From Oopsacas minuta (Eukaryota; Animalia; Porifera), in assembly GCA_024704765.1 (NCBI GenBank), contig JAKMXF010000326.1, forward strand, positions 270,697 to 334,696: DNA of 64,000 bases, given 5' to 3'. The position numbers and the translations under genes are program-made. Of the stretch, positions 1 through 64,000 are shown piece after piece. Each line of letters opens with the position of its first letter. Position 1 is the stretch's first letter. A model generated the notes under the pieces. It was not told where the DNA came from, searched no databases, and saw only the letters and a list, made by a program, of their open reading frames with translations.

Positions 1-760
1 AACAAAAGGATGTATATCCAATCTGGCATTCCAATTCATAGAGATAACTGAATCGCTTGATCATAACCATTTTGAGGGCATCAAGGTGATCACAGTAAAT
101 TATCAAGTTGTCATCAGATACTGAGAGCTAAGCTAAGTGGGGAAACTGGTAAACTCTTCTATAAATGTCCTATTTAAACTGTGTTAGATTCACAATAAAG
201 GAGCAAATAACTGTCTTGCACTTTATAAGTATAACTACATTGCACCTAAGTTGGAAATTGATTGCGTTGAATTAGTTAAAATGTACGATAGGTGGGCAAC
301 ATCAATTTTCGTTTTTTGAACATCCTTAATTAGTTGCAGGTTCGATCCCTCCAAAAATTCAACAATGGTATCAAATAGAGAATAGAATCGAGTGAGATAA
401 ATTGCTTTCTAGAGCCACGAAAACTTAGGTCTGGAAGAAACTTCGAATTCGGTTTCATTTTCATGAAAAAGTTGACGAAATATTTGTCATTGAGAGCCGG
501 GGATTAATTTCTTGTTTACCATAGTAATCACTATATATAATGAGTCATGCAAGCACACAATTTCCAAAGATTCCGAACATTGTTTTGCTATTGTCTCGCA
601 AGTTTTTGAAGAATTCAACATCCTTAAAGACTTTATTCCTTAGTTAGAAAATACTTGGTCGCATAGCAAGCACATTGGAAGCTGGCCATTGCATGTGATT
701 TCACAACCCATATTTGATTTACTGTCGACAATTCTTTTTACTATTAATATTATGAGATCG
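1..760 (-). mobile_element. Degenerate hAT (Buster/Charlie, SCAND3/ZBED-like) transposase fragments, running off the left edge
   Basis: Minus-strand translation across stops and frameshifts gives QLPMCLLCDQVFSN, FRQLFHENETEF, YLTRFYSLFDTIVEFL, KIDVAHLSYI, YCDHLDALK..M..RFSYL and PDWI. These resemble Buster-type hAT transposase. No TIR identified. Confidence 0.7.
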
Positions 761-2853
761 AGTTCATCAAATTCTTTGTAATTACTTATATATATGGTTA
801 CACACTTTTCAGACAAAAAAGTTTTATGAAAATAACAAGATAGTGATAACGATTACAACTCTCGGGAAGTCATCGCCAATGTAACTATCTTATTGACAAA
901 TTACCAACAACTAAAACTGCAACTATACATGATGATTCAATTACAAAGTTGCAATGTGAGTGATAGGCATTATACAGAGACAAGATTAATGTCACCTGAA
1001 CCTGCTAAATCGGAATTGTCTGACCTGTGGCAGTGTAGAATAATACAAATATGCTAGGTCACGCTCCAAAAGCAAACCCACCCACAGTATTTCTTAATCA
1101 TATTCACTAGATTCTGATTAAACGGCATCTGTTACTCAGTTCAATCTAGTAATCGGGTCACTTTTCCAGAAACAGAACCATACAAAGAGAGTGAATTTAC
1201 TTCAGTTAATCCGGCCAATACCTATATTCAGCTTAATTGAGTCAAAATGGCCTGGTACTGATGTGACCATATGATGTGGAGTCGACTGCATCTTCGATCC
1301 ATTACCTTTCCAAACCAGTGGTGGACAAATGGGGGTAAATGGGGCTTTCCCCAGATGAAATCCTCTCCCCGTCCATCAAAGGTCTCCAACACTTAATATT
1401 CTACAAAGAATTTTGCCCTAGGCTTTCCAGATCATGAGACCACCACAGGGGCTTATCCAGTAATATATGGCCTAACACTTTTCTAGAGGGGCTCTTCTTG
1501 GATTGTAATCTTTTGGGCGGTACCTCATTGATCCTCATATACAAAGTTGAGTCTTATGGTCGGTACTTACTCTGCTCCTTCATGTTTGCTCAACTGGCTC
1601 TTTTAGGTGCTCATCAAGCAGCTAGAGAAACTACTAAAACGCTGGGCATATAGCCGAATTCAATATGTATTCATTCACATCACCGAATCATAATCATGAA
1701 CTGTAGAACCACTATTAACATATTAAACAAAAAATCAATAAAGTTTACATCAGGTACATCAAAGAATTTCTTGATTATGGCATATGGTAACAGAACAAAT
1801 CCATTTAATCCCAAACTTATTGAATTACCTATGTATAAAAAGCCAAATTACCTGAGTAATTGATCCCAGTTTGGGAAACACTAAAATAATTTCATTGATA
1901 ATTCATTCCCAACTATCAAACAAATAAGTATAAATATATATCTCTACAAGAATCAAAGTGCCTAAAATATCCCGAATTAACAATCTGGGCATTAGACGAT
2001 CCCCAATTAAAGTATCTAGACCTCATCCCAATAATAAATTCGAAAAGAATCTAGAATCTAATCACGAGCAAATTTACGATCCCTATTGGGTGATGCATTT
2101 TACGCAATACAGCTGAATATTTTGAATAGTATAGCTTGAAGTTTCGAAATATGTCAATGACATGATTACCTATATATCTATCAACAACATGGGCGGACAT
2201 CATTGCCAAAAGTACTAGGATGTATATTTAACTGGTCCTAACTAGGTGTTTGAGCCACTCTTCAACACTCAAAAATTTTTAGTATACTATAGTGAAAAAT
2301 TTGATTATCCATCCGATCCCGATCAAATCCTACTTTCTCAAATGGATAGACGACCGTCTTCAGATCCTCAAAAGGATGCAGATCTTATCGTAGATCTATA
2401 ATCAAGTTATCATAATGAAATTAAAATTCCAGAAGAGCTACTCAAGTGAGCATATAAGTCTACCAATCATCTTAGTGTTGCACTTGGACTCCAACTAAAT
2501 AGATCCGCACACTAGAATCAGGGATAATTATTATTTAGACTCGCAACATAAACCATAAATCTGTTGGGAATATATTACTCTTGAGACTAATTAAGGCAGG
2601 ACTGCACAACCTGAGGTATTTGAGGATTTTTTCAGGAGTACGTCAGCAGGTTGAACAATTTGTTATGTAATGAATAAACATGTATAAATCAGAACAAAAG
2701 TTACCACCATTTGCAACAAAATGTTATATCATGTACGTACTATTTGGTGCATATTGTGAATATTGCATGGCTATATTAATTCAGCAAACAATAAAGCTTG
2801 GTACAATTTCACAAAACTTAAAGGGATTTGTATATTATATTCGAGTTTTTGTA

Positions 2854-3475
2854 GAACTTTGATCAAATTTTCTTATGTCGAACTTTGATCGAATGATGAA
2901 AAGGAAAATTTTGATCAAAGTTCCACTAAAATGTCTTGAGGCGAACATTGATAGAAAAATTGTCGAATCTTGATGGAAAAACGAGAACTTTGATCGAAGA
3001 ATTGTCGTGCTCCACGACACCGCAATATTCATATTTCATATCCAGATTTCCTTGAGCCAACAATAAAACAATGTCCAGCCGACAGACTTGTGGTGCAGCT
3101 CAGGATTATCTATTTTGTTCTTTTCAGGGGGGCCCTTGACCCCCACGTAATGCCACAATGCACTGGACACGACTGATTTCAATCTAGGACGTCCTAACAC
3201 TTTATATTGTGTTAATTAGAAACAGGTACTATTGGGAGGGGATTAGAGATTTAGTTCGCAACCCTATGGCTCTGGGAGTTTGTATTAGTGTTCGTTATTA
3301 GCTACTAAGGGATGGGAGTGTAGAATTAATGCTAATTTTATGATTGGATGGAGTTTTGTTGGATTGATTATTAGAAAAGTTTGTAAAATGGTTTCGATCA
3401 ACATTCGACTGAAGACATTTTGAGTAGAACTTTGATCAAAATTAGCCTTTTTCATCACCCGATCAAATTTCGACA
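2854..3475. repeat. Cluster of about 8 copies of the motif GAACTTTGATC(A/G)AA in both orientations
   Basis: Copies near 2854, 2880, 2908 (inverted), 2943 and 2966 (degenerate), 2985, 3392 (inverted, degenerate) and 3428. Two blocks are separated by about 390 bp of unrelated sequence. Confidence 0.65.
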
Positions 3476-3591
3476 AAAAATCGATGAAAATTTACAGATT
3501 CATTTAGAAGTGTTAATACAGTTTATCAGGCCCATTGTTCAGAATTTGGGAAAAAGTTGTATTGTTGTTGATTGCCAGCATTTTTAGTATA

Positions 3592-5458
3592 CAGTAGAAG
3601 TTCGCAAACCGTGGCACCTTGTTTCCATTGTATCCGTGCCCTTACTCTTCATTGTATTATTTCCCTTAGGATGCACTAAGCTGTATAAATTGTAGCAAAT
3701 CAATTCTGGACAACAACGCTTTGAACTTAGAACAACCAAATTTTATTAATTGCTTAGTTTTCCTTTTTACTATAAAAACTTCATGTCTACTATTAAATCT
3801 TCACACAAGTCTGCCCACACCATCGAACAACGATAAAATGCTCTTAGGATGTTGGATGATGGCAAGAGTGAGCGTATAGCGGCTGAATTCTTCAATGTGG
3901 GTAAGGGAACAATTAACCGTATCAAATCCAATTGCGTGGCGATTCAGTTGTATATGGACGAAGATATCGAGACTGCAGTTATTGAATTCCTGAAGTTAGC
4001 GCGAGATCGAGGAATGGCAGTAACTGGCCCTATGCTTCGTACCCTAGCTGAGAAAGAAGCTAATGCAAATAGAGTGGAGGGATTTAAGGCTTCAGAGTGA
4101 CGGCTTTTGAGAGTGAAGGCGCACCATGGAATATGCGGAAGAGCACTTAGCGGGGATGCAGCAGGTGTTGAAAATGTGGTTCTCAAGAATGGGAAGAGGA
4201 CTTACTCAAGATCATTGGGTCTTATAAGCCGGAAGATATCTATAACCTAGATAAACTGGGTTATATTTCAGGGCAACAACCACCAAGTCCCTTGTTCTTC
4301 CTAAAGATACTGCTCATGGTATTAAACAGGACAAATCTCGCCTCACTCTCATTGTCTGTACATCCATGCTTAGTGAAAAAGAGAAAATACTCCTGATGTG
4401 GAAGAGCGAGAAACCAAGGGCTTTGAAAGGTGCAGACATGTCCAAATTACCTGTTGTGCACAAGGCTTAGAGGAAGGCATGGATGACTGCCCCTTATATT
4501 TTGCTCTTGGATGAAGGATTTCGACAACAGAATGTACAAATCAGGTAGGAAAATCCAAATGTTCATGGACAATGCAAATGGCCACAAAGCCTCTGATCAG
4601 CTTAGTTTAAAGGCAGTGCAGTTCTTATATTTCCCTTACAGCACCACGAGTTGCATCCAACCATTAGATGCCAGTAATATCCAGTCTCTCAAATTGCTAT
4701 ATCGTAAACAGGTGGATGAGCATCTATTGAAACATATAGTGAATATTGACAACATTAATAAACCCAACGATGACCCTTACAAAATGATCACAATAGCCCT
4801 TACTATAGTTTGGGGATCTCGAGTCTGGAATTAAGTGAATGTCCGAACGATCTCCAAAAGCTTTTCAAAGTGCGGATTTGGATTTGCAACTGTTGTCCCC
4901 GAGCTACCCATGATCATAAATCCAGAGGAGATTCAAATCAGATAAAAGAAAATGACGAATGTGGGATTTTTCTCCCTGTAATCAGTCCTGATGAGCTCTT
5001 TGAGTAAGCGTTAATTAATGTGACCCAAAGGTTAAAATTCCATGACTTAGATTGTGGAATTGAATGCGATTCTTAGGGTGATTTATCTGAAGCTTTTCCT
5101 ATCCCGACTTCAAAATCCGAACTAGAAGCCATTCAAGTGCTTCAGATGTACGACTTGGGTTGTGGTGATGAGGAAGTTCTTGGGGGAAATTTCAAGCTTG
5201 AAAACTACTTGTTGGTAGTAGCTGCAAGACACAGCCAAGAACAAAAACAGTCCCAAATTAGTGACTATTTCGTCAGTGATCATAAGTAGGCCCAATATTG
5301 GTTGGAATGATCTATTAAACAATGTAATCATGTCTATTTAAGTGAAAAGAAGTCTAGACTGTAGCATAATCCAAATTCATTTTGAGAATATTGTGAAGCT
5401 CGCAAACCGGGGAACTTTTCAGAAACGTCAAGGTGCCCTGGTTTGCGAGCTTCTACTG
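3592..5458 (+). mobile_element. pogo/Tigger-type DNA transposon, full length but defective
   Basis: TIRs CAGTAGAAGTTCGCAAACCGTGGCACC and GGTGCCCTGGTTTGCGAGCTTCTACTG, with TA on both sides. CENP-B-like HTH segment at 3849-4100 (VTGPMLRTLAEKEA, GFKASE). DDE_1 segment at 4511-4834 (FMDNANGH, TTSCIQPLD). Several stops and frameshifts. Confidence 0.9.
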
Positions 5459-8400
5459 TAACAGGTTGGGTCTATGAGCAACCACCGGAAAGCCTCTGTC
5501 AGAAGATCACCAAAGGACTAAGGCCGTGGAAAGCAGATTTCAATTGGTCGGATTAACCTACTTAAATATATAGAACCACCGAAATTCTTCCAGTTGATTG
5601 GAGAAATTCTATTAGCAGTCCAAATGTTGACCAAGTTTATATCCGAGGGACAGAAAAATGTAATCGCGAAGTTCGAATTATTCGGTGTAAATATTAGTAT
5701 ATCAAAAATACACATGTTCTAGCTCTAAAGTAGTACAATGACATGTATAATTACTAGGTTCTGCATATTCAAATTATACATGGCAATAAATATACGGGGT
5801 ACGGGTATCTGAAATGGTGATCTCGGTCAAAGAATACGGACCCGACGAATTTTACAAGTTAGTTACAATAGGATATGTAAAATTCGACTGTTTAGAAAAA
5901 GATATTTCCATCACAAGATCTTTTTGCAAGTGTGATCCAATAGGAATGTAGATGTCAAATACAATGGATAGATTCAATATTCCAGAGTTCATTTGATGTC
6001 AGGAGTGTGTCAAAAGTTATATGATGCCATACTAGCAACAATGTCTGAGAAAGAGATACTCACGCAAGAAATCTCTATTAAGAAATTAAAACATTCAACG
6101 TATACCATGGAAACACCACTTTAAATATCGAGATCTTCCACCTCCATACAATCAATTGCGTGTTGTTTATGGATCACCACTGTAGACTGTAGAAAGTTTA
6201 TCGAACATCTTTGAATATAGAAGAGGAGATCTGTATGTTTTCTGGGTCTCGTTGAAACCTAGGCGACTATCCAAATACATCAGATGCATGGATACCGCCC
6301 TGCTATTAAACCGATCGACATACACCCAGCTTTGAGATCAACGATAATTGTGACATCATAGTTTGTCAGATAATTGCTTATACAATTGTCCTGAAAAATT
6401 CGCTGAAAGTGATAACAATTTTCAGGAGGTTTGCTAACCCAAAAATATATAAGCTATCTACAGAATTCTCTTTACTAAAGCTGAGTACAAGTTTGAGAAA
6501 ATCACGGCCATAATCAAGGCAGAGGATATACCTAAATCTTGTAGATTATCGCAATATGTTTTACCATGAAATCTCTCAAGTAATGTATTGATTTCATTAC
6601 ATCCTTTATATAAGTTTGATACCTTACTTTACTGTGATCAAGACTAATGGAAAAGCACTCCATTATATTCTGGATGGTTGGAAAGTACAAGTTTATACAG
6701 TCGAAACTCATAAGATAGGGAGATCGGAAAGGAGGATAGTATGATATTACCTTCTCCCACTTATACCTTCAACTGAAAATGGATATTGATAAAGGATATT
6801 TCAGTTGTGTTGATTCAATGATATCTATAATCTATGATATTCCTGAGAAACCTAAAGATTTCAAATTCATTATAGCCATAAATAAGTTAATCATACAAAT
6901 CAAGGAAATACTGTGCATATTTACATATGTTTGGTAAATATCAATTGATAATTGCCATTATTTACAAAGAGTGATATTTTAGAAGCGAATTCAGCAGGAT
7001 TCAAATCCACAAGAAAACACCTTTGACTCAAAAAGTATGAGTTGAATTTTGAAAAGCATCATAAAGGGTAAAGAGGAAAGTTGGTACATTTTATATCATC
7101 ACATATAATGGTGAATTTTTTAATGTTAAGTAAGCAATTTTGCATAATATTCTGGTCGAGGATTTGTATTAATATATCCTAATATCTTTGTGATAACAAC
7201 TTATCCTTTTGATTATATTTACATCTCACTTTGTACATTGTGGACAATTCGAAATTAAAATGATCATTTTCAAAAAGTTAAGAACGCCGGAAATTTACAT
7301 AGGTAATACATAGACGACTAATCTGCACTATAAATAATGAAGTAGTTTTGATCAAATTCCAAAAATAATATTAAAGATTCATTCACACAAAATTTTGTAT
7401 GATCAAATTACTCACAAAATATTCGAAGTAAAAATCGTAGAAAAATATCCATGAAATGAATTATATCTATATGAGGGCAATTATTTTTTCAACGATAATT
7501 GCAGGGAATTCTCTAAGATATGTTTTAATGCCTGTTATCAGATAAGAAATTGTAAAAATAACAGTTTTCAACACTTTCCATCACCTTATATAGTTTCTGG
7601 GATCATACATATAAATCCTTCACTATTATCAAATAAATTATCCAAAGCTTTGAAAATCTGATAACTTTGATGTAGTTTACATTTCTTACAGGTAGCAATT
7701 TGCGATTCAGTATGTGGTGGACGAAAGATTGGTAAAACGTATTATATTATACTTAACTCAATAAATTCTTCATCAGAGAGTATGACACAGTCTTAATTTC
7801 TGGTGATTTGCAAATTTTACCCAACGTAGACAACTTCTGACGATAAATTTATGGATTTTTAACTACAGTTTGATCTCTAATAAATTGAGGAAATTCATAT
7901 GTTGTTGAGTACAAATAGCCACAATGTTCTGTCTCTTAGACCATTTCATTACTTTTTTTCTTCAGAAATATCTCTTATTCACGTACGACCTTCAAACATT
8001 TATTAGCTCTGGGATGAAAGAAACATCGGAAGCGGAAATTCCACTTGTTATACCGGGATATAATACTCTAATGAAATCTCCAGTTATGAAAATGGTTTCT
8101 AATTCAAAATATCTAATTTAGCTATACGCATCCAGTTCTCTGAAATGGAGTTACTATAATACGAATAATTATTTCAAACTGAAAAACTGTGGGAACCTAA
8201 TATAATACCACCTCATAATGACAGAATAGGTAAGTAGTATGGTATAATATATTTTATAAGGTTAGGATTATTGCAAGGATTCGAATCAAATACTTTGTTG
8301 TGATTATTATTGAAGCATTTTCACATAGTTTACCTATTTATACAAAATGTTGCCAAAAGGAGATCTGTATCTTTGGGTTTCACCATCCTTAATATGGATG

Positions 8401-8559
8401 GGATCATTATCACCATGCTCATCGTCTAAACTTTCATTTGTAGCATCTAAATCATATTAACTGTCACAATTATAATACTCTAATGTTCGAATATGGGTAA
8501 TACATGTCATTAAGATATTTACTCATAAACACATAATACAATTAAGTAAAGACAGATCT

Positions 8560-9200
8560 AATTTGAGAAATATTAATAATATGCACCATATATCTAAATG
8601 ATTACAAACACAACTTTCTCATTTCATTATTTAAATTATATTTCTTATCAATGCGAAAGCCAATCCCATCCATTATATGGGGAGAACATAAATGGAGAAT
8701 TACTTTTAATACTAGTTTCTGATTGGTAGAATTTGTATCCACTCTATTCAAACATTTATCAAGGTATGCATCGATATCATCTTTAAGAAATGCATTAGAC
8801 ACACTATGAATTAACGCCCACCTGAAAACTATCTCAATTTGTCCTATGTAAATACCATAATTTAATATTCTCTTTGCATCAAGATACCATTTGTGCAGAA
8901 AATAACTAATCCAGAGCTAGTATTACCAGAACTGATTATCTCTTCCAGAGGTACGGGACTGGTAGAAAGAGTTTAATGTTGTACTATGAGGACATAGTAA
9001 AATACTTTGTGCTGGGAAGGTTCAATCATTAGAATGATTGAGCTAGTAGCATCTAGGTGAAGAATTATGCTTTTATCTTCAAAACATTTTAATATTTTAG
9101 ATTTGATCTTCAGTATATACATGAATATTAAAGCGGTTATGTCCTTACGGCTGAATGTGCCCTCTAACATTACTACTCACTATAACATTCCAGAAATACT
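8560..9200 (-). mobile_element. Degenerate MULE (Mutator-like) transposase relic
   Basis: Motifs in the expected order across frame breaks: LHLDATSS, KVFYYVL, SPVPL, IEIVFRWALIHSVSNAF...YLDKC, and ILHLCSPHIM (CxxH). Ends not found. Confidence 0.5.
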
Positions 9201-12200
9201 GTTGTAAACTAATCAATTCAATTGAATTATCATTAGAGTACCGCTGTAACTCGACAACAAATCAAATTTTGCATTCGATAATACGGAGGGGGCTTTTAAA
9301 TCTAATTAGATTGTCGAAACCAAGCGCTGAATTTCTTTACTATAGACTCGAATTGGCTCAAGAAATATTTACTCACAGATGTGTCTAATAATTATGTTGC
9401 TACTTTTAAACTAGTAGAATTACACAAATTTATCACGTAAGCAATGATATTATCATAATGTTGATCAGATAGAGTACCAGAAACCATGTAGTTCACGATT
9501 GTACCACATTAATGTGACATTCAACAAGATCCTTGTGAATAATGAATGTAAAAGAAAAACAATTGTGAACTTTAGGCATTGCATTCGCTAAAATAAAACT
9601 CTTAGGTTTCTACATTTAGACATATTTATTTTGTGGGATTTAAAACAAAGTACACAATTAAATATTCCTTCCAATTTGGAATAAATTAAGTAAGTCCAAT
9701 ATTTTGAAAGTACAACACGATCACCCACGATTTTAGTCATATTTCCCAATTCTATAAAGTTAACAAAAAAAGCTACCAGTATTGTTCCATAGAGGTGGAA
9801 TCATCAATGATTACCTCAATCAGAATACCCCCATCATATAGGGCCTGGTAGATGTATTGATGGCAACAATAGTTTCTGAGTTACCCATATCAGGTGATAG
9901 TTTAGATAGCATATCTGGATGTGAATCAACTAACAAAGGAAAATTTTTCAAAAGTTAACCATAGCCATTTTTTCTGATACAGTTGAATGAAATGAAAAAA
10001 TAAGATCCAGGTTTCATGCACGATAAAGCAAAGTTGAGAAATTCCCAGAGTTGTGCAACTGTAAAATGAGATAAGCATTTCCAAACAATCAAATTTAGTC
10101 AGGAAATGTTGACAACTAATATCCATGCATCTAATAGGCAACTATGTCTCTTAACAAGCCATAAGTTGATATGCGCTCATTTAGAATCTAATTAAATATT
10201 CTGCACTCGTCATAGAACCACTCAATAATGAGCATGAATTCGCTACTAATGGTGGACATTCTGATGCTAAAAATTTCAGTGCGTCTATCTATTGAAGATC
10301 ATAACAAGTAATAAATGTCCAAAAGAGAGTATAGGTGGCTTCAGTCTGAGGAGGAGAATAAGCAGGGTGTTCCTCAAACTATATAGTCTAGGTTGTTCGT
10401 AACCAAACGCTAATAAGCCTAAGAACTTGCGATTTGACATTTCCAGCTGGAAGCTACAAACACTAAGTATCTAATTGACCACTAATATCGCTATGATATA
10501 ACTATTAACGTATATACTACCCGAGTCTAACTTGGTGCTACGTGCTCTACAGCCAAACGAAATCAGTTCCGGATTCGCTATCCAACTTATGAATGCTACC
10601 TTCCTTACTTAGTTGTATATAATCCTAAAACTGATTGCGCTTTAGGTTGCATTGAAGTAGAGAGGAGTACGTGTGTTCGGCTTATTCTTATAGAATATGA
10701 TAATTGACAACTTTCCGCATAGTGAATCCGCCCTTCGCCTGTCTCTGTTATCCAAGGCTACATAAGTTTATCAAAATCATAGTAGCTGAGTTGGGTGATT
10801 GCAGTTACAAATAGTTCCAGAGATGTCATGATGAAATAGAATATAATACAATTGAACAATTGGGTGACAACGTTAAAAGGTTGGGAAACACTGAGTTAAG
10901 GTAATGGATCTGATGTGATTAGTATAAAAAAGATATTTGAACTTCCCATTTCTAGTATTAGCGTTCATTATTTCATTATATAAATGTTTCAAAATAATTC
11001 CCATTTTTGGTTTTCCCCTTATTCTGTAAAGTTAGTCGAAACTGATTGAATTCTTTTACCAGAATAATTTAAATACTTTATTGCCATAAAAATGAATTCA
11101 TTGCCCAATAATTGAATACTTAGATTATATGCCAAAATAATGAATATACTTTCCATAATAACATTGTATTCAATGCATAGTGATTTTGCTGTATAAATGT
11201 TGCTTCAATACCTTGGCAACATACATTGCTCTAAACTTTGTATTATAAACTGTTGCGACGAATAACAATCCAATGATTATATAGAAACATATTTCAAGAA
11301 TAATTGAATGCTTCTAAGTACTTAGTTATGATTCCAAATCGATTATGCTTGTTTCAAGCATCTACGCAGTTCCATATTCTATAATCTAAGAATACATCAA
11401 TAATACTGATGTATCAGCGTGGTGGAAAGATAATATCAATAGTATTACAGTCGTTAGAAACGAAATAAATCAATTGCAGTGTTGAAATTTGCTTGTTGGA
11501 TGATTATTACAGTCTTAATTCTTAATTAAATACAATGATCTAGATCTAAACTGACATAAATGGTCCAAACATTGAGAAGGAAGACATTTTATCTCAAGAA
11601 TTTAGTCATGATTAGCAAATTTACAGCAACAATACTAAAGTAACCAATAGATAGTTACAAAGCATATAACACATCCAGCACAAATTGGACGTCTATGTAA
11701 TTCCTATGTAGTGTTCGAGGGTTCATAACTTTTTCAAATTTAATATAGTAATTTCAAATTGGATTTATACAATGTACCAAGTGAGATGTAAATATATTTA
11801 AACGGATAAGTGGTTAACACAATTATTTAGGAGATATAAATAAAAACCTCGCCCAAAATATTATGCAAATTTGCTTACTCATCGTGAAAAATTTCATGAT
11901 TATAAGTGATGATATGAAATGTACCAACTTTCTTCTTTACACTTGTATAGTTCTTTTCAAAATAGAATCCATCCTTTTTAGTAAAGTGTGTTTTAGTGGG
12001 GATTTGAATCATACTGAATCGGCTGCTAAGATAAAACTCGCTATTACATTAGACAGTCGCTAATCCGAACCTCGTTAATCAGAATCCTCACTAATCCTCA
12101 CAGGTCCGAAAGGTTATGCAACTTCTGGAACATGTTCGAAAATGTTCAAAAATAACAGATTTTGGGGAATTATAAAGGGGAGAAAAGATTTCAGTGGGAC

Positions 12201-12625
12201 TCGGATAATACGCACCCTGTCGGGAATACATTAGTGAGTACTAACTGAGTGTACGTGTTGTCCGAGTGTACCTCTTAGCCAGAATACGTCTTTTTCCGCG
12301 GTATAATGGTTTGAAAAATTTCCGCCAACTTATAGCATCGTTACAATGGATTTGAAATAAACAATAAAATCATACGTGAATAATGTCTTTGGGGCAATAG
12401 GGTTTGTTCACAATAAAGGAATCATCAAAAGCAGACGAAATTGGTTCAATATAATTTCATACCTGACGGTATTCGATCATACACTAGACAGCAAATGTTT
12501 TAAATCTTTGCTGTTGATTAATATTCTTTTAGGGACTATCGACTATGATGTTGCCGAAAAGATTATTAGCTTGCGTCTTGAATTTAGGGAATGGCATTAT
12601 TGATTTCAAAATTTTGCGATGTGTA

Positions 12626-12986
12626 CAGTGAATGCCGGTTATAAGAACATCGTCGGGAACTGGACGCAATGTTCTTATAACCGATATGTAGTACATAGTA
12701 GATTCAGTTTATGAAACACCTCATTTAAACACGTTGGGATATAGAAACCATATTAAAGAAAGGTATTTTTGTATCTTTTATATAATAAATTCCGATTCTA
12801 CGAACATACTTGTAATGAGAACCAATTTTAATATTACACTAAGGGTGATCTAGTAACCGACATATAATGTTCTTATAACCGATGAATATTCCATGGAATA
12901 AAATACAAAAGATTCCGTAATTCAAGTTGTGGTTCTTATTACTGGCATGTTCTTATAACCGGTGTTCTTATATCCGGCATTTATTG
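12626..12986. mobile_element. 361-bp pogo/Tigger-type MITE
   Basis: TIRs CAGTGAATGCCGGTTATAAGAACA and TGTTCTTATATCCGGCATTTATTG, TA flanks, several internal copies of TGTTCTTATAACCG, no ORF. Confidence 0.85.
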
Positions 12987-15900
12987 TATTTCCAAAAATG
13001 CATACCATGATACCAGAATATTGATGTTTTAATTGGTATAAATGTTCAATGCAAATTCTTTCGTCAACTATACGCAATATGCACATTGTAGCATTTTACC
13101 TATAGATAGGTCATGTAGTAATCGAGTTATTTGAAATTCAAATCTGTCGGTCAGGTGGCCCAACACCAAGATTTCCGTGGGAACGGAATATCAATCCCAT
13201 ACCTACCGCATCAAAATAAGAATTCCCAAAGTTTTGCAAGGGAATTTCGATTCCCAAGGCAAACCTGTACCAAATCAACAATGCTACGTCAATTTTGAAA
13301 TGTACAAATACAGGGTTAGGACAGTGGCATAACCAGTGTATTGGGTCTAACCGGATGAAAGCTGGCAGCAGAATATATCGGAGCTGCGATTCAATAAACT
13401 ATTAGTTAAATAAATTACGTGATATTCGGTATCGATGCGTAGGCCTTGGAGAGCATACAAAGAGTTTAGCAGTTCCTTACATGAGTTGGTTGCGTTCCCT
13501 GGGTCCTGAAAATGCACAACCTACCCAAACTACAACTACCGCCCAGCAAATTTAGCACTAAAAACGATAATTCGTGAAATAGTTTAGTAGAATTTCCCGC
13601 TCTTAGATGTTAGTTCTATCAAGTTAACAAGGTGGAACCAAAACTAGACTGCTTATAGAGGTTTTCTATTTATAGAAACCCCCTAATTGAGGTTATACTG
13701 TACAACGAATTAGGAATTCTACTTCATGTGGGCTATTGACAACGGGTAGCGATGGAAATAATTACACTAGCCGCTAGAAAAAATTTCCATTGGTGTTGGC
13801 CACATGTAGTTGGTATAGAGTGTAAACTACTTGTGGGAATAATTGTATGTGTTTCCAATCAATCTAAGAATCGGTATCGAATTCAAAATTTAGAAATTTA
13901 TACGAATTCTTAGAAATTTCTTATAATATGGCCTACATTTGATAAGAAATATTCCCAGAACGTTACTGAACAAGATGCTTGGATACTTAAGAATGATTAC
14001 GAATTCCTAATGTTTAAGTTTCTCATATGGAAATTTGTCAGATATAAATTTCATAAATATTGATATTATACTTAGGCTAATTCGAGGCACGAAGATTTCG
14101 CAGCAGTGCAGAACAAGCTAGTGGGGCAAATTGGTTTATTAGTGGAGTAGCGAATATGGTTCTGACTGGTGCTAAAGCACCACTTACCGGATATACTTGT
14201 GAGGTGATTGATACTTTCAAGTGTCTGAGCGGCGCTATAAAAATAAATTTGTAGGATAGATGGTAATATTTTAACTCTATCTTAGTGTCATACAAATTCT
14301 AGAATTTCCTAGGTTTATTTTAGAAAACTAGATTATCATGGTAGCATGTATGAATTATATCATCTTCATAATGAAAAATCATCAGCACCATACATTACCT
14401 TAAGAACAATGGTGTAACCACTAGTGGCGTAAGGCTGGATACGCAATTGTGATTTATATAATGAGATTATGAGAAAGCAAATATTGGAACGAAAAATACA
14501 ACAAATATATTGTAAATTTATGAATTTCAAATGCATATGTAGAACCTACCAATCGGAATTACACTAGACCACAAAGCATATGAGAATTTACTGCTGAGAT
14601 ATGGGTGTGAGTATATCTTGACCAATTAAACCATTAATGGTCCAAGTTGTAGAGAAGCATTGAAGATTATGGGATATTACAAAATAACTTGAAGGACAAA
14701 TTTCCCTAAAGAATAAGAAATTCAAGGATGTAAGAATATTTTTCGAAATATGATGTATGATAATGTATTTCATGTGTCTATACAAAAAAGAGATCTATGG
14801 TAATTCATAAGTGTAGATTCTCAAATATGCAGTCAGATTTGAGGCAATGACAATATATTTGTTGATAAACGAGGAACAAAGGTAGTAAATTAGCTCATTA
14901 TCTAAATAAATGCTTTTATACAACATATATTTACATAAATTCCTAAATTATAATCTATCTGTATATGTTTATATCCAGAATCCATTGAAGAGACTGGCAG
15001 ACCCCAGGCCGAATCTTCGGAAAACAGAGGTATTTGGGTCTGCATCAGATAGGCTCGAGTTTTCACAATAATGACAAACTATAGAAGTAATTGTCAACTC
15101 CCGGGATATCGAAAAATCCAGAAAAAATAAATGTAGGATAGTTGATATGAGAATCACAGATACCAATGAATTAGATTCATCCCATGACGTCAGAGTGTTT
15201 GCACGAAGGACACTCAACATGTACTGATTTAGTCATCATAAAAGTACAAATAATTTCCAAATTCGAAAATTTTGAAAAATGTTGAGTACTCGAGACAATT
15301 ATGACGAGATCAATGACTCAAAGCTACAGGGTGACACAGAAGTTCTACAACAAATTTCAGTCTTAGTATTCAATAGTAAACCCTAATTCAAATCTTGGTT
15401 CTACTATGTATATCCAATTAACACACTATTATATTATAGCTCCTACTATATTTGATCATTCAGTATGATTATGTCTGGAGTATCAGAATTTCAACAAAAG
15501 CGCTCTGCTGTTATTCAATTATTTCTCAATGGTAAAAGCAAAGCCAGATACTAAGAACCCTTGGTTCAACCGAATACACAAGATCTTTTATATCTCGAAC
15601 AATTAACCGCTATAACGAGATGGGAAAGATCACAGATCTTCAACGATCAGGGCGACCACGCACGGTCAGGACGCCTGCTAACAAGAAGAAGATTCGGCAT
15701 ATTTTGAACCGTCGACCGACAATGTCGACCCGGAAGGTCGCCGCAAAAGTTAGGATTGACAGAGAATCTGTTCGGCGAATAATTCATAAGGATTTAGGCA
15801 TAAAATGTTTCAAACGAACAAAGGTAGAGTCTTTATCCCCAAACTATTTCAAAGAGGATACAAAAATGCCGAAAACTGCAGGCCTGGCTCAAAAATGTTA

Positions 15901-16821
15901 AATGTGAATCAATTGTCTTTTCAGACGAAAAAAAATTCCGTATAGAGGAAAAGTACAACTCCTAAAATTCGTGTGTTTATTCCCTTACACGAAAGGATAA
16001 CCCAGAGAAATTTCGGACTGTCCAGAAAACACAACACCCTAAAAGCATTATGGTTTGGGCAGGAATCTCAGCAAAGGGAAAACCCCCTTAGTATTCATGC
16101 CAGATGGATTAAAAATTAATGCCGATTTGTACATGAACAAAATTTTGAAAAGATATGTTCTTCCTATCAGTTCAACCTTCATGAAAACACGCAATGGGTA
16201 TTCCAACAGGATGGTGCACCAGCCCATACAGCGAAAGTGTCACAAGATTGGTTTCAACAAATTTACCAGGCTTTTTATCCCGTATCGATTGGCCTCCTGC
16301 AAGTCCAGATCTAAACCCTTGCGACTATTATTTATGGGGGAGATTAAAGGAATTAGTGAATAATAGAGCATACGATAATATTCCAGCACTTAAACAGGCT
16401 TTGCCCAAAGTTTAGTCTGAATTAGACCAAGATGAAGTAGCTCGGGCCTGCAATTTGTTCCCAGACAGAGTGAGAAGTTGTCTGAAGGCACGAGCGAATA
16501 GATTTGAAATGAACTAAATTAAAACTGTATTGAAATTATGTAATCAGGGGCCGTATTCACTAAGCATACTTAAACCGTATTCACTAAGATTGGTATTCAC
16601 TAAGATTTAAGCTCATACTTAAGTATGTACTTAAGTACAAAAGTTAAATAACCTACCGAGGTTGCTTAAGTTATTCAAGCTCTATTTTAAGTTTCCAAAC
16701 ATATTATATTTATCGATAACATTGATGTAATCACTTCAATCACTCGTTTTCTTTGATTAATTCATACTTTCACTATAAATTATGATTTTCTATGATGTTA
16801 CAATATGACTAAATCGTATAT

Positions 16822-17540
16822 CTAAAGCTGCTGCTGTTGATCATTTTCTAAAAGTCTCTGCTTTTTATGACGATAATACTCCCTCTGCTCTTCAATCAGC
16901 TGTAGTTGAGCCGAGAATACTTCCATCTGTTTAAGGAGCACTTCTCGTTGCAGAGGAAGTAAATCAGAGACCTTTGTTGACTGTTCGATGCTCCTCTTAC
17001 GCCTACGCCTTCCCTCTGCACGACTGTTAACTACAGTAACTTCTGGTCCCTCAAACACTGGTGTTACTTCTCTGCTTTCGCTAATCTCAGTGTGTGAAGG
17101 CAATGCTGTTGGGGCTAGAAACATATCAACGCTACCACATATTCCAGTGAACGCTGGCGTACTCGAGAACATCTGTGATACTCTCTCCGTCACAGATGTG
17201 GGTAATTCCCTATCGGAGCTAAGGATCCGGATGTCTTCATCCTCCACTTCACCAGCTTCATTTGGCCCTCCTCCTGTCTTCCACGCTTCCCTTCGACTGG
17301 AATCCACACGGGCTTTTGCGGAACCTTTTAGATTGTTCCACTTCTTCTTAATATCTTTCACATCTCGGTTGTTGCCATGGATGGAATTGATTTTCCTCAT
17401 AACATTGTTCCAAAGCCTCGTCTTTTTTTTGTTTATCTCCGCGCACTGACCAGCAGTACCTCTCAATATATCTCCAGCATCCTCGATTGCCTCAATGAGT
17501 GTATACTCCTCCTCCTTTGTCCATACTCTTGCTTTGGAAT
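16822..17540 (-). CDS. Harbinger Myb/SANT-like DNA-binding protein (5' end unresolved)
   Basis: The open frame extends upstream of the ORF-track start to give ARVWTKEEEYTLIEAIED...LWNNVMRKIN...DIKKKWNNLK, a trihelix/Myb-like pattern, followed by a C-terminal coiled-coil-like segment. There is no in-frame ATG after the upstream TGA. Confidence 0.85.
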
Positions 17541-17634
17541 ATCAATAACCTCCACCAATTTATAGTTTTCATAATGCAACAACTAGCTCCCAATTCAAGT
17601 ACGATACTTGATACATTTCACAAATAAATATCCC

Positions 17635-17714
17635 AACTACAAAGACCAACATCCTACTTAGATGTTTCAAAACTACAAAGACCAACACCCTACTTAGATG
17701 TTTCAAAACTACAA
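17635..17714. repeat. 36-bp tandem duplication (2.2 copies) in the Harbinger inter-ORF spacer
   Basis: AACTACAAAGACCAACA(T/C)CCTACTTAGATGTTTCAA occurs twice with one mismatch, followed by a partial third copy. Confidence 0.9.
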
Positions 17715-17790
17715 TTTCCATGTTACCTTATAATCATTAACTGTGCAAAATGTTTACATATCTACATCACAACATATATACTATGTGAAT

Positions 17791-18837
17791 TTAGTTGCTG
17801 AAATTATGAATAGAAAATTGATCCCTGTAATGCTTTGATGCCAGATGCCCAACAGTTTCTTCAAAGTCAAGAACATCATCCGGATAGGAATCATCGGAGA
17901 CTTCATCTTCTAAGAGTGGTTGTTTCCACTGTATTGCTATGTTATGCAATACTGCACAAGCAACTATGATGGAACAAACTTTATCTGGACTCATCCTGAG
18001 CTCTCCATGAAGACAGTGGAATCTTCGTTTCCATCGCCCAAACGTCTGTTCAACAATAACCCTTGTCCTCTTATGTGCATAGTTGTAGTTAAATTGGGGA
18101 GTAGATATTGGTTGGCGATAAGGAGTGAGTAAATATGGCCTCATCATGTAGCCGCTATCTCCTAATATATGCTCCCCTATTGAAAAGGTATTTTCAACAT
18201 GCATCCCAACACCTGAATTCTTCCAAATCCGTGAATCGTGAACAGACCCAGGAAAACGTGCCAATACATCACTAAACATTCCATCTGGTTGGCAAATAGC
18301 TTGGACATTAATTGAGTGGTAAAAATGCCGATTTATATAATCTGCTTCATTTTCCGAGGGTCTTTGGATTCGTATGTGTGTTCCGTCAACTAATCCTACT
18401 ACGCCTGGAAAGTGAGCAATCTCACAAAACTTGTTTTTGACTTCTACCCTCTTGAGACCAGCAGGCAAACTAACAAACTGATGGTATATAGCTTGCAAAC
18501 CCAGAGAAACATCTCGGATATAACGAGAGGCAGAAGCTTGGCTTACGTTTATCCCATCTCCACAAATTATCTGGAACGTTCCAGAAGCGAAAAATTGAAG
18601 TGCCACACAAACTTGTAAGTGAGGGGAAGCAGCACAAGAACGCTCGGTGAAATTCAAATAGTTAGCTATCAACTCTGTAATTTTAGATATTGAAGCTCTA
18701 GAGAAACGGAAACGTCGAACAAGTTCCATATCATCATAACAATCTAGGGGATCATTGAGATCCCTGAAAACTCGTTGACGTGCCATTGAGGAAGAGGTTT
18801 CTTCTTCTGGGAGAAATAATGGAATCATCTGTGCCAT
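17791..18837 (-). CDS. Harbinger DDE transposase (HARBI1-like nuclease), intact 348 aa
   Basis: ATG-to-stop open frame with RFRFSR, VDGTHI, GSVHDSRI, LGDSGY, HKRTRVIVEQTFGRWKRRFHCL and ACAVLHN. Confidence 0.95.
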   Translation of the reverse strand: MAQMIPLFLPEEETSSSMARQRVFRDLNDPLDCYDDMELVRRFRFSRASISKITELIANYLNFTERSCAASPHLQVCVALQFFASGTFQIICGDGINVSQASASRYIRDVSLGLQAIYHQFVSLPAGLKRVEVKNKFCEIAHFPGVVGLVDGTHIRIQRPSENEADYINRHFYHSINVQAICQPDGMFSDVLARFPGSVHDSRIWKNSGVGMHVENTFSIGEHILGDSGYMMRPYLLTPYRQPISTPQFNYNYAHKRTRVIVEQTFGRWKRRFHCLHGELRMSPDKVCSIIVACAVLHNIAIQWKQPLLEDEVSDDSYPDDVLDFEETVGHLASKHYRDQFSIHNFSN

Positions 18838-20249
18838 TTGTTTATATTAAAATACTGGAATATTTATATATTATATTTTATCATAATTGTATCTAGCAAA
18901 ACAGTCATTAGTGTAACTTGGAATGTATAATTCAGAATGACAGTATTTAACATTACATACAAAGTAATGCATTCCTTAGTAACAGATATGTTATATCATA
19001 AGCGTTCGAGGAATTCCTTGTAACATTATTTGTGAAGTATTTCATGAACGTAAACCACAATATTATCGTGAGATCATGCATAAACCATGAAAAGTTTTGA
19101 AAATATATTCCTGAATGATTGAAAGTAATTCTGTAAAGCAATCCATCAGAAACTCACAAATTCAGGAATATAAGTGATACCTAAGTATGTACTTAGTTAA
19201 GTACATACTTAGTACTTAAGTACTAAGTATGCTTAGTGAATACGGCGCAGGTATAGTTTATTATTCTTAGTCAGCCTTTAGAGTTGTTACTTCCCTTTTG
19301 TGTCACCCTGTATGTCGGTCCAGGGGTAATATGGAAATCATGATCAGCCAAATATAAATGATAGAAGTTTCAAATAAAAATCAAATGTACCCCTGAATGC
19401 GCTAAATGTTCTGACGTCAGGATTTACGAATGCAATCATATCATGGAATTATTGCATCATAATGAAAGTTTTCGAGAATTTTTAGAATTTCTGAATACAA
19501 GTGGAAAGAAATGTGAAGATTACTAACCAAAAGCCAGGTAGGAACTGCAAAGTCACCACCTAATACCATCAAATAAAATTGAGATGAAGCATGTATGCTA
19601 AAATCTTAAATTTTCAGGTATGTACCATATGTGAGGCGTGAAGTGCTGAGCATAACCCGTCGGATAGCGCGACAAGCAGTAAGATTAAGCTTGTGTAATA
19701 GTTATGCTCAACTTGTGGCTGTAAGCTGTCGCGTAGCCACAAAGCAAGCGAAGCGCAGTAGTAACAAAATATTGTTAAATTCAAATCTATGTTCATAAAT
19801 TGTGATTTTGGTTTGTTTCTCTCTCTGTTGTTTCACGTGTGTCTGATTGCTCGTTGTCAAGGAAATGATTCATGGAATGCAATATTGAATTAGAAATTCT
19901 CAATTCTGAGAGGTAGCGCACCATGAATATACGTTATTAGAAAGTATTCAGAATTCAATAAAATTGAATAGACATATGGAACTGGCAAAATTTGATTTTC
20001 CCACTTTTGAAATATTCATATCTAAATATCTCATTGATTTTATGTATATAAAGTGAAAATATAGTTGAAATATCAAAATATACTTAGATCCTTCTACTAA
20101 AAGTTACAATGGTAGAAAAAGTCACTAAATCCGTATATCGTAAATTAAGGTTTCTCATAACTAAATTTAATGCCATTTATATTAATATGAAGTAACAAGA
20201 AAATCAAAAAATCCCAACATATAAGTAGGGACCGGCTCTAAATGACTAG

Positions 20250-20625
20250 AATGTGGTGATAAAGTACAATGGAGTGATGAATCAGAATTTCCCATTATTA
20301 AGAGAGGAGACACTGGGCATCTCTAGAACTACCATAAATTGAATTCGAATAGATTAATTGTAATGAGTCGTGTTGTTTGGAGGTGGGCGCCGAAAAACTT
20401 GAACAATGAAAATATGCGTAAATAGGCAGAAGTTTGTAGTTAATTACTGAAATAGTGGAGGGAAGAAAAGAATTTCCTGATCGTATAGTCACAGGGAAGG
20501 AATCCCAACAATATGAACCAGAGACAAAATTACAAATAATCAGTGGAAATAAAGCGATGACCAAACCACGACACAGCCTAAAGATGCAAAGCACAGTGTG
20601 GCAAAATGGCGATTATGGGGTAATA
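20250..20625 (+). mobile_element. Adjacent short Tc1-like and mariner-like transposase fragments
   Basis: DKVQWSDESEF at about 20258 (Tc1-like first-D motif), then EFPDRIVTGKES..YEPETKLQ...STVW at 20461-20605 (mariner first-D region, with the D mutated). Confidence 0.55.
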
Positions 20626-21959
20626 GGTACCTAAGCTGAAGATATAAGTTAAAATCTTGTCCTATATAGTAAATCGACTGTGTAGATCTCAAAAATGGCA
20701 CCATATTTTTAGTTGACTTCTGGAAATGGAAGTATGACCTAAACTGTGGTATTTTGATATAATAAAGAATTATGGTTCAAGATTAAATGAGTTCTAAATT
20801 TGTGAGTGTTTTATGCCAGCCAGCCTTATTTGTTGATAAACTTGAATAACAATGCGCATACTGAATTCATTGATGCATTGGATACTCCATAAAGGATACT
20901 AATGGATTAGAAATACAGTAATTATAAAATGTTATAACGAAAATTATAATTAAAAAAATACATTTCATTCGAATGGGTGTGCCCAATACACTGAATGTCA
21001 AGAAAAGTATAAGTGGGTGCCTTTGGGCGGATCTAGAGATTATTGAAAATGATATTTATAAAGATATACTATGCGAAATTATCAATTGTTCTACTCACAA
21101 TAGTTTGCATTGTAAGATCGGGGACCTAAAATGTAGGTCAAGGAGCTGAAATACTGATAAAAATCGACTAGTAAAAATGCTTGAGAATGAAAGAATCAAG
21201 ATTAAATTTGTTTTGCAAAGCGAGTTAAAATTAATCACACAATGCATACAAATACTGACAAATGTTATTGAATTACTAAAAATCCTGGAATGCTGAAATA
21301 TCGCAAGGGTATTTTAAGTATAAATATTTGTGGTTTTCAGGTTATCAAATTTCAAGTAGCCTAAGTTTGAGACTTTAGGTTAGAAATGTTATAAGTTCAT
21401 TAAGTAACTAATAATAACATATTACTAGGTTTGTGATAGTGTAAAATCGAATGCACACATTCATTTTGGTAAATAGCGAAGTCAAATTTCCACCTATTAC
21501 AGCATAGTTCCACACTGTGCAAAGTCCGCAGAAAGGAGAATGGCAAGTTTATTCTGAAATAGAGGAAGTACACAACTAAGAGATTGCCTCCCTGAGAACA
21601 TATCAATCAATCTTGATTACAGATTAGTGAATTGTTGGGATTTGCGAAATACATAGAAACAATACTATAGGATAAAAGGGGACATTTTATCGAAGGTTGT
21701 GCAAACGATAAAAAGAGTGACAACATGTGTGAAATAGTAATATGTACTTTTTCCGCAGTAGAATTAGATACACTATGTTATTTTGAACAATTTAACAAAC
21801 GAGTTCAAGTCATTTAAACATTTTTGACTTGTTCTGATCAGCGAGGGTCAAATGTATTAAAACGGAATTGGAATAACCGCTGGAGCTATCAAGTATAAGA
21901 GGCGTGAGAAACTAAGATGAAAAGCTATCATACAACAATATTGTGGCGCATTCAGGATG

Positions 21960-22375
21960 ATCGTGAGGGGAATGCTTTGGAGCGAGCTAAGTGAGCGACG
22001 GTAGGGGGGCTAGCCCCCCAGTTTTTGAATCATAGACGCTCAAACATCGATGTACAGCTATTTTTGCCACAGAGTAGGAGGAGGTGAAATATTGTGCAGT
22101 AGTACCAAAGTTAAAATGTTTAAGTTTGGATAACGTGATAATTTGGTTACCTAATTTTATTTATACTATTAGTGAATACAAATTTAGTCTGCGAATATAT
22201 TAGTCATCTGGGAAACTCGTTGAAAAAATAATTGTGAAATTTGGATAGGATTCTGTAAATACTATTCCGAAAGCTCTGCGCTTATTAAGGAAATCGAATT
22301 ATAAATAACGACATATCCCTTTTGGAAACAAGTTATGAGGGGGCGTTTGAACACCCAAATCGCTACCCTTATAAT
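21960..22375. repeat. Dispersed repeat, copy 1 (related copy at about 52190-52420, same orientation)
   Basis: Shared blocks GGAGCGAG..AAG.GAGCGA.GGTA.GGGG and ATTGGAT.G.ATTCTGTAA...AAGCTCTGCGC.TATTAAGGAAA..GAATTATAAATAAC.ACAT...CAGTTATGAGG. Confidence 0.7.
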
Positions 22376-24215
22376 GCTAGGTTCCATGTCAGTGTTCGAA
22401 AAAACGGAGGGGATTAAGCGTATAGAATAAGAATATCCTCTTACCCAGCCTACAGTCCAGTTCTGGCTACAAGAGAGTACTGGCTATTCTATGACAAGAA
22501 AATAACGCTTCTTGAAAATGATTGAAGGAGTATTGTACAGTGGGCTCGGCATTAGAACTGTGGGAAATAGGTCAACCAGTCGAAAATTTTGGCAGAGGCT
22601 TCGCAATATTTCAGAAAGGTTGGAGCGTTTCAAAAAAAAAGGGAGGAATTCATTGAAATGTTGATAGTTAGATTGATTGAGAAAGGTTACTTATCTAGTT
22701 TTATGGTAATCAAATTGGAAAAGGTGATAATACTTTCCGAATTTTAGCAGATAATTTATAGAGTTTAATCACTATCTGAAAAGCGCATAAATTCCAATCA
22801 AAACACAATATGTGATATGCAGTAGAATTTCGCTATAAAAATCTTCGAAATTGATACCTCTAATCCGATTAAGTATTAACCGATCCAATCTGAATTAATA
22901 CCCATTGTAGGAACATGATTTTGTGAAAATATTTGTCCGTATTATCCGGAATACATATTAACAGCTTTCGTGCAAATGAGATTATAGTGTATATCCCACC
23001 AAATCGGCTATAGTGGAATATATTAATTACAACAGATAGCTTAGGAGTACGAATATTGATACTTGTACAATATGGGCTTTCAAAGACATTAATGTCAATT
23101 TCACATCCATGATTAAGTCAATCTAGCGAAAATTTGGGCTAACTCTGAAGTAAATAATACAACAACTATTCTTTCACAAATCACCCCTTGCATATATGTG
23201 CACTAATATAAAAAAAAGTCCATGAAATAAATGAAGAAAACGCATGTTTTTTCCAGCTTCAAGTGCCACTTTGATGAACAAAATTATTCATATATAGCAC
23301 AATTAATCTAAATTCCGATACATATAACAAAATTTTGATTATAGTATTTCAGAATTGATAGGGATAGAAAATATAAATGTATTTTGGACGCCTTCCTGCG
23401 CGCATTGAGAGCATCTAACAATTAACCCAATATCGTTAGCGTTCCAAATATTTGTAAATGCTAACTTGCAAAGACTAGTAACATAAACTTACAGGACCTT
23501 AGTTGGAAGGCAAACAGACTTGTATGAAATAATGATTTCCACCTAAATAAGAACCAGTATTTTAGAAAAGTCTAATATTTAAAACAAACTGTGATAATTA
23601 TAATAGATCCTCAAAAATTAGAATAAATAATGAAAAATTTTTAGAGCAATCAGTAATACATAATAAAAGATAAGGATCAAAATTTCAATTGATTCATGAA
23701 ACCACAATAATAAACTTTCGAAAACATGGAACTAACAGTTAAGTAGTTAAGACGTAACCCATAAATGTATTACCAGCACAAATGAATATGATAACCGCGT
23801 ATACACTGAGATTTTCAAATATTGGGAGTCTACGTAATTAGCTAGTTTTGGATGATTTTGAAATCCCAAGGCTGATTTTGCACAAAAATAAGTAAATGGA
23901 TCATTGAAAATTACGTGGTATAGTCTTTTCGATAAACAAGGGGAAATTTTGATGGAATGCTGCAACATTCCTCTGTTGCTCTGCAAATGTATATGAAGAC
24001 ATTCTAGCAGTATATATATCCTGAAAAATTTTGATGATAGACATTTACTAGAGACAATAGTTTATTCGGAATAGAGACTTCATTCATGAAAAATTCAGTT
24101 TGTGTGCCAACTCGAACGTTCAAAACTTATTTTATCTTATATAGTGATTGACCATATATGGTAAGTTATAAAATAACCCAATGCCTATAATCAATATTTT
24201 TCAGATAAAGCTATA

Positions 24216-25521
24216 CAGGGTGCCTCAAAAGATCTGGAACAAATTATTACACCAATTTTTTATATCAAACCACAATTCAACTGCTGTTAAATTCATATTA
24301 TGAACAAGGTTATATAATATATTCAATATACTGTGATTGTTCAATTCTAGTCTTGTTATGTCTAGTATATCTCAACTCCAACAGAAGAGGTCTGCTATCA
24401 TTCATTTATTTCTAAATGGTAAGAAGCAGAATCAAATTCTAAAAGCCCTTGGTTCACCGAGATTTTCACCATCGTTGATATCCCGCACGATAAAACGATA
24501 TATTGAGACAGGCGAGATCGTAGATAAGCAAGGATCATATCGGCCAAGAACAATTAGGACTCCTGCTAACAAGAAAAAGGTTCGTCAAATTTTTAACTAG
24601 TCGGCCCCACGATGTCCCACCGAAAAGTCGCCGCAAAGGTCGGAATAGATAAGGAATCTGCTTGACGAATGATCAAGAAAGACTTGGGTATGAAATGTTT
24701 CAAACGAAGTAGAGTAGAATCTCCTAATGGCCAGGTAATTAAAAAGAGAATCCAAAGATGTCGTAGACTGCTGGATCGACTCAAAAATGTCAACAGTGAT
24801 TCAATTGTATGTTCGAATGAGAAGATCTTCTGTATTGAGGAGAGGGGGAACTCTCAAAATTCTTGGGTTTATTCCTTAACACGTAATGACATCCCAGAAA
24901 ACTTAAGAAGTGTCCAGAAATCAAACACCCCAAAAGTATTATGGTTTAGGCGGGAATTTCAGTTTTTGGGAAAACTCCGTTGGTATTCATACCCGAAGGT
25001 ACAAAAATTAATGCTCAGGTATACAAAGATCTTATACTGGAGAAACATGTCTTAGCAATTGGTTTGACTTTCATGAAAACAAGGCATGGTGCACCGGATC
25101 ATACCGTTAAAATACCTCAACATTGGTTGTCAAGTAAGATCCCAGGGTTTTTAAACCGTAACGAATTGCCCCTTTCAAGTCTTGACCTAAACCCTTGTGG
25201 TTATTATTTGTGGGGAAGACTAGAGACACTAGTAATAATAGGTCCCACAACAGTATTCCAGCACTAAAACGAGGGTTAAAGAAGCTCTGGTGTAAATTAG
25301 ATCAGGATGAGGTGGCTCGGCCTGCAAAATATTTCCGTCCAGACTTAAAGATTGTCTAAAGGCCGAAGGGAATAGATTTGAAAACAAGTAGAGCCAAAAT
25401 ATTTTCGTATATGATAGTGAGACATAATAGAATTTTGTTAACAAAATATTAGTCTGGTTATATGCTCTACATGCACAAGAATTACATTTAAATTTTGTTG
25501 CAGAACTTTTGAGGGACCCTG
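24216..25521 (+). mobile_element. maT-type element B, full length (1306 bp), defective
   Basis: TIRs CAGGGTGCCTCAAAAGATCTG and CAGAACTTTTGAGGGACCCTG with TA flanks. Frameshifted transposase (QQKRSAII, YRPRTIRT, SNEKIF, DLNPCGY). Close relative of element A. Confidence 0.9.
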
Positions 25522-25686
25522 TAATGTCTTCATATAAATTTGCATATAGAGGACTGTGTCAGCATTGCATCAAAGTTTCCTCTATTTTTCAAACAACTAC
25601 ATGTTATCTGATGGCATCTAATAATCGAGGATCTAAATTACTCATTATATGGCAAAATGGTCCCGAAATATATTCAAAATCATATA

Positions 25687-26600
25687 CAGTCAGGGGACAA
25701 AAGTATTCGAACACACAAATATATTGTCATAAATTGTATACTCTTTCCCGCTCCTATATATTGTGTAGTATATATTCGTAGCTGCTATCTAGTAATTTGC
25801 ATAGAATAACATATGTTTTTCACGAATTTCAAAAAAATTTCCGATTTACAGTCTTTGAAGGTGTTAATTATTAATAATTATCAGATAATTATTGATATTC
25901 AAAATATGTGATAATTCAAAGCTTATTAAGAATCTATAATTTCTGACTTGATATTTGAATTCTACATAGGCGAGTTACCCCAGATTGAAATCTCCAATCG
26001 GATTGACAATTTTTACTAAAGTTATAGAAGAATTTGAATTTGCCCCACTTGTGCCACTTTTTGAAAAAAGTGGCACAGGTGGCAGGAAAAAGCGCCACTA
26101 TTAAGAAATCAACTAGGGTTAGGAGGAATAAGTCGAAGTAATATTTTCGAATGATATGACTATGCTAACCCTTGAATTCCAAAATAACCTCTTGGTAGCG
26201 GCCACTTGTGCCACCTTGGGCAAAAGGTGGCACAAATGGCACAAATTGAAATTCATCTATAACTCTGGTAAAAATTGTTCAATCCGATTGGAAATTTCAA
26301 TCTGGGGTAACTCGCCTATGTAGAATTCAAATATCAAGCCAGAAATTATAGATTCTTAATAGGCTTTAAATTACCACATATTTTGATTATCAATAATTAT
26401 CTAATAATTATTAATAATTAACACCTTCAAAAAGTGTAAATCGAAAATATTTTTTTGAAATTCGTGAATAACATATGTTATTCTATGCAAATTACTAGAT
26501 AGCAGCTACGAATATATACTACACAATATATAGGAGCGGGAAAGAGTATACAATTTATGACAATATATTTGTATGTTCGAATACTTTTGTCCCCTGACTG
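25687..26600. mobile_element. 914-bp fold-back element with Tc1-like termini and about 400-bp inverted arms
   Basis: CAGTCAGGGGACAAAAGTATTCGAAC at 25687 and its exact reverse complement ending at 26600. Arms stay alignable to about 26090 and 26200. TA on the left, CA on the right (mutated TSD). Confidence 0.9.
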
Positions 26601-27727
26601 CATATCCTCTATAATTTTAAGATTGGTTACTATACTAGAGCAAAATAGGAATCAACAGTGAAAAAATTAATTCTTCATAAGGCAGAGCGTCGATTGGAAG
26701 TGAACCTTGAAAAGGGGTCATTAATGTACTGACTACCTCTAACAATCAGACTCAGGCTTCCAATATGATAGATGAAGATGCAATACAGGGTGGCATTTAA
26801 GTCCTGACCCATTATATATTTTATTGTTTACATTGCTAGGCTAGTTTTAGATAGATTTACTAATCGATATTTCAAAACATATATTGGAACTAATTATATT
26901 TGATTGAATTATTCAATGTAGCCACCTTTCTTTGTAATTACTGCTCGTAGACGCCCTGGCACTGCCTCTACTGCGGCGCGCAGTGTTTCTTCTGGAATTC
27001 TAGCCCATTTACGAAGTAGATCCTTCTTTAAAAGACGCAATATTAGCATGAGCTTTGTGCATGCATTTTCTCCAATATCGCCCATATAGAGAAATCCATG
27101 GGATTTAGATCCGGACTAGACGGTGGCCATTCTTCTTTACTGATAAAATCGGGAATATTTTCTGAAAAGCCAGGTCTGAGTGATACGAGCTGCATGGGCT
27201 GGAGCCCCATCTTGTTGAAACAAGAATCGATTCTTGTTAAACATGTTAGCACCCAGGTCTTTCACTACAGGTTCTAAAATACGATCCTTGTATTTGGTAG
27301 AGTTGATTTTACACCCTGGGGGACAAATATCAGTGGTGTCCGTCCAAAACCGGAGCACAATCTTATGAACTGATGTAGGCGATATTTTGAGTTTAGATGA
27401 CATTTTTCTCATTGATCGGCGTGGATTTCGCCGAATTCTGTGTCTGATTATTATCTTTATCCTGGTTGTGGTTATAGCAATTGGACGTCCACTTCTACTT
27501 TTGTCTTTGACACTACCAGTCTCAAGATAACGCTGGATAATACTATAGACAAATTTCCTCCGCTCTTTCGGAATATTCAATGATCTCATAATGTCACATT
27601 GGCGCTTCCCATTAACAAATGATTCAATTATAGCAGACCGTTTTCTTTCCATCTGTGCAGTGAAGGGATCGTGTAGAAATATCACTCAATTCTAAGTAAT
27701 AATTATGCTAGATTACATACATACATA

Positions 27728-29039
27728 CAGGGTTGGGCATAAGTTCTGCCACATTTTTAAATAACTATATTTTCCGATTGATATATTGTATTATGTTGAA
27801 ATTCGGTATGTACTACTAAATATAGTATATAGATTCGCAGATACGTTAATTATTCGATGTATCCTCCTTTTCTTTCAATTACAGCCTTTAGTCTCTTAGG
27901 GAAGGCCTCTACAGCGGCACGGAGTATTTCTTGGGGTATTCTCTCCCATTCTCGACACAAAGACTTTTTCAGAGAGTCTATATTGGTGTGAGACTTCAAA
28001 CATGCCCTCGTTTCCAAAATGGACCAGATAGAATAATCCATTGGATTTAAATCGGGGCTGTATGGTGGCCATTCTTCCTTTTGAATAAAATCTGGATTAT
28101 TGCTTCGAAGCCAGGCCTGAGTGGCATTCGATGTGTGGGCTGGAGCACCATCTTGTTGGAACACGAAAGGTTTCCCAGAAAACATAGTTTTAGAGAGATC
28201 TTGTATTACAGGTTCTAAAATAAGCTCACGGTAGGTTCGGGTGTCGATTTTTACGCCAGCAGGCACGAATATGAGTGGTGTCCGGCCAATTGATGATATT
28301 CCCGCCCAAACCATGACTGAAAGTGGCTTTTGTATACGGCTGACATATCGAAGTTCTTCTGGGATAGAAGAAATTGAAGATGAGATAATGCGATCATTTT
28401 GAGGGTTCGTTGCTTCCTCAATGGTGAATAATTTCTCATCTGAGAACAGGAATGAATTGAGACCATGGATCGCGTGCCTCTTAAGAAGTCCCTTGCTTCT
28501 CGATGCTCTTTTTGCCTTCACTAGGGTCGTGATGTGATGGACTCTCTTTCTCTTGAAAGAGCGCATATGCAAGTCATTTTTAACAACTCGTCCGATTGAT
28601 CTACGTGAAACTCTTAGTTCTTTGGCCATTTTGCTCATTGACCGGCGGGGATTTCGGCGAATTCGTTGACGTACTACTTTTTTAAGCCTTTGTGTCGTTA
28701 CAGACCGTGGACGGCCAGATCTTGGTTTATCAGTAATCCCGCCAGTCACTTCATATCGCTCAATAGTTCGAGTAATGAACTTCCTTCTGCTATTAGGGAA
28801 TTTCAGAAGATTGAAGATTTCTGAAGGATTTTTTCCTGCTTGAAATAATTCAATGATTTTCGACCTCTCTTGCTCCATGACCAATTATCGCTTCAAAAGG
28901 CTAAGATAATATAAAATTTCAGGGAAAGAGTGAAAATATATATTATAACAAAGTTTGAGCTAAATGACAGATACAAATAACTAATGGAATAATTTTTGGC
29001 TGGATTATAATATTGTGGCAGAACTTATGCCCAACCCTG
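27728..29039 (-). mobile_element. maT (DD37D) element D, intact, 1312 bp
   Basis: Perfect 26-bp TIR CAGGGTTGGGCATAAGTTCTGCCACA, TA duplication, uninterrupted ORF. Confidence 0.97.
27850..28878 (-). CDS. DD37D (maT) transposase, intact 342 aa from ATG (MEQERSK)
   Basis: HTH region with RSGRPRS; catalytic motifs FSDEK, QQDGAPAH and SPDLNPMDY. I count 37 residues between the second and third Asp. Confidence 0.95.
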   Translation of the reverse strand: MEQERSKIIELFQAGKNPSEIFNLLKFPNSRRKFITRTIERYEVTGGITDKPRSGRPRSVTTQRLKKVVRQRIRRNPRRSMSKMAKELRVSRRSIGRVVKNDLHMRSFKRKRVHHITTLVKAKRASRSKGLLKRHAIHGLNSFLFSDEKLFTIEEATNPQNDRIISSSISSIPEELRYVSRIQKPLSVMVWAGISSIGRTPLIFVPAGVKIDTRTYRELILEPVIQDLSKTMFSGKPFVFQQDGAPAHTSNATQAWLRSNNPDFIQKEEWPPYSPDLNPMDYSIWSILETRACLKSHTNIDSLKKSLCREWERIPQEILRAAVEAFPKRLKAVIERKGGYIE

Positions 29040-29305
29040 TATACAACATATATAAATATCATAACCTAAGAAAACTTATTATGCTTGTTGTAAAACTGCA
29101 AATATAGGGGTCAGGACTTAAAAGCCACCCTGTATAGTGTACGTTTTGGCCAATTGCTTAAAGCTATCATGGAGAAATGTTGATCACATTTTGAGGAAGC
29201 ATATTGATATGAGAAAAGAGTAACCAATTTGGGCGAATTAATCTCGGGAAAAATACGGAAAATGCAAGAAATACATAACTTTCTTAGTATGAATGTAGAA
29301 CTTAC

Positions 29306-29459
29306 CAACAAAGTGTCGTAGAGAAGGGGATTAACATTTGGTATTAAGAAAGAATCTTCACGTGAAACATTTTTGATATTACCAGTACCAAGTTCACTGC
29401 TGATTGATTTGACAATTTCTTCAAGAGAATTATTACTCATATCCACTGCAAGTAAATAC
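29306..29459 (-). CDS. AK7: Adenylate kinase 7, coding exon 2 (154 nt)
   Basis: Acceptor tactatag|G completes the phase-2 Arg codon from exon 1. Encodes YLLAVDMSNNSLEEIVKSISSELGTGNIKNVSREDSFL...YDTLL, colinear with vertebrate AK7 as I recall it ([36 protein letters not shown]). Donor TTG|gtaagt. Confidence 0.92.
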
Positions 29460-29599
29460 CTATAGTAAATATCATACGTAATATCCAAAATCAACGCACC
29501 ACAATATTATCACAGAAAGAATACAGGTAAATATAATTAGCAAGGAATTTTTAGATACAATGACTTCAACTTCGTGTCACTGTGAAATTAGAGTAGGCT

Positions 29600-31240
29600 G
29601 AAGATAATGCAATATACCCCGTATTCCGCAAATGTTAGGCGCTGATAATGTATTATTGTCGTATAGGAAGTCATCTTTTGTAAGTGCAACGGTCATATTA
29701 GTTTACCAAATAGTGTGGAATTTAAGTTATGCGATATTCATACTTTCCATATATGGTCATATTGTCAAAAGAAACATATCAGTTAGCTATAGATACATGA
29801 AATATATTATTAGCGTATGGGAATTCACATTAAAGGACTCCGTAGATAAGATGGATTCACCAAAATTATTTGTGAATTTATGTTAAAAACTTTCACAGTT
29901 TTCCAAATATGATAATTTCTTGATTATATGAACATCAGTAGCTTTAGAGATATGAAATGCGTTAACTTAACTTCGAGCGAATGAATATCCTAAAGAATTG
30001 TTGAAATACAGGACATCAGTCCAGAAAAGCAAATGTTTTTTCAAAATATGGCAATTTAATTGCTTACTAAGCAATAATTGAGCGAAGTTATCATTCTAAA
30101 TTGATCTATCTTAAAAGCCATGCAGTGCGATAAATATTGTTCTTTGATCAAGATGTTGAAATATTTAATAATCTAAAACTGTTTATGCACATAATAGGAA
30201 AATTTAATGATAAAGTGGGTACGTTTCAGAGTTAAAGTAGAGATCATGGATAACACAAGTTTTCTCAATATCCACCTAACTCGATAATTGTTACAATTAT
30301 TGTCAAATCTGGATAGCCTATATGTAGTATACCCTAACTTACCCCATCCTTATAATACAGTCTGCTATGATATCTGGCACCAGAGTATCATATTCATGGA
30401 TATGCCAATATATGGTCATATAAGATTGGACAATAATCTTTAGTGATATTATATCAAAATGTTTTACAAGGATTCTGTAAGTTGGGTGCTATATATTGTG
30501 TATCCAGAAGTGACAAAAAGTGCAGGGATTGTTGAGTGAAAAGTGGATATGAAAGATACATGTGTGATCCATGGTCTCTACGATAACTAGAGACCATGGA
30601 TGACAACGTGCCAAATTTATCATTAAAATATATTTACTATTTTATGCATAAACGGTGGAGATCATTTACTAACACAGCATTTTAGATTCATGACAAATAT
30701 TTATCACTCTAAATGGTATGTAAGAGAGATCAATTTAGAATGGTATATTTCGCTAAATTTTAGATTATTAAGCTATTCAATTGGCACTTTTCGAAAGATT
30801 GGCTTTTACCGGACTGATGGCATGTATTTCTAAAATCATCCAGGATATTCGTTCGACTCGAATTTAAATTTACAGCATTTCATAGTTCTAAAGCTAACTG
30901 ATGTTGATATAATATAGATACTACAATATATGGAGGGTGTGAAAACAGATAACTTAAAATTCCACAAATAATTGAGGTGAATCGATGTTATCGACGGAGT
31001 CCTGTAATATCATTTCCCATAGACTAATAATAAAATCATGCGCATATAGCTAACTGATTTTGGACATATGACAATACTATACCACCTAAACAAAGGTGTG
31101 AATATCGCATAACTTAAATTCCACAATATTTCCGCAAAACCAATATAATTGTTGGACTCACACAAGATTGACTTCCTATCCGACGAAGACAATCAATCGA
31201 TTATTTCATTGATAGATAATTATTCTTTCATAAACATCAT
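29600..31240. repeat. Old long fold-back: about 620-bp diverged inverted arms around a loop of about 370 bp
   Basis: 29650-30230 aligns by eye with the reverse complement of 30600-31200 (e.g. GTGGAATTTAAGTTATGCGATATTCA, AAGGACTCCGT, CATTCTAAATTGATCT). Each arm contains an internal direct repeat of about 160 bp. Ends are approximate. Confidence 0.8.
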
Positions 31241-33634
31241 GCCGAACCAGAGAATTCGAATTAGATATAGGGAGTTTCAGTATAATAGCAAATCTCGGAA
31301 TTTCCATCAAAACAGCATATGCCGTAGCAAGGCAGAAACAAATTGGTCAGGATATTCAATATGTGCGGAAAGATACACGTTATTTAATGCAAAAGGATAA
31401 GCGATACAAATATGCATAGTGTCAATTCTAACCAAAACAGTGTAGTTAGCATATTAGCAACTCGCATTTTGAACGGATTTCAGTTGCTAATATGTAAATT
31501 GAAATAGGAACAGAAACAATACAAGATCTACACATGGGACATGCAAATATGTTGCATTATGGGAATATTGCTATTAGCGATTCGCAAATAAGGTGAATCC
31601 ATTGTAATCATAGTAAATATAGAAAAATACCGATGCAAAATTATATATAAAATACAAATGTGTAATATCGACGAAAATGCAAGTGATACGAAACGTGGAA
31701 GCAATATTTTATTGAAAATATTATACTTAGGAGACATCACAGTGAGTAGAGAATTTTGGACAAGGTATGAGGTTGGGGATACAACAGGAATATAGATAGT
31801 AGAATATTGCAGAAAAAGACAATTTTCGCAAGAACCAAATCAATGTATCATTCATTTATGATAAACAATTCAGGGTTGTGACAAAAATCTTTCTAGAATG
31901 GATCTATTTGAAAAATATGCATTCTTTGACACATTTTGGAAAGTAATGATGAAAAAATAATCCCACAATCGGCTTGCATTTATCAAAGTGATCACTCAGG
32001 ATATTGGACAAATTGAGAAGTAGTTGTGATGAAAATACAACAATCAATCATGTGTATACGCCCGCTCCCGCAGGGCTTTAAACAAGTCATGGGAATTACT
32101 TGCAATGACTAGAGACTCTTGAGTCACAGAGTCAAGAATCTCAAGTCATCGATTCTGACTCGAGAGTCACATACAGTGGTGTAAATTGGCAGTTAGTAAA
32201 CAATAGGCATCTCTGTAGTAGAAACGCTCATGGAACCACCATTATATAGGTTTGGATAGTGTAAAAGGGAATTGGAACCTCAGAACAAATTTTCAGATCC
32301 CATAAGATGCAGTTATGATTTCAGTTACAGTCGCACAAATATATTCCTTGTATGGGGATAAATATTTCTTTGGAACTCATGATTTAGGAAATATTATGAA
32401 TTCAAAGTTGAATTTTGTGAAAGAATCGTGAATTCATATTATTATCGAACCAAATTTCCACTATGGAATGGAAAAAGACGTTGGACAGTTGTGATAACAT
32501 CATTCACAAATATTCAACCCCAAAATAAACAAAATCCTACATTTGAATGTTGTAATACATAAATAACTTCCCGAAATTAGACGCAGGTTTTATGATTTGA
32601 TATAAGCCCACGTCAAATAAATTACTTGTTTCTCATCCATTTTCTTTGTGAAACAGGGGCGGGGGGCGGTATATTATTTTATTTTTTGCTTAGCGTAATT
32701 TTACTAATTTATTTAAACTATCTCGTGAATACGAATTTCTGATAAGACGAACAATATTCGTACAAAATCAGGTCTCTACAACCGTACTTCAATGGATACT
32801 ACTCCGGTTAATGGACTCCGGAAAGGCGACTAAATTTAACCGTAGGGTCTGTCGGTGTTCGTATTAAGCTTACACTGTATATGGGAAAACTAATATTCAC
32901 TTCCTCTCTATAATCTGAATTATTGTACAAATTAAATAATAAAGATAAAAAATAGTAATAACAAAAATTTAGTGCACACCCCAGGGCTGATTTTTGCCAT
33001 ACAGGGAGGGGTATTTGGGCCTGACTCGGACAGGTTTGAGTCTTAGACGAAATTATGATGCAATTGCCACCTTTTTGGATTTTCGAAAAATCACATGATT
33101 AGCCACACTGTTCAGCGACCTAGCGAGCGAATCGCGCTAGTAACCGAATAATTTAGTAGTTAACTCGTCGAAAGATAATACTTTAACAACAAATTGTCTC
33201 TAATCTGTGTCTTAATCGTAGGCTCCAGGAGGGGGAGAGGGGATATATCCACCCCAACAAGAGTAATTTAAATTATATGAAATCATAGTGGAATTGGAAA
33301 TTCATGCCAATTCACTGAATCATTAGCTCAAATTCCAAACCGTAACTTTCGACTTGCTTCACGAGCATCTTACTCTAAAGATCATGTTGTATTTCCATAA
33401 TTTCAGGTATATACATACTATTCCAAGGATGGAAGTGCATTGAATTGAAACGGTGGGTCTGTACAAGCATTATGAGCAAGAAAACACTTGATAAGATGAT
33501 GAAAGTTTTGTCCAAGTTGAAAAATTATCGGCTGCTATATTATTTGAAACTTGTGCCCGTGCAAATGTATACAAGTAATACAAGTTATACAACATATCAT
33601 AAACACAATGAGATGATGTGCTTTCATAGTCAAT

Positions 33635-34360
33635 CGATAACTTTTCCATGCAAATGTCTAGTACGCAGAAAGGGTCTAGGGTGCTTGCAAAGTAGAATTA
33701 TACATCTTGGAATTAGACTCGGATTTTAAGTCTTACCTATCTACACATTGTGTAAAAATTTCAAAGTAATCGGAGAAGATATGAATGAGCTAAGTGAGCT
33801 TGCATTTGGTCAATCTGTCATCTATAAGGCCGCTCAAATTTTCAAAATGTCCCCCAAGTCTCTCACTGTGTGTAGGGAAACCATCATGTTCTAAACGGTT
33901 ATATGTAGCTCTGATATGTTTACATGCTGTGTTAGAGCCGGAATTTCGATTTCGAACCAGCCAGCACAGAATTCGACTCACAATCTCTCTAACACCTCGA
34001 AAACCAAGGAGTATTTCTGAAATGTTGGAGTAAATGTTGAGCCGATCTCTGGGTTGGCCGGTACGAAATATAAAAGTAGTGCTCTAGTAAAGCATATAAA
34101 CATACCACTACATATGATGATGCAAGTGCTAGACTTTAGGGATATTATGAAAATTTGAGGCGCTTCGTAGAGGAAAATGTAGACGAAAATGCAAACTCAA
34201 GTGGCTCAGTCAAATCTTATGAGATTGCTTTGAAATTTCACACAAAATATAGATAGGTTAGATGTGTCAAAATCTGAGTCAAATTTGAAGATCTAGACCT
34301 TTGTGATTCAGCACCCTGACCCTCAAATTTCACTTAGATACATTTGCTGGAAATGAAGGT
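33635..34360. repeat. Degenerate long-TIR MITE/fold-back (arms about 150 bp)
   Basis: 33635-33790 matches the reverse complement of 34205-34360 (TTTCCA.GCAAATGT, AGGGTGCT, GACTC.GATTTT, CCTATCTA...TGTG..AAATTTCAAAG.AATC). Confidence 0.7.
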
Positions 34361-34631
34361 AGCTCTCGCAAACAATTGTAACTTATCTAGTATCTACTCT
34401 TACTAGTTCGAATGATGAGCACGAATTTAGTCTAACTTGAATATCTGATTGAGCACTCTTGACCATGAAATAATTTCGAGATTAAGTTACCTGAAAGTAG
34501 AATGGCAACGAATTATGTGACAAATATGGCTTATCGTTCAGGGGTTTACAGGCCCTCAGACCCCCAACTGGACAATTATCCCCATCACAATCAATTCCTG
34601 GATCCACCACTAGCTGTAAAATGCTACATTA

Positions 34632-35410
34632 CAGGACTGTGCCTGTAATGCAATCTGACCAAGTCAAACCTGGGCAGAATTTTTCCAGACCAGGTATGGG
34701 CCAGGTCACAGCCTGGGCACTGAAAATAGTAGCTACATGTAGAATCTAGATAGTTGGTAACAATACGTACATATTCACATGTGATTAAATCGTTAAGAAT
34801 ATATGTATATTCATCTCGCTTGTTTGTTCTATTAAAAAACAATGCGCTTTTAAATTAAATATCAGGCATTTTTCAAAATTATTGTGCATTAATAATAGAA
34901 TACTATTTTATTCGGTAAATTTAATGTCAGAGAATATTCACAACTCATTGGGAACTATCACGCTTAAACTTGTCCGGGACCAGTTATATGGTGATTATAA
35001 CTTGCCCAGGCGAACCAGTTATGGCCGACTATAACTGGTCAGGCCCGCTGTAGTTGCCCAAGAATATACCACCCTTGGGGTAGTTACTGGGCTTGCCTAG
35101 TTCATACCAGAGTGCGTATATTGAAGGAAGGGTATAATCTCGGCTATTACACCGGACCAGTTGTGGTACCAATAACTGATGCACCCTATGCAGAACGTCT
35201 TGCAGGATCATTATTGGCGCCCAATAAACTATTACTTAGTTACCTACGTCTATAAATGCAATCTAAGCTTAAAAGATGAATGGACCTTGGTAAGAGACCT
35301 TCCATATAGCCAGGCTAGATATGGGCCGGAGTAGTTGTGCAGTGACAGAGCACTGATATTTACACTTATTAGATTTGACGTGGTTAGGTAAAATAGCTCG
35401 CAAGGCCCTG
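34632..35410. repeat. About 780-bp non-coding repeat, copy 1 (inverted copy at 54920-55741)
   Basis: Long shared blocks, e.g. GTCAGAGAATATTCACAACTCATTGGGAACTAT and TATAATCTCGGCTATTACACCGGACCAGTTGTGGTACCAATAACTG. Many internal ACCAGTTAT/ATAACTGGT motifs. TSD not resolved. Confidence 0.9.
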
Positions 35411-36345
35411 CAGTAAAGAAAAGGGAAGCTTCAGGTGCACTGGAGGTTACATTATGAAATCTCTAGGCTCTTGCAGGTTTTAACTGATATTTTGAACTAG
35501 GTTTTTGAGTTTTGACCTTCGATATCAATTACTGAGATTTATGTTAAATTTCATCATATTATCTCCCTATGTTCACCAGAGCTGTCAATACTGTGGACTT
35601 AGCCCCTATTCTTTTGCGAATTTAGCCTAGACCCTTATACTATATGGCTAGTGTGATTATTGATAATTGATATTTAGAATATAGAGTTCGAGTTTGTAGA
35701 GTTCATATATAAAATAAAGATGAAAAGTCGGAAAAGAACTAGCAAATAGTTGGCAGTAAACAGAAAATTGTGATTGCTCACATGCATCACTAAATAGATA
35801 CCTGCCTATCTATATAAATATATTTTTTGAAGATAAATACCTCAAGAAATATTGATACTAGATTAAATATTTCTGACCACACGCAAAAACAGACAGGGCA
35901 AGCGTGCTGAATCGATGTAATAGTTGTAAGAATAGGATTGCATTTTTCAGTGACTTTCAACTTCCTAACATCAAATTATATCAATCAAACCCATGTTATT
36001 CATTCTCAATAATTGTTTCTAAATAGCCAGGAGTTGACAGCACGCATTAACAACAATGCATAAATAGATTATGTGTGTATATAAATTTTCCTTAGATTAG
36101 CCTATGGTCTTAATGCATAATCTCGAATAGCAAGCATTATAATGACTTTTTCTGCTGTTAGTCTATACTGATACATTACTTTATATGCAAACAGAGATTT
36201 CTCCATTAAAATGACTGAAATTACAATTAAAGCATCTGGTAATTCAAAATTAAACACAATATGGAAGTAATTTTACTTGCCATCCTCCAAATATAAATGT
36301 AAGAAGTTAAAGCAAATAACAACTTTAATTTGACAATTTACATTA

Positions 36346-37647
36346 CAGGGTGACAAATAGGTTAAGTCCCATTGAAAATGTAATATAACTACACCATGAA
36401 GTAAGATATTGACTTGAAATTATGCTACAACTTAGCTAACTAATGAGAGCTTCATAATATATTCAATTGTTCGATATAGCCCCCTTTCGTTCTGATGACA
36501 TCTCTTAGACGCTTAGGGACGGACTTGACAGCGGCACGAAACTTTTCTTGTGGGACTTTTGCCCATTCTCGGGATAAAGAGGTTTGAGAGACTTGAAACT
36601 CTTGTGGAAAGTAGAGGACGCATTTGTCTCCAACATCGACCACAACGAGAACTCCATCGGGTTGAGATCTGGGCTGGAAGGAGGCTATTCCTCCTTGGGG
36701 ATGAAGTAGATTGTTTCATAACCACTGTTGGTTGATTTTCGCTGTGTGGGCTGGCGCACCGTCTTACCGGAATAAAAATGGACGATTATTGAACATGGTC
36801 TAACCTAGGCTTCTCACTACTGGGTCTAAAACGAGCTCCTGATACTTAAAAGCCTAAATTTTTACGACCTGTGGGATAAAAACCAGTGGGGTACGGCCTT
36901 TTGTGGACACCCCCGCCCAACCATCACTGACTGAAGATGCTGAACTCTTTGGACGCATCGTTACTCTTGTGGTATGGAAGATGAAGGAGAGAACAATACT
37001 CGATCGTTTTAACGATTGTATGCCTACTCGACCATGAATAATTTCTCATCCGAGAACAAAATTTCATCAAGGCCAAATGCTGCAAACCGGGCGAGTAAGG
37101 CCTTGCTCTTGGCTAGTATCTTTTCTTTATTCTGTTCCGAAAAAAGTGAACCTTACTCTTTTGTAAGGAAATAAGCCCATATCGCTCTTCACAATTGTTC
37201 GGACCGATTCTCTTGATATATTGAGTCCTATCGGCATTTTTCGCATCGAACGTTGCGGGTTTCGCTGAATCTGACTAAGGATAATCTTTCTACTCTGGAT
37301 AGTGGTCGCGGATGTTGGACGTCCACTTCTCTGCCTGCCTGAGGTACTACTAGTGTCCTTATATCTTTTAATAATACGATATGACAATTTCCTGCGCTAT
37401 TTGGGGAAACTGAGAATGTTCAATATTTCGCTCTGGCTTTCCCTTGCAAATATACATTAACAATTGCCACCCTATTCTTCTGCATTTTGCCTAGAATCTT
37501 TTAGCTTATCAGGATGTATAGATTGCCTTTGAATTCTATTAAATACAGATATTGTTACTTATCTTACACTATTACTGTTCAATCAGCTTCTTGAATAAGG
37601 AACTACACTTCATCAAACATATGGGATAGAACATATTTGTCACCCTG
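36346..37647 (-). mobile_element. maT-type element E, full length (1302 bp), defective
   Basis: TIRs CAGGGTGACAAAT and ATTTGTCACCCTG with TA flanks. Frameshifted transposase (RSGRPTS, FSDEK, DGAPAH, SPDLNPMEFS). Confidence 0.9.
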
Positions 37648-37649
37648 TA

Positions 37650-38340
37650 TAGGAGCATTTGGCTCGTCGCTTCGCAATGAACTCGGCGCATTACGCCTCG
37701 AGGTGTTCATTACCCTACTAATTGACGGCCCCTTTGAGTATTATACTATTGACAATATCATGTTCGAACTCAGGATACTCGATTAAACAAGTACAATCGT
37801 TGAAATTATAATTCTACCTCAATTTGGAAATTTGTTTGCTATATATCCATAAAAACAACAATAAATTTAAATATGTAATACTTGAAAATGCGAAATTCGG
37901 ATTCAGAGTACGTAGTTACCACATCGTAGCATTATAAAGAAAGCCAGTATGTATATTTCGAGATTGAGACATTGTTTTTACTATACATTCAAAAACAACA
38001 ATAAATTTACATATGAGAAACTTGAAAATACCAAATTCTGGTTCAGCGTACTTAGTTGCTCCTGGGTAGCCGTTTAGAGCAAGCCGGTATGTTTATTTTG
38101 AGATTTGGCAAATTTGTTTACTTTATAGTCATAAACTTCCATATGATTAATCTAAAAGTATGAAAATCGGTTTCAACATGTTCGATATATTTAGTGAAGT
38201 TAATTGATTTCTATTTCCTTGATAAACACGATAAATACATAATTATGCGACAATTTCAATATTGCATACAGTAAATCCTTTCCTTGACCACGGACAAACA
38301 AAAAACAGACAGACAACAATTGAGAATAAATAATATTCAT
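37650..38340 (+). repeat. Helitron-like (Lep1/HINE-type) non-autonomous repeat, copy 1
   Basis: Shares its 5' block (GCATTTGGC...CTCGAGGT...AATTGACGGCCCCTTT) and 3' block (ATGATTAATCTAAAAG..TGAAAATCGG...ACGGACAAAC...AGAC...AATTGAGA) with 48053-50232. Internal repeats of about 135 bp. The family assignment is inference from end motifs. Confidence 0.6.
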
Positions 38341-38799
38341 TAGTCGTCAGATACTTCTGACATGCATATATATGACAATAACGTCAAAATCTTGTCGGCG
38401 TAAATATAAATGATGTGTGTTGATAAAAATGTAAAATATAATTCCAAATAGAGAATACAATATCTACAAGAGCAGATCAGCAACGTGTTCACGAAGAGCA
38501 ATACATTTTCACTAATAAACTATATATAACTCCTGGGCATGACGAATATTTAAATATGCATACGAAATATACCACAAAAGAACTATTTGACTATGTTAGT
38601 TAACATTGTGTCTTGGCTAAATCGATAAATATTTTTCTAATTATGTAGTTATAGCCAAACTGCTCATTAAATAGATAATGAGGTAATTAAATTTTCAATT
38701 GCAGAACTCATCGAACTCAAATGAGATGGAACAATTCTGATACCATAGAATTTTACGGGTGTGTATTACACCAGTATGACGCTTGCGAATTGTTTAGAG

Positions 38800-38835
38800 C
38801 AGGGGTGCTCAAACTTTTAAACCTACGGGCCACTT
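38800..38835 (+). mobile_element. Isolated hAT (Charlie/Buster-like) terminus
   Basis: CAGGGGTGCTCAAACTTTT...CGGGCCAC, similar to the terminus at 51708. Partner end not found. Confidence 0.4.
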
Positions 38836-39905
38836 AACAAATTAGGCTCCACCTCATGGGCAACAAATCATAGATTGCCTCTGGTTTAGTTCAATCAATT
38901 TTCAAGGTATACTATTTGACTTCATATTGCATTGACAATGATTCTACTTGTAAATTCAAGATATTGGCTTAAATTGCAATCTTATAAATGGATTCAAATT
39001 ATTTGATGTCTCAATTGAACTCATCTTGTTTTCTGGCAAGTGGACAATAGTACTAAACCTAGAAAGGATGGAACATTCTCTGGGATTGAAAGCCTACGAA
39101 TGTGATTTCCATACTTTTTCCTAACCACAAATCAATTCTAAAAATGCAAATTGTGATGTTACTTTGATTCAATTCAAATCTCGGCATAAATGTACGATAT
39201 AAGAAAGAAATTAATGGTTATGAGACAATGAAATTTCAACTTAACATGTAGCCAAAACCAATGGTAATGAGCAGGGAAGCCGATTAGTAAATTGAGTCAC
39301 TAGATGGGGTTAGGACAAAATTTGATGATGGAATGTTGCCATTCATGAGGCATTCCTGTTTTCCTATGGTGCAAATCTGGTAACGACTGATTCTGACTCA
39401 GAAAAAATCAGAGGGTGAATCTTTCAAAAACATTGTATTGGAACCATTGCACACTTTTCAACTTATGCTGGACTATTTCGCGAAAACCAATAAACGTGTT
39501 GGTACAATAACATGTTATGATTGACTCGAAAAAAGAATAAAATGCAATCATTGTTTAAATTCAATTGCGAGAAGATGAACAATGAAGGGAAAAAATATGA
39601 GAACAAAGGAATATTCTCTCCAAAAATACAAAATATGGCGTAGAATTACAGTGATGAACTTAGAGGCACAACTCATATGTCCCAATGATTCAATCATTAA
39701 ATAACCAGATACAGTACCTAACTTCATTTTAGCAGGTAAAAACGTGAGGGGATATCAGGACACAATATATTTCGAAATAAATGCAGTTTGACATCAAATG
39801 GTGGGAAATATACCAAATCAAAAATTGTAGAGTTCACATTTTTGGAAATTTCAGGAATATTATGTTGATAATTAGTTTGGAAAATCAAAAGATACTTTGA
39901 AATAC

Positions 39906-40648
39906 CTTGGTTTAGGATGTAACTCGACTAAATTGATAATAATTGAAACGAGGTCTTTGACATGAATTGTTGGCAAAGTGTTTTGTCCGTTTCCGAAAAC
40001 AGGTAGTTGAATACCTTGAAATTCTCCAAGCCATGCCTGCTTAAATAAAAAATGCAAGATACATTCACCACCTCCATAAATCAAACCACAACATAGTACA
40101 TAGGTAGAAAATAAAGATTTTTTTGTCCGACCTAGCTTAGTAACAAGTTTCTCTAAAGCCAGATGATCTTTAAAAGATGGATGTGAACGTCGCATCCTGT
40201 AATCGTCTTCAGTATAAACTCCATCTGGTTCATCGGGGTCAACAGGCCTAGTCTTTGCCCATGTGAGACATGTTGAAATAAGGATGAATGTCTTTGGCTT
40301 TAAAAATTTGTCTAAGTTTTGGTGCAGGGTATTCACAACAAACTCAGCTTCCAAAATTTGATTAATATCATCGCAAATATTATATATAACAACATCCTGC
40401 TCCAAGATTTTAGGAAGAAGTTTGTTGTAGTCTAAAGGTGACTGTGGATCATGAGAAATATTGTCCTCTAGACTAGTACTACAGTGGGTGCCAGAAACTT
40501 GATAAAATAATTCAGGATTATACACCTGGTCTTCGGAGTGCAAGTTAAGAATTTCATCTCGTATCGAGCCAATAGGAGTATGACAAATGCAATCAGCAAG
40601 GATAGAACCAAGATAAGAGTCAATCTGATTGATAAATACTCTAGACAT
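39906..40648 (-). CDS. AK7: Adenylate kinase 7, coding exon 1 (743 nt; N-terminal NAD-epimerase-like region)
   Basis: MSRVFINQIDSY, DVVIYNI, FILISTCLTWAKT, YTEDDYRMRRSHPSF..HL.LEK, GLIYGGGE, LHFLFKQAWLGE, LPVFGNGQNTLPTIHVKDL match AK7 motifs as I recall them. Donor CCAAG|gtattt is phase-compatible with the 29459 exon. The ORF-track tail KVSFDFPN is intronic. Confidence 0.95.
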
Positions 40649-41147
40649 AAAGCTCTAAAAGTGGAATAGTGTTTAAACTAAGTAATAATAAATTATAAAA
40701 CATATATGCTTAATTCTTAAAACGAAAAATATTGAGAAACATGCTGACTACGGAATGAGGGTATGCTATAGGGTCTGAATGCATTCACACCTCTAACCAT
40801 ATAAGATAAAGAAGAGTGTACATGCTAACAGAGTTTAGTATTCAGTACTGGAATGCTGAGAATACTTCGGGAAAAGAAAGAATATAGGTTGGAAGTGCAG
40901 TATAAGGGGTAAGTATACCCTAGAGACCTGCTATAAGTTCCAGTGGTTCGATCTTTTTGAAAATTTTACACCGTAGCCGGTTCATCGAGTTGAGTCCAAA
41001 AATGCACTAACACTTAAACATATATGTGCATTAGAAAATTTCGATTTTTCAAGTAGCCAAACTATTTCGGGAATTCTCTGAATTTTGTTGGCTATATTCC
41101 TCAAATAGTTTTCGAATTCTGTTCCTAGTCCTTCGAACTGTCTAATA

Positions 41148-42459
41148 CTGGGTGTCTAATAAGTTCTGTTATATATCAATTCCCCAAAGATTTCAAATGT
41201 ATCCATTGTAAAGCCATGAAACCTTCTATTTTCTTAGGACTTATGTTCCTAATTACACATTACAAATATCATTCAATATTGCCTCTCTTTTTATGAATTA
41301 CGGAAGTTAGTCTGCCCCGAAACTGATGGACAGCTTTTCGCAGCTCCTCCTGTGGGATTTTCTGCCATTCACTCAACAAACTAACTTTGAGGGACTCCAA
41401 ACTCTTGTGAGATTTCGCACAGGCCCTGCTCTCCAAGTTTGCTCAAACAGAATAATCGAGTAGGTTTAAATCTGGGCTTGATGGTGGCCATTCATCCTTA
41501 CTTATGAAATCGATATTTTGCTCTCGGAACCAACCCTGGGATACTTTTGAAGCATGTGCAGGCGCAGAGTCTTGTTGGTAAGTCTAAGGATGGTTTTGAA
41601 AGAGCTTCTCACCAGCAGACGCAATATCAGGCTCCAAGACCAGCTCTCTGTACGTCTGGGAGTTTATTTTCACTCCTTGGGAGACAAAAATCAGGTTTGT
41701 CCGTGAGTCTGCCGACACACCCGCCCATACCATCAGAGAAAGAGGCTTCTAGACTCTATCAATGTACTTGATGCTATCTGGGATATCCTGACTTCGAGAA
41801 GCAAGTATACGGTCGTTTTGACGATTGCTTGCCTCCTCAACCGTGAACAGCTTCTCATCTGAGAAGAAAATCTGATCTTCAGTCCCAGGAGCGAATCAGG
41901 CTTTTAGTTGTATGCATCTTTCGAGTCGCTTACGACGTATGGAGTCATTAAGATGGTGTACGTTTTTCATCTTATAGGACTTCATTCCTAGGTCCTCTAC
42001 AACCAATTTCCGCATCATTTTGTGATTGACACAGAATTCACGAGACATTTTTCGCATTGAACTCCGGGGATTTCTCAGGATTCGACATCTAACACTATTC
42101 TTCAGGGCTGGTGTGCGAGCGGATCTTGGACGACCAACTCGTTTCCTGTCAGACACACTCCCAGTCTCTATATAGCGTTTTATTGTGCGATAGATCAGCA
42201 TGGGATTGACTTTATCATTTTTTAGCCTTTTTAGAATTTCACTGTTGCTAAACCCAGATTAATGAAAAGTGACAATTTTTGGACGAATTTCTTCTAACAT
42301 GATTTTCTGGTAAATCATCAACTTGAATGATATATACTTGGTATAATTCGAAAGAGCGCCAAAAATGGTACAAGAAAATCTAGAAGATTACTTTATAAGT
42401 ATATTAAGAGCTACTGTCTAAGGCGCGAAAATGTATAACAGAACTTATTAGACACCCTG
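41148..42459 (-). mobile_element. maT-type element F, full length (1312 bp), defective, nested in the Kolobok 3' region
   Basis: TIRs C(T)GGGTGTCTAATAAGTTCTG and CAGAACTTATTAGACACCCTG with TA flanks. Motifs RVGRPRS, FSDEK and WPPSSPDLNLLDYS. Confidence 0.9.
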
Positions 42460-42624
42460 TAATGACAGTGGAAAAATGGCGACTAAAAGTTCATGAGAAA
42501 TTGAGGGAGAAGAAATACCATAGAGCATAAATATAACTATAATATAGTAAAAAGGAGTAAATATAACCTAAACATAACTATATTATAAGAAAAAATGAAT
42601 AAACGATTCAGTTTAGAATAGAGG

Positions 42625-45166
42625 GACCTAACTATGAACTGTTGTATCCAGGGCATATCCATATCTTCTACATCCAAATTACCAGCTACAATATCAATAT
42701 GACTAAGACAATAAACATGCAACCAACTATCACAAACATCACAACGAACCCAATTAAATTTAGTATATTAGAAATGCCCTTACCTCTACCCAATACACCA
42801 CTATCGTCATCACCACCACACAACACACATACCTCATCTTTAGAAACAATACCAAAATTGCCCCACTCTTATACTCACTACCTGTTCTTTTCCTTTTACG
42901 TTTAGACTGCTTCATAGAAAATCTCCTCTTGGTGAAATCATGATCAAACTTATACTCTTTATAATAATGGTGTACAATATCTAAACTATTACATAGCCGT
43001 ATAAAAATATTACTTGGGGCTATTCCTAGCTCATGTCTTGCGAAGGGAATTCCAAATTATGTTATGTAGGCTTTCATTTAGATATGACGTCATACCACCC
43101 TCTACTTTATCCAAAAATCAATAGAAAAATATGGGGCCAGGATAGCTAAGACTCGTTCCCTACAATCTTTAGAGAGAGCTCTTGGGTGAGAAGGGATCAG
43201 GTCCCCCAGGGAAACAGCCTTTTAGTATTTACACCAAGAGCTCTCTCCACTCGGACAATACTGATGCATTTCGGAGCAATTCTCGTCAGTGGCAGAAAGA
43301 TGGTAATAATAGCTAATAGTGAATTTCTCAAGTCTGTCAAGCACATATCTGACTTTGGCTTTATAGTATGGCCATACAATGAAGTAATTGTATCTATCAT
43401 ATTATCAGGTAATAAATTCAATGTACCACAGCTAGTGATGTCACTATCATCCCATTTCTCTCTAACAATTGTAGAATCTCTGATGGCCAGATTCCTGTAT
43501 TTTTGGTTTATTAATTTTTTCTGAGGATGAGTTTTTGATGCTGCTAAATCATGCTGCATGAGTGTCTTGTTTACAGTTATGTAATCTTTTTGTTACTCAA
43601 CAAGATGCATTCGTCTCCTCTTCTGGACATGACTAAGGCATTCTTCACGACTTATTCCAGCACCATGTTTCCCATAGATGTCAATTTCTACAAGGACATT
43701 CGACACTTTTGTCATCCCATCAGCTACTGCCGTAGAATATAGCAAACCCTGATCAATAGATTTCTCAAATATCACGGGTGCTAACTTAGACTCTAAAGCA
43801 ACTGAGTTATATTCCCCATAATCCTTGGCCTGGCAAGATTCTTTATGTTGAACTTCCCATAAACGATAATCTTTAACTGACATCTTCTTGTCCTTCAAAG
43901 CCTGTTGTTTGTCTACACAATATCTGCAACCGTTACAAGCGACCTCAAAACTCAGTACCTCGCCAGTTTCGATGGAAATGCCTGCTGCAAAACAGTACTG
44001 TGCAAAGCCTCCCTCGCCTTTGTCAGTTCCTTTCTGGTAAGAACCGTCATAAGAAATTGACACTTTCAATAATTCACCAACTATGGCCCCCTTTATAATA
44101 CGCAATTCTTGGGCTGCACGGTTACAGCTGCGAACAGCAATTTCCATCGAAAACCTTTGATGAATATCTTTGAGTAGAATAGAAAGCTCTATTTGAAATT
44201 GTCAGATGCAAAAAAATTATAGCATTTATAATATCTAACCCACTTTTACCGATAACAAGTCTTCCGCCAAGAATGTGTAGGGCATTATGCGGAAACATTA
44301 TTGTATTTCGCTCTCATTGAAATAGGACTTAGGGAGAGTATAGAATCGGGAAGCAGGCCGACAATGAGAACAGACAATAAAATAATGTCTGATAGAACTC
44401 CAAATTACCCTTCCTACAAAATTTACATAAAGCCAATTGAGATAAACTGTTCTCCAGAATACCAATATCTATGAAGGATTGACCTTCAACCCTTGTAAGC
44501 TTTTTATAGAGAATTTTCTTTACCAATAATATGAATCTCCATTTCTTCATATTCATCATCCACAAAGTTACTAGGAATCATTATCAGATACTGATGATAT
44601 TTTATACGTAGATACCTCCAAAGGAGTCATTGGGGCGTCAGGACTAGGCTCATTATCAGATACAGATGGTATTATATACTAGATAGCTCCAAAGGAGTAA
44701 TTGGAGCATCAGGAATAAGCACAATCAACATAGGAATTAAAGTAGAAAGCTCTAACTCTTCAAGCTCTTTACTTATACTAATTTGACTACTCGAAGGTTG
44801 TGGAATTCGCTTTGTAGCAACTACCTTCTTCCGTTTGGTACTACCAAATATATCCTTTTTTCGAACATTCACAACCTCGGCTACACTACTAGTAGTCGCC
44901 ACAAAACTTACAGGATCAGTCGCATTATGAATAAATTCAAAAGTATGAGGAATATTATGTAGGAAATCAGAATCTGGCATACCTTGATCTCCTGGGCCAG
45001 GGTTCATCTCTACACCACCTATTACCAAGAGGACAGCAATAATACATGTTAGAAGATATATGGAAATGTCCGAAACATCCACTAACTGAGGGGTACGGTA
45101 GTCCTGTCTGATCTTCTTAGATCCCCAAGCGCCTATTGTGGCGGGCTAAGCATCCAAGGATATCAT
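42625..45166 (-). pseudogene. Decayed Kolobok-type transposase: leader with 2A-like motif, zinc ribbon, DDE core, C-terminal PHD finger
   Basis: In order across frameshifts: MISLDA*PATIGAW...LLVIGGVEMNPGP; IDIGILE..L..LALCKFC; VSISYDGSYQK; CNGCRYC; ADG; EECLSHVQKR; HQYCPSGESSWCKY; YLNESLHNIIW; YKSGA; CVLC...WVRCDVCDSWLHVYC. Confidence 0.85.
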
Positions 45167-45351
45167 CAAGAAAAAAAAGAAAAATATATAAAATAGCTAA
45201 AGTATATAAGTAAAGTAATAAGTAGAGGTGTAAATTCTTCTTTGGATACACAAGGAATATAATTTGACAATATAAGGAAATGTGAAATGAAACTAAGAAT
45301 CAATAAGATTACAACAGCCTAGCGGAAAGTACTAGCTGATAATTCAAATTC

Positions 45352-45432
45352 TCTCCCAGTCTCGGGCTTGAACCCAGGACCCCACCTATATGAGGGTGGT
45401 TAAGTTGCTAACACAAACCAATAGACCAGGGC
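45352..45432 (-). other. tRNA-derived segment (SINE head or tRNA pseudogene)
   Basis: A-box-like TGGTCTATTGGTT, a CCACC/GGTGG stem enclosing CTCATATA, and B-box-like GGGTTCAAGCCC followed by GACTGGGA. The acceptor stem and D arm do not close properly. Confidence 0.5.
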
Positions 45433-45700
45433 AACGTAAACAAAGTATTATCACATAAGAATATTTAACAAATGTCAAAAGAACAATAATATGAGGTTTT
45501 GGTGAAAATATGGAAAAATAAAATTTTTGTGACGAATCTAGATCAAAATTCAGAAAAGGAGGTATGTAAAATTTGAAATAGAAGTTAGGAAGTGTCTAAC
45601 GCTGCCAAAAATGCAATAATCCACTAATCGTGAAATTTTCCAGTTTTTCCAAAATTTTGGAAAAAATAGGGTAAACTTACCCCATAAATGCATTAAATAA

Positions 45701-47862
45701 CACTGCTCAACAAAAATTTAGTTGCATTTCTACCAACACTTGTTTTTATCTAATTTTGGGGCGCTGAATCCGAATCCGAACTTAGTTTTTTTCTGCAAGC
45801 TCTAGATTTTTGCAAATCGAGATGTTTAATATTTATTGCACAAAGTTCAAATATTTTTAAAAGTGACATGATTTGTCAAATGATCTTCTGCTTACAGTTG
45901 AAAAACTAGCCTCAAAACAAAAATAGGTGCCAAAAACTTTTATGTTGCCAATAGAAATTGTATTTGTAGACAGATAGGCAAGAAATGTTTAAAAAAAAAT
46001 GTAAAAAACAGCAGTTTGCTGGTAACATGCATGTAAGAATTGATTTTTTTTACAAAATGACATAGAAAAGAACGATGGCAATCTACAATAGTAACTTAAA
46101 GCGATCAATGACAAGATGCAAAAGATTCAAATATTCTACAACTATGGACAAAATTTCCTCTTATAACTTCTGCGTTTGTACGCTTTGTGAGGACAGTCAC
46201 GTTTAATGCCCTAACAATAGCCTGCCATCATATGTCGGTCCCATCAACCTTGGTAGGTTCTTCCACTGTCATGAGATCCTGGTGGAAACGCTCTCCCTGT
46301 TCGTCACTGACAGCCCCAAGGTGTTCAGTGAATTTGTCCAGGTGGCTGTACATAAAATGTACTTTTATGCTCATGTTGCATCCTAAATCACGAAACCCTG
46401 AGAGCATCTTGGATACAAGCATTTCATAGTTTGGACCCTTTCTGTTACTAAGAAAGTTCTGTATAACATCCACAAAAGATAGTCATGCAGCTTTCTCCTT
46501 GATATTCATTTTCTGAATGAAGTTATTGTCGCGAATAAGTGCACGTATCTGTGGTCCAACAAACACTCCTGCTTTGATTTTATCATATGACAAAGCAGGG
46601 AAAGTATACACAAGATGATGAAAGGATTCATTGTCAGGATTTAGAGCTTTAACGAACTGCTTCATGAGACCTAGCTTGATGTGCAGGGGCGGAAAAACAA
46701 TTTTGTATCTGCTTCCGATTGGGTCGTGTGTAAAGTTAGGCATGCCAGCTTGAAATGTTTCACATAAGGGCCACTCCTTCTGTGTCCAATGTTTTTCACG
46801 TGCTCTGCTGTCCCACATGCACAGATAACATGGAAATTTAGTGTATCCTTTTTGCTAACATAGCAGAAAACTAACCATTTTGAGGTCAACACAAATGATC
46901 CAGTTGTGATCATGATATCCGAGTAAATCCATAACAATTCTAATGTCATCATGCTGTTCCTTCAAGACAGTGGAGTGACCAACTGGAACAGTTCCATAAA
47001 TATTTCCATTGTGCAAAAGAACACACTTGAGGCTGGGCTTGGAACTGTCCAAAAACAATCGCCTTTCTCGCGGATCATATGAGGAGATACCCAGTTGTCC
47101 GAGAAGACCAGGAACATCGTTGCAATATACCAGCTTATTTTCCACTGAAAAATAGGGTAGAAGGAATTCTTCTCTTTTTCGAAAAAAGGAAAACCTCTAC
47201 AGTTCGATCCAGCACCTGTTTTTCTTTGAGCGTGGAGGCTAAGAGCTCAGCTGATAGTTTAGGCAGATCTAAATCACGTACTAAGTCATTCAGTTCTGAT
47301 TGATTAAACTGCTAGTGGACAGTTACTCTGGTTTCACAAGAAGAATCTTCAGATTCTGATTCTGTGTCTATTTTTTGATATTCCATTTCTACGATCTCTT
47401 CCCTTTCCAATTCACTTTCGTCATCATCAGGAATAGCAAAACCACTAAAGGCCGGAGGAGGAAGTCTATCAGAGTGCGGGACAGGTCGTATAGCTGATAG
47501 TATACTAGGATGACAAAGCACACACAAATAGCCTTATCTTTGAAAACCTGTTGAGTAATTAGGCCTGCAAAATATTCATTTACCACGTGCTCATCATTCA
47601 GCTATGACCAACAACTGTTCACAATGGATCCAGATGATGCATACAAAAAGAAAAATGGCTTGATAGATAAAAAATATTTGGTGGAGATCAGAATTATGTA
47701 CTAAATAAGTACCACAAACGAAAAAATTTAAATTGTCGATTGCATGAAAACTAGAGCATGCAGAAAGAAACTGATCGCAGATTTGAAATCAGCATCCCAA
47801 AATTATATAGAATCAGTTAAAAAATCTCATGCAACAAAAAATGAAAAAAATGTTGAGCAGTG
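45701..47862 (-). mobile_element. Chapaev3-type (CMC) DNA transposon, 2162 bp, internally deleted and defective
   Basis: TIRs CACTGCTCAACA and TGTTGAGCAGTG with TAA duplicated on both sides. Motifs RPVPHS, LFLDSSK.SLKCVLLHNGN, WIICVDLKMV, WDSRA, PPLHIKLGLMKQFVKAL, MSIKVHFMYSHLD and SDEQGERFHQD. The N-terminal zinc-finger region appears deleted. Confidence 0.88.
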
Positions 47863-48052
47863 TAACTTATGAAAAGAATCGAAGTCTATTATTGAATTTT
47901 ACCCCTGTATTGGTGCCTGGAAAGCTATTAATGTTGCCCAACATGTCTTGCTACCTAAGTCATTCTATTATAATCGGCCAGACGATATAATCCCAGGGTG
48001 AAAATGCCAGAATAACTAAATATTTTATACAAACTTTACCCTAAATACTTAA

Positions 48053-50232
48053 ACTAGCATTTGGCAAGTCGCGTCGCGATGAATTCGTAGCATTGCGACT
48101 CGAGGTATCCATTATCATCCAATTGACGGCCCCTTTCAGTATTTTAATATAGATATATATAGAACAATGAAATTGACAAATATATGTACAGGGTGTTCAA
48201 AAGTCTTGTCACCTCAAGTAACGTAAATTATATACTACATAGCATACACACACTATCGATTTTATTGGCAAATATAATCATCATGCAATTCTATTACTTT
48301 TCTAATCCTATCAGGCATGCCACTAACTAAATTATTTAAAATATCAGCATCAATACTGATCCAGGCCAATTTGAGGTTCTGAATTAGGTTCTGAATTGTG
48401 TTCACTTGACCTAACTTATCCACCCTAACAGCTAATATAGACCATAAATCTTCGATAGGATTTAGGTCAGGAGAGTTGGCTGGTCACTCGGCTTTCTTCC
48501 AAAAGCGGGGGAAATTGTTTGTGCACCATTCTTGCGTAGCTTTAGCCGTGTGTGCTGGAGCACCGTCCTGCATGAATAAAAAATCCGACATGTTTAACAA
48601 CATTGATCTTTCTACAATGCTACCTGTTTTAGAAGAACGGCTAATGGCATCAAGTCAAGTAACTCCTAGTATATTATCACGATAATATGCTGCGTCTACA
48701 GATTGCTTTTGAGGAATTATGTGCAATTCTGACAAGACACGGTATGACATCATACCCCATACCATGACTTTAGCAGGAAATTTCACCTTGAAAACTGGGC
48801 TGATATCTTTGCCATTTTTGCTCCACACTCTATCGTTCTGTCGGTTTGGTGTTGAAAATAGATCGAAGGGCGATTCGTCCGACCAAAGAACCTTTCTCCA
48901 ATCTTCAATAGTCCAATCCTTATGATTGTGGGCGAACAAAAGCCGATTTCTCTTGATCCTCTCAGTAATTCGCGGGATTTGGGGCCGTTTGAATGCTCTA
49001 GCACCAAGATTTTTTGTCAGATGTCGATAGACAGTTGAAGAAGAAGCAGAATAGCCCTTTTTAGCTAAGCTCTGGCTATATTTCGGGTTGAATGTCTTCG
49101 TTTCTCCAAAGATTTCGCTATTACTATCTTGGCGGCCCGATTTAGAGTTTTCGGACGGCCAGACCTTGCCTTTGTCTCCAATGAATGACTACATTTAGCT
49201 GCTGTCCACCATCTTTTAATGGAACATAATCGAGCACCTAACCTCAGAGCAACATCTTTCAGTGATACACCAGCTTCCAGCATGCCTATTGCTTTAGAAC
49301 GGACTGCAATTCCATGATCTCCGACATTCATTATTCTAGTGTTTACGAATTACAAAAAAAACGAAAAAGAATTGTGATTATCGACAATATATAAGGTATT
49401 AGGGTGAATAATGCGTTAGAAAACTTGAACTGACATGATAATAAGACAGTATTCAGATCTAACAGTATTCACAATGATAAACTAGATAAATGGTTTCATT
49501 CGAATAGGTGCTAAGACTTTTGAAACACCCTGTATATGGCACATAAATTATTGAAATATTTTGCGAGATCAACCCCCTTTGTAGCCGTTGAGTTCAAGTA
49601 TCTCCGTGAATTTTGGATTTTGCTAATTTGTTTACTTTCTAATTCATAAAAACAACAATTAATTTACAAATCAAGTTGTCATATCGGAGTCAGCATACTC
49701 CTTCACACCAGTATAGTCATTAAAAGCATAATTCTACCTCAATTTGGAATTTGTATACTATATGTACCTAAAATTCACAGTATATTGTTTACAATATCAT
49801 TCTTGGGAGTCAGCAAACTCGAGTACCCCAGTATAGTCATTAAAAGTATGATCCTACCTCAATTTTGAAATTTGTTAACTTATGTGCCTAAAAGTTAATG
49901 AATATTCACATTATGGTGTTTACAATACCATATTTGGACTCTGCATAGTCCATTATCCCTGTATAGCCTTTGAAAGCATGACTCTTTGGCTAATTTGTTT
50001 CACTTTATATTAAAAAAAACTTCAATAAATTTATATATGATTAATCTAAAAGCGTGAAAATCGGATTCATTATGTTCGAAATATTTTGTGAAGTGCTATT
50101 GATTCCATTTACTTCCTTTATAAACACGATAATACACAGTTATACGACTATTCCAAATTGCATACCGCAAACCCTTTCCTTGATAACGGACAAACTAGCA
50201 GACAAACTACAATTGAGATTAATATTATAGAT
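48053..50232 (+). repeat. Helitron-like repeat, copy 2, split by the DD37E element
   Basis: Starts ACTAGCATTTGGC and ends ...ACGGACAAAC...GAGATTAATATTATAGAT. Three internal units of about 120 bp (GAGTCAGCA...CCAGTATAGTCATTAAAAG...CTACCTCAATTT). Homologous to 37650-38340. Confidence 0.6.
48189..49532 (-). mobile_element. Tc1-like DD37E element, full length (1344 bp), defective
   Basis: TIRs CAGGGTGTTCAAAAGTCTT and AAGACTTTTGAAACACCCTG with TA flanks. Motifs RSGRPK, VLWSDES, and MQDGAPAH...SPDLNPIEDLW with 37 residues between D and E. One in-frame TGA replaces the W of WPxNSP. Confidence 0.9.
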
Positions 50233-51707
50233 TATTAGTATTCAATTACATTAGGTTGGAAAGTTATAACTCATCTTGTTTCAACGATTATTTATGGTAG
50301 GACGTATATGTTTGGAGTCGACAATAATCCCAACCATTATCAAGTTATAATTGTTTATTGAGAGATTTGTGTTATCGCTTTTCTGTATTGTAAATCAAGA
50401 ACTAGACAACTTTGTATTATAACCATTTGAAAATTTATTTTGCATAAAAGTATCGATAGATCATTTCATGTATTCACTTGGAAATGAAAGATTACATTTT
50501 GAATTAAGTTCTACAAGGCATCAATAATGACATAGTTTAACAAATAAATGTATACTAGATAATAATTCCACACATTCCACAAGTTTTTAGCGTATAATGG
50601 TTGATAGTTTGTTGTTCGAAAACTATCCAATACATGTATTCGGCCAATGCACCGTTTCTGTAAAATTGAAGCCAGATAGAATTTGTTCAATCGGGTGTCC
50701 TTATCCACTTCCTGTCGGGCCTTATAGATAGTCGGTTAAGACCATGTGTTATGAATTATTATGAATTGTATATCTAATTCGATATGATATGATTGGTATT
50801 TGGAGTAAGATATTACAATCGAAATTTTTGGGCATATATCGGCGGACGGCGTCCGACACTATACTCAAGAAGCTAAATCTCAGAATGATGCCCGTTATTA
50901 GGATATAGTCAGTTATGAGTAGAATCGATTATGGTATAGTAATTTTATGACTATATGCGTTGTTCGAATTCAAACATCGTTAAGAAAGTAATTACTTGAT
51001 GAATATACAATTTTCTACAACACCTCCTATATACTCCATTTTTGCATGGGGTGTTGGATGTAATTGTGGGCCGAATGCTAATCAGGAGTAATAGAAAAAT
51101 CGGGATCTAGCATTATACATATCAAAGCTACATTTGACCGTTTAGAACAGCTTGATATCTCTACATATGTTGAGGCCCCGGTCCACTAGCTTGGGGCCAT
51201 TTTGAAATTTTCAGAGGCCTTATAGACCATGGATGGACGAAAATGCCAATTCATGTTGCTCAGTCCAATATTATTAAATGCTTTGAAAATTACACAGAAG
51301 GTGTAGATAGGGTAGATCTCTCAAAGTCCGAGTCATTCTATGATATATGATTCCTGCTGATACACAGACAGTGGTTTAACCAGGTGTAATAGGTCAATTG
51401 TGTTCTATCTGAAATCCATAAATTAGCTATATTTTCTGAATCTGCATACTCAAATATCTCCAGTTGTGGTTTTGTATTCAAAAGTAGCCAATATTTCTCA
51501 ATTTTGAGGTTAAAGAAATGAAGCATACATTGATATAAGTTTACTATGATAATCAAATCTTTCAAGTATAATCAACACAATTTGGTATACAGTTTACTGA
51601 TTAAATTGATTGAATTTCATCTCTTTGAATAATTTGAACGTTCTCACAAGGATAAAAGTTTGGCTGAATTACTTAGCAAAGTTGAGTGCGTTGCTAACCT
51701 TGCAGAG

Positions 51708-53500
51708 CAGGGGTTCTCAAGCTTTTAGTAACTACATACCCGTCAGGTGAAAAGAAAGTCGAGGTACCCTCGATTCCAATCGGACGAGTTCCGGCTATAA
51801 TACATCATCATATGTATAGTGAAATTTGGAATATGATGAACTACCAATATTACGTTTGTTAGAAAGTAAAATTAAGGAATAAACAGTTGCGTAATTAAGG
51901 TTTTGGGGACCCTGGTTCAAAATTATGGGCGAGGCCCCATCATTTCAAACTATAATTCAAAATTTTCAGGAGTTTCGGAGCTTTAAAAACTATTTGCCAA
52001 ATTCAGGAGCCACCATCTCACTTGTAAGGTGTTCAGTCATATGCAAACTTACACTTGTCACAAAGCCATTAAGCCAATAATGGTGTACATATACGTTTAA
52101 TATTCTAGTGCTTAGATGGAACCAAAACATAAAATAGGAAGGTTTTGTGAAGATATGTATTCATGTTCAGTTGCGTATCTAGGATCATCGTGAGGGTGAT
52201 GCTCTGGAGCGAGTGAAGCGAGCGATGGTAAGGGGGAGTCTGGGGTCAAGTTCCCCAGGAAAACAACTGTGAAAATTGGATTGCATTCTGTAACTATGAT
52301 CCCAAAAGCTCTGCGCATATTAAGGAAAATTGAATTATAAATAACAACATAACCATATATTGGAAACCAGTTATGAGGTGCTTGAACACTCAAATTCCCA
52401 CCTTGGATACGCCACTGCTTGTTTGCATTTTTTGCTCTCTTTGGATTAGCAGAAACATATTTTCTCTTCATTCTTTCTAATAATCTGTAGAGAAAGACTG
52501 TTATATGGACGAAAAATACGAAAATTATATCAAATAACATAATTGTTAAAGGCCGGGCGAAAGCAAACTAAAAGTACTCTGGTGACATCATACGTAGAAT
52601 CGTACAGGCAAAGGAAAAAAGTCGAGGAGAAGAAGCTGTTTCTGCCGGCCTTGTGATAACTATAATTTATTAATCAAATGTGATTGAATTTTATTAGAAA
52701 TCCTGCGCATAACAAATTTTAAAATTAATGTTTGGAGGCCTTCTGGACATCGAGGCCCTAGTTCATGAACCGCCTGTGTACGCCACTGGACACAAAGTTT
52801 AATGAGATGCTTGGGCCTGCTTCACTATTACAAGATGATCCATTCTTGGTGCAGTTTTACATATAGATACACGTAGGCCAGGCTCTACGCTAAACAGGCA
52901 CGATATCTGTTCTGAATATGGCATAGTGCCGAGAATCTATGTTCACTGAGATATGTACTTGAAAACTTCAACAGTTCGCTCACCGCCATGGCAGCGACAA
53001 GAGCAAATTGTTGACTCATTATAGACCAGAACTTCATTAATCTCAGTTTCAAATCTATCGTTCAAAAATTCAATGAATTCTCCTTGCATAACATTGGGCA
53101 ATAAACTTGTCAGCGATGAATAGATTTCGAAGCAACATAAGATCCAACCCAATCAGGTGTGAGAAGTACCTTTTGAACTCTTCTTTCAAGAAGAACAAGC
53201 CCGCTTGAAATAGTCCCATAATATCTGTTTTCATTTCTTCTCCCTCAAGAACAGTAGTGAGATTATCACGTATGACGAAATTTCCGTCTTTGACTTTCCT
53301 TTCCCATAGCCGCAACTTCTTTATGGATGTTCGTATCTTATCAATAAAATTAAAATAAGCTGTGAAAATTCCTTGAAGTCCTTGTTTAGTAAATATAAGC
53401 GTGATAAAATAGGTTCTAATTAAGAGATATATTCGCACTTTCTGTATAAGAATATCGGACATCTACACTTAACCGCATCTTAACATGAAAGATTATTGAA
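51708..53500 (-). mobile_element. hAT (Buster/Charlie) relic: 3' half of transposase plus probable right terminus
   Basis: GLQG...FIDKIR...KKLRLWERKVKDGNF, LKEEFKRYF, RNLF, EFIEFLND, FSSTYLSEHRFSAL...KQAQASH* ending near 52799. Terminus CAGGGGTTCTCAAGCTTTT at 51708. Linkage of the terminus to the ORF is inferred. Confidence 0.7.
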
Positions 53501-54919
53501 AAATCTGATGAGAACAATATCCCATGGAAAATGAATGCAAATACAACATTCTTACAATCCAAGTCAGAAATATATAGTTAGAAATCTTATTGTTGTTCTG
53601 GGGGCATTCACTAAACTTCTTTAACTCAAATTGGAAGAAAATTAGAGAATATAGCATATTTATGTATTCCCCGGAGCAGACTTAAGTTTGTAAATGTATA
53701 TTGTGAATGCTTCATGATAATTATATTGCCGAATGACAGCTAATTACCAGGAATTTTGAGTCAGTCAAATCGTACCTCTTCAACTGCTCACAAATAGTAA
53801 CTTCTATTAAATATACTTGTCCAAAATGCTTTCTCGCACTGAACATCAACTAATCCCTAGTCAATACAATATCTAGGGGTGTAAATCCTCTGATCAACAG
53901 CTGGATGCGAGTACAAGAAAATCTCTGGGTCTAGGGGCAATAAAAAACATTTCAAGACACCATCGAACGTATAACTAATAGGTATCGTAAGTAAAGTGGT
54001 GACGATTCGTCCCAAAAATAGGCACCAGTAGAACTATAAATAGTTAAGAATTGATCAAAATTTGGCGAGTTTACTGGCTCCAAAATTTCCTCTGAATCTA
54101 GCTAATTCAAATTTGAAATTGTATATATAATTTGGCATCAAACGTATAGTTTAAATTAAATTTAAGAATAGCGAACAATCTCTCTAGTGATGAGCTATAC
54201 CAGTCGTTCTCCTGGGTGCCTCAGAAAGTTGTTAGTGCCAAGCATTCCCTGGATTAATACAAATTTATAAAATGCTTCAGGGTTTTGTTTGTAGCCTTCT
54301 GAAATTGAATGCGCTTAACTCAAGAAGATCAACTCTTAAAACCTAATATTTGGACATAGTAATTGGTACATTTCTAATAAATTTGGCACTGCGGTATTAT
54401 TAATGATGAATTCACCCTATACATATTTACCTCTGAATTTATAGAGAAAATGAGTGTACCGCAGTTCAAGAAAGATAGAGAAACGCTGAGCTAACCTCCA
54501 TAAGTTCTTTCAATTTAGTTATCCAGCCCAAATGATCAATAAATACGTCAACTGAAACCTAAATGTACTAACTTAAAGTGAAATTTGCAAACTGTGAGAA
54601 AATAGTTCCGGCGTCACAACTGCCCCTCCCAACCACCCATCGTTATGGCCAGGAACACAAAGCCTGAATTATTCGGTGAAATATTTATATAATGAATCAT
54701 AATATATACCACCAATGAAAATTCTTCATCGTTAAATGTCCTATCTTTACAAATAGGTGATAGTCAACCTGGATGAAAGATGCAATATTTAAAGTTGTAC
54801 AATCATCGAAGAATGATCTATTCTATGAAACAAATGCTTACTAGACAGATTATTTGACACTTTCCTGAAATTGTTCAGCATATACGTATTCGCATAAAAT
54901 TTGATGTTTCCAGAATATG

Positions 54920-55741
54920 TAGGGCAGTGCGGGCCTAATTTACGTGACTAGGTCAAACTTAATTAGAGTAAACATCAGGACTCTGTCACGACACAACTGG
55001 TCCGGAGCATAACTAGTCCGGCTATATGGAAGGTCTTTTACCGGATACCCATTCAGTTATTTGGCAGAGAACGTATTTATAGACACATAACTAAGAGGTA
55101 GTTTAGTGGGCGCCGATACTCATCCTAAAAGACGTTCTGCAAAGGGTGCACCAGTTATTGGTACCACAACTGGTCCGGTGTAATAGCCGAGATTATACCC
55201 CATCACATATATACTCTGGGATTTTCTGAGCAAGCCCAGAAAATAACCCAGGGTGGTATAGCCTGGGCTAGCCCAGAATATTCCCGAGTATATTCTGGGT
55301 AACTACAGCGGGCCTTACCAGTTATGGGAAGGGCGTACCAGTTATAGTCGGCCATAACTGGTCCGCCTAGGCAAGTTATAATCGCCATGTAACTGGTCCC
55401 GGACAAGATTAAGCGTAATAGTTCCCAATGAGTTGTGAATATTCTCTGACACATTAAATTTACTAAATAATATACTATTCTATTGATGCACAGTAATTTT
55501 GAAAAATGCCTGATATTAAATTGAAACCCGCATAGTTATGTAATAGAACAAACAAGCGAGATGGATCTACGAATGCTCTCAACGATTTATCACATGCGAA
55601 TATATACGTGTTGTTACCAACTATCTAGATTCTACATGTAGCCACTATTTTCAGTGCCCAGGCTGTGACCTGGTCAAAACCTGGTCTAGAAATTTCTGCC
55701 CAGGTTTGATATGGTCATATTGCATTCCTGGCACCGGCCTG
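54920..55741. repeat. About 800-bp repeat, copy 2, inverted relative to 34632-35410
   Basis: Its reverse complement aligns with copy 1 along the whole length, with an extra GC-rich block near 55230-55300. Confidence 0.9.
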
Positions 55742-58644
55742 AATATCTAATACCTTAATTCAGGCAAAAATGCTCTGTTTATGCAATATAGAAACCATGT
55801 AGCATACAAGTGCTTTCAGTTAATACTGCATCCCTGGGATCAAATTTTTAGTTAGGCAATGTGTTTAGTCGGCTATTGTTGGAACTTTTGGTAGAGACAC
55901 TCGTTTGCACTTGACATTACAAATTATTAAGAGAAGATAATAAGTCATAAGCCCCAAATGCCCAGGAATGATGAATTTGGTAAATTATTCACGCATACTT
56001 AGTCTCCATATTTAGCAACTCTTGTTGAGTAGCTTCGTGTTGTTGCTCAGAGCATAAATATGCGGATTTCGTATATATCACTGAGTGCTAAATCACTCAG
56101 TGATAATATCACAGAGAATTGGTAAATTAAGGTATTATTATACGAACTTCAGGTAAATGACTGCGAATTTTGCTTTTGCTCTTGTATTGTTAGGAATTTT
56201 GTCGTATTAGTTGAGTATGCCACTTAAATGTGGTTGTGAATTTTTGGTATCTTAGTGTGGAAATTCGCTTTTATATCATAAGTAATCTCTTTGATATTTA
56301 CTGACTGACAGATAAGTGATGATTATAAGTAGAGTATTTTATACACAATGGTTTAATCTATCGAAATATGAAATTTGTGAGAAATTAGGGCGCTTCGCTT
56401 GCTATGTCGCTGGGCGATCGTTTAGGGCCTCATGTTTGCTTATGTACTAAATAGTTACATTTCTTGATGCTTTTGGTCGCGAAGAACGTAATATACTTGC
56501 CTCGAGATTAAGTTTTTGTGAAATCTTTATTTTTATTATCCACTGTCCATCCTAATTCCATTTCATGGACTTCTGTAGTAATACTGGAGCTGCTACGTCA
56601 CTTTAGGTTAATAATCCGGGATATTGTGCCTCGAGTACCATGAAATTTCCAAAAATATCAAAATTCTGGAAATTTTCATTTTTTGTTCAATCATAATTAC
56701 GTAATCATTCGATCATGAGCTTGCATTTGTTCAAAGTCATAAAGTCAGGACAATTGTCAAATTGGGAGTACCTATGATTAAAATTTCTAGGTTGTATCAT
56801 ATGTTCCTGAGGATGTGATTTTTCAAAATCCAAAAATGTGACAGTTATGCAAAAATTTTGTCTTAGTTGTGAATTTACCCAAAGATCACCCATGAGGGTA
56901 TCACAGTTTCTCCAATCAATACAGAACATACATATACAACATACCATGCATAGAATTTTTGAGTTCAAATAGTATATAAAATTTTGATTACATGTATAAT
57001 TCATCCTTGTTGGCACTCATGCACACCATTGTAATCGCATGCACACGATGTAGTGCCATGCTATAATTATATGTTCTCTCTGTCTCTTTTATATAAATTA
57101 CTATATAACGAATACAATTTTAGCACTCAATAGAGATAGAAATCGAATAATAAATCATAATCTATGAAGTATATTTCACTCTCCATAATACTTCACATAT
57201 AATATATTAAGTGGAAATATCTAGTTTAATATCGTGGTATTTAATGATTTATTTAATAAAGTATATTTAATTAATAGCTTCTTTCGTCATATTATATTAT
57301 CAATTCAGTAAGGAAATATTTTGATTTCTAACCAACGCGGAATATCAATCAATCAATGGGGAAAAGTTCGTACTTCCTCTTTTTGTAATTCACTTTACTT
57401 CATCATGTGAATTTAAGTGTTCACACGACCATTCCCTCTATCAAATTGTATAGTATGAAGAATTAGATACTGAAATGCCTTACTAATTGCACTTCAATGC
57501 ACTTTTGTGATGTCCGGCCAAAAATTTCATTGCTTAAATACGGTATTTTTCTTTCAACCCAAAAATTTAGCTCTCATTCAATTAAATACAATCCCTTTTA
57601 AGAAAATAATTACACTCTGATAATACGGAAAATATTTGTTTGCCCTACGTCTTATCTGAGTTCCAGTTTACGTAATATACTAAAGCAAATGTTTGGAACA
57701 AACTAACCACTACTTATTACATTACTACAAGCATACATTGAGGTTGGATTCAAAGTTTATGAGCTGTATTTTAGGCAATCAATTTTTGATTACCTTAGAA
57801 ATAGTCAAATTAATTTTATCATTATTCTTGAAACCAAAAATTGTCCAAAGTAGTCCAAAATGTCGCCAGGACAAATGTTAATATCCTTTAGTGTCTGTTG
57901 ATAATTTAATTGAAACAATTCATAATAATTTTCACTCTCTTATACATTTGAATCTTATCACTTCTTAGTTCCCAAAATCAAGCTAAAAATTGTCCCGATG
58001 AATCCTAACTTATATCACTTTTGTTTTTAATTGTTATTATTTATAGCAAGTAGAAGGTGATTCGTACATACGAATTTTTGATATATAAATTTAGTCTAAA
58101 ATAAATGACTTCTTCTTTGGATTTGTAAAAATTGATGAACTCCTTGAATGTTATCAATAACATATATGCTATAAAAATGCTCTATTTCCGAACAACTTAC
58201 GTTATAACGCTGAATTGTGTATACCAATCCACTAAATTAGTTCCAAGTTGTTCAATTGAATAAAATATTTACATATGTACTAGAATAGCGAAGAGTCCAT
58301 ATATAGTAATGTCTGTATACCCCAAAGACTTATTATTTCCGACTAAGCAATGTAGATCCACTGATGAGTCCCAGAGAAGCACTCTGCATGACTTTGACTA
58401 TAGAATTATGGCCAGTATAATTTGCACTTATTTGAATTGGACATACATCAAACTGATTCCTTATAATAGCCAGAGGAAATTGTACCATACGATGTAGCCA
58501 CAGCGTACACAGAGTCATGTTAGTCATGACATGGCCCATAACTTTATATGGACTTTAGCATACGATCATGTAGTGTTTCTTGAGTTCATTTTGTCCCTTT
58601 TCTTAAATGATAGGTACATATACTCTTTTCTTTTAGAGAAGACC

Positions 58645-58740
58645 CTAATAACACACTGAGCTCCCAAATCCCAATTCCCCTTGTAGAATTCCGCAAGGCA
58701 AGTGGACGAAACTATTGCACACAGGGCAAGAGTGTACTCC
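58645..58740 (-). pseudogene. Isolated PHD-like Cys/His fragment, possibly the C-terminus of a KRBA2/Ginger-like integrase relic
   Basis: Translates as GVHSCPVCNSFVHLPCGILQGELGFGSSVCY*. Upstream sequence is too decayed to confirm. Confidence 0.35.
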
Positions 58741-59899
58741 ACTTGTTTCATTACTCATATATCACAGAGTAAGATTGTTGAATTGTTCGGATTACAGTGT
58801 AACTTATGGACGAACTACTATTAGATAGTCGTCTAATAGGAAACTGTTTAGCAGGAATAACTTATTCGATTCTATCACTCCAATTTGATTCTCGAGAATT
58901 AAGAAATAGTTGAGGTTGAGGTTTCAAAATTATATAATATACTCTAAGATGGACAATTGTGCCAGTTGGATCTGTATTTGACATTGAAATTTAAAATTGT
59001 CTGGAATAGGCGTGAACTTAGATTTAAAATGAGGTGGTTCAATTTAATGCTCATTCCACCAAGTATTCGTACACCTAAAAATATACATTGAAATAATACT
59101 AAATTCTCTCTATTCTTCACCAGCAGTGAAATAAATTAATATTGATATATTAATTTCAGATTCCTATTCTACACCATTATAGAACTATTCACGTCTAATA
59201 GCTGCCAGTTATGTTGATAATTGACAATCATTGCCACCATGTACTACTTGTTTCCATATTGTACAATAGTGGAAATTGAGAAAAGTTGCACCTAGGAACA
59301 CACGAGTATACTTTTCAATCTAAGTAATATCTAGTTGAGTTGAAAGCTTCTTCAATGGTAATTCAGATGAGTAGAATACTTTTCTGGAACCAAATTCCCA
59401 TATCTACTACAATGTGACTACATTACGGCTTAATATTATATCTATTTTAATCCTTCTTTGTTGGAAGGTGGGTACGTAGACTTTTGGTAGGGAAGTGTAT
59501 TGGTAGGCACTTCGTTTTCTGACAGGTGAGTGATTCAGATAATTAATCAAAAGACCCTGAGATCACATCAGCAACAGAGGTTTATTGGAAGTTTTTCAAA
59601 TAGTTTTCGTCATTAATAACATCTCAAAGTTCTTTGGGAACATCAAAAGTGGTTAGTATAATGGGAATCTGCCAGCATCAAATGGCGTCATTCGCATGGT
59701 TGAATCCATAGCCTACTAACATAAGGCCATTTCACTTCTTTGGACCAGGGATAAGATCCAGTTGACTTTTTCTAGACTACAACACATATATCTCATTAGA
59801 AATTACTTTATTCTACTTCCTATTTAAGTATTATTATCATAAAAATAGCAGTATGGGTATTTAATTGCTTCCCAGTACAAACACAAGTATAAAATATGA

Positions 59900-62800
59900 C
59901 ACTATTAGATACAATGATGAATACAATGAAATTATTTAGAAGTTAATTTGAGATATTTCCTTTGATTATCTTTGGACAGGAGGTGTGAATATTTAGATTC
60001 TTGGCCTTATTGTTAAGTAAACAATTGGCTACTGTTTCGAAAGTGAATGGAATAAACCTTTTCCTTCTGTACAGCAATCGAAACACTCATAATCCAAGTC
60101 TCCAAACTCCTCACTATCAAGTTTAAGAAGAGATAGCTGCACTAAAATTGATCTTGAATCCGATCGTAGAAAATCAATGAGAACTGGCGAACATTCAATA
60201 ATTGAAAACACTTTCCAGATTGTAAAACAGAATTAAGAACTTGTTTAGATGGCCATTTAAATCCGCCAGGATCTAGGAGTTGAATCAGCGAAAAATTAAA
60301 ATCTAGATCTATTTCTATAGACTTATCCTCAGTTCATACAATTCTGAAGTTTTATTTAATTTCCTTATCAAAGAAAAAGCGGCATACCCTCCGACGAAAG
60401 CTAGAGCTTGTCTTGTATCAGAATTCGGGGGAAATTTTCAATTGAGAGAACACATGTAAAGTGATTAACATCCATCTTATCACCACAATAGTTGTACAAC
60501 CAAGATCAATATCGTTTTCGTGGATTTGAAATGTACTGATAAATTACATAAAGGAGCTTCTATCTTTACGGTCATAATCTTTCCTATGATAAAACTCGAG
60601 AATATTTGACAGTTTTAGTACCCTCTCTCTTTCTAGCACTTGACATACATAAACATTATAGTTTGACCCTGACATCTGTCCATACAGTGGATGCCGCTTA
60701 ATCGGGACAGTTCCGGAGTCCATGTTTTGTCCCGATTAACCGATTATGATTATTTAAGTATTCAAAACTAGTTTTTCATTGTCACATGACCAGATATATC
60801 CTATTTCTCTACTACTAATCCTGATTTATCTAGGTCTAGTAGAGATTTGGTTGTAGTATGGGTATAGTTCCGCTTCAAGAAGTCATAGAATGCGTTACGA
60901 TATATACTTCAAAAGTAAGAAAATATAATTTAAGTAATTATGCATGTTTTTATTACTGCAACCCATGCAAAACGTTTGGACATCCAACAGTGTGGTCATT
61001 ATTGAGGGAATTATATAAGATGGAATAGCCAATGGAACCTGAGGCGAGTGAGCAATGTTAATAATCTTAGTTTAGTAAATGTTAATCGCATCGGTGTTGT
61101 ATTGTCATAGTTGTAGAGAATATTCAAATTCCTAGTTGTACAACAAACCATTTTACAATGATCCTGAATAAATATACAATCGTTAAATTGGGATAGAAAT
61201 CCCAATTAAGCGAATAGAATTCATATCCGGTTAATCGGGAAAAGAAATCCTGAATAACTGATTATGAACTTCCAAATATTCAGGTAATCGGGATAAAAAA
61301 TCCCGATTAACCAATTCGATGTCCCAATTATCCGACGATTTTTCTATGTAAAAAATCTGTTCCCAACCATTGTCCCGTTCAAGCTGATATCCCGATTACC
61401 CGCCGAGTTCCGATTAAGCGACTTCCACTGTATCATCAAAATGGTGTTCATTTGGATCATTTTGTATAAAAGATGACAATACTCAAGAGAACACATTTTC
61501 TAGTCAAATATTCTACTAGTTTTGGTAGAGCAATGCTTGAATGGCGAAAGCTAGCAAAGGTCTGAGCTGTTAGTTTTCCTCGTGTAAATGGTAAGCATCT
61601 CCAGTCCTCTAGCCAACGAACTATTATAGATTTAAAATTAAACCTAGGATCATCCTGCACAAGTGGTAGAGAATCTCGATCATTGAGACGAACGCCCTTC
61701 CAAGGAGTGTTAACATTGAAAAGCTTCCAGACTTGACAAATCAAAGCTATAAATTAACTAGTCTGATTGCTTTGAATATAATCTTTCGATTGATGTAAGG
61801 TCAAGGCAACTACAGTAGTGTGATCAAATATCCGAAGTGCAAGCTTACCTTTCTGTTTATCTAGCACAGATGGCCAGAATGATTTGTAATTTAACTTTGG
61901 TGCTAGTTTTGCAACAAAAATTCATTTAAATGAAATAGTAGCCTAAAATCCTAATTTAGAAGGAATGGAATATAAAGTGTAGATGAAGTATCATTATAAT
62001 AAAAATACCTGAAAAGATGCTTTTGACAATCGTACTGGGTGAGTAGAATTGAAAATATCTTCAAAGTTTGAATAAAAGAATGTACAGTCATCATCTTTTT
62101 GATTGACTCAAATATTCCTAATAGACTTGATGATGTGTACAAAATCAAAAACTAGATAAAGAGATTGCTGCCACTACCATTGGGATAAGGGGCACAGGGT
62201 AGAAGATCTGTATTATTCCCAAATGACTTGAAAAGATTCACATTCAAAGGGTTGTTATCTGAGGCAATCGCATCTACAAATAATCCACACTTTTCGATAC
62301 CACAAATTATTTGCTGAGTAATTGAAGTAAATCTGTTGCTTTATGATTAGTTGGTGGGAACAAACACACAACACTAGACTATTTCTTCTACAAGCTGGTA
62401 ACCATAAGGCATGAAATAGTTTTGACTGCTTCTATCTAATCTGATTTTGAACATTCAGCAGTACCAATAAACTTTCCTCCTTAAAAACACAAAATATATA
62501 TATAGAATGACTTCATGAATTGAAAAATACAACAACTAACCTCTATAACTAATGCAAGATTTCACATGAATCTCATCAATATTAAGGTAAATATGACGTT
62601 CATACTGGTGAAATTTAGTTGTTTCTGCTCTGAGATAAGCCAAGAAATCCGTATCAAGGCCAAAGTTAGAATATGGCCGAAATAACAATTATTCGTGAGG
62701 CAGAGAAACACAATCCATGTTACGAAGTTGTCTGTAACAAGCAGAAGAAAATAAATGGCAATTTAAAGATAATATCATCGTAACCATATTATACCGGTGA

Positions 62801-63670
62801 CGTGTTTTATTCACAGTATAACTTTCTAGCTGGCCCAAAATCAAATACAGCTTGGATAATAGGTTGGAAACTTTAGGTACTAGAACCACAAGTTAATTTG
62901 TGCTCACATGAATTTAGTTTGTATATATTATGAATCCTACCTGACTAACTGAATGCTTGTCCCAGCAAGGAAATAGCTTGTTTCATAGAAGAAATGCAAT
63001 GTGAAAGCTCTAAATATATTGTAAAAGTTGGGTAGAGTTCGAAACAATGTTCATAAACTGTACAGTTTATAGGGAATATGTCTTATCAATATATAAGTGC
63101 ATTATACTCGGTGTAATTAGACAATTCATCAATCAATGTAGAGATCTGACGCATATCACAAATAGTTTTGATTGATAGATTCACTAATATCCCATGATGG
63201 TAACGTCTCACTTGAAGAAATTTATCAATAGTAAAAATATCTTGTACAGAAATACTTCCAATATTTGTTGTTAGATGGACGATGACAATTTCATCACCCA
63301 TATTCCAAACAATCCATTCTTGGGGATCTTTATGTTATGTGACTTAGTGATTATGTCATCTAGATTAGAGAAAGTGAATTTTCTCTGCTCTTCTTGAAAT
63401 ACTTCAACTCTCTGTTTAATATCTTATATAGTACCATACCATAAAACATGTAAGAATACAACTTATATATTTGACGCAACTTGACATACCTGGATCTGTA
63501 AATCACGTTCCTTTTTGTTTCTATCATGCCTTGGATATTTAATGGTGTGATCACTAGGACGATCATGGCAACCGGGAAGAAATTTTGGTATTACACCTTT
63601 CTTCAGAGTAGCCTTTATTGATCGAGTCTTCGTTTGACTATCAATGTCAAGATAAGTTTGCGTTTCAATA
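59900..63670 (-). mobile_element. P-element/THAP9-like transposase relic
   Basis: In order: THAP C-terminal LKKGVIPKFLPGC; QLESY..NKTRHRY...SACYRQLR...LPH; IDEIHVKS.ISY; WKLFNVNTP.KG.RLND; WLEDW...GKLT..TF; IQNDPNEHHF | YGQMSGSNYNV..CQVLE; ALAFVGGYAA. Many frame breaks. Boundaries approximate. Confidence 0.8.
60685..61430. mobile_element. 746-bp pogo/Tigger-type MITE inserted in the P-like transposase
   Basis: TIRs CAGTGGATGCCGCTTAATCGG and CCGATTAAGCGACTTCCACTG, TA duplication, repeated internal CCCGATTAACCG motif. Removing it rejoins QNDP.EHHF with YGQMSG. Confidence 0.9.
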
Positions 63671-63672
63671 TA

Positions 63673-64000
63673 CAGGGGCATTTAATATATACTAATCACT
63701 GTATATTTTTAATGAAATAGCAGTTCTAAGCAAGTATTTCTCAGTGCAATTATATAGAACCATATTTCAACTTTCTAACAAAACTTAGAGAGAGTTGATC
63801 ACTTAATTATTTCCTAAGTTTCAGTTATTTTTAGAAACCTACATTTTCTCCTTTACATTTTTCATGGCTTCTTGTCCAAATTTTCGGAACTTGAACAACG
63901 AACGTACATCAAATTTCGCACCATTCTCGAAATCCCTCCAAAGTCTATTCATGACGAGTTGGCAACGATATGTGGAGAAGATACTTTATCGTATTCAACT
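63673..64000 (+). mobile_element. 5' part of a mariner-like element running off the right edge
   Basis: ELEQRTYIKFRTILEIPPKSIHDELATICGEDTLSYST matches the mariner N-terminal HTH pattern. The putative left end TA|CAGGGGCAT coincides with the point where the THAP relic is cut. Confidence 0.75.

What the first reader, a model, noticed from the sequence alone, without database searches (positions are those of the whole stretch)
44993..45166. 2A/StopGo-like leader at the N-terminus of a Kolobok-type DNA transposase
Seen in sequence: inside TIRs with an ATAA duplication, about 520 bp from the 5' end, the minus strand reads MISLDA*PATIGAWGSKKIRQDYRTPQLVDVSDISIYLLTCIIAVLLVIGGVEMNPG|P. It then runs through a low-complexity linker, with a few frameshifts, into the zinc ribbon and DDE core. 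Established: D(V/I)ExNPG|P causes ribosomal skipping in viruses, and 2A-like motifs occur at ORF starts of non-LTR retrotransposons and in sea-urchin NLR proteins, where they can double as signal sequences. Inference: this family may release the transposase from a hydrophobic leader by StopGo, or split it between membrane/secretory and nuclear pools as a dosage control. I know of no description of this in a cut-and-paste transposase, but I could not search. Caveat: the consensus D is G here, so skipping may be weak or absent.
Basis: partly seen in the sequence, partly recalled or inferred. Interest (0 to 1): 0.85.

Follow-up and report, generated by a model that had tools for sequence, protein, structure and literature searches.

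The report
2A-like leader on Kolobok transposase
A dead copy of a cut-and-paste (Kolobok) DNA transposon starts its transposase gene with a roughly 57-residue hydrophobic leader ending in the ribosome-skipping motif NPG|P; intact relatives in other genomes keep this leader in one reading frame with the enzyme, so it is a genuine feature of a kind previously reported only for retrotransposons, viruses and some host genes.

Summary
Window 45166-44993 (minus strand) reads a Met, a TAG at codon 7, a hydrophobic stretch and GGVEMNPG|P. It lies 517 bp inside a 17-bp TIR that has a 4-bp ATAA duplication.

The window copy is a pseudogene. The leader, however, belongs to the family:
- Diverged copies in the same genome keep it upstream of the same transposase.
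- Two uninterrupted public ORFs (911 and 900 aa) run from the same leader through a zinc ribbon, the PF20700 DDE core and a PHD finger.
- Leader-bearing copies form one clade (100/100). Twenty-five relatives lack the leader.
- Leader dN/dS is 0.24, against 0.20 for the rest of the protein.

TTAA target sites and GG..CC termini support the Kolobok assignment.

The leader is a roughly 60-aa cassette: a WRxRIG box, a TM-like helix and G[G/D][V/I]ExNPGP. The same cassette heads ORF1 of APE-type non-LTR retrotransposons, a second probable DNA-transposase family (C2H2 plus Transposase_21-like), and sponge death-domain/ankyrin proteins. G instead of D at -7 is the commonest state in this cassette.

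Skipping was not tested here. A published reporter screen scored near-identical peptides as skipping, or as 'falloff with reduced protein'.

I found no prior report of a 2A-like leader in a DNA transposase. I rate it a new variant of a known kind.

The parts
40902..40905 (.). Target-site duplication ATAA (left flank on the + strand)
   Evidence: the same 4 bp recur at 45684-45687
40906..40922 (-). 3' terminal inverted repeat of the element (GGGGTAAGTATACCCTA on the + strand)
   Evidence: (pair I5)
41146..42461 (.). Nested Tc1/mariner-like insertion (31-bp TIRs, HTH-type ORF 41896-42201). It is not part of the Kolobok element
   Evidence: (pair I1)
42660..42755 (-). C-terminal PHD-finger remnant of the transposase
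   Evidence: P0023 residues 871-902; PHD Pfam hits on relatives
42782..44502 (-). Transposase core remnants (PF20700 'Mutator-like' DDE domain; the best ORF is 43593-44147), broken by frameshifts
   Evidence: (E 9e-17)
44345..44445 (-). N-terminal zinc ribbon (CxxC ... CxxC), split by a frameshift
   Evidence: the four Cys are invariant in relatives (C264, C267, C291, C294 of P0023)
44672..44992 (-). Linker downstream of NPG|P, in frame with the leader. It is acidic and Ser-rich, with a basic NLS-like cluster (KRKK...KR) and an ELEELELS box
44993..45166 (-). 2A-like leader: Met, remnant of the WRxRIG box, TAG at 45148-45146 (a Trp codon in homologues), hydrophobic core ISIYLLTCIIAVLLVIGGV, then GGVEMNPG|P
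45167..45666 (-). 5' untranslated region of the element. It includes a tRNA-like fragment near 45355-45440 and a terminal ~100 bp shared with other, more abundant copies
45667..45683 (-). 5' terminal inverted repeat (GGGGTAAGTTTACCCTA on the minus strand)
45684..45687 (.). Target-site duplication ATAA (right flank)

Best explanation
The stretch is the decayed start of the transposase gene of a Kolobok-superfamily DNA transposon. In this lineage the ORF begins with a conserved N-terminal cassette of about 57-67 residues. The cassette has a basic WRxRIG box, a variable spacer, a transmembrane-like helix of about 19 residues, and then G-G-[V/I]-E-x-N-P-G|P. In intact copies translation starts at the leader Met. 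When the ribosome reaches G|P, the hydrophobic helix is still in the exit tunnel, and the non-canonical GxExNPGP 2A-like site triggers StopGo. StopGo releases the leader as a small peptide with a hydrophobic C-terminal segment. The ribosome then either continues, giving a Pro-initiated transposase with a basic NLS-like cluster, or aborts. The site therefore sets, and probably limits, how much free transposase is made. Any unskipped product stays fused to a membrane-anchoring helix. Shown: the architecture, its conservation, the single ORF, purifying selection, and the sharing of the cassette with non-LTR ORF1. Inferred: StopGo activity of this particular leader and its regulatory purpose. The window copy itself is non-functional.
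For: The sequence is as described. Diverged copies on C55 and C199 keep the leader upstream of the same transposase, and the window's TAG aligns with Trp. P0023 (911 aa) and P0176 (900 aa) are uninterrupted ORFs with leader, zinc ribbon, PF20700 (E 1e-36) and PHD. Two further copies, one in the same assembly as P0023 and one in a third assembly, show the leader ORF followed by PF20700 ORFs. P0023 is collinear with the window from 45166 to 42660. In-frame stops lie 3-19 codons upstream of the conserved Met in 4 of 6 copies. Leader dN/dS is 0.24 against 0.20 for the rest. The leader-bearing copies form one clade at 100/100 support. A profile of 13 leaders finds 330 proteins; E, N, P, G, P are invariant among the 13 leaders, G at -8 occurs in 54 of 57 leader-type hits, and the distance from W to P(+1) has a median of 57 aa. 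The hydrophobic core has a KD19 of 2.2-2.7. Published reporter data (bioRxiv 10.64898/2026.06.17.732966) cover close matches. LLLVLLVLLVIGGVEMNPGP, whose last 14 residues are identical to the window's, released the upstream product on western blot ('falloff, reduced'). Four IGG[VI]ExNPGP peptides were classed as skipping. GxExNPGP is named there as a non-canonical core, and the DHAV-1 2A1 GxExNPGP motif is reported as functional (PMC6249498 abstract).
Against: No skipping assay exists for this leader. In viral F2A and P2A no substitution at the D position kept activity (bioRxiv 10.64898/2026.09.24.754024). The nearest tested peptide showed no downstream product in HEK293T cells, and two similar peptides were classed as non-skipping. 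No RNA run holds the locus. All copies in this genome are broken, so one ORF in this genome's own lineage is inferred from overlapping frames and from intact copies in other assemblies. The host organism is not identified.
Confidence: 0.62

Rival explanations
1. The site acts as an attenuator only. It works mainly as an abortive termination ('falloff') point, so most ribosomes release the leader and never make transposase. On this reading the cassette is a built-in translational brake against transposase overproduction, and perhaps a source of a functional micropeptide, rather than a device that frees the enzyme from its leader.
For: The tested peptide that shares its last 14 residues with the window gave only the upstream product, with reduced protein levels. 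Odon et al. proposed that 2A down-regulates the downstream product (PMC3708506). The N-terminal WRxRIG box is conserved, which suggests that the released peptide itself matters.
Against: An active transposon still needs some transposase. Other IGG[VI]ExNPGP peptides were classed as skipping. The reporter used 20-mers in human cells, not the native leader in its host.
Confidence: 0.22
2. The leader is a plain signal-anchor or transmembrane leader without recoding. NPGP is merely a conserved helix-breaking end of a membrane anchor, and the transposase is made as a membrane-tethered fusion.
For: The strongly hydrophobic 19-mer (KD 2.2-2.7) is preceded by a net-positive N-terminal part in four of the five leaders scored. 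D at -7, essential in viral 2As, is absent.
Against: E, N, P, G, P are invariant and G is nearly invariant at -8 in hundreds of leaders attached to unrelated proteins, which is the 2A signature and not a signal-anchor requirement. A nuclear DNA enzyme tethered with its catalytic part on the far side of a membrane would be inactive. Close peptides show StopGo-type release.
Confidence: 0.08
3. The leader is an annotation or chance artefact. It is a fragment of a non-LTR retrotransposon 5' end that happens to sit upstream, or the true transposase start lies downstream so that the leader is not translated with it.
For: The same cassette heads ORF1 of APE-type non-LTR elements. The public ORFs were called by automatic gene finders.
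Against: The leader and enzyme are continuous over 900-911 codons in two copies that are 66% identical over the first 330 residues (76% overall). The next Met in P0023 is about 220 residues downstream. The leader is under purifying selection. The leader is conserved in position across copies from at least four assemblies and is confined to one clade.
Confidence: 0.05

Closest known systems
N-terminal 2A-like sequences of APE-type non-LTR retrotransposons (Heras 2006; Odon et al. 2013, PMC3708506; ORF1p/ORF2p cases in bioRxiv 10.64898/2026.06.17.732966)
   Same: A 2A-like site lies 40-80 residues from the N-terminus of a transposable-element protein. Leaders of the same cassette type (profile hits with the WRxRIG box, hydrophobic helix and G[G/D][VI]ExNPGP) were found here at the start of ORF1 in elements with APE+RT or RT ORF2.
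   Different: The host protein here is a cut-and-paste DDE transposase, which needs no second co-expressed protein. None of the papers read or searched mentions a DNA transposase.
SpNLR2A dual-function 2A-like signal sequences of sea-urchin NLR proteins (Roulston et al. 2016, PMC4981915)
   Same: An N-terminal hydrophobic 2A-like element that can either be released by recoding or stay attached and target the protein to the secretory pathway.
   Different: SpNLR2A is a 26-aa element at the very N-terminus with canonical GDVETNPGP. Here the hydrophobic core starts at residue 34-43, after a conserved basic WRxRIG box; -7 is G; and the cargo is a transposase. Targeting was not tested.
Viral class A 2A peptides (FMDV F2A, P2A, T2A) and DHAV-1 2A1 with GxExNPGP (PMC6249498)
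   Same: An ExNPG|P core preceded by G and by a hydrophobic, Leu/Ile-rich helix at -19 to -10.
   Different: The canonical D at -7 is replaced by G. In F2A and P2A that position tolerates no substitution, whereas the DHAV-1 and eukaryotic GxExNPGP variants are reported active.
Kolobok superfamily of DNA transposons (Kapitonov and Jurka; summarised in PMC9587614)
   Same: [quoted passage not shown]
   Different: Described Kolobok lineages carry THAP, His-Me nuclease, DnaQ or KolX additions. A 2A-like leader plus a C-terminal PHD finger is not among those listed in the paper read.

Membership tests
2A/StopGo class A peptide | C-terminal core ExNPG|P preceded by G at -8 | tested here: met
   The window reads G-G-V-E-M-N-P-G-P. 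E, N, P, G, P are invariant in 13 genomic leaders. G at -8 occurs in 54 of 57 leader-type database hits.
2A/StopGo class A peptide | Canonical Asp at -7 (D[V/I]ExNPGP) | tested here: not met
   The window, P0023 and P0176 have G, the C55 copy has C, and one family-B copy has D. In the cassette -7 is G 29, D 16, N 6, C 3, S 3. This fits the 'non-canonical GxExNPGP core' named in bioRxiv 10.64898/2026.06.17.732966.
2A/StopGo class A peptide | Hydrophobic, helix-prone tract at about -19 to -10 | tested here: met
   Positions -19 to -10 read LTCIIAVLLV. The best 19-residue window, which extends to -6, has a KD19 of 2.68.
2A/StopGo class A peptide | Co-translational separation between G and P in a eukaryotic translation system | not testable with these tools
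   Only indirect evidence exists. A peptide identical in its last 14 residues released the upstream product, and related IGG[VI]ExNPGP peptides were classed as skipping.
N-terminal 2A-like signal sequence (SpNLR2A type) | Hydrophobic 2A-like element at the extreme N-terminus, predicted and shown to act as a co-translational signal sequence | tested here: inconclusive
   A hydrophobic core is present, but it begins at residue 34-43 after a basic box. No signal-peptide predictor or localisation assay was available.
Kolobok DNA transposon superfamily | [quoted passage not shown] | tested here: met
   The window copy has ATAA on both sides. Other ends of the same TIR family are flanked by TTAA (loose ends). 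A related element in another assembly has TTAA on both sides (L073 pair I8). The definition is from PMC9587614.
Kolobok DNA transposon superfamily | Termini 5'-RR ... YY-3' | tested here: met
   GGGG...CCCC in the window and GG...CC in L073.
Kolobok DNA transposon superfamily | [quoted passage not shown] | tested here: inconclusive
   In 15 relatives D401 and D510/D512 are invariant and E728 is nearly so. H652, H664, C667, C675 and H690, which lie between them, are also invariant. I made no direct alignment to reference Kolobok sequences.
Kolobok DNA transposon superfamily | Sequence homology to curated Kolobok families (Repbase) | not testable with these tools
   Repbase is not available here. 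Pfam labels the domain PF20700 'Mutator-like transposase'.
MULE/MuDR (Mutator) superfamily | Target-site duplication of about 8-10 bp (recalled from general knowledge, not checked in a paper here) | tested here: not met
   Only 4 bp are duplicated. The 9 bp on either side differ.

The most novel reading that the evidence does not exclude
The roughly 60-residue WRxRIG box / TM helix / G[G/D][VI]ExNPGP cassette is an autonomous, repeatedly captured regulatory module. Unrelated mobile elements have acquired it independently: a Kolobok lineage, a C2H2 plus Transposase_21-like family, and non-LTR ORF1. So have immune-type host genes (sponge death-domain/ankyrin proteins). In each host it would act as a translational gate, or as a source of a released tail-anchored micropeptide with its own function. 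Its presence on a DNA transposase, which has nothing to co-express, would then show that the primary role of eukaryotic N-terminal 2A-likes is regulation rather than polyprotein processing.
Probability: 0.3. Interest if true: 0.85.

Novelty: new variant of a known kind. Interest (0 to 1): 0.66.

Why it matters
2A/StopGo sites are understood as a way for viruses and retrotransposons to make several proteins from one ORF. A cut-and-paste transposase is a single enzyme, so a conserved, selected 2A-like leader at its start cannot serve co-expression. That narrows the question of what N-terminal 2A-likes do in eukaryotic genes to three testable options: dosage control, dual targeting, or a functional leader peptide. 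Natural intact ORFs are available as test material. The result also shows that the cassette moves between transposon classes. Finally, it points to a conserved N-terminal box (WRxRIG) that screens limited to 20-residue peptides would not see and that I could not find in the searchable literature.

Tried and rejected
1. Link between a second leader family and a RAG1/Transib-like ORF. The ORF lies 1.8 kb downstream of that leader on C99 (PF12940, E 4e-7). I rejected the link because the repeat shared between copies ends 600 bp before that ORF, and in another copy the RAG1-like match lies upstream.
2. TIRs and TSDs of the intact copies L070 and L071 were not found. Only L073 gave a clean TTAA/TIR pair.
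3. Expression: no RNA run holds the locus. The four holders are DNA-type contigs of one sample.
4. The tRNA-like fragment in the 5' UTR gave no tRNA and no Rfam family.
5. The host organism could not be identified. Run names are coded, and Atlas neighbours point only loosely to arthropods or sponges.
Families B, C and D therefore remain unclassified.
7. Earlier scan notes on 2A/NPGP: none.
8. Pfam gives nothing for P0112 or P0065 themselves. Their Transposase_21 affinity rests on weak hits in three homologues and on Atlas leads.
Frame continuity was judged from natural copies only. In the hydropathy script the stop position of the window leader was filled with W, the residue its homologues have there, only to keep the length; the reported 19-residue window lies 27 residues downstream and does not include it.

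Full report
OBSERVATION

- ATG is at 45166-45164 and the TAG at 45148-45146.
- The Gly|Pro boundary lies between 44996 and 44995.
- The element ends are a 17-bp inverted repeat, GGGGTAAGTWTACCCTA, at 40906-40922 and 45667-45683. Each end is flanked by ATAA, at 40902-40905 and 45684-45687.
- The Met is 517 bp from the 5' end.
- A Tc1/mariner-like element (41146-42461) is nested in the 3' part.

The motif is not a chance occurrence. [VIM]ExNPGP occurs 26 times in the 61-Mb assembly, against once for the reversed control pattern. The stop and the frameshifts are not assembly errors either: contigs built independently from four read sets of one sample match 43118-45596 with no differences or gaps.

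WHAT THE ELEMENT IS

The ORF fragments downstream of the leader match Pfam PF20700, 'Mutator-like transposase' (43593-44147, E 9e-17).

The intact public protein P0023 (911 aa) aligns collinearly with the window from residue 1 at 45166 to residue 902 at 42660. The alignment passes through several frame changes. The window copy is therefore a full-length but dead pseudogene.

The superfamily call rests on the ends of the element.
- The duplication is 4 bp, not 8-10 bp.
- The termini are GGGG...CCCC.
- Another end of the same TIR family in this genome is flanked by TTAA.
- Read contigs from other copies end in ...ACCCC followed by TTAA (table 7).
- A related element in another assembly (L073) has TTAA + GGTTCAAGTATCCTCTA ... 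TTAA. It is 4.7 kb long, and its Met is 595 bp from the end.

TTAA duplications with 5'-RR..YY-3' termini define Kolobok (PMC9587614).

An alignment of 15 relatives shows D401, D510/D512 and a nearly invariant E728. [quoted passage not shown] There is also an invariant N-terminal CxxC...CxxC ribbon and a C-terminal PHD-type Cys/His set. This is consistent with Kolobok, but I made no direct comparison with reference Kolobok sequences.

IS THE LEADER PART OF THE FAMILY?

By DNA the leader is single-copy in the assembly. By protein it recurs upstream of the same transposase at C55:58.5 kb, at two further C55 copies, and at C199:472 kb.
- The C55 copy has an open leader, MIALELWRAKIGLFNSKR...LLVIGCVELNPGP, followed by a homologous VPKNFDF box.
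- The window's TAG aligns with the Trp codon of that leader.
- The C199 copy is decayed to VIGGIELGPDP.

In the window, the leader and the linker (up to ELEELELS) share one frame. In the C55 copy, the homologous linker, the zinc ribbon and the start of the DDE domain share one frame. The frames therefore overlap.

The decisive evidence comes from other assemblies. P0023 (911 aa, a single uninterrupted ORF on a 493-kb contig) and P0176 (900 aa) both begin MIS[LI]EAWRGRIG... They continue through LL[MI][IV]GG[VI]E[VI]NPGP|PR, the linker, the zinc ribbon, PF20700 (E about 1e-36) and the PHD finger.

Further points:
- Two further copies, one in the same assembly as P0023 and one in a third assembly, show a leader ORF followed by PF20700 ORFs.
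- In 4 of 6 copies an in-frame stop lies 3-19 codons upstream of the conserved Met.
- Between P0023 and P0176, leader dN/dS is 0.24 (64 codons) and the rest is 0.20 (832 codons).
- In a maximum-likelihood tree the leader-bearing copies form one side of a long branch with 100/100 support. The 25 relatives on the other side, including an intact 865-aa copy in this genome, lack the leader. Caveat: two rows in the leader group are 5'-truncated, so their leader status is assumed from kinship.

THE LEADER IS A SHARED CASSETTE

Thirteen leaders from this genome align with E, N, P, G, P invariant. They come from the Kolobok family and from two other repeat families. A profile of them finds 330 proteins (E <= 1e-3) among 1.84 billion.

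Of the best 150 hits, 57 show the full cassette:
- a [WY][RK]x-x-IG box near residue 8;
- a median of 57 residues from that box to P(+1);
- G at -8 in 54 of 57;
- at -7: G 29, D 16, N 6, C 3, S 3.

G instead of D is therefore the commonest state here, not a defect of this copy. The hydrophobic core scores 2.2-2.7 on a 19-residue Kyte-Doolittle window, and the N-terminal part is net positive in four of the five leaders scored (zero in the window copy).

The cassette heads several kinds of protein:
- ORF1 of APE-type non-LTR retrotransposons. P0167 has a GDSL esterase domain with an APE+RT ORF2 downstream. P0076 has a coiled coil with an RT ORF2 downstream.
- Four of 121 members of a large family with C2H2 fingers plus a Transposase_21-like domain. 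The other members start directly at the first zinc finger. The Transposase_21 affinity is weak: E 1e-6, 2e-4 and 0.06 in three members, plus Atlas leads.
- Sponge death-domain/ankyrin proteins listed in a published supplement.

The cassette is thus modular and has been joined to unrelated proteins several times.

HOW IT MOST LIKELY WORKS

Established knowledge: at a 2A site the ribosome pauses with Gly in the P site, the nascent chain is hydrolysed, and translation may resume at Pro (PMC12846837; PMC4981915).

In this leader the hydrophobic helix ends six residues before G|P. It is therefore still inside the exit tunnel when the decision is made. Three outcomes follow.
- Release gives a roughly 57-67-residue peptide with a hydrophobic C-terminal segment.
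- Continuation gives a Pro-initiated transposase with a conserved basic cluster 40-60 residues downstream.
- Failure to skip leaves the enzyme fused to a membrane-anchoring helix.

Published reporter data bear on activity (bioRxiv 10.64898/2026.06.17.732966).
- The paper names GxExNPGP a non-canonical core.
- LLLVLLVLLVIGGVEMNPGP shares its last 14 residues with the window. It comes from a cockroach protein that starts MGISVQQWRASIGRW. On western blot it gave only the upstream product, with reduced protein levels.
- Four other IGG[VI]ExNPGP peptides were classed as skipping, and two as non-skipping.

Against activity: D at this position tolerates no substitution in F2A or P2A.

I therefore put about 0.6 on a working StopGo leader that sets transposase output. 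About 0.2 goes to the variant in which abortive release dominates, making it a translational brake. Little goes to a plain membrane anchor or to an artefact.

COMPARISON WITH WHAT IS KNOWN, AND NOVELTY

N-terminal 2A-likes are described for three groups:
- non-LTR retrotransposons, 40-80 residues from the N-terminus (PMC3708506);
- a Ty3-like element and several host gene families (2026 preprint);
- sea-urchin NLRs, as dual signal/recoding sequences (PMC4981915).

None of the papers read, and no full-text search combining NPGP/StopGo/2A-like with transposase or Kolobok terms, reports one in a DNA transposase. The WRxRIG box did not turn up in this context in the searchable literature. Subscription journals and Repbase reports are not covered by these searches.

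I rate the finding a new variant of a known kind, of real interest to people who work on recoding and on transposons. Function is still to be shown.

LIMITS

- No RNA evidence.
- The organism is unidentified.
- All copies in this genome are broken.
- Families B, C and D of 2A-like leaders in this genome could not be extended.

Noticed in passing
window 41146-42461: A Tc1/mariner-like element (31-bp TIRs at 94% match; HTH-type ORF 41896-42201) is nested in the 3' part of the Kolobok copy.
   Followed up: partly
window 45355-45440 and 45567-45683: There is a tRNA-like (T-arm/B-box-like) fragment in the 5' UTR; ARAGORN and Rfam find nothing there. The terminal ~100 bp has higher read depth and other flanks, so shorter relatives (possibly MITEs) share this end.
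   Followed up: partly
G000 loci L048-L069 (e.g. C99:413083, C306:248914, C308:317981, C188:609526): The genome holds three further families of 2A-like leaders. Family B is ...LLACIVSILLIIGGIEINPGP|ITPTQD, with 11 copies in a 1.4-kb repeat. Family C is ...DLCTWRNHIGIFNSRKS...LFLIICGDVEVNPGP|RYIG, with 3 copies. Family D is ...LLLLSGDIELNPGP|TGREEF, with 5 copies. Their parent elements are unknown.
   Followed up: partly
L070 6119-6141 / 8699-8721; L071 1024-1041 / 3573-3590; L073 5119-5144 / 7661-7686: An inverted repeat of 14-26 nt pairs the leader codons (WGIST) with the last PHD codons (DLWICP). It is kept in three copies (P0023 and P0176 are 66% identical over their first 330 residues). 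A 14-nt perfect match in 2.7 kb has a chance probability of roughly 0.01 (my estimate). It could be 5'-3' RNA pairing or a subterminal binding site, or coincidence.
   Followed up: no
P0065, P0112, P0178, P0287 (public proteins): The same leader cassette is fused directly upstream of the first C2H2 finger in 4 of 121 members of a large animal family. That family has weak Transposase_21 (CACTA/CMC-type) affinity, making it a second probable DNA-transposase host.
   Followed up: partly
Supplement of bioRxiv 10.64898/2026.06.17.732966 (XP_064388148.1, XP_064395439.1): Sponge death-domain/ankyrin proteins start MGI[ST]VELWRARIGLF and carry LLLLAGD[VI]ESNPGP about 100 residues in. The N-terminal box therefore also accompanies 2A-likes on host genes.
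   Followed up: no
L041 6899-8965 (G000:C99): An open 689-aa ORF has a RAG1/Transib-type recombinase match (PF12940, E 4e-7). It is a separate element and is not linked to the neighbouring 2A-like leader.
   Followed up: yes
window 44600-44740: A tandem duplication of about 75 bp lies in the linker (PDAP[IM]TPLE[LV]S... twice, in different frames).
   Followed up: no
G000:C55 at 29 kb, 58 kb and 109 kb (L034-L036): Three near-identical copies of the leader region share the same upstream 131-aa ORF. They look like segmental duplicates rather than independent insertions.
   Followed up: no
window 46187-47145: A run of minus-strand ORFs (e.g. ...FPPLHIKLGLMKQFVKAL...) just outside the element looks like another transposon-derived coding remnant.
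   Followed up: no
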